Assembly: GCA_963719515.1 (NCBI GenBank)
Contig: CAVRCJ010000003.1
Coordinates: 704,001 to 768,000, forward strand
Length of the DNA stretch: 64,000 bases
Direction of reading: 5' to 3'
Source of the DNA: an uncultured cyanobacterium
GTDB lineage: Bacteria; Cyanobacteriota; Cyanobacteriia; CAKZMO01
Of the stretch, positions 1 to 64,000 are shown piece by piece. The position numbers and the translations under genes are program-made. Positions within the stretch are counted from its first letter, which is position 1. The number at the start of each line of letters is the position of its first letter. Under the pieces are notes generated by a model, which was not told where the DNA came from, did no database searches, and saw only the letters and a list, made by a program, of their open reading frames with translations.

Positions 1-352
1 GGGTCTCAGTCATGGACTGCCAGCAGTGGCCTTCAGCAGCGGCCAGTAGAGACGGGCGGCGCAGCTGCTCTAGGGCGTTGATGCAGGAGGGGCAATCGCA
101 GCCGAACAGCAGCACGGCGGCATCGCTGGCGGCGGCGGAGAAATCTAGGGTCATGACGTCACCGCCAGACTTTTGAGCCGCTGACGCTGGGGCCGCTTTT
201 TCGTCCGGGACGCTGCAGCTGGCGACTGAGGTGGTGGGGCGGACGGAATGCTTGGCGGGACGGACGCCGCCTGCTGAAGCGGCTAGGGGAAAGCTCAGCG
301 CTCCGAGCAGGGTGGGCAGGCAAAAAAGCGTTAGCAAAAATCGGGTAGACAT
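1..352 (-). CDS. Secreted hypothetical protein with FGCDCPSC motif (runs off the left edge)
   Basis: Manual translation from ATG 352: MSTRFLLTLFCLPTLLGALSFPLAASA...TLDFSAAASDAAVLLFGCDCPSCINALEQLR..., open to position 1; not in the ORF track. Confidence 0.7.
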   Translation of the reverse strand, partial: MSTRFLLTLFCLPTLLGALSFPLAASAGGVRPAKHSVRPTTSVASCSVPDEKAAPASAAQKSGGDVMTLDFSAAASDAAVLLFGCDCPSCINALEQLRRPSLLAAAEGHCWQSMTET

Positions 353-433
353 GGCACAAGTGTCCTTTAAGAGCTGAGGGCGTACAGGGCTTGCATTACT
401 GCTTGTCTTAATCGTGCCAGTGTAGCATCCGCT

Positions 434-1141
434 TTAGGGCGCTGGAGGGGCAGCTTCTAAATCGGTCTCATCGACTAAGGGCTCTACGGCTTCAGCGTCG
501 TCTTCAGAAGGGCTTTCGGGGGATGATTCTGGGGACGCTTCAGAATCGGGCACCGCCCGCCAGTCTTCTAGCGGGCGGTTCACGGCTGTGTCGAAGTTGG
601 TTGAGACGAGGTGCACCAGCTCGCTGTCAAGCCGAGCGCCAGAATCTTCAGCACTAGCCGCCTCACCAGCCTCGTCGCCAGCCTCCTCAATGCCCGCCTG
701 CGGGTCCACCAAAGCATAGATAAACTGGTTGCTGAAATTGTAGTCTCCCAACGTCAGCCGGTGGGTCTGCTCTTCGTCCAGCGTAATATCAACCGTCGCT
801 AGGGGAGCGTCGAACCCGAAGTCTGCCGCTTCTGAGTCGCCCAGAGGCAACCGGCGACTGCTCTCCTCCGTCACCAGCGCATTTAGCAGATATACCACTG
901 AGGCTTCACTGGCCGGACCCTGCTCCGGCTGCACCATCTGCCAGCTCCCATCTTGCCGCTCGAAGGCCAGGGTCTGCGCATCGGTGGCGATCGCCACTGC
1001 CTGTACGTCATCCTCTTCAAAACTGAACAGCGGCTGCGGGCTGTCGTCCGACTGGTCGGGACGCCGTTCAATCAGGAGGGCGGCAAGGCCCAGCACCACG
1101 GCGATCGCCACTAAAGCCAAGGTAGATCGGGTCAGTTTCAT
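434..1141 (-). CDS. DUF4340-like protein with N-terminal membrane anchor
   Basis: Hydrophobic N-terminus; WQMVQP...A and ADFGFDAP patterns; acidic tail. Confidence 0.65.
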   Translation of the reverse strand: MKLTRSTLALVAIAVVLGLAALLIERRPDQSDDSPQPLFSFEEDDVQAVAIATDAQTLAFERQDGSWQMVQPEQGPASEASVVYLLNALVTEESSRRLPLGDSEAADFGFDAPLATVDITLDEEQTHRLTLGDYNFSNQFIYALVDPQAGIEEAGDEAGEAASAEDSGARLDSELVHLVSTNFDTAVNRPLEDWRAVPDSEASPESSPESPSEDDAEAVEPLVDETDLEAAPPAP

Positions 1142-1176
1142 AGGTCATCAAAAAAGTAATGCATCAAGCGCCAGCG

Positions 1177-2004
1177 TCATAAATAAGAGCACCAGTCGCT
1201 CCAGCTCCCGGCATAGAGCTTACCGGGTGGTATCTCCGCTAGCGCTAGAGACAGCAGGTTGACGCAGGCCGTGACGCCAGACCCACAGTACACCACAATC
1301 TCCTCCACATCGCCCAATTCCCGCCAGCGGTCGCGCTGCTCCTGGGGCGATCGCCCGTAGCCTTGCTCATCGGTCACCTCCTGCCAAAACCGGTTCACCG
1401 CCCCCGGAATATGCCCCGCCACCGGGTCGATGGGTTCCCGCTCGCCTCGGTAGCGATCGCCGCTGCGGGAGTCTACCAGTACGATGTTCTTTAGATTCTG
1501 GCGAGACTCTACACCCGCTTTATCGACCACCCAGTTCTCTCTAACCTGAGGCGTGAAGGTTTGAGATCTCGGCGCTGGCGATTCGGTCTCTATGGGATAG
1601 CCCTGGTCTTGCCAGCCCTGAAACCCACCGTCTAAAACAGCGACGCCATCGTGCCCTAGGTAGCGCAGCAGCCACCACAGCCGCGCCGCAAAGGCAAAGC
1701 GAGAGTTGTCGTAGGCGACCACGGTCGTTTGGGGGCCGATGCCGCTGGCTTCCAAGGTCTCTACAAATTTTTCTATATCGGGCAGCGGGTGCCTGCCGCC
1801 GCGCCCCGACGGCTGAACCGGCCCGGACAGATTGCGGCTGAGGTGAAAGTAGACGGCTCCGGGAATGTGGCCCGACTCGTAGGCAGCCTGTCCAGCCTCT
1901 GGCTCCATCAGCGAGAAGCGACAGTCAACCACCACCAGATCAGGTTGACCAAGTCGGGCCTGGAGCCAGTCGATAGACACAAGCGGGGATGGGGGTAGGT
2001 CCAT
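1177..2004 (-). CDS. Sulfurtransferase (tandem rhodanese, SseA/MST-like)
   Basis: GHIPGA twice, GRHPLP, active-site VYCGSGVTAC, LYAGSWSDW; likely start ATG 2004. Confidence 0.9.
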   Translation of the reverse strand: MDLPPSPLVSIDWLQARLGQPDLVVVDCRFSLMEPEAGQAAYESGHIPGAVYFHLSRNLSGPVQPSGRGGRHPLPDIEKFVETLEASGIGPQTTVVAYDNSRFAFAARLWWLLRYLGHDGVAVLDGGFQGWQDQGYPIETESPAPRSQTFTPQVRENWVVDKAGVESRQNLKNIVLVDSRSGDRYRGEREPIDPVAGHIPGAVNRFWQEVTDEQGYGRSPQEQRDRWRELGDVEEIVVYCGSGVTACVNLLSLALAEIPPGKLYAGSWSDWCSYL

Positions 2005-2051
2005 TGCGGCGGGGTGACGTGACGGTATCAAGATATCCTCAAAAGGGTCTT

Positions 2052-2158
2052 GTATGGCAAATGTCCCAATGCATTGGGACATTTGCGCGTTCAGTTGCCT
2101 ATACAGCGTTAGGCTTTTAGCCGATTCTGGTGTCCTAAGCAGCTGAACCAATGCAATA
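2052..2158. repeat. 107-bp structured dispersed repeat, copy 1
   Basis: Palindrome GCAAATGTCCCAAT-GC-ATTGGGACATTTGC; about 12 differences from 3103-3209. Confidence 0.9.
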
Positions 2159-2184
2159 AGACTATTTTTGATCGCTGGCTCGAC

Positions 2185-3039
2185 ATGATGCTACCCTTCA
2201 CGCCCCAACCCACGGCAGACGGCTCCTTCACCTTTTTCTCTGAAGAGTTTGGAGAGGCGTTTCATAGCCTGCAGGGGGCGCGGCTGGAGGCCGAGCAAAA
2301 GTTCGTGGTGCCCACAAAAATCGGTGAAAAAGCGGCTCAGGGGCAGGTCCGGCTGCTAGACGTTTGCTACGGTCTGGGCTACAACACCGCTGCCGCTCTG
2401 CAAGCCATCTGGCAGGCTAACCCCGCTTGCCGCGTAGAATTTATAGGTCTAGAGCGATCGCCCGCCGTCCCCCAAGCGGCGATCGCCCATGGGCTACTGT
2501 CAGGGTGGGATGGGCCTGTCTCTAAGCTATTGATTCAGCTCGCGACTCAAATAGAGGTCAGCAGCGACCTGTGCCAGGGGCAGCTCCTAGTTGGAGATGC
2601 CCGCCAAACGGTCCAGCGCGTTCCGCCCGCCTGGGCCGACGCCATTTTCCTTGACCCCTTCTCCCCTCAAAGCTGCCCCATGCTTTGGACCCTGGAATTC
2701 CTTCAGCAGGTGGTGCGGTGCCTTAAGCCAGAAGGCCACCTGGCCACCTACTCCTGCGCCGCCGCCGTCCGCGCCGCGCTGCTGGCCGCTGGGCTTCATA
2801 TCGGCTCTACGCCGGGGGTGGGCCGCAAGTCGCCAGGGACCGTAGCGGCCTACGCGCCGGTGGGTCTAGCACTCTCGCTGCAAGAGCTAGAGCATCTGCA
2901 CAGCCGCGCCGCTGTTCCCTACCGAGATCCGACCTTAAATAGCCTAGAGAAGACGATTCTTCAGCAGCGTCAGGAAGAGCAGACCGCCTCTCTGCTGGAA
3001 TCCACATCGCAGTGGCGACGGCGGTGGCAGCTCGATTAG
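2185..3039 (+). CDS. MnmC-family (mnm5s2U34) tRNA methyltransferase domain protein
   Basis: TADGSFTFFSEEFGEAFHS, LLDVCYGLGYN, AIFLDPFSP...LW, TYS motifs. Confidence 0.85.
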   Translation: MMLPFTPQPTADGSFTFFSEEFGEAFHSLQGARLEAEQKFVVPTKIGEKAAQGQVRLLDVCYGLGYNTAAALQAIWQANPACRVEFIGLERSPAVPQAAIAHGLLSGWDGPVSKLLIQLATQIEVSSDLCQGQLLVGDARQTVQRVPPAWADAIFLDPFSPQSCPMLWTLEFLQQVVRCLKPEGHLATYSCAAAVRAALLAAGLHIGSTPGVGRKSPGTVAAYAPVGLALSLQELEHLHSRAAVPYRDPTLNSLEKTILQQRQEEQTASLLESTSQWRRRWQLD

Positions 3040-3102
3040 CCTCACATTTGCCCCCCCGGAGCGAGCTGATGCCGAGGTTCCTGAGAAGACGACAGTCTCA
3101 CC

Positions 3103-3209
3103 GTATAGCAAATGTCCTGATGCATTAGGACATTTGCGCGTTCAGTTGCCTACACAACGTCAGGCCTTCAGCCGATCCTGGTGTCCTGAGCAACTGAACC
3201 AATGCAATA
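3103..3209. repeat. 107-bp structured dispersed repeat, copy 2
   Basis: Same orientation as 2052-2158, with compensatory stem changes. Confidence 0.9.
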
Positions 3210-3294
3210 GACAAATTAGACCGAAAGGCGAGTGCTATTCTGAGCGTGCAGACACAAGGTGTGGCTGCAGGCCCCCGCTACTGAGCTTGAATAG

Positions 3295-4869
3295 ATGAGT
3301 GACAAGGAAACGAGCGACAACGAGCAGATCTCCCTCCGAGTTTTTGGGCTTTTGATCTGCGTTCCCGGCGTGATGGCGATCGCTTCCATCCCTGTGGGCT
3401 GGATTTTCGGTGAGTTTTACACCACAATTCCCTTCGCCGTCACGGCGCTGGTTTCTTTGGGCGCTGGCGTCGGGCTCTACCGCTGGCTCAAGCCCTTTCA
3501 GCTCACCCACATGCGCCGTGCGGTGGTGATTGTCGCCGCCGCCTGGCTGGTGATCTGCTTTATCGCCACGATTCCCTATGTCATGGTGGCCGCCTACGTA
3601 GACCGGCTAGCGGAGAGCCCGCTGCAGGTGACTGAATTTCTCGACCCGTGGAATGCGCTGTTTGAATCCATGTCGGGATTCACCAGCGCGGGTCTTTCGG
3701 TGGCCAAAGACACCAGCATGCTCCCCCACGCCCTTCAGTGGTGGCGATCGTTTACCCAGTGGGTGGGTGGCGTAGGCATCGTGGTGCTGGTGCTGGCGGT
3801 AATGGACCCCCAGGTCAACCCCGACCGGCTCTACTCTGCTGAGGCTCGCGACGCTCAGTTCGCCTCGACCCTGCGCAGCACCGTGCGCAAAATTTGGACG
3901 ATCTACGCGGGGTTGACCGCCATCAGCATCGGGCTGTTTTTGGTTGCCGGGATGTCCCTATGGCCGGCGATTAACCACGGCATGTCCGGCATTTCAACCG
4001 GCGGGTTCACCATCACTCGGCGCGGCTTCGAGGACTACGGCACCGTTATCAAGCTGGCGGCGATGCCTGTGATGATTATGGGAGCGATCAGCTTTTCGGT
4101 CTATGCCGATGTGCTGCGCGGCAGGCTGTCTAGCCTCTGGAGCGACAGCCGCTACCGGGCGCTTTGGCTGCTGCTGGCGGTGGGGGCCGTGCTGCTGACC
4201 CTAGAAAATTACTGGGAGTTTGGCACCTGGCGCTGGGTCGACAGCGTCTTTCAGTGGATATCGGCTCTGACCACCTGCGGCTTCGCCGCCATTGACGAAG
4301 AGCGGTGGAGCAACACGGCGCGCCTGATGATGATTGTGGCGATGGTGTTTGGCGCTGTGTCTGGCTCCACAGTGGGGGGCCTAAAGCTCGACCGCGTGGT
4401 CATTCTTTGGAAGGCGGTAGTTCGGCAACTCAAGATGGTGTACAAGCCGTCGCTTACCGACTTTGAATATGCGATGGACGACGAAGTGGTAGACGAGGAG
4501 GATGCCCTGCGTCAGCTGAGGTCTGCCGCTGTCTTAGCTCTACTGTGGGTTGCCGCTATACTGCTAGGCGCGATCGCGCTCCTGCACGCAGCTGGCGCCG
4601 GGGCGCTTGTTGACGTTCTGTTTGAATCGGCTTCAGCGCTGGGCACGACGGGGCTGTCGGCAGGGGTGGTTGACGCTAGCTCTTCCTGGGCCAGCAAGCT
4701 GACGCTGATTCTGATGATGTGGGCGGGACGGCTAGAGATTATTCCGGTGATTATTCTGATGAGCTGGTTGCCTAAGCTGCTGAGCGGTGATTGGGAGCGG
4801 CCTCAACGAGGAACGAACGGGCCGCAGGCTGAAGCCGAAGCTGAGGACTCACAGCTCAAGCCCCACTAG
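3295..4869 (+). CDS. trkH: TrkH-family potassium uptake membrane protein
   Basis: FESMSGFTSAG, STGGF, SALTTCG, GSTVGGLK, FESASALGTTGLS, MWAGRLEI pore-loop motifs. Confidence 0.85.
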   Translation: MSDKETSDNEQISLRVFGLLICVPGVMAIASIPVGWIFGEFYTTIPFAVTALVSLGAGVGLYRWLKPFQLTHMRRAVVIVAAAWLVICFIATIPYVMVAAYVDRLAESPLQVTEFLDPWNALFESMSGFTSAGLSVAKDTSMLPHALQWWRSFTQWVGGVGIVVLVLAVMDPQVNPDRLYSAEARDAQFASTLRSTVRKIWTIYAGLTAISIGLFLVAGMSLWPAINHGMSGISTGGFTITRRGFEDYGTVIKLAAMPVMIMGAISFSVYADVLRGRLSSLWSDSRYRALWLLLAVGAVLLTLENYWEFGTWRWVDSVFQWISALTTCGFAAIDEERWSNTARLMMIVAMVFGAVSGSTVGGLKLDRVVILWKAVVRQLKMVYKPSLTDFEYAMDDEVVDEEDALRQLRSAAVLALLWVAAILLGAIALLHAAGAGALVDVLFESASALGTTGLSAGVVDASSSWASKLTLILMMWAGRLEIIPVIILMSWLPKLLSGDWERPQRGTNGPQAEAEAEDSQLKPH

Positions 4870-4888
4870 CAGGCCCTAGGCCACTTTG

Positions 4889-5281
4889 GTGACATCCTCC
4901 CGACGCTGACAGCAAGCTGTACAGCGCGGGCTTCCTCAGTGACTCCCAGCTATTGCCGAGACATATCCTGAGATAGGTTTATACTCCGCCTGATGCCCCA
5001 CGGCAGAGTTTTGAATTTTCATCTCCGCGAGGGAGGATACGCACTATGTGTCGCAGATACATTTGCAAACTGAGGAACGGGTGACTTGCAGCTTTCGCCT
5101 ACGGGCCCGTCACACTCTTTGCGGGGTGTATCACCTTGCTATCTCTATCATACCAACTGCTAGCCTCAGCGCTGCCCGCAACTATCCGCTGTGCATCATT
5201 TTGCGGGCGCACTTCGGCTAGCGCGACTCTCATCCCGACGCTCACCCTGACGGGTAGAGCGCGGGGCTTCCTGTCTAGTAG
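4889..5281 (-). mobile_element. Non-autonomous IS200/IS605-family element (family A, copy 1) with omegaRNA-like body
   Basis: Subterminal hairpins CCCGACGCT...AGCGCGGG at both ends; minus strand ends ...GGGAGGATGTCAC; preceded by TTTAG; near-identical copy at 30219-30610; no transposase ORF. Confidence 0.8.
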
Positions 5282-5354
5282 CTAAAGCGCAGGTTGCTGT
5301 GATCCTGATATACAACTATAAAAGCAAGCATAAGTATGTATTAGGTAACGGCGA

Positions 5355-6821
5355 ATGGACTTTAAGGGAATTGATATTGCACAGGCAGACTGGAGCGGCG
5401 ACTGCCTAGCCGTTGGGCTATTTGAAGGGCAAGATATTGCCGCAGACTTCACGGCCCTCGATCAGGCGATCGCCGGGACGCTGTCAGAGCTGGTGACGGA
5501 AGCTGAATTTACCGGCAAGGCGGGTAGCCTAGCGATCGCCCGCGTAGGGGGGGGCAGCGCCATCCGCAAGGTGGCGGCGATTGGCCTTGGGGCTAAGGGT
5601 GAGTTGACCCTGGAGATTCTGCGCCGCGCCGCCGCCGCCGCCGCCCGCACCGCCCACAAAGAAAAGTGCGCCAAGCTAGGGCTGAACTTTCCGCTGTGGA
5701 AGCAGGACAAGTCGCTGACCGCCCAGGCCCTAGTGGAAGGCGTAGAGCTAGCTTCCCATCAAGACACCCGCTTTAAGTCTGAAGAGGATAAAGCCGCCCA
5801 TCCCCAAACCGTAGAGCTGCTGGGGCTGGCGGGCCAGGAGACAGACATTGAGCGATCGCTGCAGGTGGTGGCCGGCGTAATTTTGGCCCGGGAGCTGGTG
5901 GCCGCCCCCGCCAACATCGTCACCCCCCTCACCCTGGCGGAGACGGCTTCGGCCCTAGCCCAGACCTACGACCTAGAGCTGGAGATTCTAGAGCAGGCCG
6001 ACTGCGAAAAGCGGGGCATGGGCGCTTTCTTGGGGGTGGCCCAAGCCTCCGACATTCCCCCCAAGTTTATCCACCTCACCTACCGCCCCGACGGCACCCC
6101 CCGCCGCAAGCTGGCCATCATCGGCAAAGGCCTTACCTTTGACAGCGGCGGCCTCAACCTGAAGCCCTCCGGCAGCGGCATCGAAATGATGAAAACCGAC
6201 ATGGGAGGCGCGGGGGCCACCTTTGGGGCAGCAAAGGCGATCGCCCAGATTAAGCCGGACGTTGAAGTGCATTTCATCTGCGCGGCCACAGAGAATATGG
6301 TCAGCGGGCGGGCGATGCACCCCGGCGACATTCTCACGGCCTCTAACGGCAAAACCATTGAGGTCAACAACACCGATGCCGAAGGCCGCCTTACCCTGGC
6401 CGATGCCCTCGTCTTTGCCGACCAGCTTGAGGTGGACGCTGTGGTAGATCTTGCCACCCTCACCGGGGCCTGCATCGTTGCCCTGGGGAACAAAATGTCT
6501 GGGCTGTGGACCGAGGAGGAAGCCTTAGCCAACCAGATCATGCAGGCCGCCGAACTTTCCGGGGAGAAATTTTGGCGCATGCCCATGGAAGAGACCTACT
6601 TCGAGGGTATGAAGTCCGTCGTAGCCGACATGAAAAATACCGGACCTCGCGCCGGAGGAGCCATTACGGCGGCGCTGTTCTTGAAGCAGTTCGTTAAAAC
6701 GACGCCCTGGGCTCACCTTGATGTGGCGGGTCCGGTGTGGACCGATAAGCCGGACGGCTACAACAGCCCTGGCGCTACAGGATTTCCAGTGAGAACGCTG
6801 GTGAACTGGGTGTTGTCGTAA
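5355..6821 (+). CDS. pepA: Leucyl aminopeptidase (M17)
   Basis: [34 protein letters not shown]. Confidence 0.95.
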
Positions 6822-6945
6822 GACGTAAGATGTTCTGCTCAGCACTCAGTCTTTTTGAGGATATTGTGCCCAATGGGTTGGCACTGCCCGATAGCCTATG
6901 TTAACTTTAGCTAAGAAGCTTGACATTAATAAGGTTGAATGCACC

Positions 6946-7089
6946 ATGGAAACACAAGACAACAAATTTGGGTTCACTAACTTCGCTGAGCGCTGGAACG
7001 GTCGCCTAGCTATGCTGGGTTTCGTTATCGGCGTCGCCGTTGAGTATGCTACTGGACATGGCATCCTTGAGCAAATTGGCCTGATGTAG
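6946..7089 (+). CDS. hli: High-light-inducible protein (HLIP/SCP)
   Basis: FGFTNFAERWNGRLAMLGF chlorophyll-binding motif; ATG 6946. Confidence 0.92.
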   Translation: METQDNKFGFTNFAERWNGRLAMLGFVIGVAVEYATGHGILEQIGLM

Positions 7090-7155
7090 ATCGCCTTTTT
7101 GCCCTCGGCGGCTAGAGTTAATGAAATAGGTCAGTTTCTATCGAGACTGAGTTAT

Positions 7156-7181
7156 GGGGATGCGCAAGGCGTCCCCTTTTT
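7156..7181 (+). terminator. Rho-independent terminator
   Basis: GGGGATGC-gcaag-GCGTCCCC followed by TTTTT downstream of hli. Confidence 0.7.
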
Positions 7182-7229
7182 GCTGTCTAGATTCAGCTCG
7201 CCAGCGCTCACTTGAGACTGAGTCGAGGT

Positions 7230-8060
7230 TCAATACCTGTCGGGCATTATGGCCCCAGTCAAGTTGGTGTTTAGCAGATTAGCCTGATATAGATTGGCGC
7301 TGATGAGGATGGCCTCTGTCAAGTTCGCATCACTCAGATTCGACCAGCTCAAATCGGCCTTATACAAGCTCGCTTTGGTTAGATTGACGCCTCGAAGCGA
7401 TGTCCAGCTCACCAACGCGTTACGGATGTCGGCTTCGACTAAAGAGGCATTTTGTAAGTTGGCACCAATAAGCTTGGCGTGGCTGAGGTTGGCCCTGTTG
7501 AGGTGAGCGTCTTCTAGGTTGACCCCATGCAGAATAGCATTCGTCAAGTTGGCGTTGTCTAGACGAGTCTGATTCAGCAAGCATCCGGTGAGCACCGCCG
7601 ACTCGAGGTTGGCCCACGACAGGTCTGCTCGGGAGAGCTTGGAGCGATTCAGGTTCGCCTCTTTGAGGTTCGCCTTACCGAGCTTCGTTTGACCCAGCAG
7701 CGCCTCACTCAGGTTGCACCGAGACAGGTTGGCATGCTCTAAGTCTGTGCGGTTGAGGTTGACGGCCCGTAGCCCCGCGCCTGCGAGCTGTGCGCCTCTC
7801 AAGGACGCTGACGACAGCTTCGCCCCAATTAAGTTGGCATTGGTCAAAACGGTGCGCTCTAAGGTCGCGTCTTGAAGGTTAGCCTCCCGCAGGTTGGCTC
7901 CCTTCAAATTTGCCTGACTCAAGTTGACCTGTATCAGCACGGCTCGGCGGAGGTCAACGGACTCCAAAGTCTGCCCTGAGAGATCAGCGCCGATCAGGTT
8001 GCACTCTCGAAAATCCCGTTCGCCGTCAGAGTACCGCTTTAGAAACTCATCCGCTTCCAT
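7230..8060 (-). CDS. Pentapeptide repeat protein
   Basis: YSDGERDF N-terminus then continuous A(N/D)Lxx repeats; ends GAIMPD. Confidence 0.95.
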   Translation of the reverse strand: MEADEFLKRYSDGERDFRECNLIGADLSGQTLESVDLRRAVLIQVNLSQANLKGANLREANLQDATLERTVLTNANLIGAKLSSASLRGAQLAGAGLRAVNLNRTDLEHANLSRCNLSEALLGQTKLGKANLKEANLNRSKLSRADLSWANLESAVLTGCLLNQTRLDNANLTNAILHGVNLEDAHLNRANLSHAKLIGANLQNASLVEADIRNALVSWTSLRGVNLTKASLYKADLSWSNLSDANLTEAILISANLYQANLLNTNLTGAIMPDRY

Positions 8061-8368
8061 AGTTGACTACAGCATTATGTGGACTGAAACGCTTCGCACT
8101 GAGAAACAGCGCTTGTCGGTTGGTCTGGGTCCTCGAACGACAGGCAGCTATTAGCAAGGCGCACTTCTCTATCCTTCCCAAGGCTTATTGCCTGAGTCTG
8201 CCCTTAGCCAGATGGGTGCCGCTGACAACCTCTTCACACTAAGTAAAGTCATGCCGTGGCACTCATCTCGTTTCAAGATTGAGGCTTTCTTGTAAAAACC
8301 CACAGTTCCTAAACCAATTTTGGTTGAGAAGAGCCTAGTTAGTAATAGCACACCCCTGGAAAATCCCA

Positions 8369-9952
8369 ATGAAGAAGCAGACCGTAGCACATACAAGCGA
8401 CCTGGAATCGGGAATGATTACCGTTAAAGCGGGAGGAACCTCCATCTTGCTGACCCGGGTTGACGGCAATATTTATGCTACTGGGGCTAAATGTACCCAC
8501 AACGGAGCCTCTTTGTCGCAGGGGGCGCTGTGTGGCAGTCGCGTTGTTTGTCCGTGGCATAATGCTAGCTTCGATGTGACGACGGGAAACCAGCTTTGCC
8601 CACCGGGGCTCGACAGTTTGCCTAGCTACCCCGTTACCCTTGAGGGCGATCGCATCGTGGTGGAGCTGCCAGATGAGCCGCAGGCGTCGCGAACGCCTGA
8701 GATGGCCAGCCATCGCCCCGAAGCCGACGATCGCACCTTTGCGATTTTGGGGGCGGGCGCTGCGGGCACGAATGCTGCGGAGACCCTAAGGGCAGAGGGG
8801 TTTGAGGGCCGGCTGGTGATGATTACCGCTGAGGAGGAGCTGCCCTACGATCGCACCATGCTCAGCAAAAAGTATCTGGCCGGGGGGGCCGAAGAAGATG
8901 CCCTCTCGCTGCGATCGCCGGAATTTTACCAAGCCCATGACATTGAGCTGAAGGCAGGGTCGCGGGTCATCGCCGTCGACGCCGTTGCTCGCACCCTCAC
9001 CTTCGAGGGCGGCACCACCCTCAGCTACGACGCCCTGCTGCTGGCCACGGGCGGCACCGCCAAAAGGCCCCCCATTGACGGCGCAGACTTGGGCGGTGTC
9101 TTCAAGCTGCACAACCACCAGCAGGCGACAGCGATTCTTGAAGCGGCTCAAAATGCGAAGCAGGCGGTAGTGGTAGGCGGCAGCTTTATCGGCATGGAAA
9201 CCGCCGCTAGCTTGACGAAGCAGGGCGTGGCGGTGACGGTGATTACGCCGGGGGCGATCCCCTTTGAGAAGCTCTTAGGCCCTGAGGTGGGGCGGCTGTT
9301 TCAGCGCGTCCACGAGGCCCAGGGCGTCACCTTTAAGCTGGGCACCAAAATGACCGAGATCCACGGCAGCGGTGCGGTGGAGGCGGTGAGCACGGGAGAC
9401 GGCGATCGCCTCCCCGCCGATTTGGTGGTGATCGGCATCGGCGTTGAGCCGACCACCGGCTACCTGACGCAGATGCAGGTGAGCCCCAAAGACAAGAGCG
9501 TTCCTGTGGACGAATACCTGCGGGCGGGCGAGGGGGTCTACGCCGCTGGAGACATCGCCACCTTCCCCGACTGGCGGCTCGGAGAAGACGTCCGCATTGA
9601 GCATTGGCAGCTCGCTGCCCAGCACGGTCGCGTCGCGGCTCGCAATATGCTGGGCGGCCAGCTGCCGTTTCGCGGGGTGCCTTTCTTTTGGACGGGGCAG
9701 TTTGACCTAAAGCTGCGCTATGTGGGCCATGCAGAGCGCTGGGATGAGGTGATTGTTGAGGGGGATGTGGAGAGTACCGACAGTCCGGAGTTCCTGGCTT
9801 TTTACCGCAGGGGCGATCGCATTTTGGCGGTGGCGGGCATCAACCGGGACAAGGACATTGCGGCGATTTCTGAGCTGATGCGGCTGGACAAGATGCCCAG
9901 CGCGGATGGGGTGCGCGGCAAGATGGACTGGCTGGCCAAGCTCAACGGCTAG
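8369..9952 (+). CDS. Rieske [2Fe-2S] plus FAD/NAD-dependent oxidoreductase fusion
   Basis: CTH...CPWH Rieske ligands; GAGAAG, PYDR, LLLATG, GGSFIG, AAGD, VPFFW. Confidence 0.9.
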   Translation: MKKQTVAHTSDLESGMITVKAGGTSILLTRVDGNIYATGAKCTHNGASLSQGALCGSRVVCPWHNASFDVTTGNQLCPPGLDSLPSYPVTLEGDRIVVELPDEPQASRTPEMASHRPEADDRTFAILGAGAAGTNAAETLRAEGFEGRLVMITAEEELPYDRTMLSKKYLAGGAEEDALSLRSPEFYQAHDIELKAGSRVIAVDAVARTLTFEGGTTLSYDALLLATGGTAKRPPIDGADLGGVFKLHNHQQATAILEAAQNAKQAVVVGGSFIGMETAASLTKQGVAVTVITPGAIPFEKLLGPEVGRLFQRVHEAQGVTFKLGTKMTEIHGSGAVEAVSTGDGDRLPADLVVIGIGVEPTTGYLTQMQVSPKDKSVPVDEYLRAGEGVYAAGDIATFPDWRLGEDVRIEHWQLAAQHGRVAARNMLGGQLPFRGVPFFWTGQFDLKLRYVGHAERWDEVIVEGDVESTDSPEFLAFYRRGDRILAVAGINRDKDIAAISELMRLDKMPSADGVRGKMDWLAKLNG

Positions 9953-10158
9953 TAGTTGACGATCATGGTGAGCGATGAACCGCCTACTCTGTTGACGGTT
10001 TGGCTCTCTGGTACTCTGACGAACCCCATGCGCTTGTATAGTCTCACCGCTGGATTGTCTGCCCGGACGCTGAGACTTACCCCTGGAAACCGTTCAATCA
10101 GAGGCAGTGCTATCGTGGGGAGCAAAAGCGCAAAAGCGGTTCTAGCTCGATTTATCAC
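9949..10158 (-). pseudogene. C-terminal remnant of a GNAT acetyltransferase
   Basis: VSLSVRADNPAVRLYKRMGF motif present without the N-terminal half. Confidence 0.6.
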
Positions 10159-10163
10159 AGCCT

Positions 10164-10523
10164 ATGGAGTCTACCCCCCTGGTCGCAACGGACATCGTCA
10201 TAAGCGACTCTCGTAAAACGATCGCCACGCACCCCCTCCCGGACCCTCCACACCCCGGCGTAACCCTAGTCCTCAGCGGCCAAACCTACACCGTACTAGA
10301 GCGGCGGCACCGCTATCGCCTACAGGCAGGGCGCTACCAGCTTCACCGCGTCATGCTCCTAGTGCAGGCCGCTCCGGCGGGCGATCGCACCCAAATAGGC
10401 GATCGCTGGGTCCTGGGCGACTCCACCTGCCGCTACAGTGCCCGCTCCGAACTCGTGCGCTGCGCCGTCAACCCGGCTGGACCTTGCGAGGGCTGCTGCC
10501 ATTACAAACCTCAGGTAGATTAA
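10164..10523 (+). CDS. Cyanobacterial conserved protein (DUF6464-like)
   Basis: [38 protein letters not shown]. Confidence 0.75.
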
Positions 10524-11485
10524 GCTAGAACTGTCCCCACCGCCAGCCGGTTGCCATTGACAAAATCCCACCCCGACTGCGATCGCTTTCCGGCCTGCTG
10601 CACCTGCTGCAGCAACAGCGGTCCCTCCCCCGTCTGCACCACCGGCCCCTGGTTCTTGATGAGATCTATGACAGTGCCGGGTATTTGGGACGCATCAGCG
10701 GGAGAAGCCCACGCTGAGCTTGCCGAAGCGTGCTCGAGCGGCACCGTGCGAAACACCTTGAGCGCCTCCCCCTGGAACCGCGCCAAGCAGTTAGGGTAGA
10801 AGCCGCGCACCTGATTGTGGAGGGCGATCGCGGGGCGAGACCAATCTAGGGCGAAGTCTTCTTTTTTAAGTAATGGGGCATAGGTCGCCTCAGCGTCGGC
10901 CTGCGGCTCTGGGGTGATTTGGCCTTGATCTAAGCCCACGAGGGTATCCACGAGCAGCTGCGCCGTCATTTCGGAAAGCCGCTCGGCCAGGTCATTTGCG
11001 GTATCCGTTAGGCCAATAGGCGTGGTTGCTTTGAGCAGCATCGGACCGGTATCCATTCCCGCATCCATCAGCATGGTGGTAATTCCCGTTTCCGGCTCGC
11101 CGTGGTACAGGCTCCACTGAATGGGCGCTGCCCCCCGGTATTTCGGCAGCAGGGAGCCGTGGCCATTAATGCAGCCTAGCCGAGGCAGATCGAGAATGAA
11201 CTGGGAGAGCAGCTGGCCGTAAGCCACGACGACGAAGACATCTGCCTGAGCCTGCTGCAGGAATTCCAGGGTCGCGGCATCCTTTTTGAGGCGAGCGGGC
11301 TGATGCACCGGCAGCTGATGGGCTAGGGCGCAGGCTTTTACCGGTGATGGAGAGACCCCCCGCCCCCGCCCCCGCCGCTTGTCGGGCTGGGTGACCACCG
11401 CCTGTAGGTCAAGACCAGGCTGCGCAATGAGCCGCTGGAGCGTTGGCACCGCGAACTGCGGTGTTCCAAAAAAGATAGCCTGCAT
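10520..11485 (-). CDS. fmt: Methionyl-tRNA formyltransferase
   Basis: [38 protein letters not shown]. Confidence 0.95.
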
Positions 11486-12276
11486 TAATTTGGGGAGGCG
11501 CTTGGGGGAACGCGCTGGGGAGAGGGTTGGGATGCCGCTGGCCGCTGGTTTCGAGCTGGAGTTTTGGCCAGCCGCTGCTCCAGCTCAGCGATACGGGCTT
11601 CTAGGGGCCTTGAAGATGGAGTGATGCCGACCTGGGCCTCTAGCTGGGCGATCGCCCCCTCTAGAGCGTCTTGCTCTAAGCGAAGCTGGCTCAGCGATCG
11701 CTGTAGCTCCTGCTGAGCCTGAGGATTGGGTTGTTCCGGGGTGGTTGGCGGCGGGGCGGGCTGCGCGGGGCGGGCTGCTGTAGAGCCTGAGGCGGCCTCT
11801 AAATCGGCTGGATCGGCTGCCGCTGACGGTCCCGGCGAGTCCGTTCCTGGTGGACGCCGAGGGGCAGGAGCCTCTGGGAAGTCGGTTTCCGGTGAGTCAG
11901 AGGCGGTGGCTGATTCAGACCTGCTGGCTTCATCAGGCTGATCTTGTCCACGAGGCTGTTCGACGCCGCCACCGACCCCACCAACCCCATCGGGCGGCGA
12001 TCGCGTTTCGGCGTCTGGGTAGGGTGCTCCCCGCAGGCGGGCTGCGCCGCGCAGCAAATTCTCTAGAAGAGGCTGCCTCTCTCCGGAGCCGGGAGCGACC
12101 TGGGCTATGGCGATGCCGATTACCAGGGCCAAAGCGCTGCCAACGCCAAGCAGCAAAAGCCGAAAAATAAGCACGAGAACAGGCCGCACAATAGAGGTTG
12201 CTTTGCTAGAGCGGGTATGCGTGGCCAGCTTAGTGGGTTTTGTCGAGGGTTCTGTCACAGCTTGACCCAATTCCAC
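11485..12276 (-). CDS. Membrane-anchored Pro/Ala-rich coiled-coil hypothetical protein
   Basis: One TM segment ([11 protein letters not shown]), low-complexity middle, C-terminal coiled coil; stop overlaps fmt start. Confidence 0.65.
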
Positions 12277-12330
12277 TTTGTGATGCTACCGCACCTTGAC
12301 GCCGATTTGTGGACTTGACGGATTTCGGCG

Positions 12331-13200
12331 TTAGGTTTCCGGCGACGCCGTTTCGCAAAAGGGGTAAAACATAGACTGACCACTAACCCAACCCTGATCG
12401 GTTTTGAACCAGGTGCCCGTGCTGTTTTGGGTCGCCTCAGACGGAAAGACCAGCTCCCCCCCTGTCAGTTTGTTTTCCACCGGAATTTGATAGGCTGCCG
12501 TAGAGTGGACCGTTGTTCCGCCAGGGGCCACTACCAGCGGCAAATAGCCGTTGAACTCAATGCAGGCAGGCCGAAACAGCTCTTCGCCACTCATCCAGCC
12601 GCCGCTGTAAAACCAAACCCCGTCATTGTAGTAGCGCTGTTCCGCCACCACCACACTGCCCCCGTCTAGCTTCTGCAGCACCTCAGAGGCCGAGTCAGGC
12701 TCGGTGTAGACGCTGGCCCCTCCCGGCAGCACCACGAACGGACGACTGGTGCTAGCGTAGGCTTCTGAGAAATTGACAAACTTTCCTTCAACCCAGCCCT
12801 CCGACTCGCCGACGCGGGCGAAGTACCAAACGTTCCCGCCCTCTGACCGCTGCGCTTCCAAAACTTGGAGGCGATCGCCGCTCACCAAGGCCGTGACGAC
12901 GGCAGCATCAGGGGAGGGTTCGGTAAAGAGCGCACTGCCTTGGTCCTCAGAGGCCAGCAGCTCTGCGGTTTCCCCCGAAGGTTCGGGAGGGGAGGTCTCG
13001 GAGGCGGTGGGGACCGGCATTAAAGACACCGGCGTCAGCTCTGTTGAAGGGTCATCATCAGCGGCCGGCGCGGTCTCGATGGGCCAAGGGGAGGGGAGGG
13101 GTGAAGTTTCGGGAGGTGCGGCGGACCGGCAGGCCGCAGCGCTGATGCTAAGCAGGATAAGAATCCCGACGCGAGTTGAGATCGTCCCTGGCATAGTCAT
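12331..13200 (-). CDS. Putative lipoprotein with SH3b-like repeats
   Basis: Lipobox-like SAAAC; three WYF...GWV-type repeats. Confidence 0.65.
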   Translation of the reverse strand: MTMPGTISTRVGILILLSISAAACRSAAPPETSPLPSPWPIETAPAADDDPSTELTPVSLMPVPTASETSPPEPSGETAELLASEDQGSALFTEPSPDAAVVTALVSGDRLQVLEAQRSEGGNVWYFARVGESEGWVEGKFVNFSEAYASTSRPFVVLPGGASVYTEPDSASEVLQKLDGGSVVVAEQRYYNDGVWFYSGGWMSGEELFRPACIEFNGYLPLVVAPGGTTVHSTAAYQIPVENKLTGGELVFPSEATQNSTGTWFKTDQGWVSGQSMFYPFCETASPET

Positions 13201-13203
13201 TGC

Positions 13204-13620
13204 CTATGATAAAACCCGTAAAAACTCTAAGGGTAGCCCATCCGCATCGGCAAGGAACGCTACCTCATAGACGCGATCGCCGATCATCTGCTGCTGGGGA
13301 GGTAGTAAAACCGTCAGTGGCTCCATCTCGTTTTCCTGAGCCTGCTTTTGGATTTGTTCTACCCAGTCTGGCAAGCTGGGGGCGGCAGCGGTGAGATCAA
13401 ACGACAGGTGGTAGTACCCCGTGTAGTGCTCGTCGCTGAACGCATCGGCCGTCGGCGCAGGCTGGGGCACCTGCAGCAGCTCTATTCGGCCCCCTAGCCC
13501 CTCCATCCAGCAGGCTAGAGTAATCCCGGCAGTAAAGCGTTCGCACACCTCAAAGCCCAGCAGCTCGTAAAAGGCGATCGCGCGGTGGATGTCAGCGGTG
13601 CGGATAGAGGCGTGGTGCAT
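13204..13620 (-). CDS. VOC/glyoxalase family protein
   Basis: HHASIRTADI, YYHLSF, DADGLPLEF. Confidence 0.85.
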   Translation of the reverse strand: MHHASIRTADIHRAIAFYELLGFEVCERFTAGITLACWMEGLGGRIELLQVPQPAPTADAFSDEHYTGYYHLSFDLTAAAPSLPDWVEQIQKQAQENEMEPLTVLLPPQQQMIGDRVYEVAFLADADGLPLEFLRVLS

Positions 13621-14124
13621 TTATTCGAACATTCGATAATAGGGATAGCGCTCCGGGGTGCCGGGCTCCTTGTCCAGATCGAAATTGATCACTTCCCAGC
13701 AGGGCTCGTCCTCAGTCTCAGCGCTAAACTCAACCGGTAGCCCATAGAGCCGGGGCTTGGGGAGTTCAGACTTCTCCCGCCAGGGTGTACTGCGCTCTAG
13801 ATAAGTGCTCACTAGCTCCTTGTACCGGTGGGCAATAACCACCCGCGTCGCGCGATAGCCCTGGGTGTACAGCTGGTCTAGCGCCTCGTGAATCTCGAAG
13901 CGAATCCCATCAGGGTGAGTATGCTGCCGGTACCAGCGGTCATCCCACAGTCGCCAGTGCCGTCCAGACTGCAGATGTACAAGCTCGTTGGTTTTGGGCG
14001 CGACCTCGAAAGCGCCGTGGCGCGGACAGAGATAAGTATCGGTCAGCGTCAGCGCTGCTATAGTCTGACGACAGTGAGGACAATAGATCTCTGGCCCGAA
14101 GATGGGATACTGTAGATTAACCAT
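13621..14124 (-). CDS. Cyanobacterial conserved protein (TIGR02652-like)
   Basis: YPIFGPEIYCPHCRQ...YLCPRHGAFE. Confidence 0.75.
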   Translation of the reverse strand: MVNLQYPIFGPEIYCPHCRQTIAALTLTDTYLCPRHGAFEVAPKTNELVHLQSGRHWRLWDDRWYRQHTHPDGIRFEIHEALDQLYTQGYRATRVVIAHRYKELVSTYLERSTPWREKSELPKPRLYGLPVEFSAETEDEPCWEVINFDLDKEPGTPERYPYYRMFE

Positions 14125-14253
14125 AATGCTATATCAGCAGAACTCCGCAAGGACTCTACAGCCAACCGTCAGGTAACCGTTAAGCTTGGCCATACGGTAA
14201 TTCTAAGCGCACCCTATGGCACAAGCGGTAAAACTTTGAGCATTTTTCAAGAT

Positions 14254-14802
14254 ATGGCTTCTCCCCCTGAGCCGTCTCACTCCGTTAACCCATCTCCTTG
14301 GCCTTCTCCAACGCTCTCGGGGGCTGCCTTTGTCGCTCCTGACGCCACGATCATTGGCGCGGTGCAGCTCGGCAAAGGATCTAGCGTCTGGTATGGCGCG
14401 GTGCTGCGGGGAGATGTGGAAAAGATTGAGGTGGGGGACCACAGCAACGTGCAGGACGGGGCTATCCTCCACGGCGATCCGGGTCAGCCAGCGGTGCTAG
14501 AGGCCTTTGTGACCGTAGGACACCGGGCAGTGATCCACGGAGCAACTGTGGGACGGGGCACCTTGGTGGGTATCGGCGCCATCGTGCTCAACGGGGTCAC
14601 GGTGGGGGAAGGCTGCATGATCGGGGCAGGGTCAGTGGTCACCAAAGATGTCCCGGAGCGATCGCTCGTGGTGGGAATTCCGGCGAAGGTGAAGCGGCAG
14701 CTATCGGCGGCGGAGGTGCAGGATTTGATTGAGCACGCCCAGAAGTACGAGAAGCTGGCCCAGGTGCACGCCGGTACGGGGCAGGATTTGGGGTTTGCGT
14801 GA
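14254..14802 (+). CDS. Gamma-class carbonic anhydrase family protein
   Basis: VWYGAVLRGD, NVQDGAILH, TVGHRAVIHG hexapeptide repeats. Confidence 0.88.
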   Translation: MASPPEPSHSVNPSPWPSPTLSGAAFVAPDATIIGAVQLGKGSSVWYGAVLRGDVEKIEVGDHSNVQDGAILHGDPGQPAVLEAFVTVGHRAVIHGATVGRGTLVGIGAIVLNGVTVGEGCMIGAGSVVTKDVPERSLVVGIPAKVKRQLSAAEVQDLIEHAQKYEKLAQVHAGTGQDLGFA

Positions 14803-14885
14803 TTTTCGCATCACGGATTTGACCGTTCCCGTTTGACCCTTCCCAGTTTATTGCCAAGGTGATGCATTACCGATACGGGTTTAAC

Positions 14886-14917
14886 CGGTAGGGACATGGC
14901 ACGCCATGTCCCTACCG
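14886..14917. repeat. REP-like GTAG palindrome between convergent genes
   Basis: CGGTAGGGACATGGC-AC-GCCATGTCCCTACCG perfect inverted repeat. Confidence 0.75.
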
Positions 14918-14933
14918 GGCGTGAACGGGGGAT

Positions 14934-16139
14934 CTACGCGTCGTCCAGGGCTGCGATACCGGGAAGGGTCTTGCCTTCCAGCAGCTCTAGGCTCGCGCCG
15001 CCGCCGGTAGAAATGTGGCTCATCTTATCTGCCACACCTACCTTCTCAACCGCTGCTACAGAGTCTCCGCCGCCGATGATGGTGGTGGCCCCTGTACCGG
15101 TTAGCTCTGCCAGGGTACCGGCGATCGCCTCAGTTCCAGCGGCGAACTTGTCAAACTCGAACACGCCCATGGGGCCATTCCAGATCACCGACTTGCACTG
15201 CTTGAGGGCGTCCTGAAACACCTTCACGGAATCAGGGCCAATGTCCAGCCCCATCCAGCCATCGGGAATATTCTCCACGCTGACGGTTTGGGATTCAGCG
15301 TCGGGGGCAAAGTTGTCGGCCAACACCACGTCGGTGGGCAAGAGTAGGTCCACGCCCTTCTCTTTAGCTTTGGCTTCTAGAGACTTCGCTAGCTCTAGCT
15401 TGTCGTCTTCCACCAAAGACTTCCCTACATTTAGACCCCGCGCTTTGTAAAAGGTGAAGATCATGCCGCCGCCAATCAGCAGCTTGTCTACCTTGTCGAG
15501 CAGGGTTTCGATAACGCCAATTTTGCTAGAGACTTTAGAGCCGCCAATGATCGCAGCTAGGGGCTTTTGAGGGTTCTCGATGGCGTTCTGCAGGTACTGC
15601 AGCTCTTTGTCGATCAGGTAGCCCGCGACAGCGGGACTCAGGTAGTGGGTCACCCCTTCCGTGGAAGCGTGGGCGCGGTGGGCGGTGCCAAAGGCGTCGT
15701 TGACGTAGAGGTCGGCATTTGAAGCAAGCTGCTTGGCAAACTCGGCGTCGTTGGCCTCTTCCCCAGCCTTGAAGCGCAGATTCTCCAGCAGCAGCACGTC
15801 GCCATTGGCCATCGCGCCGATCTTTTGCGCCACTTCATCACCGACGCAGTCGTCACACTTCACGACCGGCTTGCCGAGCAGGTCCGATAGGCGAGCAGCC
15901 ACGGCGGTGAGGCGCAGGTCCTCTTTCACCTGGCCCTTCGGGCGGCCCATGTGGCTGCTGAGAATGACCTTGGCCCCCTTATCAACAAGGTCGTTGATAG
16001 TAGGTAGGGCAGCGCGGATGCGGGTATCGTCAGTAATACTGCCCTTATCGTCTGACGGAACGTTGAAATCTGCTCGAACAAGTACCCGCTTACCGGAAAT
16101 GTCCGAAGCGGATAGGTCGGCTAGCGTCTTCTTAGACAC
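14934..16139 (-). CDS. pgk: Phosphoglycerate kinase
   Basis: [47 protein letters not shown]. Confidence 0.98.
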
Positions 16140-16391
16140 GGAATCCCTCCCAATAGATGTTTCTACTTACTGCGTATTGTCCTAACAGGATGCGGCATTT
16201 CCAAATCCCCCGTAAGTTCTAAGGAGAGCAACGCCGATCATCCCACTCCTTAAGGCCAGTCTTACGGCCCGCTAGGCGCTATGATTCAAAGAAAAGTAGC
16301 TTAGACATGTGGTTCAAAACCATCCACATCTTACCGGAGTTTGTACCCGCCCCAGAGATCCAGCCAGAGATCCAGCCCCAGAGAGGCCGCT

Positions 16392-16802
16392 ATGTTTAAG
16401 ACCGTGCTCTTTCCCATCGATCAAACCCGTGAGTCTCGCCACGCCGCTGAGCTCGTGACAAGTATTGTCAAAACCTACAGCAGCAAGCTTGTTTTACTCT
16501 CGGTCGTAGAATCTCCTGAGGACCGAGAAGGGACTTCCGAGCCGGAAATGACCTCTCCCGCAGCGATCGCCAAGCTGCTAGAAACTGCCAGAACCCTGTT
16601 TAAAGATGAGAATATCGATACCGAGGTGCTAGAAAGGCAGGGAATGCCCGCTTTTATCATCTGTGATGTAGCGGATGAGCTAGATGCCGACTTGATCGTA
16701 ATGGGGAGTCGCGGCATCGGGCTGACGGAGGAAGGGCTGTCGGATAGCGTCAGCAACCGCGTGATTAATCTTTCTCCCTGCCCGGTGCTGATTGTGCCGT
16801 AG
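16392..16802 (+). CDS. Universal stress protein
   Basis: MFKTVLFPID; ADLIVMGSRG...SVS...PCPVLIV. Confidence 0.9.
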   Translation: MFKTVLFPIDQTRESRHAAELVTSIVKTYSSKLVLLSVVESPEDREGTSEPEMTSPAAIAKLLETARTLFKDENIDTEVLERQGMPAFIICDVADELDADLIVMGSRGIGLTEEGLSDSVSNRVINLSPCPVLIVP

Positions 16803-16847
16803 CGAAATTGCACCGCAGCTACGCTGCTCCTTAATGTTTAGGTTCCC

Positions 16848-17711
16848 ATGACTGCTCCCGATATTCAGTGGTACCCCGGCCATATTGCCAAGGCCGAAAA
16901 GCAGCTCCAAAATCAGCTCCAGCGCGTAGACGTGGTGCTGGAGGTTCGAGATGCCCGAATTCCTCTGGCGACGCATCACCCAGACGTAGCGCGTTGGGTG
17001 GGAGATAAGGCTAAAGTGCTGGTGCTCAATCGCGTGGATATGGTGCCCGATGAGGTTGTGCTCTTATGGACCGACTGGTTTAAGGCGCGGCAGGAGCGGC
17101 CCTATGGGGCGAATGCGCAGCAGGGAAAAGGGGTAAAAGCGATCGCCCAAGCGGCCCAGACTGCAGGACGCGCTATGAACGAGCGCCGTCGCCAGAGAGG
17201 GATGCGGCCCCGTCCGGTGCGGGCGGTGGTGATCGGCTTCCCCAATGTGGGTAAGTCAGCGTTGATCAACCGGCTGCTGCGTAAGCGAGTAGTAGAGAGC
17301 GCTCGCCGACCGGGGGTAACGCGACAGCTCCGCTGGGTCCGCATTTCCGATGAGTTAGAGCTACTGGACTCGCCTGGGGTCCTGCCCTCCCAGCTAGAGA
17401 ACCAGGATGCCGCCATCAAGCTCGCCATCTGCGATGACATTGGCGAAGCGGCCTATGACAATCAGCGGGTGGCGGCGGCGTTTGTGGAAAAGCTTAAAAG
17501 CCTGCAGGCGGTGGTCCCGCAATTTGTGCCGCCGGACCTACTAGAGGAACGCTACGGACTGGCGGCGACCGAGTTCACGGGGGAGAGCTATGTGGTAGCG
17601 CTAGGGGAATATCGCTACCAGAATGATTCAGAGCGAGCAGCGCGGCAAATGCTGCGGGACTTTCGGAAGGGGCTGCTGGGGACCATTCCGCTAGAGCTGC
17701 CAAAAGATTGA
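16848..17711 (+). CDS. ylqF: Ribosome biogenesis GTPase YlqF/RbgA
   Basis: IQWYPGH, DARIP, GFPNVGKS, PGVTR, LLDSPG. Confidence 0.95.
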   Translation: MTAPDIQWYPGHIAKAEKQLQNQLQRVDVVLEVRDARIPLATHHPDVARWVGDKAKVLVLNRVDMVPDEVVLLWTDWFKARQERPYGANAQQGKGVKAIAQAAQTAGRAMNERRRQRGMRPRPVRAVVIGFPNVGKSALINRLLRKRVVESARRPGVTRQLRWVRISDELELLDSPGVLPSQLENQDAAIKLAICDDIGEAAYDNQRVAAAFVEKLKSLQAVVPQFVPPDLLEERYGLAATEFTGESYVVALGEYRYQNDSERAARQMLRDFRKGLLGTIPLELPKD

Positions 17712-17749
17712 GAGCTCGACATCTTCCCGGCTTACGCTCTCGCGCGAAT

Positions 17750-18388
17750 TTAGCGGCTTAGCCAAATCGACACCAGCCCAAACCCCGTCAGCAAACCCCC
17801 CGATCCCCGGTTAAGCCACTGCATAATCTCCGGTGTAATTCGCCGCCGCACGAGACTAACGCCGCCGCTTAGGCAAAGCCACCACAGCGCCGATCCCAAG
17901 AAAACGCCGCTCACAAGGGCGATCGCGTCCCCATAGCTGCTCGCGGCTCGCGCCAGCCCTAGCCCGGCAAAAACGGCTACGAAAGATAAGATAGTCGCTG
18001 GGTTGGTCAACGTCAGCAAGACCGTCGAACTGTAGGCGCTGATTAGCCCCAACCGTTCACCCGCTGCTGAATTTACCTCACCTTCAACCGCTGCCTCAGC
18101 TTTGGGCCTCTCCAAAAATGCCTTGACGCCTAGGTAAAGCAAAAAGCCGCCCCCAAGCCTTTGAATCCAGGTCTCATAGGCTAAGAGACCGTTAGAAATA
18201 GCGGTCAACCCGAAGCCGGCCATCAGTCCGTAGAAGCCGTCAGCGGTCGCTGCGCCCAAACCTGAGGCAAACCCAATGGCGAGACCACGGGCCAGCGTGC
18301 GCTGAATGCAGAGAATACCGATGGGGCCAACCGGCATGGCGATTGAGAAGCCTAGCGCTAGCCCCTGAACAAGTGAAATGACGCTCAT
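17750..18388 (-). CDS. LysE family translocator
   Basis: IAMPVGPIG, GLGAATAD, LTLTNPATI. Confidence 0.9.
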   Translation of the reverse strand: MSVISLVQGLALGFSIAMPVGPIGILCIQRTLARGLAIGFASGLGAATADGFYGLMAGFGLTAISNGLLAYETWIQRLGGGFLLYLGVKAFLERPKAEAAVEGEVNSAAGERLGLISAYSSTVLLTLTNPATILSFVAVFAGLGLARAASSYGDAIALVSGVFLGSALWWLCLSGGVSLVRRRITPEIMQWLNRGSGGLLTGFGLVSIWLSR

Positions 18389-18450
18389 GGCAATTTACCC
18401 GTATGTTGAAGACGCCTGCTGCGCCCCAACGTGGACGAGTCACTGCGTCG

Positions 18451-18924
18451 TTACTCTGGTGGACGGCTGGCCTTCAGCGGCAGCACCGGCGTTTCTTTCA
18501 CCGTCGATAGTGCAATCATGGTGCTGGTACGAGAAACCCCAGCCACGCCTTTGATCTCTTCATTGACCAAGCGCTCTAGATCTTTGGCGTTGCTGCAGCG
18601 GATTTTCAAGAGGTAGTCATCGTCGCCCGTCACGTGGTGGCACTCTTGCACCTCCTGCAAGGACTCAACCTTTTTAAGAAATGGCCCCTGATGCTTCGGT
18701 TTATCCAATCGAATCGAAATAAAGGCCGTCAGGGCGCATCCCACAGCTTCAGGATCGACAAGGGCCGCGTAGCCCATGATCACCTGGCGCTCTTCTAGTC
18801 GCCGTACCCGGTCAGCAGTTGCCGGAGCCGACAGCTCTAAAATTCCCGCAAGCTCGGACCACGTGATCCGACCTTGCTCCATCAAATGCCGAATCGCTTT
18901 GTAATCGGTCTCGTTTATCTCCAT
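18451..18924 (-). CDS. Lrp/AsnC family transcriptional regulator
   Basis: N-terminal HTH (ELAGILELSAPATADRVRRLE), ECHHVTGDDDYLLK. Confidence 0.92.
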   Translation of the reverse strand: MEINETDYKAIRHLMEQGRITWSELAGILELSAPATADRVRRLEERQVIMGYAALVDPEAVGCALTAFISIRLDKPKHQGPFLKKVESLQEVQECHHVTGDDDYLLKIRCSNAKDLERLVNEEIKGVAGVSRTSTMIALSTVKETPVLPLKASRPPE

Positions 18925-19309
18925 AAATCTTCTTTAAATAGGATTTTAAGCTGTTTTTCTTGTTTTAGCAAGGCGTTTTCTACTTTTACCTTGAATGATG
19001 GCTGTTTTTGACTGAAAAGGCTTTTCTTTTCAAGTTTAAATTGCCAATTAGATTAAATTAGTGAAGTTAGTATGCCAATTTAGTCTGATTTTCCGTATTT
19101 GACAACCTTTTGTAGCGTAGACCACAGTTGCAGTAAATACGAACAGGTCCTGGTCGTCTACTCTCTGTCAACGGTGTATTGATGGCGGAGAGCGAGTAAA
19201 GCGGGTTGAGGGTGTATGATGTTTTGATGTTTTTGTTGATGACTGGCGTTGAGTGTTGAGAGTTCATCAGGCTGGCGGAAACTTAGTTTAGAAGAGGGTT
19301 TGACGCACT

Positions 19310-20965
19310 ATGACTAAATTTGGGATGTCTCAAACGAGATGGCGATCGCTGCTCCGCTTCGCAGGGTTGTTTTGCCTCTGCGCGACGCTGATCATCAGCT
19401 GCGCCGGACCACAGGATGGCGCGTCAGACCAAGGTGCCTCTACTGAGGGAACTGAAGAAGCCAGCGCGTCGAGTCGGATTACCATGGGCACTACCCAAAA
19501 GGTGGACACCATCGACCCCGCCGACGCCTACAGAATTTTTCCAGGCATCCTGCTCTACAACATGGGCGATCGCCTCTATACCTACGAGACCGGCGGCACG
19601 GAGATTGTACCCCAGCTGGCCACCGAGCTGCCCACCATCAGCGACGATGGCCTCACCTACACGGTTCCTATTCGGGAAGGGGTTACCTTTCATGACGGCA
19701 GTCCCTTCAACGCCGAAGTGATGGTGTTCTCCTTACAGCGGTTTATCCAGAACGGTGGCGGTCCCTCCTTCCTGCTCTCTGAAAAGGTGGAGTCCGTGGA
19801 AGCCACGGGAGACTACGAAATTACCCTTACCCTCGACTCTCCTTTTGCCGCTTTTACCGCTCTGCTCACTTTCTGGGGCACCACCCCCGTTCCCATGGAT
19901 AGCTACACCATCGGCGAAGGTGTCTTCCAGCCCGATACCTTCATCGGCACCGGCCCCTACCGGCTCGCAGAGCTGACCCCCGATACCGTCCGCCTAGACG
20001 TGTTTGAAGACTACTGGGGCGACCAGCCGGTCAACGACGGCTACGATATCCGGCTCTTCAGCAGCGCGGCCAACCTCTACAACGCCTTCCGCACTCAGGA
20101 GATGGATATCGCCTACCAAACTCTTGATCCTGACCAGATTGCTTCTCTTGAAGAAGAATCCGCCTCATCGGGTTGGCAGGTGATCGAGGCCGGTACGACC
20201 GTAGTCAACTACATGCTGCTAAACCAGAACCTGCCGCCGCTAGACGATGTCAACGTCAGGCAGGCGATCGCCGCCCTGATCGACCGGCCTCTGCTGAGCG
20301 AGCGGGTGTTTAAGGGGCAGGCCGAGCCGCTCTACAGCCTCATCCCCACTAGCTTCGATGTCTACAAGCCTGTGTTTGAGGAAGCGTATGGCGATGGCAA
20401 CGCTGAAAAGGCCCGTCAGCTCTTAGAAGAGGCCGGCTATAGCGAGGACAATCCGCTGACTTTAGAGCTGTGGTATCCCTCCGCATCCACCGACCGCAAC
20501 CTAGTGGCCACCACCCTAGAGGCCTCCTTCGAGCAGCAGCTGCCCGGTCTGGTAGACGTACAGGTTAAAGACGTCGAGGGGGCCACCGCTTGGCCCAATT
20601 TGGACAAGGGAATTTACCCCACCTTCTTGCTCAACTGGTACCCCGACTTCTACGACGCCGATAACTTCATTCAGCCATTTATGGAATGCAAAACCGGCTC
20701 TGAGGAAGCGGGCTGTGAGGAAGGGGCCAACCGCTCGTTCTACTACAGCGATCGCGCCAACGAGCTGATTGAGAAAGAGCGGGCCGAGACGGACCCAGGG
20801 GCTCGTGAAGAGGCCTTCTTGGAGCTACAGGATATTTTGGCGGAGGATGTGCCCTACATTCCGCTGTGGCAGAACAAAGACTACGTGTTTGCCCAGGATG
20901 GGGTGGAGAACGTCAGCGTGGAGCCAACGCAGCAGTTCTTGCTGTGGAAGGTCGAGAAATCGTAG
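19310..20965 (+). CDS. ABC transporter substrate-binding lipoprotein (family 5, peptide/nickel)
   Basis: Lipobox IISC; LATELP..SDDGLTYT..REGVTFHDG; GTGPY. Confidence 0.9.
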   Translation: MTKFGMSQTRWRSLLRFAGLFCLCATLIISCAGPQDGASDQGASTEGTEEASASSRITMGTTQKVDTIDPADAYRIFPGILLYNMGDRLYTYETGGTEIVPQLATELPTISDDGLTYTVPIREGVTFHDGSPFNAEVMVFSLQRFIQNGGGPSFLLSEKVESVEATGDYEITLTLDSPFAAFTALLTFWGTTPVPMDSYTIGEGVFQPDTFIGTGPYRLAELTPDTVRLDVFEDYWGDQPVNDGYDIRLFSSAANLYNAFRTQEMDIAYQTLDPDQIASLEEESASSGWQVIEAGTTVVNYMLLNQNLPPLDDVNVRQAIAALIDRPLLSERVFKGQAEPLYSLIPTSFDVYKPVFEEAYGDGNAEKARQLLEEAGYSEDNPLTLELWYPSASTDRNLVATTLEASFEQQLPGLVDVQVKDVEGATAWPNLDKGIYPTFLLNWYPDFYDADNFIQPFMECKTGSEEAGCEEGANRSFYYSDRANELIEKERAETDPGAREEAFLELQDILAEDVPYIPLWQNKDYVFAQDGVENVSVEPTQQFLLWKVEKS

Positions 20966-20978
20966 AACGGAGATTCCT

Positions 20979-21179
20979 ATGCCCTACGTCAACGTCCAAA
21001 TTACCCGAGGCGCGACTAGAGAGAAAAAGGCTGAACTAGTCCAAGACGTCACGAGTTCGCTCGTGCGCGTCTTGGGCAAAAAGCCAGAGCACATTCACGT
21101 CGTTATCCAAGAAATCGAGGATGAGAACTGGGGGTACTCTGGGCTATTGACGGACGATTGGAAGAAACGGCAAGCTTGA
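20979..21179 (+). CDS. 4-oxalocrotonate tautomerase family protein
   Basis: MPYVNVQI (catalytic Pro after Met), HIHVVIQEI...NWGYSG; 66 aa. Confidence 0.9.
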   Translation: MPYVNVQITRGATREKKAELVQDVTSSLVRVLGKKPEHIHVVIQEIEDENWGYSGLLTDDWKKRQA

Positions 21180-21182
21180 GCC

Positions 21183-21836
21183 CTAGCCTTTGGGGCTTTG
21201 AGCGGCTAATCCCTGCTGCAGCGTAGCCAACACCTTGGCCAAGCCGCCTGAGAGCAGCGCCGAGGGCGCTAGCCACAGCCCTGAGTACACCTCCGAGCAG
21301 ATGACGCCTAGGTCGTTGGGCTGCAGTGAGTCGTACCTGCCCTCTTGCAGCTGAAACCAGTCCAGCTGCTGATCATAAACGCGCCACACCAGGTATTCCT
21401 GCACTTGGTTGCGGCGATAGATGTTGAGCTTTTGGTGCATGTCCATTGAGGCACTGCTGGCCGCAATTTCGACGATTAGCTCGGGCGTACCTTCAACATA
21501 GTCATCATCACTGATCGTAGATTGACCGTTTTTCTTGAAGCGCAGGAGAGCATCGGGCTGGACCTCGTTGTCGCTGTCGAGGCGGACGGTGGGATTGTCT
21601 AGGACTTGCACGTCGGATACAGAGGCGGCGTAGACCCCGAGCCAGGTAATCATTTGAGCATGGGGTTCGGCGTGGGCGTTGGCGTGCAGCGGCGAGGCCA
21701 TGTAGACGCATCCTTCAATCAGTTCAGCTTTCTTCACGTGGGGCATGGCGGCGTAACGCTGCTCAAACTCGCGGCGGCTGAGGCGATCGCCGTTTTCGAG
21801 GGGCGGTAAGCTAAGCGGTAGAATAGAGGGCGTCAT
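21183..21836 (-). CDS. Uma2 family endonuclease
   Basis: LPPLENGDRL, VQPDA, PELIVEIAASS. Confidence 0.92.
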   Translation of the reverse strand: MTPSILPLSLPPLENGDRLSRREFEQRYAAMPHVKKAELIEGCVYMASPLHANAHAEPHAQMITWLGVYAASVSDVQVLDNPTVRLDSDNEVQPDALLRFKKNGQSTISDDDYVEGTPELIVEIAASSASMDMHQKLNIYRRNQVQEYLVWRVYDQQLDWFQLQEGRYDSLQPNDLGVICSEVYSGLWLAPSALLSGGLAKVLATLQQGLAAQSPKG

Positions 21837-21994
21837 TGATCTTGGTTTGGGAGTTTTGGCTCAGGAGCCTTAGCTTAAAAGTCTTTGCTTTAGAGCAGCG
21901 TTTGCTATACCTCCCATTATGCTCAATACAATAACGGCAGTTTCGCCACAGCGGACTGGAGGCCTACGTCGCGGTTTTCTGACGCACGGAGACT

Positions 21995-23081
21995 TTATTC
22001 GCCATCGGGCAGCCGCTCCCCAGTCTCGGCATGGAACCAGTGGAGGTTATTTACCGGCAGCGCCAAGGTAACGCGATCGCCACTCCATTTCTGGTCCGAA
22101 GGCAGCAGGGCACGCAGGGTAATAGCCTCCGTCGCCCTCAGCGCCATCGAGCTTCACGCTGATCAAATTGCCCATCCCTAGATTCTCCACCAGAAATATA
22201 CGGCCCTCCACCGTCAGGGCGCTATCCGGCTTGGCCAGCCCGATCTGCTCCGGCCGGATGCCCAGCACCACCTCCGGCGGCGGCACAAAGCGATTGGGCA
22301 GCGGGATGGCATATTGCCCTAGCCGAGCCGCCTTATCCCGACAGGGCAGCGTCAGCAGGTTCATCTGCGGGCTACCGATGAAGCCTGCCACAAACCGGTT
22401 TGCCGGGTAGGTGTAGATACGCTCGGGCGGGTCGAGCTGCTGCAGATTTCCCTCATAGAGCACCGCTACCCGAGACGAAAGGGTCATAGCCTCAGTTTGG
22501 TCGTGGGTAACGTAGACCACAGGGGCCTGCTGTTCGGCAAACAGCTGTTTTAACTCGGCTCGCACCTGTTCCCGCAGCAGGGCGTCTAGGTTACTAAGAG
22601 GCTCGTCCAGCAAGAACACGTCGGGGTTGCGCACTAAGGCGCGGCCCAAGGCCACCCGCTGCCGCTGCCCGCCGGATAGATTAGCAGGCTTGCGGTCGAG
22701 CAATGGGTCTAACCCCAATAGCTTCGCGGCGTTCGCAACCCGCTCGCGAATCGTGGCCTCAGACTCCTTGCGCAACTTCAGGCCCGAGGCGATATTCTCG
22801 CGCACCGTCATGTGGGGGTAAAGGGCGTAGCTTTGAAACACCATGGCAATGTTGCGATCGCCCGGTGCAATGCGCTCCATACGCTTGTCTTCAATCCAAA
22901 TTTCGCCTTTGGTGGGCTGCTCTAGCCCCGCAATCAGCCTGAGTATCGTTGATTTGCCGCACCCAGAGGGGCCAAGCAGGGTCAAGAACTCGCCTTTATC
23001 GACGGTCAAGCTCAAGTCCTTAACGGGGATGTTCTTGGGGCCAAAGGATTTATGGAGGTGCTTGAGGGAGAGAGTAGCCAT
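21995..23081 (-). CDS. Sugar ABC transporter ATP-binding protein (MalK-like), apparent frameshift near 22135
   Basis: GPSGCGKS, VFQSYALYPHM, LSGGQRQR, YVTHDQ; canonical tail LHWFHAETGERL lies in another frame ending at TAA 21995. Confidence 0.88.
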
Positions 23082-23169
23082 GATTCAGGAGCAGTAGGGG
23101 TAGTTTTTCAAGCTAGTCCTAACAATTAGGGTAGAGCACCAGCCTAACCTGACGCGTGGCTCATCTTTA

Positions 23170-25401
23170 TTACAACCCATTGCCAATCAAAATAAACGGT
23201 GCCCAGTAGTAGGGATGAGCTAGCCCGCTGCTCTGGCTCAATGGTTCGCCGCTGCGAGCATCCAAGATTTCCACCGTCACGCCCCGCTCGCCTTCTAGCA
23301 CCGTCTCATCGCTGGTAATCAAGGACTGCTGGGCGCGCTGCAGGGCGACCGTGGCGCTATAGCCATTGTTCAGTGCTACATAAAAGGCATCCATTAGCAC
23401 CTGAGTACCCCCATCGCTCACCGACCATAGAGAAGCGATCGCGGCATCGGCTCCGGTGCGCTGAATTTGGTAGCCCAGCCCCAAAATCTCTCGTCCGTCT
23501 CCCAGGGTGTCGCCGACGCCGGTTTCACAGGCGCTCAGCACCACCAGGTCTACGTTGGGCAGCCGCCAGTTTTTGATTTGGTCTAGGGAAACCGGGGTAC
23601 CGTCGCCAAACAGAATGAAGGACTGGCTGGCGTCGCCGGGGACGAAGGCGGCGTGGGTGGCTAAGTGGACGATGGAATAGCGGTTCATTTGCCGCACAGT
23701 GTCTGGGTGGAAGGCATCGTTGAGCAAGGGGGTGGTGTTCAGCAGCGCCGCCAGGTTCTCTACTTCATTACCGGCAAACTCCAGACCGCTGAAGGTCTGC
23801 TCCCGGTTGCCCACGGTGACAGGGTGGCTACCCTCGGTGAAGGCCCCCGCGAAGACGCGGGGCTGCTCCTGCCGCTGAGCCAGGGCGATGTCGGTGAGGC
23901 TGGCGGCGGTGATGTTGTTGATGCGGAAATTTTCCACCACCCACTGCTCTCCGTTGTGCAGCGAGCCGAGGGGGATGTAGCGAAGCTGACCGTCAGGGGC
24001 GTAGATGATGGTTTCCACGCCCAGAGCCATTAGCTCATCTTCAAGATCTCTAAGGATCCAGTCGTAGAGCTTTTGAGCGAGGGGTAGTGGGTCACTGCCA
24101 GGATCTTCAAGTGCGGATCGGTAGTTGGCGATCGCTTCATTCAGCTCTACGCGGCCTACGCCAACGGTTTGGCGGAGGGGGACATCAGCTTCGGGGGTGA
24201 CTAGCACCAGCTCTAGACGGTCTTCGAGGATGAAGGGGTAGAGCAGGGCGGCGTTTTGGCCCAGGTTGGCGAGGTTCTGCTGTAGGTCTCGGTAGCTGGC
24301 CAGGTCAATATTTTTGCCTTCGGTGGTGCGGCGCAGGAGAGCTACTTGGCTCTGGACTTCGGGACTTTGCAGGAAGGTGTCGAAGCCGTCGATGAGCTGC
24401 TGAACGTCTTGGGTGAGCTGGTCGTAGCGATCGGCTTGCTGGGGGGTGAGGTCGCCGGGAATGGACTCAAGTTCCCGCAGCTCTTGGGTGAGAGTGATGA
24501 CTTGGTTGAGGCGATCGGTGAGGCGCGCTTCGATGGCGGCTTCGGGGGGGCGGTTGTCGATGCCTTGGGCGGTGTTGCCGTTGCGCTGGATGTCGTTGAG
24601 GTAGTCGTCGAGTTCTTGGACTTTGAGCATGTCTAGGACGCGCTGGGCTTCTAGAATGCGATCGGCTTGGAGGAGGAGGTCGGCGAGTTTGCGGTAGGTG
24701 CTCTCGATAGTATCAGTGAAGGATTGCTGCTGTTCGGTACTGAGGCCGCGAATATCGCCACGCAGCTTTTCCCACTGGTTGACGGATTGCTTGAGAAAGA
24801 GCGTGGCGAGTTCAGGCTGCTCTAGAGCTTCCAGCACATAGCCCATGTTGTTGAGAGTGATACCTTCCCCGGTGCGATCGCCAATTTCTCGGCGGATAGT
24901 GAGGGCTTGCTCATAGGTATCAAGGGCGAGCTGATACTGCCCTAAATTGTTGTAGACCGTAGCAATGTTGTTGAGAGTGACACCTTCTCCAGCGCGATCG
25001 CCAATTTCTCGGCGGATAGCAAGAGCTTGATCGTAATAGCCTAGGGCAGGCTCGTATTGGCCAGAGCTGTCGGCGATCCCCCCCAACCCCGTCAGCGATC
25101 GCCCTTCCCCCTGGCGGCTCTCCTGCGGAAAAGCCGCCCGCACTTCAGGACTGCGGTAAATCTCCAAAGCCCGCTGCAGCTTCTCTAGCGCAGGCCGATA
25201 TTGACTAATCTGCCAAAGCTGAAGAGACTCATCAAAAAAGCGATCGCCCTCCGCCAACAGCGCCTCAGCCTCACTAACTGGCAACTCTCCCTCAACCTGT
25301 GGCACCGCCTCCTCAACCTGAGCCGTAGCCCGAGGCACGATCGCCCCCTCCGTCACCATCACCGCCAAACCCAACCATAGGACAGAAAACCGCATAAGCA
25401 T
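23170..25401 (-). CDS. TPR plus CHAT (caspase-like, HetF-associated) domain protein
   Basis: REIGDRAGEGVTLNNI repeats; VHLATH, VVLSACETG, SLWSV, HPYYWAPF. Confidence 0.92.
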   Translation of the reverse strand: MLMRFSVLWLGLAVMVTEGAIVPRATAQVEEAVPQVEGELPVSEAEALLAEGDRFFDESLQLWQISQYRPALEKLQRALEIYRSPEVRAAFPQESRQGEGRSLTGLGGIADSSGQYEPALGYYDQALAIRREIGDRAGEGVTLNNIATVYNNLGQYQLALDTYEQALTIRREIGDRTGEGITLNNMGYVLEALEQPELATLFLKQSVNQWEKLRGDIRGLSTEQQQSFTDTIESTYRKLADLLLQADRILEAQRVLDMLKVQELDDYLNDIQRNGNTAQGIDNRPPEAAIEARLTDRLNQVITLTQELRELESIPGDLTPQQADRYDQLTQDVQQLIDGFDTFLQSPEVQSQVALLRRTTEGKNIDLASYRDLQQNLANLGQNAALLYPFILEDRLELVLVTPEADVPLRQTVGVGRVELNEAIANYRSALEDPGSDPLPLAQKLYDWILRDLEDELMALGVETIIYAPDGQLRYIPLGSLHNGEQWVVENFRINNITAASLTDIALAQRQEQPRVFAGAFTEGSHPVTVGNREQTFSGLEFAGNEVENLAALLNTTPLLNDAFHPDTVRQMNRYSIVHLATHAAFVPGDASQSFILFGDGTPVSLDQIKNWRLPNVDLVVLSACETGVGDTLGDGREILGLGYQIQRTGADAAIASLWSVSDGGTQVLMDAFYVALNNGYSATVALQRAQQSLITSDETVLEGERGVTVEILDARSGEPLSQSSGLAHPYYWAPFILIGNGL

Positions 25402-25687
25402 TTCTGGGCCAAAGACATCTAGCAGTATATAGCTCTAGCCTGAGAGGCGGTATGAAAAACAAACTGGCCTTAGTCAATCAGGACGGCGCATCATCGGTTT
25501 CGCCAACAGCGGTCGAGCATCTAGCTGCAACCGGCTGAATCTTTGCCGCGATCGCCCATAGCGCCAAAAGGCGATCGCCCTAGTTAAGTCACTGGCTCCT
25601 ATGTTGGGATCTAGCTAGCCGTATCCATTTGCCAAAATCAAAGTTTGCCCGCTGTAAAATAAAGGAAATCCTTACTCCTCTGAACCC

Positions 25688-26062
25688 ATGGTCGCCGACA
25701 TCCGCCAGAGAGCTGTCTTGCTAATAGATCAATTGCCCCAGAGCAAGCTTGAGGCCGTAGTCCAGCTCTTGGAAGTCTTAACGGAGCCAGCAGCGGGGGC
25801 TACCCGCGAAGAATCTCACCTATTGGCCACCATTCAGCGCCGCCTTCCCGAACCAGAGCAAACCCGGCTCGATGGCCTTCGCACCCGCTGCGAGTGGGGT
25901 GAGCTATCGAAATCTGAACACCAAGAGCTGATTGGATTCGAAGACCGTCTAGAGCAGTACCGCGTTGAGCGGCTAGAAGCGTTGATTGCGCTGGCCCAGC
26001 TGAAAGACCTAGATCTGCCAACGCTAAACCAGCAGTTTTCGCCATCTTCAAGTGCCGCCTGA
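25688..26062 (+). CDS. Hypothetical protein, typical upstream partner of cyanobacterial HNH genes
   Basis: ELSKSEHQELI...RLEALIALAQL; overlaps HNH start. Confidence 0.65.
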   Translation: MVADIRQRAVLLIDQLPQSKLEAVVQLLEVLTEPAAGATREESHLLATIQRRLPEPEQTRLDGLRTRCEWGELSKSEHQELIGFEDRLEQYRVERLEALIALAQLKDLDLPTLNQQFSPSSSAA

Positions 26063-26292
26063 GTCTGAACGGGTCTCGCCGAGTCTCAGGCGAGAAGTCG
26101 CTCAGCGAGCAAAGCAACTCTGCGAGTATTGCCGCTGCCCCGAAGCTTTTTCTCCCGATAGCTTTACGATCGATCACATCCGACCTCGCCAGATAGGCGG
26201 CGCGACGGCCTCAGAAAATCTGGCCTGGGCTTGCTTTGGCTGTAATGGCCGTAAATCTACAAAGACGGCTTCTGTTGACCCGGTAACCAACA
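26052..26292 (+). pseudogene. HNH endonuclease, C-terminally truncated
   Basis: CEYC, IDHIRP, NLAWACFGCN intact; after DPVT the frame runs into a hairpin and leader sequence. Confidence 0.6.
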
Positions 26293-26349
26293 AGGGTAGG
26301 GCGTTGATTTCGTTCAACGCCACTCAAAACGAGCGACTTCGTGTCGCAC

Positions 26350-26452
26350 GACCTTGTGCGATTGTACCTGAGTCATACCGAGCCCTTAACACGTCTGGAA
26401 AACCCGGGTTCTTTGGGGGACTCCAAGCTAACCCATAAAACTGGAGTCCCTC
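26350..26452 (+). promoter_or_regulatory. Conserved structured 5' leader occluding the RBS (copy 1)
   Basis: Homologous to minus-strand 55522-55622; stems GAGCCC/GGGTTC and GGGACTCC/GGAGTCCC directly before ATG. Confidence 0.65.
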
Positions 26453-26818
26453 ATGACAATCCAATACCCTTCGCTGTCTCTTGCTCAAGAGGCCGCAAAG
26501 CTCGCTGTGCAGCAGCATATCGTCGCCCAACAGTGCACTGCAGACCAGTCCGCGCGCTTAGATTCCCCGCTGGAATCCGATCCCGCTATCCCCACCCTAC
26601 TGGAGCCCTCCCCAGCCTCAGGCTGTGAGCATCTGCGGCACCTGCTGATTGGCTCCCCCGCTGGCATCCAAGAAGCGATCGCCCGCATGCACTTACTGGA
26701 CTACGTTGAGCGCCACTACTGGACCCCGCTGATTACTATTGGCTCGCGAGGTGTCCACATTACCCCCGCCCACGGCCAGGTGCTCAGCTACCTGGTGCAG
26801 CAGCGGCCTCTTCGCTAG
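26453..26818 (+). CDS. Uncharacterised cyanobacterial small protein (LRHLLIGSP...W.PL...GQVLSYL family)
   Basis: Intact 121-aa ORF; degenerate paralogue at 55156-55521. Confidence 0.75.
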   Translation: MTIQYPSLSLAQEAAKLAVQQHIVAQQCTADQSARLDSPLESDPAIPTLLEPSPASGCEHLRHLLIGSPAGIQEAIARMHLLDYVERHYWTPLITIGSRGVHITPAHGQVLSYLVQQRPLR

Positions 26819-26883
26819 TGGCATAGCCGCCAGCAAAGAGGTGCGATCGCCTTTCGTGATCTCGAAGGGCGATCGCGCTGCCA

Positions 26884-27750
26884 TCAGCCCTTAACTGCGC
26901 CAGAAGTGAGCCCCTGAATAATTTTGCGCTGAAAGAAGAGCACCAGCAGCACCAGGGGCAACGTACCCAGCACCGTTGCGGCGGCCAGCGGGCCGTAGGG
27001 AATTTCGAAGACGGTGGCTCCCCCCAGCTGCGCCGCCGCCACCGGGATGGTTTTCATGCTCTCTCTGGTGATGAACGTCAGCGCAAAGAGAAACTCGTTC
27101 CAGGAGAAGATGAAGGTCAAAATGCCGGTGGTGACTAGAGCCGGCAGGGTCATCGGCAGCACAATTTTTAGCAGCATCTGCACCGTGCTGTAGCCGTCTA
27201 CCTTAGCGGCATCCTCCAGGTCTTTGGGCAGCTTCTCAAAAAAGCTGCGCATCACCAAAATTGTCAGCGGCAGGTTGATGGCGGTGTAGGGGATGATCAG
27301 CGCCAGGTAGTTGTTGCCCAGCCCCAGCACCCGGATAATTTCCAGCAGTCCCAAAAACAGCAGGATGTAGGGAAACAGCGTCACCACCAGCACCCCCGCT
27401 AAAATAATCCGCTCTCCCGGCAGCCGCAGCCGCGCTAGCACATAGGCCGCCGGGGCCCCCAGCGCCAGACACAGCGCCGTAGAGACCACCGCCACAAAGC
27501 CGCTGTTGAGCATATAGCGCAGGAAAGGGCGGCGCTGAAACAGCTCGATGTAGTGGGTCAGCGTATAGCGGGTGGGGATATAGATGTTGGGCACCGCCGA
27601 GATATCTTCGTTCACCTTTAGGGAGGTGAGCAGCTGCCACAGCATGGGGCCGAGGCTAAAGGCCACCAGGAAGAAGACGGCGATCGCCAGCAGGATGGTG
27701 CGGGTGGAGAAACCACTGTGAGCAGATTCAGGAGCGGAAGGAGAGGCCAT
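26884..27750 (-). CDS. Carbohydrate ABC transporter permease (MalG-like)
   Basis: EDAAKVDG EAA loop; FIFSWNEFLFA; GLTSGAVKG. Confidence 0.93.
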   Translation of the reverse strand: MASPSAPESAHSGFSTRTILLAIAVFFLVAFSLGPMLWQLLTSLKVNEDISAVPNIYIPTRYTLTHYIELFQRRPFLRYMLNSGFVAVVSTALCLALGAPAAYVLARLRLPGERIILAGVLVVTLFPYILLFLGLLEIIRVLGLGNNYLALIIPYTAINLPLTILVMRSFFEKLPKDLEDAAKVDGYSTVQMLLKIVLPMTLPALVTTGILTFIFSWNEFLFALTFITRESMKTIPVAAAQLGGATVFEIPYGPLAAATVLGTLPLVLLVLFFQRKIIQGLTSGAVKG

Positions 27751-27838
27751 GACAGGTGTGGGATGTGGTTAGGGTATGCGAGATCGTAGAGGCAAACGGC
27801 CGTTCGCCCTCACTGTCGGCAGCGGTATCCGACAGCTA

Positions 27839-28735
27839 TTACGCCGCACGTTTGCGCAGCCGGTTGATGATCAGGGCCGCGATCGCCACCGCCAGAATCA
27901 GCACCAAGAAGGTGACCACCACCAGCGCCGCCCCGTAGCCAAAGTCGAGGTAGCGCATCACCGTCGCGTAGATATACAGCGACACCATCTCTGTTGCCCC
28001 GGCAGGCCCGCCCCCCGTCATCACCTGAATCAGGTCAAAGATGCCAAAGGACTGGGCAAAGCGAAACAGCATGGCAATCAAAATCTGGGGCAGCAGCAGC
28101 GGCAGAGTAATGTGGCGAAAGCTCTGCCAGGGGGATGCCCCGTCGATGGCGTGGGCCTCGTAGAGGTCATCGGAGATGGACTGTAGCCCCGCCAGCAGCA
28201 GAATGCTGACAAACGGGGTCGTCTTCCAGACGTCGGCGGCGATGGTGGCCAGCAGCGCTAGCGTCGGGGTGCCCAGCCAGTTCACCGGCGATTGAATCAC
28301 GCCCAGCCGCAGCAGCATGTCGTTCCAAACGCCGAACTGGTCATTGAAAATCCAGGTCCAGGTGAGGGCAATCAGCGATGTGGGCAGCGCCCAGGGCAAA
28401 ATGGCCACGGTGCGCACGATGCCCCGCCCCTTAAACGACTGGTGCAGCAGCAGGGCGATCGCAGTTCCCAGCACCAGCTCTAGCACCAGGGCCACCACCG
28501 TAAACAGGGTGGTATTCCAGATGCTCTGCCAAAAGCGCCCGTCAATAGCCATACGGCTGTAGTTACTGAGGCCGGAGAACACCGGCTGCAGGTTGGTGCC
28601 CAAGTTCTCGGTAAACAGACTCAGCCAAAACGCCCGGCCGATAGGGTAGGCAAACACCAGCAGCAGCAGCGTCAGCGCCGGCAGCAGCAGCAGCCAGCCG
28701 GTGAGTTGTTCCTGGGAGCGAAGTTTAGAAGTCAT
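27839..28735 (-). CDS. Sugar ABC transporter permease (MalF-like)
   Basis: WKTTPF...LAGLQSI..DLYEAHAIDGA; MTGGGP. Confidence 0.93.
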   Translation of the reverse strand: MTSKLRSQEQLTGWLLLLPALTLLLLVFAYPIGRAFWLSLFTENLGTNLQPVFSGLSNYSRMAIDGRFWQSIWNTTLFTVVALVLELVLGTAIALLLHQSFKGRGIVRTVAILPWALPTSLIALTWTWIFNDQFGVWNDMLLRLGVIQSPVNWLGTPTLALLATIAADVWKTTPFVSILLLAGLQSISDDLYEAHAIDGASPWQSFRHITLPLLLPQILIAMLFRFAQSFGIFDLIQVMTGGGPAGATEMVSLYIYATVMRYLDFGYGAALVVVTFLVLILAVAIAALIINRLRKRAA

Positions 28736-28768
28736 CGGCCAAATTGGTCAGATAGATAAACGCCATCG

Positions 28769-30097
<1,329 letters not shown>

Positions 30098-30218
30098 GTT
30101 TTTGGGGTTCTAATACTCTTCGCTTGACAACCGCGTTTAGATTGGGCCGCTCAATACCTAAGCCCAGCGCGTGAACTAAGGGTATCCTACCGAAGAGCGC
30201 TGCCAAGCCCAACTGCAA

Positions 30219-30610
30219 GTGACATCCTCCCGACGCTGACAGCAAGCTGTACAGCGCGGGCTTCCTCAGTGACTCCCAGCTATTGCCGAGACATATCCTG
30301 AGATAGGTTTATACTCCGCCTGATGCCCCACGGCAGAGTTTTGAATTTTCATCTCCGCGAGGGAGGATACGCACTATGTGTCGCAGATACATTTGCAAAC
30401 TGAGGAACGGGTGACTTGCAGCTTTCGCCTACGGGCCCGTCACACTCTTTGCGGGGTGTATCACCTTGCTATCTCTATCATACCAACTGCTAGCCTCAGC
30501 GCTGAGCGCACTATCCGCTGTGCATCATTTTGCGGGCGCACTTCAGCTAGCGCGACTCTCATCCCGACGCACACCCTAGCGGGTAGAACGCGGGGCTTCT
30601 CGTCTAGTCG
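30219..30610 (-). mobile_element. Non-autonomous IS200/IS605-family element (family A, copy 2)
   Basis: About 286 nt identical to 4889-5174; same TCAC end and TTTAG flank; unrelated outer flanks. Confidence 0.82.
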
Positions 30611-30705
30611 CTAAACGATAGAGAAGCTGTCGCTGGGGTGAAGAGGCGAAAAGTCCGCCAGCCGGCCAACCAGCCAGCCAGCCCGCAAATTAGCAAACAG
30701 GCTTC

Positions 30706-31154
30706 GTGACATACTCCCGACGCTCATCTTTTAGATAGAGCGCGGGCTTCTTGGCTCACGCACCACAATTTAATGGATGCCGCGCAAGAAGGTTTCCTGC
30801 TTCATCTGGTCCTGTCTAGTTACGCAGCAAGCCGTGCAACCCCGATTAGATCCCATCGACAGGCGATTTGTTTAATGCCCAGGCAATGACCAACCCCAGA
30901 CAGTGACGAGTATTCAATTTCCAGCTACGTTTTCTACCGTCTGCACTGTTCACCAGCCAAGGGCTGTACGTTTGTGTCAGGATAGCAGGCCGCCGCCATG
31001 AAATAGTTTGAGCTTGGTTCAATTGTACCCTTTGCTCGCCTCGGCGCTGCCCTTAATTGCCGCCTTCGGCATCCAGTCAAGGGCGCACCTCGACTCGCTC
31101 GCTTACATCCCGACGCTGATGCTGCGCATACAGCGCGGGGCTTTCACGAACTAG
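30706..31154 (-). mobile_element. Non-autonomous IS200/IS605-family element (family B)
   Basis: Same end hairpins and GGGAGTATGTCAC end; different interior containing CGCCTGT...GATGAAGCAGGAA; preceded by TTAG. Confidence 0.72.
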
Positions 31155-32330
31155 CTAACGCATCTGCCAATATTTCCACGCCGCATAGGCCATTGTCACC
31201 ACCCCTGTCGCGATCGCCCTCTCATCCACCTCAAACTTCGGATGATGGAGGGGATAGTTGGGACGATCGCTGAACCCGACCCCGAGGCGAAACATGCTGC
31301 CGGGAACGTGGTCTAGATACAGCGCGAAATCTTCCGCCCCCAGCGATGGCTCTGGCAGCATCAACACGCCGTCATCCCCCCAGGCCTCACGGGCCGAGGC
31401 CTCCGTAATCTGGGTTAGGAAGTAGTCATTTTGGACCGACGGCACCCCTTGGCGGTAGGTCATTTCATACGCCACGCCATAGGTCGCGCATATTCCCGCC
31501 ACAATGCTCTCGATCCACTGGGGGAGAGCGGCGCTGGTTTCAGGATGCAGCGATCGCACCGTTCCGGTCAGGCGCACTTGATCCGCAATCACGTTGGGAG
31601 CGCGACCGCCGTTAATTTGACCAAAGGTTAGGACGATGGGTCGCAGTGGATTCTGGGTGCGGCTAATCGCTTGCTGCAGTGTGGTCACGACCTGAGCCGC
31701 AATCCAAATCGCGTCTTTTGCCTCATGGGGCCGCGCTCCGTGGCCTGACTCTCCCTGAATAATTAGCTCAATATCGTCCGCTGCCGCCGTCAGTGCCCCG
31801 TAGCGAATTCCAATCACGCCAGCGGAAATCGAGGGAAAGGTATGTAGGCCAAGGATAGCGTTGACGTTGTTGAGCACATCGTCTCGAATCATCCAGGATG
31901 CGCCCTGGGCCGTTTCCTCCGCAGGCTGAAAGAGAAACCGCGTGGAGCCGGGAAGATGCTCAGTAATTTGGGAGAGGACCATCGCCACACCTAGACCCAC
32001 CGTGGTGTGTACGTCGTGGCCGCAGGCGTGCATAATGCCGGACTGATGGGAGGTAAAGGCCAGGTCGGTTTTCTCTTGGATGGGCAGGGCATCCATGTCG
32101 GTACGAATGGCCAGCCAGCGCTCGTCGTCTTGGCGGGCAATTTCACCAACGACGCCTGTCTTGCCCACTAGTTCTTGCACCTGCAGCCCGCAGGAAGACA
32201 GCACCCCGGCGACGTAGGCAGCAGTTTTGTATTCCTGGCCGCTCAGCTCAGGATGGCTGTGAAGATGACGACGAATCTCGAGCAAGCGAGGGGTTAGGCC
32301 ACTGGCAATGTCTTTTATTTGGGAGAGCAT
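31155..32330 (-). CDS. M20 family amidohydrolase
   Basis: RRHLHSHPELS, RTDMDALP, MHACGHD, FQPAEE, AEDF. Confidence 0.92.
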   Translation of the reverse strand: MLSQIKDIASGLTPRLLEIRRHLHSHPELSGQEYKTAAYVAGVLSSCGLQVQELVGKTGVVGEIARQDDERWLAIRTDMDALPIQEKTDLAFTSHQSGIMHACGHDVHTTVGLGVAMVLSQITEHLPGSTRFLFQPAEETAQGASWMIRDDVLNNVNAILGLHTFPSISAGVIGIRYGALTAAADDIELIIQGESGHGARPHEAKDAIWIAAQVVTTLQQAISRTQNPLRPIVLTFGQINGGRAPNVIADQVRLTGTVRSLHPETSAALPQWIESIVAGICATYGVAYEMTYRQGVPSVQNDYFLTQITEASAREAWGDDGVLMLPEPSLGAEDFALYLDHVPGSMFRLGVGFSDRPNYPLHHPKFEVDERAIATGVVTMAYAAWKYWQMR

Positions 32331-33101
32331 AGTGTGGAGTGAGACAACAGGGAAAATGTGGCGGCGGAGCCCTCGCGTTTGCGGGCGATCGCACATCATA
32401 CCTCTATGATACGCAGAGCTTTTTGGGGTGCAACGCCGATCGGAAAATTGACTGATCCGCTGGCTTAGAAGTGATCTATAAAGTGAGCGCTGCCCATAAC
32501 GTTGAGGGTCGTTGTCTGTCCCGTATAAAATGACACCTATGAAGATAGTGCAATCACTCTAGAAGCGTGAAGTAAGGATAAATAACTTATGAGGTTTGTA
32601 AAGACTGCTTAGAGTTTAAGACACTGTCCATATACCTAAGAAAAAAAGCGGTTATAACCGCAGTATATTCATGAATTTATTACTGTGCCACGCTGGCACT
32701 TTGCTTGAAAATTGGGTATGCATCGCTGCGAGACGCAGTTTCTGCGGTACAGGTGTCAATTTACAGCTTTTTCATATAAAGAGATGAACTTTATCTATTG
32801 AAAGGTTTAGCCTGTTCAAGAACAGTTCCCTAATCTTTTCTGAGCTCTCTAGTTAAACCAGCCTTTTTCAAAAATCGTATGTCAAGATAAGCATTTAGAC
32901 TGATGTCGATCCGAATTTACCGTTAATTTTCTATTGCTTAGGGTCACTCTTAAAAAGTAGATATGTAAATCAGCCCGCAAAATTGAAAATTTCGAAAAGT
33001 TATTAATTCTCTGAGCGTGCTTTGATCTGGAAACTCGACAATGGTTGAAGTTAGTTGACCCAAGCTGGAGGCAGTTTGGGCTTAGCTATGATTTCTGGAC
33101 T

Positions 33102-33197
33102 ACGGAGTGACTGTCTATCTCTACTCCAGTAGCCAATCTTCCATATCCAACGGAGTGACTGTGCATCTCTGCTCCAGTAGCCAATCTTCCATATCCA
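33102..33197. repeat. 48-bp tandem duplication (2 copies)
   Basis: ACGGAGTGACTGTCTATCTCTACTCCAGTAGCCAATCTTCCATATCCA repeated with 3 differences. Confidence 0.85.
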
Positions 33198-33547
33198 AAA
33201 CACTAGTGCGGCAGCAATTCAGCATGCTCACGCTATTGTTCAAATTGAGCAATAGCTTTTCCGAAGATATCTTTTCAAAGCAGCTTTAATTTATATTTCT
33301 TTATTTACGCCTCTGCGAAGTTGACGTCTTCTACATCTAGCCCGGTGCGTATTGTCCGAAACTAGAACTGTAGAAGCTTCCTCTTAATCAAGCCGCTCTC
33401 TAAAGAGTAAGTGGCCATAAATGAATAACGCTGTGTGGAGGTTGAATCCACCGACGATGACCTCCAGCCGCCTTGTCATAGCTGAAAATTTAGCCGCATA
33501 GAAGAGTCGATTGTCTAGCTTACCTACTGTTTAGAGAGTAAAATCCA

Positions 33548-34489
33548 ATGGAATCTGCCAGAGAGAAAGGGCTGATAACTTCACATATCAAGGCACTTCG
33601 CCCTAAGCAATGGACGAAAAACCTAGTTGTCTATGCAGCACCCCTGTTTGCGTTTCAGCTCAATGTGTCGACCCTAACCAGGGCGACGATTGCATTCGCG
33701 CTATTTTGTAGCCTGTCCAGCTGCTTTTACTTAATTAACGACATTTTAGATGTCGAGTCAGACCGACGGCATCCCACAAAACGCTACCGCCCTATCGCGT
33801 CTGGTGCCGTTACCGTTCCAGTCGCAATAGGTATGGCCGTAGTGCTCTCGGTGGGCAGTCTATCTATAGGAACGTTGCTCTCTCCCTATTTGGGAGTTGT
33901 GCTCGCCTCCTATGCGCTGCTTCAAATTGCCTACAACCTGAAGCTAAAGCACACGGTCATCCTGGACGTCATTGCGATCGCCACCGGGTTTATTTTTCGC
34001 GCCTGTGCCGGAGCCACGGCCTCCGGCGTCGCCCTATCCCCCTGGTTTATCCTGTGCGTTGCAATGCTAGCGCTGTTTTTGGGCATCGAAAAGCGCAAGG
34101 CCGAGCTGCGCATATCGGAGATCAAGGGAAGCACGTCGCGGAAAGTGCTGTACCGGTATTCCCATTCCCTCTTGGGCCGGATGGAGAGCAGCGTGACGAC
34201 CGGCGCTATCATGTCCTACGCTCTGTGGAGTTCCGGACCTGTGGTCCATGGCGCAAGCACGTCGTGGATGCTGCTGAGTCTGCCCTTTGTCCTCTACGGC
34301 ATCTTCCGCTATCAGCTACTCAGCGATCCTGAAGAATCGGCAAGGCGACAGCGCGACACGGGCAGAGGGGGATCCACTGAGCGTCCCGAAGAAGTTTTGT
34401 TGACGGACCGGCCTACGGCGCTAACGGTTTTGGCTTGGAGTCTAACCGTATTTACCGTCTTACTGCTAGAGGCAAAGGGTATTTTTTAA
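33548..34489 (+). CDS. Decaprenyl/undecaprenyl-phosphate 5-phosphoribosyltransferase (UbiA family)
   Basis: LRPKQWTKN, YLINDILDVESDRRHPTKRYRPIASG, LKH..ILD, KRKAE, YGIFRY. Confidence 0.88.
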   Translation: MESAREKGLITSHIKALRPKQWTKNLVVYAAPLFAFQLNVSTLTRATIAFALFCSLSSCFYLINDILDVESDRRHPTKRYRPIASGAVTVPVAIGMAVVLSVGSLSIGTLLSPYLGVVLASYALLQIAYNLKLKHTVILDVIAIATGFIFRACAGATASGVALSPWFILCVAMLALFLGIEKRKAELRISEIKGSTSRKVLYRYSHSLLGRMESSVTTGAIMSYALWSSGPVVHGASTSWMLLSLPFVLYGIFRYQLLSDPEESARRQRDTGRGGSTERPEEVLLTDRPTALTVLAWSLTVFTVLLLEAKGIF

Positions 34490-34545
34490 TATTGCTCAAT
34501 CGCCCGGGCCGTAATTTATCCAGATTGAAACTAACCGAGAACGCA

Positions 34546-35085
34546 ATGAGGATTTCATCAACACCATCATCCAGCCAGACTCACCCTTGCTTTCGGGTCC
34601 GGATGCACCGCGTTGCCGATATCGACATCGCGCGGCTAAAGGCTCAGGGTATTTTGGGTATTATCTTAGACCTGGACAACACCATTGTGTCGGAAGACGA
34701 CCAATACCTGTCTCCCCATGCCGAGGATTGGATAGAGTCGGCTCGTCAAGAAGGCTTCAAGCTTTTTCTACTCTCAAACGGCAAGCGAAAGCATCGCGTT
34801 GACTACTGGTCCCATCGACTCAACATGTCCGCGATTAGCCCAGCTCGGAAACCCCGCCCCGGCAGCTTTCGCCTGGCTCTTCGCAAGATGGGTTTGCGGC
34901 CACACCAGGTGGTGGTGGTGGGGGATAGCTTTCACACCGACGTCTGCGGAGCTCGAATCATCGGGAGCTCCTCTATTCAAATTTGTACGCTTCCTCATCC
35001 ACCGCGATGGTGGGAAAGCATAGCGGGGCGATGGCTACAGCAGCCCGACCCTGATCCTAAAAGTCTGTGGCGCTTCGAGTCCTAG
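34546..35085 (+). CDS. YqeG-family HAD IIIA phosphatase
   Basis: ILDLDNT motif I, LSN, ARKP, VVGDSFHTDV. Confidence 0.85.
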   Translation: MRISSTPSSSQTHPCFRVRMHRVADIDIARLKAQGILGIILDLDNTIVSEDDQYLSPHAEDWIESARQEGFKLFLLSNGKRKHRVDYWSHRLNMSAISPARKPRPGSFRLALRKMGLRPHQVVVVGDSFHTDVCGARIIGSSSIQICTLPHPPRWWESIAGRWLQQPDPDPKSLWRFES

Positions 35086-35162
35086 TTCGGACAGAAGTTT
35101 CCTTAAAGCCTGTGAATCCATAACTATCGATCGCTCAAGTCAACTGCTAGAGGTCTATCTCT

Positions 35163-35498
35163 ATGGCGTCGCAACTTCTATTCGGTGCACTGGTCGCTAC
35201 TACCGTCGGTCTCAATACACTAGCGCAGGTGCTTTTAAAGGCTGGGGCAGAACGCAACCCTTTAAATCCCTATTTGCTCGGAGGGGTGGTTGTCTATGGA
35301 CTCAGTACGCTGATCTACATCAGTGTCCTGAGCAAAGTCAACCTGTCTTTGGCCTATCCCCTGATTATCGGTCTCACCGTAGTCTTCACGACCTTGGCCG
35401 GTAGCCTTCTATTCAAGGAGCGCGTTGACCCCTCTAATTGGGTGGGCATCGGGCTCATGATCAGCGGCATCTGGGCGCTTACTTTAGGCAAAGGGTGA
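35163..35498 (+). CDS. SMR/DMT small 4-TM transporter (ArnE/F-like putative flippase)
   Basis: 111 aa, four hydrophobic helices, AQVLLK, NLSLAYP, LFKE. Confidence 0.75.
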   Translation: MASQLLFGALVATTVGLNTLAQVLLKAGAERNPLNPYLLGGVVVYGLSTLIYISVLSKVNLSLAYPLIIGLTVVFTTLAGSLLFKERVDPSNWVGIGLMISGIWALTLGKG

Positions 35499-35631
35499 GC
35501 CAGCCTCTGTCTTTGGCTCCTCAGCACCTTGGATCTCTCACTCTTTGATTTCTCACATCAGCGGACTCTTGCATCACCAGCACGCTCGCCTTACCTTGCA
35601 CACTCTTATACATCCTTTCAAGGACCGATCT

Positions 35632-36945
35632 ATGGAAAGATCAAGAATCCGCCACGCTGTTATCTCCCCGCAATATCTGTGGGTAGCCGGGATTGCGATC
35701 GCTGTACGAGTTATTTGGGCAATCCTGGTCCCAGTCGTACCGGTGTCCGACAGCGCAGCTTACGACACATTTGCCCAAAACCTTGCGTTTTGTCAAAACT
35801 ATGGCTGGAACTGCACTGACCCTAGCGCTTACTGGCCTGTAGGAACCTCCTTTGCGTACTCGGTCCTATATCGCATTTTCGGGCATACCTACGAACCCGT
35901 GGTTTTTTTCAACATTATTGTTGGCGTCACCATCGTGGTGCTGAGCCAATATCTTGCTGAGCGCTGGTTTGGCGCAAAAGCAGGCATCATTGCGGGGTTA
36001 ATGCTGGCGCTGTGGGCTTGTCAGGTTCAGTTTACGACCACAGTCAACAGCGAGCTGTTATTTACGGCGCTATGGCTGGGGGCGTTAACCCTGTGGTGCC
36101 ATACGACAATCCCCTTTTTGCTGCGGACTGTCGGCACAGGCGTAATCCTTGCAGGAGCTTGCTACGTCAAGCCCGTGGCGCTGCTGATTCCGTTCTTGAT
36201 GATGCTAGTCAACTACGTGAGAGTTCGAGAGGTTTGGAAGAACCTGGCTGCAACCGCAATCATGATGGTGACAATCGGCTTGCTCATTGCCCCCTGGTCA
36301 ATGCGAAATACCCAGGCGTTTGGCCATTTTGTGCTGATCTCGACCAACGGCGGGGCGAATCTTTGGATGGGCAACAACCCCGAGTCTCAGGGAGGCTACA
36401 TGCCCCTGCCGCCCGATATTGAGCAGATGAACGAAGCCCTCCGCGATGACCACTTAAAGTCCCTGGCGATCGCTCACATCAAGGACCGCCCTGTGCTGTT
36501 CGTCAAGCGGTTAGGAAAACGTCTAATCGATACTCACGCCCGAGAAACCATCGGCGTGAGCTGGAACGAAACGCAAATCGTCGAGCGCTATGGGAAAACG
36601 GTCCTGCTGCTGATAAAGCTAACCACCCAGGTTTATTGGCTGGTGATGCTGGGGCTAGGGTTAGTTGGCGCAGTAATGCTCATTCGACAACAGGGTTGGC
36701 TTTTCGCGCTGTTTCATCCCACCATTTTGTTCTGGGGATACTTTGCCGCGATTCACGCGGTGATCGTATCGGGCGATCGCTACCACTTGCCCAGCGTTCC
36801 CATGATTGGAGTGCTCGCGGTGCTGCCGGTGGTGGCGTTATGGGAGCGATTCGAGTCTGAGCCTAACCGGCGTTCGGCTCAAACTTCGGCCCAGACCGTA
36901 AACTCATCTTCAAACGAAAATTCGGAACGAAGACTGCGAATTTAA
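35632..36945 (+). CDS. GT-C fold membrane glycosyltransferase (ArnT/PMT-like)
   Basis: Multi-TM; acidic loop SDSAAY after TM1; AYWPVG, SELLF, PWSMRN...STNGGANLWMGNNP, DRYHLP. Confidence 0.75.
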   Translation: MERSRIRHAVISPQYLWVAGIAIAVRVIWAILVPVVPVSDSAAYDTFAQNLAFCQNYGWNCTDPSAYWPVGTSFAYSVLYRIFGHTYEPVVFFNIIVGVTIVVLSQYLAERWFGAKAGIIAGLMLALWACQVQFTTTVNSELLFTALWLGALTLWCHTTIPFLLRTVGTGVILAGACYVKPVALLIPFLMMLVNYVRVREVWKNLAATAIMMVTIGLLIAPWSMRNTQAFGHFVLISTNGGANLWMGNNPESQGGYMPLPPDIEQMNEALRDDHLKSLAIAHIKDRPVLFVKRLGKRLIDTHARETIGVSWNETQIVERYGKTVLLLIKLTTQVYWLVMLGLGLVGAVMLIRQQGWLFALFHPTILFWGYFAAIHAVIVSGDRYHLPSVPMIGVLAVLPVVALWERFESEPNRRSAQTSAQTVNSSSNENSERRLRI

Positions 36946-37014
36946 GGGCATTCTGCCGCCAGCGCAGGTGTCTCGGGGTGCAGTCAAATATTATATTTCA
37001 CAAGAGGTTTCAGC

Positions 37015-38010
37015 ATGACGGTTTCTACGGCTCCTCGCCTTTCCTCACAAGCTCCGCCCCTCGTTTCAAGCCGGCGGTTTCGTATCTTCTCTGGCTCTGC
37101 GAATATCGATTTGGCCAGCGATGTTGCCCGCTACCTCGGGCTCGACCTCAATTCCATCACCCGCAAGCGATTTGCCGATAACGAGATCTACGTTCAAATC
37201 GAGGAGTCTATACGAGGGTGCGACGTCTATCTGGTGCAGCCGACCTGCGCGCCCGTCAACGACTACCTGATGGAGCTGATGATCATGATCGATGCGTGCC
37301 GCCGCGCATCGGCGCGACAAATTACGGCGGTGATTCCCTACTACGGCTACTCTAGGTCAGACCGCAAAACCGCCAATCGTGAGTCTATCGCCGCGAAGCT
37401 CGCCGCCAACTTGATCACAAAGGCCGGGGCAGACCGCATCTTGGCTATGGACCTGCATTCGACTCAAATTCAGGGCTATTTTGATATTCCGATTGATCAC
37501 GTCCATGGGTCTCCCGTGCTGTTAGAGTACTTGCTCAACAAGCAGATTCCTAACGCCGTAGTGGTTTCCCCCGACATCGGCGGCGTCGCCCGCGCCCGCG
37601 CCTTTGCCAAGAAGCTCAACGACGCGCCGCTGGCCATCATTGACAAGCGGCGGCAGGCCCATAACGTTGCGGAAGCCATGAACGTAATTGGCGATGTCGC
37701 CGGGAAAGTGGCGATTGTGATCGACGACATGATTGACACGGCGGGAACGATTACCGAATGCGCGAAAGCCCTGCGGCGCGAGGGTGCGCTTCAGGTCTAC
37801 GCCTGCGCAACCCACGCAGTGCTCTCCGCCCCCGCAACCGAAAGGCTCTCTAACGGTCCGTTTGAAGAGGTTATTGTCACTAACACTATCCCTGTCTCAG
37901 AGGCCCAAAGGTTTCCGCAGCTGACCATTTTGTCTGTGGCAGACCTCCTTGGGGAAGCGATCTGTCGCGTCCACGAAGAGAATTCCCTGAGCAGCATGCT
38001 GGACGAGTAG
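37015..38010 (+). CDS. prs: Ribose-phosphate pyrophosphokinase
   Basis: FADNEIYV, IPYYGYSRSDRK, MDLH, VVSPDIGG, IDDMIDTAGT. Confidence 0.95.
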   Translation: MTVSTAPRLSSQAPPLVSSRRFRIFSGSANIDLASDVARYLGLDLNSITRKRFADNEIYVQIEESIRGCDVYLVQPTCAPVNDYLMELMIMIDACRRASARQITAVIPYYGYSRSDRKTANRESIAAKLAANLITKAGADRILAMDLHSTQIQGYFDIPIDHVHGSPVLLEYLLNKQIPNAVVVSPDIGGVARARAFAKKLNDAPLAIIDKRRQAHNVAEAMNVIGDVAGKVAIVIDDMIDTAGTITECAKALRREGALQVYACATHAVLSAPATERLSNGPFEEVIVTNTIPVSEAQRFPQLTILSVADLLGEAICRVHEENSLSSMLDE

Positions 38011-38063
38011 CCGAGTTTGCTCCTCAAGCCCAGTACATAATTTCAGCACCGTTACTATCGAAC

Positions 38064-38093
38064 CCAGAGGTCTTACGAGGCCTCTGGTTTTTT
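38064..38093 (+). terminator. Rho-independent terminator closing the ubiA-prs cluster
   Basis: CCAGAGGTCT-TACG-AGGCCTCTGG plus TTTTTT. Confidence 0.8.
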
Positions 38094-38112
38094 AAATAGG
38101 GAGCTTTCGAAG

Positions 38113-38147
38113 AAAAAACGTGCCCCAGCCCTGAAGCGGGAGCACGT
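38113..38147 (-). terminator. Rho-independent terminator of putA
   Basis: Minus strand ACGTGCTCC...GGGGCACGT plus TTTTT. Confidence 0.7.
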
Positions 38148-38273
38148 AAGGTATAGAACCAAGCCTTCTATTGTTAGTACGCTGATCAGATGCGTTTGGA
38201 TCCACCAGTTTGGAAAAAAGAATCTGAACTGCGATCGCTTCCTCGCAGTAGGCCATCTCCCTAGCCTCATGTA

Positions 38274-41200
38274 CTAGTCTACGCCCTCAATCGGCGCAAA
38301 GCCCTGCCGCTGCACGTTCTCCGTCACCATGCGCGGCTCTAAGAACTGCAGCAGGTAGTCCGGCCCCCCCGCCTTAGAGCCCACCCCCGACAGCTTAAAG
38401 CCGCCGAAGGGCTGCCGCGCCACGATCGCCCCCGTGATGGAGCGGTTGATGTAGAGGTTGCCTACCTCGAAGTTTTGCCCGGCTCGCTCAATGTGAGAGG
38501 GGGTGCGGGAGTAGAGTCCGCCCGTGAGGGCGTAGTCGGTGCTGTTGGCAATGGCGATCGCCTCATCGAAGTTTTGGGCGCGAATCACCGAGAGCACCGG
38601 ACCGAAGATTTCTTCCTGGGCCACGACGGCGTCGGCAGCCACATCGGTAAAGATTACCGGACCCACGTAGTACCCTTCTGCCGGCGCGGCGCACTCCAGG
38701 GCTACCGTAGCCTCCTGCTTGCCGGTTTCGATGTATTCTTTGATGCGCTTCTGGGCGGCAGCGTCAATCACGGGTCCAACGGAGGTGCCCGGATCTGTGG
38801 CGTCCCCGACGTTGAGCGATCGCCCTGCCTCCACCAGCCGCTCCACAAAAGTGTCGTAGATGGGATCCAAGACGATGACGCGGGAGCAGGCCGAGCACTT
38901 CTGGCCGCTGTAGCCAAAGGCGGAGTAGACCACGCCCTGCACGGCCTGATCTAGGTCCGCGCTCTCATCCACAATGATGGCGTTCTTGCCCCCCATCTCG
39001 GCTACCACCCGCTTTAGGTGCTTTTGACCGGGCTGCAGCACGGCGGCGCTGGCATAGATCTGGCAGCCCACTTCGCGGGAGCCGGTAAATACAATCATGT
39101 GGACGTCGGGCGAGCTGACCAGATGCGCGCCGACGGTGGAGCCTTTGCCGGGCACATACTGGAACACGCCTGAGGGAATGCCTGCCTCTACCAAAATTTC
39201 CGTCAGCTTAGCGGCAATCACCGTTGTGGTCTCGGCAGGCTTCAGCAAGACGCAGTTGCCCGTCACCAGCGCCGCCACCGTCATGCCGGTGGGAATAGCC
39301 AGCGGGAAGTTCCAGGGGGAGATGACCACCACTAGGCCCCGGGGCTCGTAGCGATAGCGGTCTGTCTCCCCGGCCACGTCGTAGCTATAGCCTGTATCCA
39401 GACGCTCCATCTCGTCGGCGTAGTAGCGGCAAAAGTCGATGGCCTCTGACACCTCGGCGTCCGCCTGATGCAGGGGCTTGCCCCCCTCCACGACCATCCA
39501 GGCCGACAGCTCCGCCCGCCGGGCGTCCAGCCCCTCGCCTGCCTTTCGCAGGATGGCAGCTCGCTCGCTGGCCGGGGTGCGCCGCCAGCCCTCGAAAGCG
39601 GCCTTGGCAGCGGCGATCGCCTGGTCCGCCTGCTCCACGCTGATCAGCCCCACGGTGCCCACCACTTCATCGGGATGGCAGGGGTTGACGGAGTTGACGG
39701 AGCTGACGGTCTCGACGCGATCGCCGCCGACGAGGGGCCTGTAGGTTTGGCCGAGCTGCTGGCGCACGGTGGCCATGGCGCGGGCGGCCTCCTGTCGGAC
39801 AGCCTCTTCCGAGTAGTCGGTGTCGGGGGCGTTCTCAATTAGCGTATAGGGTGCGGAACGCGTTGCGGTATCATCCCCCGACTCATCGCCCGTTACAGGG
39901 GGCGCTAGCAGGTCGTCTACGGGCCGATTCTCCAGGCTCTGCCGCAAAAACGAGCTGTTGGCCGTATTTTCCAGCAGGCGACGAATTAGGTAGGCCATGC
40001 CGGGAATCAGGTCGCCGTAGGGGCAGTAGACCCGCACCCGGCAACCCTGAGCCACCAGCGCTCTGGCCAGCTTGTCCCCCATGCCGTAAAGCACCTGTAG
40101 CTCAAAGGCGCGGCTTGGAATATCCAGGGCGCGGGCGATCGCGATGGCGTGGGCCTGGGAGCGAACGTTGTGGCTGCCGATGGCGGCGTAGAGATGCTCG
40201 TGGTTTTCCAGCAGCCGCTGGGTCATGCGCTCGAAGTTGGCGTCGGTAGAGGACTTGTGGCGGTAGACGGGCTGGGGCCAGTGGTTCTGCCGGGCAGTGA
40301 TAGTCTCTTGGTCCCAGTAGGCTCCCTTCACCAGCCGCACGGTGATCGGATTCCCCCGCCCCTTGGCCCACTCAATCAGCTCCTGCAGATCTTCATCGCT
40401 GTCCCGTAGGTAGGCCTGCAGCGTCACCCCCACGTCGGTGCGATCGCGAAACTCCTCTTCCATCAGCAGGTCTTTGAGAATCGCCAGGGTGATGGCTTTG
40501 TACTCATACTGCTCCATGTCGAAATGCACCGCCGCCCCCAGTTCTTTGGCGCGGCGCAGCAGGGTGCGGGCGCGATCGCGCACCACGGCTTCGCTGCCCT
40601 TGGCGTCTAGCGGGTCGAACTGGGAGTAAAAGGCGGTGAGCTTTACCGACACCTGCACCTTGGGCAGCGCCCCACCCGCCTGGTCGATTTGCGGCACGGT
40701 TCCCCAGCGGCGGGAGGCCTCCACCAGCTGCTCCATCAGCTCTAGGTAGCGGTTGAGGTAGGACTGAGCTTCGGTTTCGGTAATCACCGCCTCACCAAGC
40801 AGGTCCACGGTGAAGGCCATCTTTTGCTTGCGCAGCTGCTCGATGGATTTGAGGGCCTGCTTCAGGGTCTCGCCGGAAATGTATTTGCGGGCTAGGGTTT
40901 CTACGGCAGTAGACACGGTGGTCGCCGCCACCTGCCCCGGCATAGAGTCGGGGCTGGCAAAATTGAGCAGGCCTTTGAGGGCGCTGGGCAGCTCCACAGC
41001 GGGGTCGCCCAAATACTCCTGCATGTGGCGGGCCACTTCTGCTTTACTCTTGAGGGCGGGTAAGCAGTCGATGAAGCGAAACATCTGCACCCGCAGCCCC
41101 GGATTGCCCATGGTCCAGTCCAGAAGCTTGTCGTCCCAGCGCATTTGGTCGCGCACCTGGCTGAGCAGCGATCGCTTTTCCTGAGTCGCCGATAGCAGTT

Positions 41201-41282
41201 CGCGGGCGATCGCCTGGGTCTCATTTTCGTACTCTAGCCCGGTCTGACGCTGATCGGATACAACCACGGGGTGCCACCTCAT
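38274..41282 (-). CDS. putA: Bifunctional proline dehydrogenase / P5C dehydrogenase (likely start GTG 41267)
   Basis: DLLGE, RLVKGAYWD, YLIRRLLEN; ALDH PWNFP, FTGS, EMGGKN, GQKCSA, EEIFGP. Confidence 0.93.
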   Translation of the reverse strand: MRWHPVVVSDQRQTGLEYENETQAIARELLSATQEKRSLLSQVRDQMRWDDKLLDWTMGNPGLRVQMFRFIDCLPALKSKAEVARHMQEYLGDPAVELPSALKGLLNFASPDSMPGQVAATTVSTAVETLARKYISGETLKQALKSIEQLRKQKMAFTVDLLGEAVITETEAQSYLNRYLELMEQLVEASRRWGTVPQIDQAGGALPKVQVSVKLTAFYSQFDPLDAKGSEAVVRDRARTLLRRAKELGAAVHFDMEQYEYKAITLAILKDLLMEEEFRDRTDVGVTLQAYLRDSDEDLQELIEWAKGRGNPITVRLVKGAYWDQETITARQNHWPQPVYRHKSSTDANFERMTQRLLENHEHLYAAIGSHNVRSQAHAIAIARALDIPSRAFELQVLYGMGDKLARALVAQGCRVRVYCPYGDLIPGMAYLIRRLLENTANSSFLRQSLENRPVDDLLAPPVTGDESGDDTATRSAPYTLIENAPDTDYSEEAVRQEAARAMATVRQQLGQTYRPLVGGDRVETVSSVNSVNPCHPDEVVGTVGLISVEQADQAIAAAKAAFEGWRRTPASERAAILRKAGEGLDARRAELSAWMVVEGGKPLHQADAEVSEAIDFCRYYADEMERLDTGYSYDVAGETDRYRYEPRGLVVVISPWNFPLAIPTGMTVAALVTGNCVLLKPAETTTVIAAKLTEILVEAGIPSGVFQYVPGKGSTVGAHLVSSPDVHMIVFTGSREVGCQIYASAAVLQPGQKHLKRVVAEMGGKNAIIVDESADLDQAVQGVVYSAFGYSGQKCSACSRVIVLDPIYDTFVERLVEAGRSLNVGDATDPGTSVGPVIDAAAQKRIKEYIETGKQEATVALECAAPAEGYYVGPVIFTDVAADAVVAQEEIFGPVLSVIRAQNFDEAIAIANSTDYALTGGLYSRTPSHIERAGQNFEVGNLYINRSITGAIVARQPFGGFKLSGVGSKAGGPDYLLQFLEPRMVTENVQRQGFAPIEGVD

Positions 41283-41390
41283 TAGAGAATATGGCAGGCG
41301 CTAGGCTTGCCAAAAATATATTCTAGGGTATCTGGAGAGCGATAAATCGAGAGATATTTAGGCTTCACGTAACTTCGCGATCGCAGCTCA

Positions 41391-41453
41391 CCCATAGTCC
41401 GTCGCCCATAGTCCGTCGCCCATAATCCCTCGCCCATAATCCCTCGCTATAAT
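41391..41453. repeat. 14-bp tandem repeat (4 copies plus a partial)
   Basis: CCCATAGTCCGTCG x2, CCCATAATCCCTCG x2, then CTATAAT. Confidence 0.9.
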
Positions 41454-41498
41454 GCAGAGTATCGATAGCGGTACGGCTAAGCCCTCCTTCTGACTGTT

Positions 41499-41948
41499 AT
41501 GCAGAATCCTCCTTCGCTACAGGGCTGTCTGCAGAGCGTCCACCACGTCGCCCTCCACGTCAAGGATATGGCGGCGTCCTGCCGGTTCTACGGCGAGGTG
41601 CTGGGGCTGCATAAGCTCACCGGGGATGAGGTGCCAAAGACTTTGGTGAAGGCGGTCGCGGCAGGAGAGGTGACCAACTTCCGCCTGCCGGACGGCACGA
41701 TTTTGGATCTGTTTTGGAAGCCGGAGCTAGCGCCGCCTAACCCTGACCCAGCCCAGGAATTCACCCGTGCGGGGCATCTGGCTTTTGGCATTGCCCCTGA
41801 GGCGTTTGAGCAGGCGATCGCCGTTTTGCACCACCACAAGGTGCCCATCGACCACGGGCCGGTGAGCCGGCCAACGGGGCGGGGCATCTATTTCTATGAC
41901 CCCGATGGTTTTCTGCTAGAAATCCGCTGCGACCCACTGCCGTCGTGA
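41499..41948 (+). CDS. VOC/glyoxalase family protein
   Basis: VHHVALHV, HLAF, YFYDPDG.LLEI. Confidence 0.88.
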   Translation: MQNPPSLQGCLQSVHHVALHVKDMAASCRFYGEVLGLHKLTGDEVPKTLVKAVAAGEVTNFRLPDGTILDLFWKPELAPPNPDPAQEFTRAGHLAFGIAPEAFEQAIAVLHHHKVPIDHGPVSRPTGRGIYFYDPDGFLLEIRCDPLPS

Positions 41949-42192
41949 GCCAAAAGCCTCTTGGTAATTGCCGATAGCAATGTCCTCAGAAAAATATCCG
42001 GCGACAGATCAGCGGTTTTTGCCTCTATGTAAATAGGGGCACAAGGATGAGAGGATATGTTCAAGCGTTGAGGTGAGCGCTTAACCGCTTTAATATACCC
42101 GCAGCTAATGTCAGCTTGAATACGACGGTAAGCGGCGATCGCGATTACCATCTCACCACGACACACCGTACACATCACTCTAGGAGGACAGG

Positions 42193-43806
42193 GTGTCCAA
42201 ACTCCGATCAGTATCGCTTGACGATATTTCCAAACAGTTTTTTAGGGCCGCCACTCGTCACTGGAGCACCGTCTGCCTGGGCACAGCGGCCCTGCTGATA
42301 GGGCCTGCTGCCCTAGTCGCCCGCGCCCAAGATTCAGGGGAAGCGCCGCCCTACGATTTTCAAGATGTCTTCTGGGCCTTCATCATCTTGGGATTTTTGG
42401 TGCTTTTAGGGCGGTGGGTGCGTCAGCAGGTTGGCCTCTTCCAGACCTTATTTTTGCCTAGCTCGATTGTGGCGGGGGCGATCGCTTTACTTTTGGGTCC
42501 GGGTGTTTTGGGGGCAATAGCCGGAGATGGCTTGCTGGGCAACGGCCTATTTCCCCAGCCCATTTTGGACGTGTGGTCCACAATTCCGGGCGTGTTTATC
42601 AACATCGTCTTCGCCACCATTTTCTTAGGGGAATTCATTCCGCCTCCAGGCGAAATTTGGCGGCGGGCCTCCCCCCAAGTGGCCTTTGGTCAGTCCATAG
42701 CCTGGGGCCAATACGTGGTGGGACTGCTGCTGGCTATCCTGGTGCTCGGCCCTGTGTTCGGCCTACCGCCGATGGCGGGCGCTCTGATTGAAATTGGCTT
42801 CGAGGGCGGCCACGGTACGGCGGCGGGCATGGCGGAGGTATTCAACGAGCTGGGCTTTGAGGAAGGGCCAGACTTAGCCATCGGCATGGCCACTGTGGGC
42901 ATTGTGACCGGTATTTTGGCCGGGGTAGCTCTGGCCAACTGGGGCCGTATGAAGGGTCACACCGCCGCTAGCCGCACAGACGAGTCAATCCCAGCAGATG
43001 CCCAGGACCGGATGCCGGTGGAGCAAGAGCGCCCCGAAATCACTGAGCGCCGTCAGCGCCACCTCGGCAGCCTGCTAGTGGACCCACTGACGCTGCAGTT
43101 TGGATTTGTGGGGGTGGCGATCGCCGTTGGCTGGGCCATCCTACAGCTGCTGACTTTGTTTGAGTCCGTCACCTGGAATCGCGGCGGCGAGGGACTAGAG
43201 GTGCTGGGCGGCATTCCGCTGTTTCCAATGGCGCTGGTGGGCGGCATTATTGTTCAGGTGCTTCTAGAGCGCTTCGACAAGCAGTATCTTGTCAGCCGCC
43301 CGCTCATGGTGCGCATCGGTGGGGTAGCGCTAGACGCAACGATTGTGGCAGCCCTGGCATCTATCAGTCTGGCGATTATCGGCCAAAATCTAGGCGCGTT
43401 TGCCACGCTGGCGATCGCCGGTATTATCTGGAACGTCCTTTGCTTCCTCTATCTCGCACCCCGCATGATTCCTACCCACTGGTTCGAGCGGGGCATAGGA
43501 GACATGGGCCAGTCTATGGGCGTAACGGCAACGGGCATCTTGCTGATGCGCATGGTAGACCCCAAGGACAAAACCGGGGCATTCGAGAGCTTTGGCTACA
43601 AGCAGCTGTTTTTTGAGCCCATTGTGGGAGGCGGCCTGTTTACTGGCGCGGCTCCGGTGCTGATCAACCGCTTTGGCCCTGTGGCGGTGCTGGCCCTGAC
43701 GGGAGCGCTGCTGGTGTTCTGGATTGTTTTTGGGTTCTGGAACTACAAGAAGATCACTAAAGCTATGGAAGCTGGTGAGGTTCGCGAGCCCGTGGCGGTG
43801 AAGTGA
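42193..43806 (+). CDS. Sodium/glutamate symporter family protein
   Basis: LPSSIVAG, GFEGGHGTAAG, GQSMGVTATG...DP. Confidence 0.82.
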   Translation: MSKLRSVSLDDISKQFFRAATRHWSTVCLGTAALLIGPAALVARAQDSGEAPPYDFQDVFWAFIILGFLVLLGRWVRQQVGLFQTLFLPSSIVAGAIALLLGPGVLGAIAGDGLLGNGLFPQPILDVWSTIPGVFINIVFATIFLGEFIPPPGEIWRRASPQVAFGQSIAWGQYVVGLLLAILVLGPVFGLPPMAGALIEIGFEGGHGTAAGMAEVFNELGFEEGPDLAIGMATVGIVTGILAGVALANWGRMKGHTAASRTDESIPADAQDRMPVEQERPEITERRQRHLGSLLVDPLTLQFGFVGVAIAVGWAILQLLTLFESVTWNRGGEGLEVLGGIPLFPMALVGGIIVQVLLERFDKQYLVSRPLMVRIGGVALDATIVAALASISLAIIGQNLGAFATLAIAGIIWNVLCFLYLAPRMIPTHWFERGIGDMGQSMGVTATGILLMRMVDPKDKTGAFESFGYKQLFFEPIVGGGLFTGAAPVLINRFGPVAVLALTGALLVFWIVFGFWNYKKITKAMEAGEVREPVAVK

Positions 43807-43895
43807 TCGCGAATTCGCTGTTGGGGCGGGGGGGCTACGGCATCTGTACTCCAGCGGCGCGGCGTTGCGGTGTCGTTGGGCTAGAAGCTCAAAGG

Positions 43896-44009
43896 GTATA
43901 GCAAATGCCCTAAGTATTAGGACATTTGCGCGCCGCATTGCCTCTGCTGTGTAAAGGTCTGAGCCCACGGCACTGTCCTAAGCGCCTGACCCGCTGCGCA
44001 GCGGGTCAG
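43896..44009. repeat. Divergent third member of the 107-bp repeat, plus adjoining hairpin
   Basis: GTATAGCAAATGCCCTAAGTATTAGGACATTTGCGCG...TGTCCTAAGC then CTGACCCGCTGCGCAGCGGGTCAG. Confidence 0.7.
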
Positions 44010-44065
44010 CCTAGGAAAAAACTGCTAGTTTCTTAGAAGCAATCTGGCCAAAGCTATAAGTTTGC

Positions 44066-44821
44066 TCAGTTGACAGCAGCGTCAACGCAATAGAAAGCAA
44101 ACCGCAGCGGAGAGTCTGCCGTCTCCACCGCCACCGCCCCAACGTAGTCTACGGGCAAAGAAAGCTCCTTCAGCTCCCAGTGGCTGGCCTCGTCTGGCTT
44201 GCCCTGAACCGCCAAAAGAGCGGCGGGTTTCTCCGGCCTCAGCGTCACCTCTACCTGGCTTGGCGACAGCGATAGGCCAACCCCAACTGCCTTGAGATAG
44301 GCTTCTTTACGAGTCCAGGCCGTCAAAAACGCTCGGCGGTGGCCATCCGCCAGGCTAAAGAGCGCCCCCTGCTCTCGGGCAGTCAAGCAGTGCCGCGCCA
44401 TCTCCTGCCACGACAGGGTCCTGCGGACAAATTCCACATCCACCCCCACCTCGCGGCCCCGCGTAACGGCATACACCGCCAGCTCTTGAGAATGGGCTAG
44501 GTTAAACCTCAGGGCATCGCAATGCTGATCTAAGGCGGGTTTTCCGTGAGTGCCATAGCAAAACCGAATCTCCCTCGCCTGCCGCTTTAAGTAGCACCCC
44601 AGAATATTCCTCAGTACCCCGCGCGCCGCGACGTAGCGCTTCCGGTCCCGCTCAAAGTGAAAGCGATCGGCGCGTTGACGCTCATCTGGGCTAAGGCATC
44701 GTTCTAGCACCCGGTACGCTGCCGCATCTCGGCTCAGCCTGGTGCACCAGAGGTGGACATCGCGATCGCCCAAGGTGAGGTCGGCGGGTGGGGGAAGCCA
44801 GGGCTCGGGGTGGGTCGTCAT
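44066..44821 (-). CDS. Sfp/HetI-type 4'-phosphopantetheinyl transferase
   Basis: LSPDE..RA.RF, HGKP, FNLAHS, VGVDVE, WTRKEAYLKA.G.G. Confidence 0.92.
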   Translation of the reverse strand: MTTHPEPWLPPPADLTLGDRDVHLWCTRLSRDAAAYRVLERCLSPDERQRADRFHFERDRKRYVAARGVLRNILGCYLKRQAREIRFCYGTHGKPALDQHCDALRFNLAHSQELAVYAVTRGREVGVDVEFVRRTLSWQEMARHCLTAREQGALFSLADGHRRAFLTAWTRKEAYLKAVGVGLSLSPSQVEVTLRPEKPAALLAVQGKPDEASHWELKELSLPVDYVGAVAVETADSPLRFAFYCVDAAVN

Positions 44822-44866
44822 GAATGGGGCTAGCTCTTGCTAAAGGCGATAGGGACTCTACCCCCG

Positions 44867-46564
44867 CTAAAGGCGATCGCTAATGACGCCGCGCACCGCC
44901 GAAATCGCCACCGTCCGGGGTGAGGCCAGGTAGTTTTGCGCCGAGGGGTCGCCGCTGCGGCCCTTAAAGTTGCGGTTCGTCGCGTAGATGCCCGCCTCGT
45001 GTTTTCCCAGCACCCCGCGTCCCGCGTTGATGCAGGCCCCGCAGCCTGATTTGAGCACCTGCGCCCCGGCCGCCTCCAGCCAGTCTAGGTAGCCCAGCGC
45101 CTTAGCCTGCTGCCGCACCTCTTGGGAGGCGGGCACCACAAACAGGCTTACCTCGGGGGCCACCCGCTGCCCCTTAATGGCGATCGCCGCCTCGGCCAAA
45201 TCGTGCAGCTTTCCCCCGGTGCAGGAGCCGACAAAGGCTCGGGTAATCGGTACGGCGTTCAGCTGACTCACCGGCACCACCTGGTCTGGCTTAGGGGGGC
45301 AGGCCACCTGGGGCTCTAGCTGGCTGAGGTCGAAGCGATAGTGCTGGGCGTACTGGGCCTCTGCGTCGGGCGGCACGACATCAAAAGGGGTAGAACTGCG
45401 CCCATCCACGTACCGCCGCGTCACCTCGTCCACCGCCATCAGCCCGCACACCGCTCCGCATTCCACCGCCATGTTCGCTAGCGTCATCCGCTCATCCATG
45501 GGCAGCTGCGCGATCGCCTCGCCGCAAAACTCCAGCACCTGACCCCGAGCCCCATCGCAGCCCAGCTGCCCCAGCAAAAACAGCATGATGTCCTTGGCGC
45601 TGAGGTGCGGCGGCAAGGTTCCCGACAGCTCAACGCTCAGCGTTGCCGGAACCCGCAGCCATAGGTCCCCCATGGCGAAGATGTTGGCCATATCTGTGGT
45701 GCCCACCCCCGTCGCAAAGCAGCCAAACGCGCCGTAGGTGCAGCTGTGGGAGTCGGTGCCCGCCACCACCATGCCGGGGCGAATGAAGCCGCGCTCGGGC
45801 AGCAGCACGTGGCAAATGCCCGCCGCCTCTCCTGGCGAGACCACATCCAGCAGGTGACAGCCCTGCCGCTGGGCAAACTCCACCATCTGCCGGTGCATTA
45901 AGGGGGCTCTGGGGTCGGGGCGAATGTCGTTAATCTGGATAAAGTGGTCGGCCACCAGGACCACCTTGTCAGGGTCCCAGACCCGCGCAGCTTCTCCGAA
46001 GTGCTGGTGAAACAGCTGCCCCACCGGACCGGCGATCGCGTCGTGAGACATGGCTAAATCCACCTGGGCAAAGACGACGTCTCCCGGCTGCAGGTAAGCG
46101 TTGCCCGAGGCGCGGGCCAGCAGCTTTTCGGCCATGGTCATCGGGCGGGCGGCGGTCGCCACTTTGGGAACGGAAATGCCTCCTCGGCGGCGCTGCTGGT
46201 TAAAGGGAATCAGCCCCCCTGCCTGGGTAATGGCCCCTACCACGGGATGAGACTGGGGCTGGTCAATAATCTCTAGCGGTAAGCCAATGTTGATGCTGTT
46301 GCGGTAGAAGATTTCGGCAAAAGACTGTGCCCGCACCAGCCGAATACCCGCGGCTTTGATGGCAACAGGGGCAAACTCTCGGCTAGAGCCGCAGCCAAAG
46401 TTGCGCCCCGCCTCGATGACGTCATACTGAGCTAGATTCCCTGCGCCGATTAGGTGCTCGAAGGCGTAGTGGGCTAGGTGGTCTAAGCTGTCGTTGGTGC
46501 CCCGCTGAGCGGGGATGATGTCGTCGGTGTTGATGTCGTCGCCGAGCGTGAGGATGCGGTTCAT
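44867..46564 (-). CDS. Fused LeuD-LeuC-type isomerase (HphCD/homoaconitase-like)
   Basis: N-terminal DINTDDIIP and NFGCGSSRE (small subunit); DH, GICH, DSH, GSCTGG, CGAC, NRNFKGR (large subunit). Confidence 0.82.
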   Translation of the reverse strand: MNRILTLGDDINTDDIIPAQRGTNDSLDHLAHYAFEHLIGAGNLAQYDVIEAGRNFGCGSSREFAPVAIKAAGIRLVRAQSFAEIFYRNSINIGLPLEIIDQPQSHPVVGAITQAGGLIPFNQQRRRGGISVPKVATAARPMTMAEKLLARASGNAYLQPGDVVFAQVDLAMSHDAIAGPVGQLFHQHFGEAARVWDPDKVVLVADHFIQINDIRPDPRAPLMHRQMVEFAQRQGCHLLDVVSPGEAAGICHVLLPERGFIRPGMVVAGTDSHSCTYGAFGCFATGVGTTDMANIFAMGDLWLRVPATLSVELSGTLPPHLSAKDIMLFLLGQLGCDGARGQVLEFCGEAIAQLPMDERMTLANMAVECGAVCGLMAVDEVTRRYVDGRSSTPFDVVPPDAEAQYAQHYRFDLSQLEPQVACPPKPDQVVPVSQLNAVPITRAFVGSCTGGKLHDLAEAAIAIKGQRVAPEVSLFVVPASQEVRQQAKALGYLDWLEAAGAQVLKSGCGACINAGRGVLGKHEAGIYATNRNFKGRSGDPSAQNYLASPRTVAISAVRGVISDRL

Positions 46565-46812
46565 AGGGGAGATAGATGAGTCACGGCTTCATAAGATCGC
46601 CCACTAAGGGCTAGCGCTCGCGCTAACGAAGGCGCTAGCTCTCGGTGGGAAGCGCTCAGTAGATTACAAGCTGCCGAGGGAAGTCCACGGAAACAGACTG
46701 CGGAGAGGCGTGCCGTTGCTCGAAATATAAGTCTGCACATCTTAACCCGCTTGAGCGAGTCCCAGCTAGCGCCAACTCTCAGCTGCGGGCGGGATAACAG
46801 CGAGACCAACAC

Positions 46813-48012
46813 CTAATCGTGAGTCAGACTGTTTCCCAAGCAGCCCAAATCTTGGGGCACATGCTCCGCAAGCAGCGCCGCCACCTCCTCCACTGAGAAG
46901 GAGCGCTTCTCTTCAAGGGCGATCGCCTTCACCATGGCCCTCAGCCGCTCGTACTGCGATCGCTCTAGCGGCTGGCCCAGGTGCTGCTCGAATAAGTACT
47001 GCAGGTTGCTGGCACCGCTGCACTTGCCAAACCAAATCTCCGGCTCACCATAGGAGAGCGCCGCATAGCTTTGGCGATCGCGCAGCAGAGAGCTGACGTG
47101 AATGCCAGATTCGTGGCGCTGCGCTTGGGGTGAGTAGGGCGGGTGGGGGCGCAGGTTGCGGATGTGCAGATAGTCGGTTACCCGGTCTAAAGCGTCGTAG
47201 TCGATGCCCGCCACCTCCCACCCAAATCGCGCCCGGAGCCCTCGCAACAGCTGCTCTAGCGCCACGTTTCCGGCCCGCTCCCCAATGCCCCCAAACGTCC
47301 CCGAAATCCCCAGGGCTCCGGCCCGCACGGCCTGGATAGCGTTCTCCAGCGCTAGCCCCATGTCGTTGTGAAAATGCACTCCGAGGGGGACTGACGTGTA
47401 CTCCAGCAGGTCATGAATCCAAACGAAGCTCTTTTCCGGCGTGAGGATACCGACGGTGTCGCAGAGCAACAGTTGGTCAATATAGGGGCCAAGGGCGTTG
47501 ATGCAGTCCACCAAAAAATGAAAGTCAGCGCGGCTGGCGTCCTCAGCGGCGAAGCAAACCCGCAGTCCCTGAGCGCGGGCGTAGCGCACGTGCTCCAGCG
47601 CGTTGTCTAGCATTCGCTGCCGCATGGCCTGAACCACAGCGGCGGGAATGGCATCGTCGATGGTCTTGCCTTTAAGGGCAGGGTCAGCGGCGATCGCGCT
47701 GTCTCTCAAGAACAAAAGGCGATCGGAAACAGCGTGAAAGAGAATCACCTGGCTGACCCCACAGCCTTTAGACTGGTCGATGGCGGCGCGCTTCATCAAC
47801 GTCGAGGCAGCCACCTGCCCTAACCCTGAGGTGACCAGACTGGTGACGAGCTGCGCTTCGCTGGAGTGGATGCCCGGCATTAGGGCAATTTGATGAACGC
47901 CGGTTTGGGCGATTAGGTCTGCTAAGGCCGCTTTGTCATCAATAAAAAGTCCAACTTGCTGTTCTCCATCACGCAGGGTTTCGTCGGAAATAAGTAAGTT
48001 GAGCGTCTCCAT
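46813..48012 (-). CDS. 2-oxo-acid chain-elongation synthase (LeuA/homocitrate synthase family, HphA-like)
   Basis: DETLRDGEQ, EDASRAD, HFHND.GLA, GIGERAGN, HESGIH; no C-terminal regulatory domain. Confidence 0.8.
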   Translation of the reverse strand: METLNLLISDETLRDGEQQVGLFIDDKAALADLIAQTGVHQIALMPGIHSSEAQLVTSLVTSGLGQVAASTLMKRAAIDQSKGCGVSQVILFHAVSDRLLFLRDSAIAADPALKGKTIDDAIPAAVVQAMRQRMLDNALEHVRYARAQGLRVCFAAEDASRADFHFLVDCINALGPYIDQLLLCDTVGILTPEKSFVWIHDLLEYTSVPLGVHFHNDMGLALENAIQAVRAGALGISGTFGGIGERAGNVALEQLLRGLRARFGWEVAGIDYDALDRVTDYLHIRNLRPHPPYSPQAQRHESGIHVSSLLRDRQSYAALSYGEPEIWFGKCSGASNLQYLFEQHLGQPLERSQYERLRAMVKAIALEEKRSFSVEEVAALLAEHVPQDLGCLGNSLTHD

Positions 48013-48127
48013 CCGGCTATTGCAAAAGTGAACAGCGATACACAGCAGGCAGGGCCCGCGAGTCAGCCCAGATCAAGCTCCGTCGGGTGCGGGGCCCCGC
48101 TCATCATCGCACATGCTGCAGCGCTCG

Positions 48128-48873
48128 TCAGGGGGTTGTGGCATCTTCGAGAATGCGAAAGCTGCCGCTGCTGCCAACGCGATCGCCCGCGCGAATGCCG
48201 TTCGCCGTTGACCCCGAATAGTACCCCTGCCCCGCCAAACGCTGCACCACGATAGGACCGCCCTCCTAGAGGTGATCTGACCCGCGTGGACGGCGGCGGT
48301 GCAGAGAGAAGAGTCCTGGCTGTATGAGTCGCTCCCCCACACCGGCTCAGCTGACCCCGCAGGGCAGAAGTAGGCTTCGAGGGGGGACGGCTGCCGCCAG
48401 TTGGGGGCGGCGGTGGTGGCCCAGGTGATGGGGTGGAGTGGCAGATCGCCGAAGGCCGTGGGCAGCAGGTCAGCGACAAAATCTCGGGGGTTGGTGAAGG
48501 TGAAGCTAGCGGCGGTAGCGGCGCGACTGCTGGTGGAGATCTCGTTGCGATCGCTTCCCGTTACCGCGTCTCCCGGCAAGATGCGAATGGCGATCGCCCC
48601 GCCCTCCTCTAAGGTGATCAGGCCCGCGTGGACGGCGGCGCTGCAAACCGATGAGTTGCTGCTGTAGCGGTCGGTGCCCCAGGTGGGGGACGGGGTCCCG
48701 CTGGGCGGGCAGTAGAGGGTGACGTCTTCGCCGACGCGATTTTCGTAGGCGATCGCCCTATCTGACCAGGTGAGGGTGGGGATGCTGGGGGCAGCCGAAG
48801 CGGGCCGCGCGAGGCCCAGCAGAACGGCTAGAATCAGCGCTAGCGATCGTCCTAAGCCCGTGGTGATGCGCAT
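48128..48873 (-). CDS. Secreted protein with two LCCL domains, apparent frameshift near 48265
   Basis: WG(T/S)D.Y...SS(V/L)C.AAVHAG twice; second domain continues EGGPIVVQ...YSGSTANGI in another frame. Confidence 0.75.
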
Positions 48874-48898
48874 CAGGGTTGGCCGCGCTGGGAATAGA

Positions 48899-51800
48899 CT
48901 ACGCATCAGGCCGCGTCTCCGGCATCATGCACTTGTCCGAATCACATCCGGCAGGCCCTGCCTCCAGCCGCTCACCCAAGTCGTAGCGGACCAGCGCTTT
49001 GTAGAAGTCGTCCACCGACCGCCGCTCACACACCTTGCCCATCAGCTGCTCGTACTGAGCTTTGTCGATGGGCTCAAAGGGTAGGCGGGGGAAGGTCTGA
49101 TGGTCATCGAAGCGGGACAGCAGCGCCGCCGACATGTAGCCTGCATCGGTTTCAATAGCCTGGTGAATTGCCTCCGCCAGCGGCTCTACTTCCGGCTCCC
49201 GCAGCTCGATGGTAGCGCTGGTGTTGTGGGTAGTGTAGTGCTGCTGCACCTGCATATAGAAGTCAAACTGAGCTAGGGCGGAGAATTGGCTAATATCGAT
49301 TTGATCTGCGCCCGGTAGGTTGGCCCAGCTCACCTCTGTGGGAATTTCCACCAGCCACTCGGTGCAGCGCGGGTCAAAGGGGTCATCTAGCAGCCGCCCC
49401 TGCTCGTCTTTGTCGGACTGGGCGGGCACGACGCTGTAACCGTAGTCGATGCAGGCTAAAGCTACCGGGTCGCTCTTTCCAAAGGTGATGCGGCGAATGA
49501 ACCGCTGGGCTTTGGGGGGGTGCCAGCCGGAGGAGGCCCCGGTGAGCAGGCTCTTGGTGCCCGCAGGCTGAACGGTGGTGCAGCGGTTGGGCCGCTTGAT
49601 GCCGTGGCGATCGCAGTAGTCCCATACGGTGGCGTGGACGATGTCGCGCCAGCGGTTGAGATACGCCTTCTCCTGCTGCTTGAACTCCAGCCCGCGCATG
49701 GTGTTGGGGCGACCTGCTTCCCACCACTGCAGCCATTCGACGCCAAACGCATGGACGAAGAAGTCAAACAGGCCGGTGAAGGAGACGCCGACGATGGGGT
49801 CCATCTCCCGCGATCGCCGGTAGCGCGGCTCTTGGAAGCGATGGTTGAGCAGGGCGGCGACGGAGAGGGCACCGGCTTTGAAGGCGGCTTCCTGCTCGTC
49901 GGGGTTGTCGGGGTTGAGCTGGTTGAGGTGGACTTCGGCCAAGTTGCAGTGGAAGTCTACGCCGATTATTTCGCCGCAGTTGTGGGCAACGAAGCCGTTG
50001 GCGTCAAAGCGAGCCGGGCCAGGGACGGTGCAGTCGTAAACCGGCTCGATACCGTCTGGTTCGACGCTGCTGACGCGCACTGCAAACTGACCGTGCTGAA
50101 GTCCGTAACGATAGCCTTGCATCAAAGACTCTAACTGCTGCTCCTTTTCGACTTCCGTAAAATGAATCAGCTTATCGAAGATGTAGACACTGTCATTGCT
50201 AATAACTAATTCGTATTGAACTTTATCTGCTTGAGATTGGGATCCGCGTAGAGAGCTTTGAAGCGAACGCTTATCTGTCAGAGGAAGGGTTTGGCAGATA
50301 GTAGATGCCATACCTAGACGTAGCAGCATACGCTGGACGGCTTTAAGAAATTCCAGATCGCTTTCAATAAGGCGAATACTAATGTCTTTGTGCTGCCGCT
50401 CTTGTACAAAGCCATCAACGTTAAACAACTCCTCTAAAAAGCCAAGATAGAAATCGTAGCTCGCTGACTCTATGGCGGGAGTAATAGTTTTTTGTCCGGA
50501 GTTGTTAATGCTGTAGCTCTTGGCCAATTCTTGGACGTTAATGGGAGGAGTTTGCGTGTATCCGTCCAGCTCATACCGTATGACGCTTTGGTACCCAGCG
50601 AGACTAAGCTTTTTCCTCATAAAGCTGCTTAGTAGCTTGCCTTCCTCTTTTGTACCTGATCCTTTCCAACCGCGAAAAGGGTCATGCTCGTGGATAAAGA
50701 CACGATTACCTGGGCGTAGCTCTCCGGCCTCGATCCACTCCTCATCCTCTTCTGTCCGAGTCCAGGATGTTGCCTTAAGAAGCTTATGATTCTCAGTGAG
50801 ACGAAGCTCGTAGCCCTCATTCGTTACTACCTTGACCACAGGCTTTTCGCCAGTGCAAAAGAAACCCTCTTCCGTAGTGCTGTGTAATTTGCCATCTACA
50901 TACACGTTTATAGAGCGTTGCTCATTTTTTAACTCACTCACCTGGCGAGCACCGTGCTCGGTATGGACCCAGGTATCCGCAGTAACGCAGGGATTGAGGC
51001 CATAGCGCTCCGTACGGTGCTTCAGCTCCTCAGCAGCTAAAGGCTCTACACCAGAGTTAGACGCCAGCTCCTGTAGGTAGGATTGAGCTGCTTCCGGAGA
51101 GCTGGTGTAGCGCTTCAGAAACTCAGCCTTCTCCTCAGGCGATCGCACCAAATCCACATTCGCCCGCGCGATCGCCTCTCCTGCCCATTGGATAGCGCCT
51201 TCCCCAGAGTAATACTGCTTGCGCACCGCCGCTTGGCATTCTTCTAGCGAGGGCTTGTGGTGAAACACGCGGGTATGGTTGGCCATGCGCAGCACGTCTC
51301 GCTCGGGGTCAATGCGCCAGCTCCCGTCTGCATCCTGTCCCCATAAATTATCCTTAGCTTGAGCCGCCTGATCGTCGTCGCTGCCAAACTGACGAATTCC
51401 CGCGCTGCGCCGAATATTCCCGGCAACAACACAAGCTGCCGCCTCATCAATCAACAGGCAGCATTCCACCGACGTCAGTTTCCGGCCCTGCGCCTTATTG
51501 AGAATATTGGCGCAGCGCTGGTAAAGCCTAGGCAGGCGCACAGGATTGGCCACGCCGCCGAATCCCTTTAGCTTCTCTCCCGCTGGCCGCACGTGGCTCA
51601 GGTCCACCGTGACGCTTATCTCGCCAGTAAACCGCTCATCGGTCGATAGCTCCAGCAGCGCTTGATACGACGACACCCAACCCTGACGGCTATCGCCCAC
51701 CCGAATGTGGACCTCGTGGTCATCGATTGAGACTTCGGTTTTCTCCTGGCGCTGCTCTGCCGGAACGGTGCCGATGTCGCTCTGCGTCACCACCTGCAGC

Positions 51801-52234
51801 AGATTGCGAGGACAGGGAATCAGGTTAATGTACTTGTGCTCTAGCACCGCTCCCGTGCCGCAGCCCATCATGGCTAGGTCCATCATTAGGCCAAAGGCCT
51901 GCCAGTCGATGACGTTGGTGCTGGTGCAGTTATAGGCCCCAGAAAAGTTCTCCGGCTTCTCTAGCCAAGCCGTGCCGCCCACCCACAGCCAGCGCCCCGA
52001 GGGCATCGCCTTAAGCTGCTGCTGCATCTGGCCCACTAGCTCGGCCTCGCGCTCCGAAAGCTGACCTAGCTTCACCAACCCAGTGAGAGTGCGATCGCAC
52101 ATTTGCCCCCAGGTTTCGCGGGTGGCGTCGGGGTCGCTGCCGCGGCGGCTGTAGGTCCTGTAGAAGACGGCGGGGGCTGCGGGAGCTGAAGCGGGAAAGC
52201 TTGCTTGACGGGACCGTTCGATGTTTTGAACCAC
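48899..52234 (-). CDS. nrdJ: Adenosylcobalamin-dependent ribonucleoside-triphosphate reductase (class II) with intein
   Basis: PSGRWLWVGG, YNC, GNIRRSA, NP[intein]CGEI, CNLAE, TTVQPAGT, C-terminal GCDSDKC. Confidence 0.93.
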   Translation of the reverse strand: MVQNIERSRQASFPASAPAAPAVFYRTYSRRGSDPDATRETWGQMCDRTLTGLVKLGQLSEREAELVGQMQQQLKAMPSGRWLWVGGTAWLEKPENFSGAYNCTSTNVIDWQAFGLMMDLAMMGCGTGAVLEHKYINLIPCPRNLLQVVTQSDIGTVPAEQRQEKTEVSIDDHEVHIRVGDSRQGWVSSYQALLELSTDERFTGEISVTVDLSHVRPAGEKLKGFGGVANPVRLPRLYQRCANILNKAQGRKLTSVECCLLIDEAAACVVAGNIRRSAGIRQFGSDDDQAAQAKDNLWGQDADGSWRIDPERDVLRMANHTRVFHHKPSLEECQAAVRKQYYSGEGAIQWAGEAIARANVDLVRSPEEKAEFLKRYTSSPEAAQSYLQELASNSGVEPLAAEELKHRTERYGLNPCVTADTWVHTEHGARQVSELKNEQRSINVYVDGKLHSTTEEGFFCTGEKPVVKVVTNEGYELRLTENHKLLKATSWTRTEEDEEWIEAGELRPGNRVFIHEHDPFRGWKGSGTKEEGKLLSSFMRKKLSLAGYQSVIRYELDGYTQTPPINVQELAKSYSINNSGQKTITPAIESASYDFYLGFLEELFNVDGFVQERQHKDISIRLIESDLEFLKAVQRMLLRLGMASTICQTLPLTDKRSLQSSLRGSQSQADKVQYELVISNDSVYIFDKLIHFTEVEKEQQLESLMQGYRYGLQHGQFAVRVSSVEPDGIEPVYDCTVPGPARFDANGFVAHNCGEIIGVDFHCNLAEVHLNQLNPDNPDEQEAAFKAGALSVAALLNHRFQEPRYRRSREMDPIVGVSFTGLFDFFVHAFGVEWLQWWEAGRPNTMRGLEFKQQEKAYLNRWRDIVHATVWDYCDRHGIKRPNRCTTVQPAGTKSLLTGASSGWHPPKAQRFIRRITFGKSDPVALACIDYGYSVVPAQSDKDEQGRLLDDPFDPRCTEWLVEIPTEVSWANLPGADQIDISQFSALAQFDFYMQVQQHYTTHNTSATIELREPEVEPLAEAIHQAIETDAGYMSAALLSRFDDHQTFPRLPFEPIDKAQYEQLMGKVCERRSVDDFYKALVRYDLGERLEAGPAGCDSDKCMMPETRPDA
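49979..50989 (-). mobile_element. Intein (337 aa) with degenerate LAGLIDADG endonuclease
   Basis: Starts CVTADT, block B LTENH, ends VYDCTV...NGFVAHN before Cys+1; visibly more AT-rich than the exteins. Confidence 0.93.
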
Positions 52235-52253
52235 GGCGATTGACTCTAAGTTA

Positions 52254-52300
52254 ACTCTAGATGTAGCGTACTATTTTGAGATAACCACTATATTAAGCCA
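52254..52300. promoter_or_regulatory. Tandem NrdR boxes upstream of nrdJ
   Basis: actCTAGATGTAGcgt and ccaCTATATTAAGcca, 31 bp apart; resemble acaCwAtATaTwGtgt. Confidence 0.65.
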
Positions 52301-52746
52301 TATGCCTTTGATGGGCAAGGAACTTTTTGTCCATTATCTATTGCACAATCTGGTACATCAGTTCTGAGGCCCATAGAGCCAAAACCGTACCCCTGCCAAC
52401 CAAGCCAGCGATCGCCTACGGCAAGGCGATCCGCTAGGAAAAACCCTGATAAACCTCGTCTAGCTCGAAAACCGTAGTTTTCTATCTGGCCCCGAAAAGA
52501 CGCCAGTTCAAGGGTTACAGCCTCTCAAGGTGTTCCCCTAAAACTCCAGGCCTCAACATGGATGCGGTTTAGTACACCAGAGCATCGTCAATTGAAAATA
52601 GGTCGGCGAGAAATTCGGTGAGACAATGCTCAATATCAAAACCTTTTCGATCATTGGGCATCATCCGCGCTTGGAACGGGCTGCACACCGCTTTACCTAG
52701 CAATTGCCCAGGCGATCGCTCCCATCTGTTAAATCACGGCCATAGA

Positions 52747-54843
52747 CTACGACAATAGAATGTCCTCACTCGAAACGCCGTACAGCTGACAGACTAGCTT
52801 ATCAATTTCGAAGTCTATTCTCTGCTGCGAGTCGCCCTGCGCGATGTGACCCCCCGTAGGGCGACTCAATAGCTGTCGCTGGCAGACCAGCTCGCGCAAG
52901 CGCTCAACTTCTGAAGGCGATTGGACCCAGACGTACTCTGGCGGCAGCGGCAGCGATCGCACCTGGGGTGGCCCTACCCGCAAGTAGCCCCCCTGAAGGG
53001 CATTGCCGCCAAATACCGCCTGAAAGTAGGCGGTCATCAGGGCGCTATTGAGCAATCCGAGCAAAACCGGGCCGATGACTGGAGCCTGGTCTGCATCGAG
53101 CAGGATGATCGTCGTAGACTTCCCCGCCATCAGCATGCCTGACTTATCCCAGACGCACTCTAGCTGCTGAGTAAGGCCGGCAACAATCAGCTTGGATGAG
53201 GCGGACTGTTGGTAGCGCTTGGGAAAGGCGCTCAACAGCTCAGCTTTTGCAATCACGGGTCGCCGGTAGCGATCGCCCAAGTAGCGTAAGGGTTTGGTGC
53301 CCCAGCCGTGGGTATAGCGATCGATGGTGCCGCTATTCACCACCTGAAACTCAGTAGGCTGGGACAGTTTGTGAATGAGATCGTAAATGAGGGGCTGCAG
53401 TCGGTAGGCTTCGGATACTGACGCAGCCCCCACCACCGTCGCGGCGCTGCTCAAGGTTGGATAAGTCTGGAGTTGGGAGAGCCAAGAGCGCTGACTCGGC
53501 GGGGAGAGACACCAGGGTTGGGAAGTGCGGAAGCGCTGGGGGCAGAGTCTATGGGCTTTGGCAGGCTTCGCTGGGGGAGCCATCACCTCATAGAGGACCG
53601 TATCGGTCTGGGAGGGGGCACGCTTTTGAAGCGTATAGACAAAGGGGTAGACCGCCGCCTGAAAACTCCCCACTCGGCTGTAGTCCCGCAGGTGGTATAG
53701 CCCGTACTGGCCCAGCAGCGATCGCGCTTCTGCCGCGTAATCCGCGCAAATAAGCTTATTGGGCACCACAAAGCTATGCCAGCCTCCCTCACCGCACAGC
53801 TCCAGCGCCCGCTCAATGAAAACGCAAAACAGATCCCAGTTGCCCTGCGCCGTCAGGTATCGTCGGCCCCGGGCCGATCTGCCGCGGCAGTAGGCGCGCC
53901 AGTGAGGAAGCTGAGCCACCATCGCCTCTGAGTCGAGGTAGGGGGGGTTGCCGAGCACAACGTCAAACTGAGTTTGCTGGAGGGGATAAGGGGCGAGGTC
54001 TAGGGCGATCGCCTCGAGAGGCCCCGAAGTATGTATAAGGGCATTGCCGCAGCGGATGGTTTGGCTGAGGCTGGTCAGACCATAGATGCGATCGCCGGTA
54101 TCATTCACATCCCAGAGCGATTTTGAGGGTTCACCGTTCGCAGCGGCCCCCCGGCCCCCAATGCTGGGGGAGCAGGATTCGAGGTTAGAAGTACTTGCCT
54201 CTGATGACAGCGAGCAGTCTGAGTTTGCCTGGGTTCCCTCAAATGTCGGGGCTGAGGGGTCCACGAGAGACCAAATACTACTCCGACATGTTCTACCAGC
54301 GGCGTTAACAGCATAGCCACGTTCTAGAACTGCCTTCGCCACCGCCAAACCCAGAGCCAATCGCGTCACCGCCACCGCATTGGGGTCAATATCGACGCCG
54401 GATAGCGCACCCAGCAGCCGTGCGTAGTCCTGTGGGAGCGAGGGTTGACAGCGCTGAACCAAATACCGGTAGGCTAAAACGAGAAAAATTCCGCCGCCGC
54501 AGGCCGGGTCGAGAACGGTGGGCGCGGTTGAGCCGCGGCAGGCTGGCGCTAGGGTGGCCTCCACCATGAACTGGGCGATCGCTTCTGGGGTGTAGTAGCT
54601 GCCCTGGCGCTTGCGGGTGGGGGTTGCTGTGGTGGAAGACGCCAGCTCGGCCTCGTAGGTTTGACCCAGCACGATGGGCAGCTGATGCAAGCCCGGCGAC
54701 AGAGACCAAGAGCGCTGCAGTATTGCCCAGAGGTCGATCGATACGTCGAGTTCAGCGGTGCATGCTGGGGCGATCGCGCTCCACCAGTGGCGCAGGTGCT
54801 CTAGGGTGAACGCTGCAGCAGGATCTACCATCAACGGAGCCAC
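52747..54843 (-). CDS. Gamma-class N6-adenine DNA methyltransferase (Eco57I/TaqI-like)
   Basis: GSYYTP, LDPACGGGIF, FDVVLGNPPY, TaqI-C-like tail. Confidence 0.8.
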   Translation of the reverse strand: MAPLMVDPAAAFTLEHLRHWWSAIAPACTAELDVSIDLWAILQRSWSLSPGLHQLPIVLGQTYEAELASSTTATPTRKRQGSYYTPEAIAQFMVEATLAPACRGSTAPTVLDPACGGGIFLVLAYRYLVQRCQPSLPQDYARLLGALSGVDIDPNAVAVTRLALGLAVAKAVLERGYAVNAAGRTCRSSIWSLVDPSAPTFEGTQANSDCSLSSEASTSNLESCSPSIGGRGAAANGEPSKSLWDVNDTGDRIYGLTSLSQTIRCGNALIHTSGPLEAIALDLAPYPLQQTQFDVVLGNPPYLDSEAMVAQLPHWRAYCRGRSARGRRYLTAQGNWDLFCVFIERALELCGEGGWHSFVVPNKLICADYAAEARSLLGQYGLYHLRDYSRVGSFQAAVYPFVYTLQKRAPSQTDTVLYEVMAPPAKPAKAHRLCPQRFRTSQPWCLSPPSQRSWLSQLQTYPTLSSAATVVGAASVSEAYRLQPLIYDLIHKLSQPTEFQVVNSGTIDRYTHGWGTKPLRYLGDRYRRPVIAKAELLSAFPKRYQQSASSKLIVAGLTQQLECVWDKSGMLMAGKSTTIILLDADQAPVIGPVLLGLLNSALMTAYFQAVFGGNALQGGYLRVGPPQVRSLPLPPEYVWVQSPSEVERLRELVCQRQLLSRPTGGHIAQGDSQQRIDFEIDKLVCQLYGVSSEDILLS
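54145..54262. repeat. Palindromic repeat doublet inside the methyltransferase ORF
   Basis: Outer arms GGCCCCCCGGCCCC / GGGGCTGAGGGGTCC, inner CCCCCA-ATGC-TGGGGG. Confidence 0.65.
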
Positions 54844-54883
54844 TGATATCGCGAAGGCCCCTTCGCCACGTGCTGTCTCAACG

Positions 54884-55039
54884 CTAAAACCTCTCCGCTA
54901 TCAGCGTAAAGCTGGGGAGCACTGCTTCCCCCGATGGCTCGATGGCGAGGTCGGGGTTATTGCAGCAGAGCTGGTAGAATTGCGCGTCGCTGAGGGGGCT
55001 GTGGGTGAGGTTAACTTTGAGGGGCAGGGTGGAGGTCAT
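54884..55039 (-). pseudogene. Uma2 endonuclease N-terminal fragment
   Basis: LSDAQFYQLCCNNPDLAIE..GE then family similarity is lost. Confidence 0.65.
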
Positions 55040-55155
55040 GGCGTAGAGGCTCACCGTCAAGCTTTGGTTCATTATCAAAAATGGGTGACGTGGACTTGAA
55101 CCTGGCAAGGGTAAGGCATTGTCCCTGCCCTTGCCACCTTGAAAGCTAATAGGCG

Positions 55156-55521
55156 ATTAGCGCAGTGGGCGCTGCTGCACCAGGTAGCTCAGCACCTGCC
55201 CTTGGGCCGGGGTAATGCGAATCCCCTGCTCCGGCACCGTAATCAGCGGTGTCCACAGGCGGTGCTCCACATACTGCAGCACATGCAGCCGCTCAATGGC
55301 GTGGCGAACGCCTTCGGGAGAGCCGACTGATCAGATGGCGCAAGTACTCACATCCGGGAGCGGGGGAGGGTTCAACCAGGGTGGGGACACTCGGCTCTGC
55401 TTCCAGGAGGGAGGGAAGCCGCGTAGACGAGTCCGCTGCGAGCTGGTTCAGATTGGGCTGTTGCACAGCGAGCTGGGCGGCCTCTTGAATCAAGGGCAGC
55501 GAAGGGATATTGAATTGTCAT
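55156..55521 (-). pseudogene. Frameshifted paralogue of 26453-26818
   Basis: Collinear homology across three frames (MTIQY / QEAAQLAVQQ..CEYLRHL / GSPEGVRHAI..LWTPLI / GQVLSYLVQQRPLR). Confidence 0.8.
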
Positions 55522-55622
55522 GAGGGACTCCGGTTTTGTGTTGTGTTGGAGTCCCCCAAAGAACCCGGACATTCCAGACGTTTTAGGGGTTCGGAATGAC
55601 TCAGGTACAATCGACGCAGGTC
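55522..55622 (-). promoter_or_regulatory. Conserved structured 5' leader (copy 2)
   Basis: CGATTGTACCTGAGTCAT...GAACCC..ACGTCTGGAA..GGGTTCTTTGGGGGACTCC..GGAGTCCCTC-ATG. Confidence 0.65.
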
Positions 55623-55925
55623 ATCCGCACAGCTAACTCTGTCGTGGTGGCTCAGGGGCCACATGTTGCTGATCATCAACATGCGGCTCCGCCAGACCGA
55701 ATCTTTGGGAGACTAGAACCATGGGACACGGCTCTAGCCACACAGAATAGGTCATCTGCGTCTGCTATGGCAAGAGGGCGGCTGATATTTCAGCAGTTCT
55801 CAGTTTGGCGGATGATGAGCAATCGACGAGCTGACTACGCTTTCAGCCCACCCGCAGATAAATGATGCTGTTGGCGAATAGGGGGTCAGATTCTTCATTA
55901 GAGTTTCAGCTTCGCTTTCACCCCA

Positions 55926-56066
55926 CCCGCGGCTGAAGCGCGGGCTAGTAGAGGTCACCCGCTCAAGCGGGTTAAGCGCACTTCTAGCCTATGGTTTGAG
56001 CATCAATGCGTTTCTAGAGTCCGCTTTAGCGGACGGCGTTCGATAGCCCGCGCTTTTAGCTGCGGG
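55926..56066. repeat. REP-doublet-like nested inverted repeat
   Basis: CCCGCGGCTGAAGCGCGGGCTA ... TAGCCCGCGCTTTTAGCTGCGGG with inner hairpins ACCCGCTCAAGCGGGT and GTCCGCTTTAGCGGAC. Confidence 0.75.
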
Positions 56067-56434
56067 CGCTTGCTATATTCGCTCTGGCGGGAGTATTGGT
56101 CTACGCAGCGGCCTAAAGGGCATTCGCTGGCGAGAGTGGCGATCGCGCTCTGGCAAGTCTTGTGATGTCATGACCCTCCGGCTGTTGCTGATGGCTGAGT
56201 CATCTTTACTCGCAGGCGAGCGGCGTTTACGTTGTGGCGGGTGGGGGGGCACTCTCGCAAAAGGTCTGATGGCTCGCGGGTGAGTGATAATCACTGATTG
56301 CCGAGTAAAATTCACTCGCTCGTGAAGTTTGATTCTGCAGCGCGCTCCCTTTAAACGACGACAGCCAGCCGTGAGACCACGCGGGTGAGTCTGACGGACT
56401 GGCTGAACTGGGTAGATGCATTGGCGTTGAGGCG

Positions 56435-56911
56435 CTATGCCTCTTCGGTCTGAGGCTGACGGCGGCGACCGATGGCACGGAAGCGATCGCCCAAGGAATA
56501 GGCGACGCTCTTGAGTCCGGGTCGGCGTTTGGCGGCGGTTTTGACGTAGTCGTAGATGTTGAGGCTGGTGCCCATCAGCTCACTACCGACGGCGATTAGG
56601 GTGTCGTCGACCTGTTCGTTGAGCTGACCGAGCCGGGAACGGATGTCGCTGAGGTTCATGGCGAGCTGGTAGTCTTGGGCGTAGTCGCCCAGGTTGAAGC
56701 TGACGGGCAGGATGTCGGGGTTGGACTGGGCGGCTTGGAGGCTGTTGCTGACAAAGCCAAGGCTTTTGTCGCCCATTTTGAACAGGCGGCGGCGCTCTTG
56801 GGTGGTGAGGGCGATCAGGAAGGGGAGTTTGGTTTGAATGGTGGTGATGGCGTCGTGGATTTCGGCGAGGTCTTCGGGGGTGAGGGTGGCGTCGATGTTT
56901 TTGTAGGGCAT
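56435..56911 (-). CDS. Hypothetical helical protein
   Basis: Clean 158-aa ORF; KLPFLIALT..ERRRLFKMGDKS; function unknown. Confidence 0.75.
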   Translation of the reverse strand: MPYKNIDATLTPEDLAEIHDAITTIQTKLPFLIALTTQERRRLFKMGDKSLGFVSNSLQAAQSNPDILPVSFNLGDYAQDYQLAMNLSDIRSRLGQLNEQVDDTLIAVGSELMGTSLNIYDYVKTAAKRRPGLKSVAYSLGDRFRAIGRRRQPQTEEA

Positions 56912-57143
56912 GGGTTTGCTCTTTGTGGTATTTGATACGTGGACGAGCTTAGGGTGCCCGGTGATAGGAGTGGCGGTGTTACGGGTTTGTGGAGATTTTG
57001 TGGAGTTGGGGGTGAAGGTTTTGGCTACGCTACTGAATCAGTGGCTATGATTGAAGACAGCGGTTTGCGTCTAGGAGTCTGCGATGCCTCAGCCGCCTCC
57101 TGGGAGGTTATCATCGAATTCTTAAGCGATCGATGGTTAGAGC

Positions 57144-59990
57144 ATGAATGCAGTCGAGATCGAAGAAGCCGTCTCCCAACTTGCCGAAGCGCCCTTCGAC
57201 GCAGAAGCATTCCCTTTTGCCTTCCTCGAAGCCTTCGGCAACAAGAAAACGACTATCAAAAAGCTTAAAAGCCGAAAAAATAGCTCTAATAAATCCGACC
57301 TGGGCGGCGTTCTCCAACGCAGTAATATTCACCTGAAGGTGTGCCCGGAAGGTGAGGTGACGGCTACGCTCGCCGCCCTGCGGGAGAGCCCCGCTACTGC
57401 GAAACATAAGGCAAAGCTTGTTCTGGCGACCGACGGCCAAACCTTGGAGGCAGAGAACCTCGCCGATGGTGAGACGGTCGCCTGTGACTACCCTGACTTC
57501 CACGACCATTTCGGCTTTTTCCTGCCGCTGGCGGGCATTACGACGGTCAAGCAGATTCGGGAGAATGCCTTCGACATCAAGGCGACGGGTCGCCTCAACC
57601 GCCTGTATGTGGAGCTGCTGAAGGAGAACCCAGACTGGGATACGGCGGAGCGTCGCCAGGAGATGAACCACTTTATGGCGCGGCTGATCTTCTGCTTCTT
57701 TGCGGAGGATACGAATATTTTCTACAGCGATAACCTGTTTACGGACACTGTTGCGCAGATGAGCGAGCGCGATTCTTCGAATACCCATGAGGTGCTAGCA
57801 GAAATTTTTCGGGCGATGAGCATTCCGGTGAAGGAGCGGGCAGCGGCGGGTATTCGCAGCTGGGCGAATGCATTTCCCTATGCGAATGGGGGGCTGTTTG
57901 GCTCTTATCCTAGCCCTCATCCCGTAGCCCCTCCCAAAGCGGGAGAAGGGGAACAAGAGACCATTTCTCCCCTCTCCCTATCTGGGAGAGGGGCCGGGGG
58001 TGAGGGCGTCCCTCGCTTCAGCCGCATCGCTCGCTCCTACCTGCTACACGTCGGCAATCTGGACTGGACCAAGATCAACCCCGACATCTTCGGCTCGATG
58101 ATTCAGGCGGTGGCGGATGACGAAGAGCGGGGGGCGCTGGGGATGCACTATACCAGCGTGCCAAACATCCTCAAGGTGCTAAATCCGCTGTTTTTAGATG
58201 ATTTGCGTGTCCAGCTAGAAGCGGCAGAGGACAATAGCCGCAAGCTGCTGAACCTGCGTAAGCGGATGGCCCGGATTCGGGTATTTGACCCGGCCTGTGG
58301 GTCGGGGAATTTTTTGGTGATCGCTTACAAGGAGATGAGGGCGATCGAGGCGGAAATTAATCAACGGCGGGGGGAGCCGGAGCGCGGGTCGGAGATTCCG
58401 CTAACGAATTTTCGGGGAATTGAGATTCGGCATTTTTCTTGTGAGGTGGCACGGCTGGCGCTGATTATTGCGGAGTATCAGTGTGATGTGCTGTATCGGG
58501 GGCAGCGGCTGGCACTGGCGGAGTTTTTGCCGCTGAAGGATGATAACTGGATTACCTGTGGGAATGCGCTAAGGCTGGATTGGTTGAGCGTTTGTCCGCC
58601 GACGGGGACGGAGGTGAGGGTGCAGGGGGAGGATTTGTTTAGCACCGTGCATGATGAGGCGGAGGTGGAGTTTGAGAATGAGGGGGGGGAGACATATATT
58701 TGTGGGAATCCGCCTTATAAAGGTAGTAACTGGCGTACAAAAGAGCAAACAGAGGATCTAGGCGCGCTATTTGTATCTAGAACGAAAACTTGGAAAGCAC
58801 TTGACTATGTATGCGGATGGATTCTAAAGGCCGCTGACTATAGTCAAACTACTACAACTGTAAGCGCTTTTGTTGCTACGAACTCAATCTGTCAAGGAGG
58901 ACAAGCATCAATTCTTTGGCCACTCATTCGCAAAAGTAGTCAAGAGATTTTCTTTGCCTATACGTCTTTCACATGGTCCAATTTGGCAAGTCACAATGCA
59001 GGAGTATCTGTAGTCATAGTTGGGTTGTCTAGCTTTCCTCTTAAAGGACGTAAGCTTTACGAGCTTGATAGTAGTGGTTCGCTTAGCGTAAAGAACGTTA
59101 AAAATATAAATGCTTATCTCATAAACGCTAAGAATGTCTTTGTCAAACCCATAAGAGAGCCTATTAGCTTTGATGCTGAAATCACTGATGGAAGTGGTGC
59201 ATTGGACAATGGATATCTGATACTTGATCGGAAGCAGCGAGATAGAATAGCTGATGAAAGCCATGGAGGATTTGCAAGATATATTCGTCCATGCATAGGT
59301 TCTGGAGAGCTCATAAAAGGTTCTCTTCGGTGGTGTATTTGGATTAAAGACGATGAGCTAGATAATGCTTTAAATAGCGAAGAAATTTCTCAGCGAATAG
59401 AGCAAGTCAGACAATACAGAAAAAACGGTGGAACACGGGCTCAGACAGCAGCTTGCCGCCCCCATAAATTTGCTTGGATCAATAAACGTAATACCTGTCA
59501 GATAGTTGTGCCAACAGTTTTTTCTGAGAATAGAAATTACGTTACCGCAGGATATTTAGACGACAACTACGTGATCAATAACAATGCCAGCATAATTCAA
59601 GAACCCGGCCTCTATGTCTTCTCTGTTGTTTCTTCAAGCATACATTTGTCCTGGGTGAGAGCCATTTCAGGAAGGCTTAGACAAGACATAAGATATACAT
59701 CCTCTACTTGCTACAATACCTTCCCTATCCCCACCCTCACCGAACAAAATAAAACCGACCTCACCCGCTGCGCCGAAGACATCCTCCTCGCCCGCGAACG
59801 CTACTTCCCCGCCACCATCGCCGACATGTACGACCCCGATCGCATGGACAGCGAGTTCCCCCTCGTCCGCCAAGCCCACGATCGCAACGACGAGGTGCTA
59901 GAGCGCATCTACATCGGTCGCCGCTTCAAGAATGATACGGAGCGGCTAGAAAAGCTGTTTGAGCTGTATACCAAGATGACCAGTAAGTGA
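57144..59990 (+). CDS. YeeA/MmeI-like N6-adenine DNA methyltransferase with target recognition domain
   Basis: RLIFCFFAEDT, INPDIFGSM, GMHYTS, DPACGSGNF, GNPPY, YNTFP, MYDP. Confidence 0.9.
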   Translation: MNAVEIEEAVSQLAEAPFDAEAFPFAFLEAFGNKKTTIKKLKSRKNSSNKSDLGGVLQRSNIHLKVCPEGEVTATLAALRESPATAKHKAKLVLATDGQTLEAENLADGETVACDYPDFHDHFGFFLPLAGITTVKQIRENAFDIKATGRLNRLYVELLKENPDWDTAERRQEMNHFMARLIFCFFAEDTNIFYSDNLFTDTVAQMSERDSSNTHEVLAEIFRAMSIPVKERAAAGIRSWANAFPYANGGLFGSYPSPHPVAPPKAGEGEQETISPLSLSGRGAGGEGVPRFSRIARSYLLHVGNLDWTKINPDIFGSMIQAVADDEERGALGMHYTSVPNILKVLNPLFLDDLRVQLEAAEDNSRKLLNLRKRMARIRVFDPACGSGNFLVIAYKEMRAIEAEINQRRGEPERGSEIPLTNFRGIEIRHFSCEVARLALIIAEYQCDVLYRGQRLALAEFLPLKDDNWITCGNALRLDWLSVCPPTGTEVRVQGEDLFSTVHDEAEVEFENEGGETYICGNPPYKGSNWRTKEQTEDLGALFVSRTKTWKALDYVCGWILKAADYSQTTTTVSAFVATNSICQGGQASILWPLIRKSSQEIFFAYTSFTWSNLASHNAGVSVVIVGLSSFPLKGRKLYELDSSGSLSVKNVKNINAYLINAKNVFVKPIREPISFDAEITDGSGALDNGYLILDRKQRDRIADESHGGFARYIRPCIGSGELIKGSLRWCIWIKDDELDNALNSEEISQRIEQVRQYRKNGGTRAQTAACRPHKFAWINKRNTCQIVVPTVFSENRNYVTAGYLDDNYVINNNASIIQEPGLYVFSVVSSSIHLSWVRAISGRLRQDIRYTSSTCYNTFPIPTLTEQNKTDLTRCAEDILLARERYFPATIADMYDPDRMDSEFPLVRQAHDRNDEVLERIYIGRRFKNDTERLEKLFELYTKMTSK
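57913..58007. repeat. In-frame palindromic repeat insertion in the YeeA-like gene
   Basis: GCCCTCATCCC...CCCCTCTCCC-TATCT-GGGAGAGGGG...GGGTGAGGGC; same family as 60113-60362. Confidence 0.8.
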
Positions 59991-60058
59991 GCATTAAAAG
60001 AAATGTGTCAGCATCGCAAGTTTGCATCAGCCTCTCATCTACCAACACCTTCTCCCTG

Positions 60059-60379
60059 GGAGCATGTCACCTTTGTAAACTCCAAAGAGGCCCACTCTTC
60101 GAGAAGAGCAAAGCTCTACATCCCCCAGCCCCTTCTCCCAAACTATACGTGTTTAGCGCATGTGGAGAAGTTGCGTTACGCCTTGGTATTACCCCCTCTA
60201 GCTCCCCCTTGCCAAGGGGGAGAATTGAGCTTCCCCCCTTGGCAAGGGGGATTGAGGGGGGTGACTCCAAGACGCTAAACACATATCCCAAGCTTGGGAG
60301 AAGGGGAGTAGGAAGCTCAAGTCCCTCTCCCAATTTTGGGAGAGGGATTTAGGGTGAGGGCTCAAAAGTGACATACTCC
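60059..60379. mobile_element. Nested MITE/palindromic repeat complex
   Basis: Outer IR GGAGCATGTCACCTTT / AAAAGTGACATACTCC; inner IR TACGTGTTTAGCG / CGCTAAACACATA flanked by TCCCAAACT / TCCCAAGCT. Confidence 0.75.
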
Positions 60380-60501
60380 TTTCTCTTCAAAAAAGGATAA
60401 GGGGAATTGGAAAAGCCTCACCCCCGCCCTGGAAGAGGTGTCTAGAGTGAGAGCAAAGAAATGCCGAAACTAAAAACTGAATCTACACCTGGAACTTCAA
60501 A

Positions 60502-60735
60502 ATGACTAAAGAACTAGACCGTATCACCGTCAATCCCCAAATATGTCTTGGTCAACCAACTATTCGAGGAATGCGCATCACAGTAGGCTTTATCCTCAAA
60601 TTGCTCGCTAGCCAGCTATCTGTTCAGGAAATTCTAACGTCTTACCCAGAGCTGGAAGAGGAAGACATTCGCCAGGCCCTCAACTACGCGGCCTGGGCAG
60701 TGTCTGACCGAATTGTGAGTTTCACTTCAGCATGA
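60502..60735 (+). CDS. DUF433 family antitoxin
   Basis: RITVNPQICLGQPTIRGMRI...YPELEEEDI..AL.YA. Confidence 0.9.
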   Translation: MTKELDRITVNPQICLGQPTIRGMRITVGFILKLLASQLSVQEILTSYPELEEEDIRQALNYAAWAVSDRIVSFTSA

Positions 60736-61118
60736 CTAGCCTACGCTTGCTGGCCGATGTTCATATCTCACCCGTAACAATAGCCGATTTGAAGTCGCAG
60801 GGCTATGACATCGTACGCAGCACAGACCTGCTGCCCGCCACTGCTGCCGACATAGAAATCCTAGAGCTTGCCCGTGCGGAACGTAGAGTCGTGCTGACAC
60901 AAGACCTAGATTTCTCTATGCTGGTCGCTCTCAGTAGCTACGGGCTACCTAGCTTGGTCACACTACGGTTGTCATCTGCCAAACCCGATATTGTCACGCA
61001 AAAGCTTATAGAGGTTCTGCCTATGGTGGAAGCTGAGCTAATGAAGGGTTCAGCGGTCACAATTAGCGACGATTCCGTTCGCACTCGTCAGTTACCTATT
61101 CGCCGCAGTGACGCCTAG
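60732..61118 (+). CDS. DUF5615/Mut7-C-like PIN domain toxin
   Basis: LLADVHIS, DIEILELA..E.RVVLTQDLDF; ATGA overlap with DUF433 gene. Confidence 0.87.
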   Translation: MTSLRLLADVHISPVTIADLKSQGYDIVRSTDLLPATAADIEILELARAERRVVLTQDLDFSMLVALSSYGLPSLVTLRLSSAKPDIVTQKLIEVLPMVEAELMKGSAVTISDDSVRTRQLPIRRSDA

Positions 61119-61148
61119 ACAACGATTTCAATCGCTATAGATCACCTT

Positions 61149-63233
61149 ATGAGTAAACCCAACGCCATCCCCGCCGTCTCCGTCACCTACGTCCAAGACG
61201 GGACCTCCACAAAATCCAACGCGCTGGGCATGCGCCCGATGCAGGAACGGGCCTACCAAAAGCGCGGCGAACAATACCTGCTGATTAAATCGCCCCCTGC
61301 CTCCGGTAAGAGCCGGGCGCTAATGTTCATTGCCCTCGACAAGCTAGAGAACCAGAGTGTCAAGCAGGCCATCGTCGTCGTTCCCGAAAAGTCCATTGGC
61401 TCTAGCTTCCACGACGAACCGCTGAGCGAGTTCGGGTTTTGGGCTGATTGGCATGTCGAACCCCGGTGGAACCTCTGCGATGCCCCCGGCGGCGACAACG
61501 GCGGGAAAGTCGATGCCGTGAAGACGTTCCTAGATAGCGACGCGAAGGCATTGGTCTGCACCCATGCCACCTTCCGGTTCGCCGTGGAAAAGTTCGGCGT
61601 TGCAGCCTTCGACGATCGCCTCATCGCCGTAGACGAATTTCACCACGTCTCCGCCAACCCTGATAACAAGCTGGGCGACTATATCCGTCAGCTCATGGCC
61701 CGCGAAAGGGCCCATATCGTCGCCATGACCGGCTCCTACTTTCGCGGCGACGCTGAAGCCGTACTGCACCCCGAAGATGAAGCCCGCTTCGATACCGTTA
61801 CCTACACCTACTACGAGCAGCTCAACGGCTACCAATACCTCAAGCAGCTCGACATCGGCTACTACTTTTATTCGGGTAGCTACACCGACGAAATCATGCA
61901 GGTGCTCAATCCGCATGAGAAGACCATCCTGCATATTCCCAACGTCAACTCCCGCGAAAGCACCAAAGACAAAATCCGCGAGGTAGAGCACATCATTGAT
62001 GAGCTGGGGGAATGGCTGGGCGCTGACCCTAACACCGGATTTCAGCGGGTTAAAACTGCTGACGGCACCGTGCTCAAGATTGCCGACCTCGTAGATGACG
62101 ACCCCAGCAAGCGGGACAAAGTCGCCGCCGCCCTCAAAGACCCTACTCAAAAGAACAACCGCGACCATGTTGACATCATCATTGCCCTTGGCATGGCCAA
62201 GGAAGGCTTTGACTGGATCTGGTGCGAGCATGCCCTGACGGTGGGCTACCGCTCTAGCCTGACGGAAATTGTGCAAATCATTGGCCGGGCCACCCGCGAT
62301 GCCCCCAACAAGACCCGCGCCCGGTTCACTAACTTAATTGCTGAACCCGACGCCACTGAAACAGTCGTCACCGAAGCCGTGAACGATACCCTCAAAGCGA
62401 TCGCCGCCAGCCTGCTGATGGAGCAAGTGCTTGCGCCCCGCTTTGAGTTTCGGCCTAAGCGCCGCGACAATGCGCCCACAGATGGCTACGACTACGGCGA
62501 GGATGGCTACGACCCGAGTGGGTGCAACGTGGGCGTCAACCCGAATACTGGCCAGATTCAAATTGAAATTAAGGGACTGGCTGAGCCCAAGAGCCCAGAG
62601 GCTGAGCGGATCTGCCGCGAAGACTTGACCGAACTCGTAACGGCCTTCGTGCAAGATAAGCCAACCATCGAGAAGGGCCTTTTTACAGAAAAAGAGGAGC
62701 TGGTGCCTGAAGAACTGACCCAGGTGCGTATGGGTAAAATTGTTCAAGAGAAATTTCCGGACCTAGGCAACGAAGATCAAGAAGCTATCCGCCAGCATGC
62801 GATCGCCGCGCTCAACCTAGTCCAGCAGGGTAAAAACGTAGTGGGCGAAGCGGCTGGAGCGTACAACGTCAATGCCGATGGCGGCGAGCCGACGAAGAAC
62901 ACGGCTTTGATTGATGGGATAAGAAAGTTTGCCCTCTCAGTCACCGACCTCGATATGGATCTAATCGATCGCATCAACCCCTTTGGTGAAGCCTACGCCA
63001 TCTTGGCAAAGACCATGAGCGAAGAGCGGCTGAAGCAGGTTGCTGCAGTAATCGCCGCTAAGCGAATTAGCCTCACCGTAGACGAAGCGAGAGAACTGGC
63101 CAGGCGGGCGGTACGATTTAAACAAGAGAAAGGCCGAGTCCCTTCCCTTACGGCCACTGACCCCTGGGAAAAACGCATGGCGGAAGGAATCACCTTCTTG
63201 CAGCGCAAGGTAAGAGAGGAGACTGATGGCTAA
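61149..63233 (+). CDS. YeeB-like superfamily 2 helicase
   Basis: PPASGKS, DEFHH, MTGS, MAKEGFD, QIIGRATRD. Confidence 0.88.
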   Translation: MSKPNAIPAVSVTYVQDGTSTKSNALGMRPMQERAYQKRGEQYLLIKSPPASGKSRALMFIALDKLENQSVKQAIVVVPEKSIGSSFHDEPLSEFGFWADWHVEPRWNLCDAPGGDNGGKVDAVKTFLDSDAKALVCTHATFRFAVEKFGVAAFDDRLIAVDEFHHVSANPDNKLGDYIRQLMARERAHIVAMTGSYFRGDAEAVLHPEDEARFDTVTYTYYEQLNGYQYLKQLDIGYYFYSGSYTDEIMQVLNPHEKTILHIPNVNSRESTKDKIREVEHIIDELGEWLGADPNTGFQRVKTADGTVLKIADLVDDDPSKRDKVAAALKDPTQKNNRDHVDIIIALGMAKEGFDWIWCEHALTVGYRSSLTEIVQIIGRATRDAPNKTRARFTNLIAEPDATETVVTEAVNDTLKAIAASLLMEQVLAPRFEFRPKRRDNAPTDGYDYGEDGYDPSGCNVGVNPNTGQIQIEIKGLAEPKSPEAERICREDLTELVTAFVQDKPTIEKGLFTEKEELVPEELTQVRMGKIVQEKFPDLGNEDQEAIRQHAIAALNLVQQGKNVVGEAAGAYNVNADGGEPTKNTALIDGIRKFALSVTDLDMDLIDRINPFGEAYAILAKTMSEERLKQVAAVIAAKRISLTVDEARELARRAVRFKQEKGRVPSLTATDPWEKRMAEGITFLQRKVREETDG

Positions 63234-64000
63234 GCACACCACTGACGCTGATCTGGACCTGCTCGCTGAACTAGGCGTGGATACTGCACCCACCCCCACT
63301 ATTAAGCGGTCCCAGAAAGAAGAACGAATCATTGCGGGCTTTGAGGAAATTGAGCGATTTGTAGAAGAGCACGGCCATTTCCCTCAGCATGGCGAGGACC
63401 GCGATATCTTTGAGCGCCTCTACGCCGTGCGTCTCGATCGCTTGCGAGAATTAGAGGACTGTCGCGAACTGTTGAAGCCGCTAGATTCGCGCGGGCTGCT
63501 AGAGGCCGATGCCGCCTTCGCTCTCCCCATAGGTGAAAATCTAGATGACGAAACGCTGCTCGCAGAACTGGGCGTTGATGCTACCTCAGAAAACGACGTC
63601 ACTCAGCTTACGCATGTTCGCTCCCGCCAGGAAATCAAAGCCGCTGAGGAAATCGCCCAGCGTAACCCCTGCAAAGACTTCGCCGAGTTTGAGCCTGTTT
63701 TTAAGCAAGTGCAGCAGGACTTGGACGCCGGAGTACGGCAAACGCTGAAGTATCAAGACAATGCAGCAATCAACACAGGTGACTTATTCATTCTGGATGG
63801 GCAAAAAGTATTGGTAGCCGACATGGGCGAGCCGTTCGTGAGCGACTATGGCCGCCAGGACCGTAGACTACGGGTGATTTACGACAACGCGACCGAGAGC
63901 GATTTACTATTGCGATCTCTCCAGAGAGCCTTAAATAAAGACAAAGCTAGTCGCCGAATTACTAAGACAGAGAACTTTGGTCCCCTGTTCTCCCATACTG
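63226..64000 (+). CDS. YeeC-like protein (GIY-YIG/T5orf172 nuclease family), runs off the right edge
   Basis: Manual translation from ATG 63226: MAKHTTDADLDLLAELGV...EERIIAGFEEIERF...RDIFERLYAVRLD...RLRVIYDNATESDLLLRSLQRAL; the nuclease domain itself is not visible in the window. Confidence 0.75.
   Translation, partial: MAKHTTDADLDLLAELGVDTAPTPTIKRSQKEERIIAGFEEIERFVEEHGHFPQHGEDRDIFERLYAVRLDRLRELEDCRELLKPLDSRGLLEADAAFALPIGENLDDETLLAELGVDATSENDVTQLTHVRSRQEIKAAEEIAQRNPCKDFAEFEPVFKQVQQDLDAGVRQTLKYQDNAAINTGDLFILDGQKVLVADMGEPFVSDYGRQDRRLRVIYDNATESDLLLRSLQRALNKDKASRRITKTENFGPLFSHT

Follow-up and report, generated by a model that had tools for sequence, protein, structure and literature searches.

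The pathway considered here has been shown by Kelly et al. 2024 (PMC11127046) for the alpha-ribofuranose of the Citrobacter O-antigen, with a PRPP-dependent polyprenyl-P-ribose synthase, a HAD phosphatase, an EmrE/ArnE-like flippase and a GT-C adding alpha-Ribf in Citrobacter youngae O1. The novelty that the original prediction had implied for a lipid-linked ribofuranosylation cassette is therefore lost for the pathway itself. A single SDR epimerase, ORF13, is enough to convert the donor from Ribf to Xylf, and the transferase ORF12 accepts either sugar (PMC11127046).

The cyanobacterial locus resembles the Citrobacter system (PMC11127046) in its PRPP-dependent synthase of UbiA type, whose catalytic residues are the same, in a homologous flippase of four helices, in having a GT-C and in lacking DprE1/E2, and a neighbouring HAD-superfamily protein would take the phosphatase step; of the Kelly 2024 component set, the synthase motifs, the four-helix flippase and a linked GT-C bearing an acidic residue close to helix 1 are all present. 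It differs in that the candidate phosphatase is a separate PgpP/YqeG paralogue and not a fused PRP domain, in a GT-C of 437 aa that lacks a CBM and does not resemble the tested GT136 orthologue in sequence, in a duplicate prs within the putative operon and in lying outside an O-antigen locus. An optional ORF13-type SDR after the flippase is common to Citrobacter O2 and cyanobacterial relatives of the cassette (PMC11127046).

With the mycobacterial DPA pathway (PrsA, Rv3806c, Rv3807c, DprE1/DprE2, Rv3789, Emb/Aft GT-Cs) the locus has in common a DPPR-synthase orthologue and the logic of PRPP entry, dephosphorylation, flipping and GT-C transfer. Unlike that pathway, the cassette lacks DprE1/E2 and has an ArnE-like flippase, a HAD protein as its candidate phosphatase (Rv3807c shows no relationship to the HAD PRPs; PMC11127046) and one GT-C; since this GT-C is single, unlike the Emb/Aft set, it would be expected to add a side chain, not to build an arabinan. 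The ArnE/ArnF and ArnT system of lipid A aminoarabinose addition shares the SMR lipid flippase type and the GT-C fold. Its aminoarabinose donor comes from a UDP-sugar route via ArnA-D, whereas that of the cassette would derive from PRPP, and the cassette has one SMR gene, under the ArnE/F cut-offs.

As judged from sequence, the locus very probably encodes a lipid-linked pentose pathway, and the order of steps first proposed for it (PRPP to polyprenyl-P-ribose to flippase to GT-C) is supported at this level, the component set being that of Citrobacter (PMC11127046). We give a probability of roughly 65% to an extracytoplasmic ribofuranosylation system of three components, in which the phosphatase is split off and a PRPP synthetase has an accessory part. 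New here are most likely mainly the repurposed phospholipid phosphatase and the different transferase, the strategy itself having been proven in 2024. A literature search, most subscription papers being beyond its reach, found no earlier description of this cassette in cyanobacteria.

The five genes and their families

Five plus-strand ORFs occupy 33548..38010 of the window, by which we mean the whole stretch of 64,000 nt analysed, with intergenic gaps of 56-133 nt (Table 1). ORF positions and family-model scores confirm that the five genes originally listed are real and that their families were correctly named.

Table 1. Features of the cassette and its immediate flanks (positions in the window)
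Feature	Position	Strand	Remarks
PPPRS/DPPRS polyprenyl-phosphate 5-phosphoribosyltransferase, UbiA superfamily	33548..34489	+	313 aa; NF008978
Stand-alone HAD-IIIA phosphatase, PgpP/YqeG paralogue	34546..35085	+	179 aa; TIGR01668
SMR-family four-helix protein, lipid-flippase type (ArnE/F-, ORF14-like)	35163..35498	+	111 aa; PF00893
GT-C fold glycosyltransferase, without carbohydrate-binding module	35632..36945	+	437 aa; PF13231 PMT_2; predicted structure
Prs ribose-phosphate pyrophosphokinase, second copy	37015..38010	+	331 aa; NF002758
Intrinsic-terminator-like hairpin, 10 bp + T run	38064..38093	+	between prs and convergent putA
AT-rich intergenic region, presumed promoter region	32400..33547	.	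1.15 kb, 41% GC

The UbiA protein scores 271.8 bits against NF008978 (decaprenyl-phosphate phosphoribosyltransferase, cut-off 207) and matches PDB 8j8j at E 4e-51. Nine of the ten substrate-binding residues of Rv3806c are retained (R18, K24, Y61, K78, R81, Y129, K134, K182 and K199, for R22, K28, Y70, K87, R90, Y138, K143, K191 and K208 in the same order), the one substitution being F148 where Rv3806c has Y157. Alignment via the E. coli O99 orthologue equates its N-D-x-x-D-x-x-x-D loop (N64/D65/D68/D72) with ORF15 N247/D248/D251/D255 and its R-x-x-E motif (R183/E186) with R366/E369. A quinone, chlorophyll or haem prenyltransferase was rejected, models not built on DPPRS/PPPRS-type proteins giving at most 57 bits, and the protein thus groups with the DPPR synthases as had been supposed.

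Against TIGR01668 the cassette YqeG scores about 157 bits (157.2-157.6; cut-off 89.1), next to 160 for the housekeeping copy, which is retained between mltG and proB (G000:C15). It has a capless HAD fold with intact motifs (D42/D44, S77/N78, K102, G126/D127/D132), the hhhDxDx motif reading IILDLDN, and shows no homology to the ORF15 PRP domain beyond the HAD DxD motif. In the tree, 22 cassette copies stand apart from 31 housekeeping copies with support 100/100, so that the cassette copies were rejected as orthologues of the single-copy housekeeping enzyme; invariant motifs particular to the cassette clade are DLDNT, SEDD, SNGKR, GDSxHTD and HPPRWWE. YqeG occurs in 121/121 phylum genomes, with two matches in five, of which four are cassette carriers. 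The family function is that of a phosphatidylglycerophosphate phosphatase (PMC11804483), and the likeness of the cassette protein extends to the HAD-IIIA family, the hhhDxDx motif and a presumed action at the membrane on the phosphorylated head group of a lipid; it differs in being a second copy, of a distinct clade, that adjoins DPPRS. Where 80 loci were anchored on UbiA, the phosphatase position is taken by a PF12710 HAD in 20, by a DUF212 divergent PAP2 in 17 and by this YqeG in 8, none being found in 35, and two types never occur together (0/80). The paralogue is, on sequence grounds, a candidate polyprenyl-P-ribose 5'-phosphatase.

The SMR protein (37.6 bits against PF00893, cut-off 23.7) is the single SMR match in the whole genome; a search there with the ORF14 orthologue from E. 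coli O99 finds it alone, at 32% identity (E 5e-8). Its best NCBIfam match is ArnE, but an ArnE/ArnF equivalog was rejected, the scores being 46.3 of 92 and 33.2 of 99 bits and the gene unpaired. The protein shows four hydrophobic peaks and a helix 1 without Glu. Among 19 cassette SMRs at least 90% keep N18, which the ORF14 orthologue shares, and in lipid-transporting SMRs the central Glu is often replaced by Asn (PMC9574504).

The GT-C scores 30.6 bits against PF13231 PMT_2 (cut-off 26.1), with a possible alternative upstream start TTG at 35545. Its all-helical model (pLDDT 94.7) resembles AglB (Z 24.9, rmsd 3.6, 297 aligned), ArnT (Z 24.8, rmsd 4.0, 317 aligned; 15% identity) and Pmt (Z 21); PDB sequence searches with the protein and its profile gave chance matches only. 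D40, after helix 1, and E141 are invariant across 117 homologues. Membership of GT136 was rejected, the 117-homologue profile giving -0.3 bits and BLASTP E 2.2 on the one orthologue compared, that of ORF12 from E. coli O99; a different cyanobacterial cassette (L108) encodes a GT136-like protein (E 8e-52). DPPRS/PPPRS lies beside the GT-C relatives in 45/80 GT-C-anchored loci (29/36 among loci of at least 8 kb), and these 45 include 38 with a fused ORF15-type HAD domain and none with DprE1. Another relative, L136, adjoins DprE1/E2 which, together with the missing GT136 likeness, indicates that the family need not be ribose-specific.

Distribution and the second Prs

The UbiA-YqeG-SMR module recurs in cyanobacteria. 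The SMR gene is found in 39/40 cyanobacterial DPPRS loci with this YqeG type, a count in which kin are oversampled, and on this basis the clustering goes beyond chance. Gene order is conserved across cyanobacterial families, in answer to the question of synteny raised with the original prediction, and equivalent modules occur in other phyla. In one genus, seven loci that are nearly identical (L012, L013, L270-L273, L275) lack a recognisable GT-C immediately behind SMR.

The cassette Prs (584.5 bits against NF002758, cut-off 518) carries substitutions at conserved sites and is 73.6% identical to a housekeeping copy at G000:C10, so that a second prs does exist in the genome. A prs also follows the GT-C gene in G010, and in the Prs tree these two cassette copies form a long-branch pair apart from that of G163. 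Two genomes with no match for this UbiA, G001 and G002, also have a second prs, whereas the GT-C-anchored loci hold no prs at all (0/80). Since prs is absent from many cassettes and elsewhere is the genome's sole copy, placed head-to-head, an essential, ancestral role in the cassette was rejected; the word self-contained thus applies only in part.

Delivered sugar, acceptor and competing readings

Prs, a clear member of its family, would make PRPP, possibly in a dedicated role, and the UbiA protein would use it to form polyprenyl-P-ribose-5-P. The PgpP/YqeG paralogue would remove the 5'-phosphate at the cytoplasmic face, as suggested by its position and by the interchange with other phosphatases, and an SMR dimer would flip polyprenyl-P-beta-D-Ribf, a step that is putative in the prototype too. 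The GT-C, given its fold, may then add Ribf as a side chain, most likely alpha-linked by inversion, to a surface polysaccharide that is already polymerised. The likeliest polymer is EPS or sheath, or else O-antigen.

The absence of DprE1/E2 claimed at the outset was borne out for the whole genome, rated 100% complete, by five routes including domain, family-model and profile scores: there is no ALO domain, the four FAD_binding_4 genes score as GlcD, GlcE-like, MurB and GlcD-like, NF053785 reaches at best 46.9 (cut-off 500), and the best profile scores are 43.5 bits for DprE1 (vs 632-789) and 101.7 for DprE2 (vs 317-417). An ORF13-type SDR epimerase, the orthologue being assigned from where it lies in the E. 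coli O99 locus, was likewise not found in the genome (best score 101 bits vs 517-600 for orthologues). Ribose is hence the likely sugar, as originally proposed, although that proposal overlooked xylofuranose made by a single SDR; given a lipid-linked pentose pathway, we consider delivery of unmodified ribose quite likely.

That the donor of the same pathway is epimerised or methylated by an enzyme encoded elsewhere, giving xylofuranose, arabinofuranose or O-methyl ribose, seems unlikely to us, even with the precedent of ORF13 and the promiscuous ORF12 (PMC11127046). Related cyanobacterial cassettes do carry an ORF13-like SDR (7/40), a GMC/SDR set or a SAM methyltransferase, and the genome holds 12 generic extended-SDR matches (36-101 bits) whose split from the cassette SDRs is weakly supported (78/54), which makes an unlinked epimerase possible. 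Yet two of the top five are GalE and RmlB over cut-off, the best are 24-28% identical to cassette SDRs when true orthologues share 46-48%, the GMC type and the methyltransferase have no match in the genome, and modifying genes lie within the cassette in every case seen, the cyanobacterial ORF13 orthologue right behind SMR (4/20 loci). A 316-aa SDR beside cassettes of one genus was rejected as an epimerase, being a flanking gene also present in 4/4 tested UbiA-less genomes of that genus. The second YqeG could instead be a redundant phosphatidylglycerophosphate phosphatase or nucleotidase, ribose-5-phosphate being transferred as such or dephosphorylated by another enzyme; the family function (PMC11804483) and near-equal model scores (157.6 vs 160 bits) speak for this, but we hold it improbable in view of a clade of its own, marked by invariant motifs, the unrelated phosphatases in the same slot elsewhere and the lack of YqeG where PPPRS has a fused HAD. 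Least probable is that these acquired genes cluster by chance or are decaying, and do not function together: the distribution is patchy (4/17 family genomes, 54/401 phylum genomes) and GC3 slightly low in four genes, but all frames are intact and under purifying selection against G010 (pS 0.75-0.82, pN 0.08-0.18), and the conserved order and the equivalent modules in other phyla also argue against it.

A polysaccharide is the probable acceptor of the ribofuranose. Ribosylation of a protein (pilin, S-layer, PEP-CTERM) or a glycolipid would agree with a fold as near AglB and Pmt as ArnT, with the related donor pathway proposed for Pseudomonas pilin arabinosylation (PMC11127046), with two GT-C relatives near exosortase EpsH and with the lack of flanking polysaccharide genes in the window. 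We rate it as having little chance, because the all-helical model is without an oligosaccharyltransferase-like soluble C-terminal domain and GT-C relatives mostly sit in Wzx/Wzy/WecG/GT clusters (15/27 scanned loci near GT2/GT4/GT61, Wzx, Wzy_C, WecG or exosortase genes). Lipid A, one of the acceptors first suggested, is improbable for ArnT-type chemistry, the phosphates that ArnT modifies being mostly missing from the cyanobacterial structures reviewed (PMC4515613). More doubtful still is that the GT-C founds a new ribofuranosyltransferase family with a surface-protein acceptor (pilin, S-layer or PEP-CTERM), fed by the repurposed PgpP paralogue and a private Prs.

Pendant groups of D-ribofuranose have been reported on the released polysaccharide of Nostoc (PMC5635763). 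We tentatively suggest the UbiA-YqeG-SMR-GT-C module as the genetic origin of the ribofuranose branches on Nostoc exopolysaccharide, a likelier reading than a protein acceptor. Helm et al. 2000 reportedly found the Nostoc ribose in alpha configuration. The genes are thereby candidates for making the ribose branches of EPS in desiccation-tolerant Nostoc. The locus extends the 2024 pathway to cyanobacteria. It points to a candidate new phosphatase activity among PgpP proteins and, outside GT136, to a candidate family of ribofuranosyltransferases, and it supplies gene markers to predict which cyanobacteria put ribose, xylose or arabinose furanoses on their surface; the chemistry will not surprise glycobiologists familiar with Kelly et al. 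2024 (PMC11127046).

Flanking regions and transcription

The region upstream of the cassette contains a 48-nt tandem duplication at 33102-33197, with no second copy elsewhere in the genome, and promoter consensus sites there occur at chance frequency. An Rfam search of 30000-39000 gave no match. The spacing of the five genes suggests that they may be co-transcribed. The hairpin stem downstream spans 38064-38087 (fold z about -2.5; 4/200 shuffles fold equally well), a pattern weak by itself since a scan found 8 such sites vs 7.7 expected, but the terminator call is strengthened by its place directly after prs and ahead of the convergent putA.

Cassette layout and relation to pentofuranose systems

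Five co-oriented genes closed by a terminator had been claimed, and both elements are found: the genes are separated by gaps of 56–133 nt, and a 10-bp hairpin followed by a T run lies between the cassette and the convergent putA. The roles assigned in the original prediction stand for four products, which score over curated family cut-offs; the SMR protein exceeds its Pfam cut-off but falls under those of ArnE and ArnF.

Table. Features of the window and of the stretch directly upstream of it
Feature	Location	Strand	Remark
48-nt tandem pair	window 33102–33197		AT-rich region upstream of the cassette; copies 94% alike
UbiA	window 33548–34489	+	PPPRS/DPPRS-type phosphoribosyltransferase
YqeG	window 34546–35085	+	PgpP-family HAD phosphatase
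SMR	window 35163–35498	+	candidate lipid flippase
GT-C	window 35632–36945	+	transferase
prs	window 37015–38010	+	PRPP synthetase
Ribonucleotide reductase	window 48902–52234	-	adenosylcobalamin-dependent, 1111 aa
Adenine DNA methyltransferase-like gene	window 52750–54843	-	BREX PglX matches weak
TnpB-family RNA-guided endonuclease gene	L123:12592–13890 (host contig G000:C3)		over cut-off; directly upstream of the window

Kelly et al. 2024 (PMC11127046) describe α-Ribf addition in Citrobacter youngae O1 via a fused HAD-PPPRS (ORF15), a flippase predicted to be four-helix and EmrE/ArnE-like (ORF14) and a GT-C of family GT136 (ORF12), with an optional SDR (ORF13) that switches the sugar to Xylf. 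They regard this three-component strategy as common in nature and mention a phage case in which the phosphatase (PRP) is separate. Their supplement text mentions neither cyanobacteria nor Nostoc nor YqeG; as the legend to its Fig. S11 lists nosturonic acid, that figure probably includes a Nostoc glycan. Our reference for ORF12–ORF15 was the locus of E. coli CP082773, a member of their ORF12 alignment, in which the ORF13, ORF14 and ORF15 orthologues were assigned from position and annotation. On three of four sequence-testable features the cassette belongs to the three-component pentofuranose systems and would work like them. It differs from the C. youngae system in that its GT-C is not GT136, and it is not a decaprenyl-P-arabinose pathway.

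The UbiA protein reaches 271.8 bits on NF008978 (cut-off 207) and at most 57 bits on any model other than PRK08238 (fused) and the three for DPPRS, placing it with DPPRS rather than with quinone or chlorophyll prenyltransferases; clustering with the latter had been named in the original prediction as a refuting outcome. It matches the solved structure of the mycobacterial DPPRS Rv3806c (E 4e-51), and nine of ten residues named in PMC10994848 are identical; the tenth, Y157, is Phe here and likewise in the E. coli ORF15 orthologue. All four ORF15 loop residues whose replacement is reported to abolish in vitro activity (PMC11127046) are conserved.

The GT-C is predicted (pLDDT 94.7) to adopt a GT-C fold, with Z about 25 to AglB and ArnT and an invariant D40 behind the first helix; it has no likeness in sequence to the one GT136 orthologue compared, from E. 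coli CP082773. DPPRS/PPPRS genes were found in 45 of 80 metagenome loci anchored on the GT-C alone, in 29/36 loci of at least 8 kb and in 27/34 clusters (90% identity) containing such a long locus. Of those 45, 38 have an ORF15-type fused HAD and 27 an SMR, and DprE1 is absent from all; DprE1/E2 is seen in one of the loci in which no DPPRS is visible.

Distribution, phosphatase slot and prs copy

NF008978 matches occur in 54 of 401 phylum genomes sampled, and the cassette UbiA protein has matches in 4/17 genomes of the family. Conserved synteny across cyanobacteria, also proposed as a check, was borne out: among 60 loci (four duplicates dropped, about half from two related genera), 40 carry the cassette-type YqeG and 39 of these SMR, together with an ORF13-like SDR in seven, prs in 19 and DprE1 in none. 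Ten of the 60 bear DprE1, and YqeG and SMR are absent from all ten. The GT-C slot is filled by varying, unrelated or distant subfamilies, one protein being GT136-like, and seven loci of one genus have no GT-C right after SMR.

YqeG and PgpP are one and the same protein, which acts as PGP phosphatase in Bacillus and is described as occurring in most cyanobacteria (PMC11804483). The family was present in all 121 genomes sampled, with two matches in five (four cassette carriers and one partial match). In an unrooted tree, a 100/100 branch parts 22 cassette copies from 31 housekeeping copies, namely the host's own and the 30 with the highest scores in the 121-genome sample. The catalytic motifs are intact in the cassette copies, which also have motifs of their own in common, e.g., SEDD, SNGKR and HPPRWWE. 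We infer that a phosphatase of lipid head groups was duplicated and took up this position, and likewise its substrate there; no other part of the finding is as original. In a set of 80 loci anchored on UbiA and drawn from many phyla, the slot holds a PF12710 HAD (20), DUF212 (17), the cassette YqeG (8) or nothing found (35), and never two kinds together (0/80). DUF212 ('divergent PAP2') is seen, e.g., in DPPRS loci L022, L023, L029 and L035, and DUF6080 occupies the GT-C slot of Paenibacillus-type loci; slot occupancy suggests candidate functions for both families.

The second, housekeeping prs that had been anticipated is on host contig C10. The cassette copy is common to the host and the same-genus genome G010; in another carrier, G163, it is sister to that genome's housekeeping gene (97/89), so prs would have been duplicated into the cassette at least twice. 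Where prs lies head-to-head, it is the sole prs (7/7 genomes tested), seven other carriers have a single prs unlinked to the cassette, and the 80 GT-C-anchored loci have none. The association is recurrent yet optional.

The predicted sugar

No dprE1, the gene whose presence was to be checked, was found in the host cyanobacterial genome (5.28 Mb, completeness rated 100%): there is no ALO domain, the best score on the DprE1 model is 46.9 (cut-off 500), and a cyanobacterial DprE1 query matched 13/32 genomes, the host not among them. The host's four FAD_binding_4 genes were identified as GlcD, GlcE-like, MurB and GlcD-like. The query also had no match in 11 of 12 genomes with the cassette module type, the exception having a separate DprE locus, nor in any of 28 more genomes, from two genera, that carry DPPRS.

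Ribose is our best guess for the sugar delivered. The donor may instead be epimerised by an SDR encoded outside the cassette, and the tree splitting 12 host-genome SDRs from nine cassette SDRs is weakly supported (78/54); against this, the search for an ORF13 orthologue in the host genome gave at best 101 bits vs 517–600 for ORF13 orthologues. Where cyanobacteria have an epimerase, it is located in the cassette. The synthase is present in 38/127 genomes of the genus of L011 (a locus titled Nostoc sp.), and 17 of 20 loci fetched there are ordered prs (divergent), DPPRS, YqeG, SMR, GT-C. Because a post-SMR SDR with 46–48% identity to the ORF13 orthologue (99/99 in the tree) is present in four of the 17 and missing from the others, the epimerase switch of Citrobacter O1/O2 also occurs, as judged from gene content, in cyanobacteria. 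In the Nostoc-genus loci L291, L292, L298 and L308, the ORF13-like SDR lies behind a longer SMR (126 aa), and a xylofuranose variant is predicted.

An extra methyltransferase is found in 3/17 Nostoc-genus cassettes of standard order. SAM methyltransferases recur in or beside the cassette (L111, L112, L299, L302, L309; also L009, L133, L161, L165), hinting at O-methylated ribose in loci carrying such a gene; the L111 type has no match in the host genome. In seven cyanobacterial loci (L011, L114, L115, L278, L279, L293, L305), DPPRS is accompanied by a GMC oxidoreductase and two SDRs as well as by a large membrane protein and a small gene, which in L293 is methyltransferase-like; these loci have no DprE1, and the set is possibly another pentose modification route. 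DprE1/E2 is found in arabinose-type cyanobacterial loci (L098, L099, L102, L103), along with an LPG_synthase_TM domain to which a HAD is fused.

Acceptor, history and surroundings

From 133 ORFs selected beside relatives of the GT-C, 91 in 27 loci were scanned. Genes for glycosyltransferases, Wzx, Wzy_C, WecG or exosortase occur in 15 of these loci, which favours EPS or capsule of the Wzy type as acceptor; the window itself contains no such genes. A secondary source describes D-ribofuranose pendant groups on heteroglycans of N. commune and other Nostoc (PMC5635763), and cyanobacterial lipid A is reported to mostly lack phosphate (PMC4515613). Two of nine PMT_2-type loci elsewhere in the host genome are related to GT-Cs adjoining other cassettes and could draw on the same donor.

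The closest named YqeG homologues (77–78% identity) are labelled Elainellaceae. Compared with G010, cassette proteins are 71–86% identical with synonymous sites saturated, and cassette DNA is 69–75% identical vs 75–88% in flanking stretches. GC3 is 0.61–0.64 in four cassette genes (genome median 0.68), which, with this divergence pattern, fits a patchy, maintained accessory module. G010 carries the UbiA-YqeG pair twice (L096, L097), as paralogues or mixed strains. UbiA genes 60–62% identical to that of the cassette occur in L006, which has a complete cyanobacterial-type module, and L014, records labelled Actinomycetota and Methylomonas, through transfer or misbinning. The upstream tandem repeat has an unremarkable fold, no further copy genome-wide and no Rfam match.

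Residues ~415–524 of the ribonucleotide reductase match intein-bearing models, and this segment is probably an intein. The TnpB-family gene adjoins an HpnA-like SDR and a GT-C.
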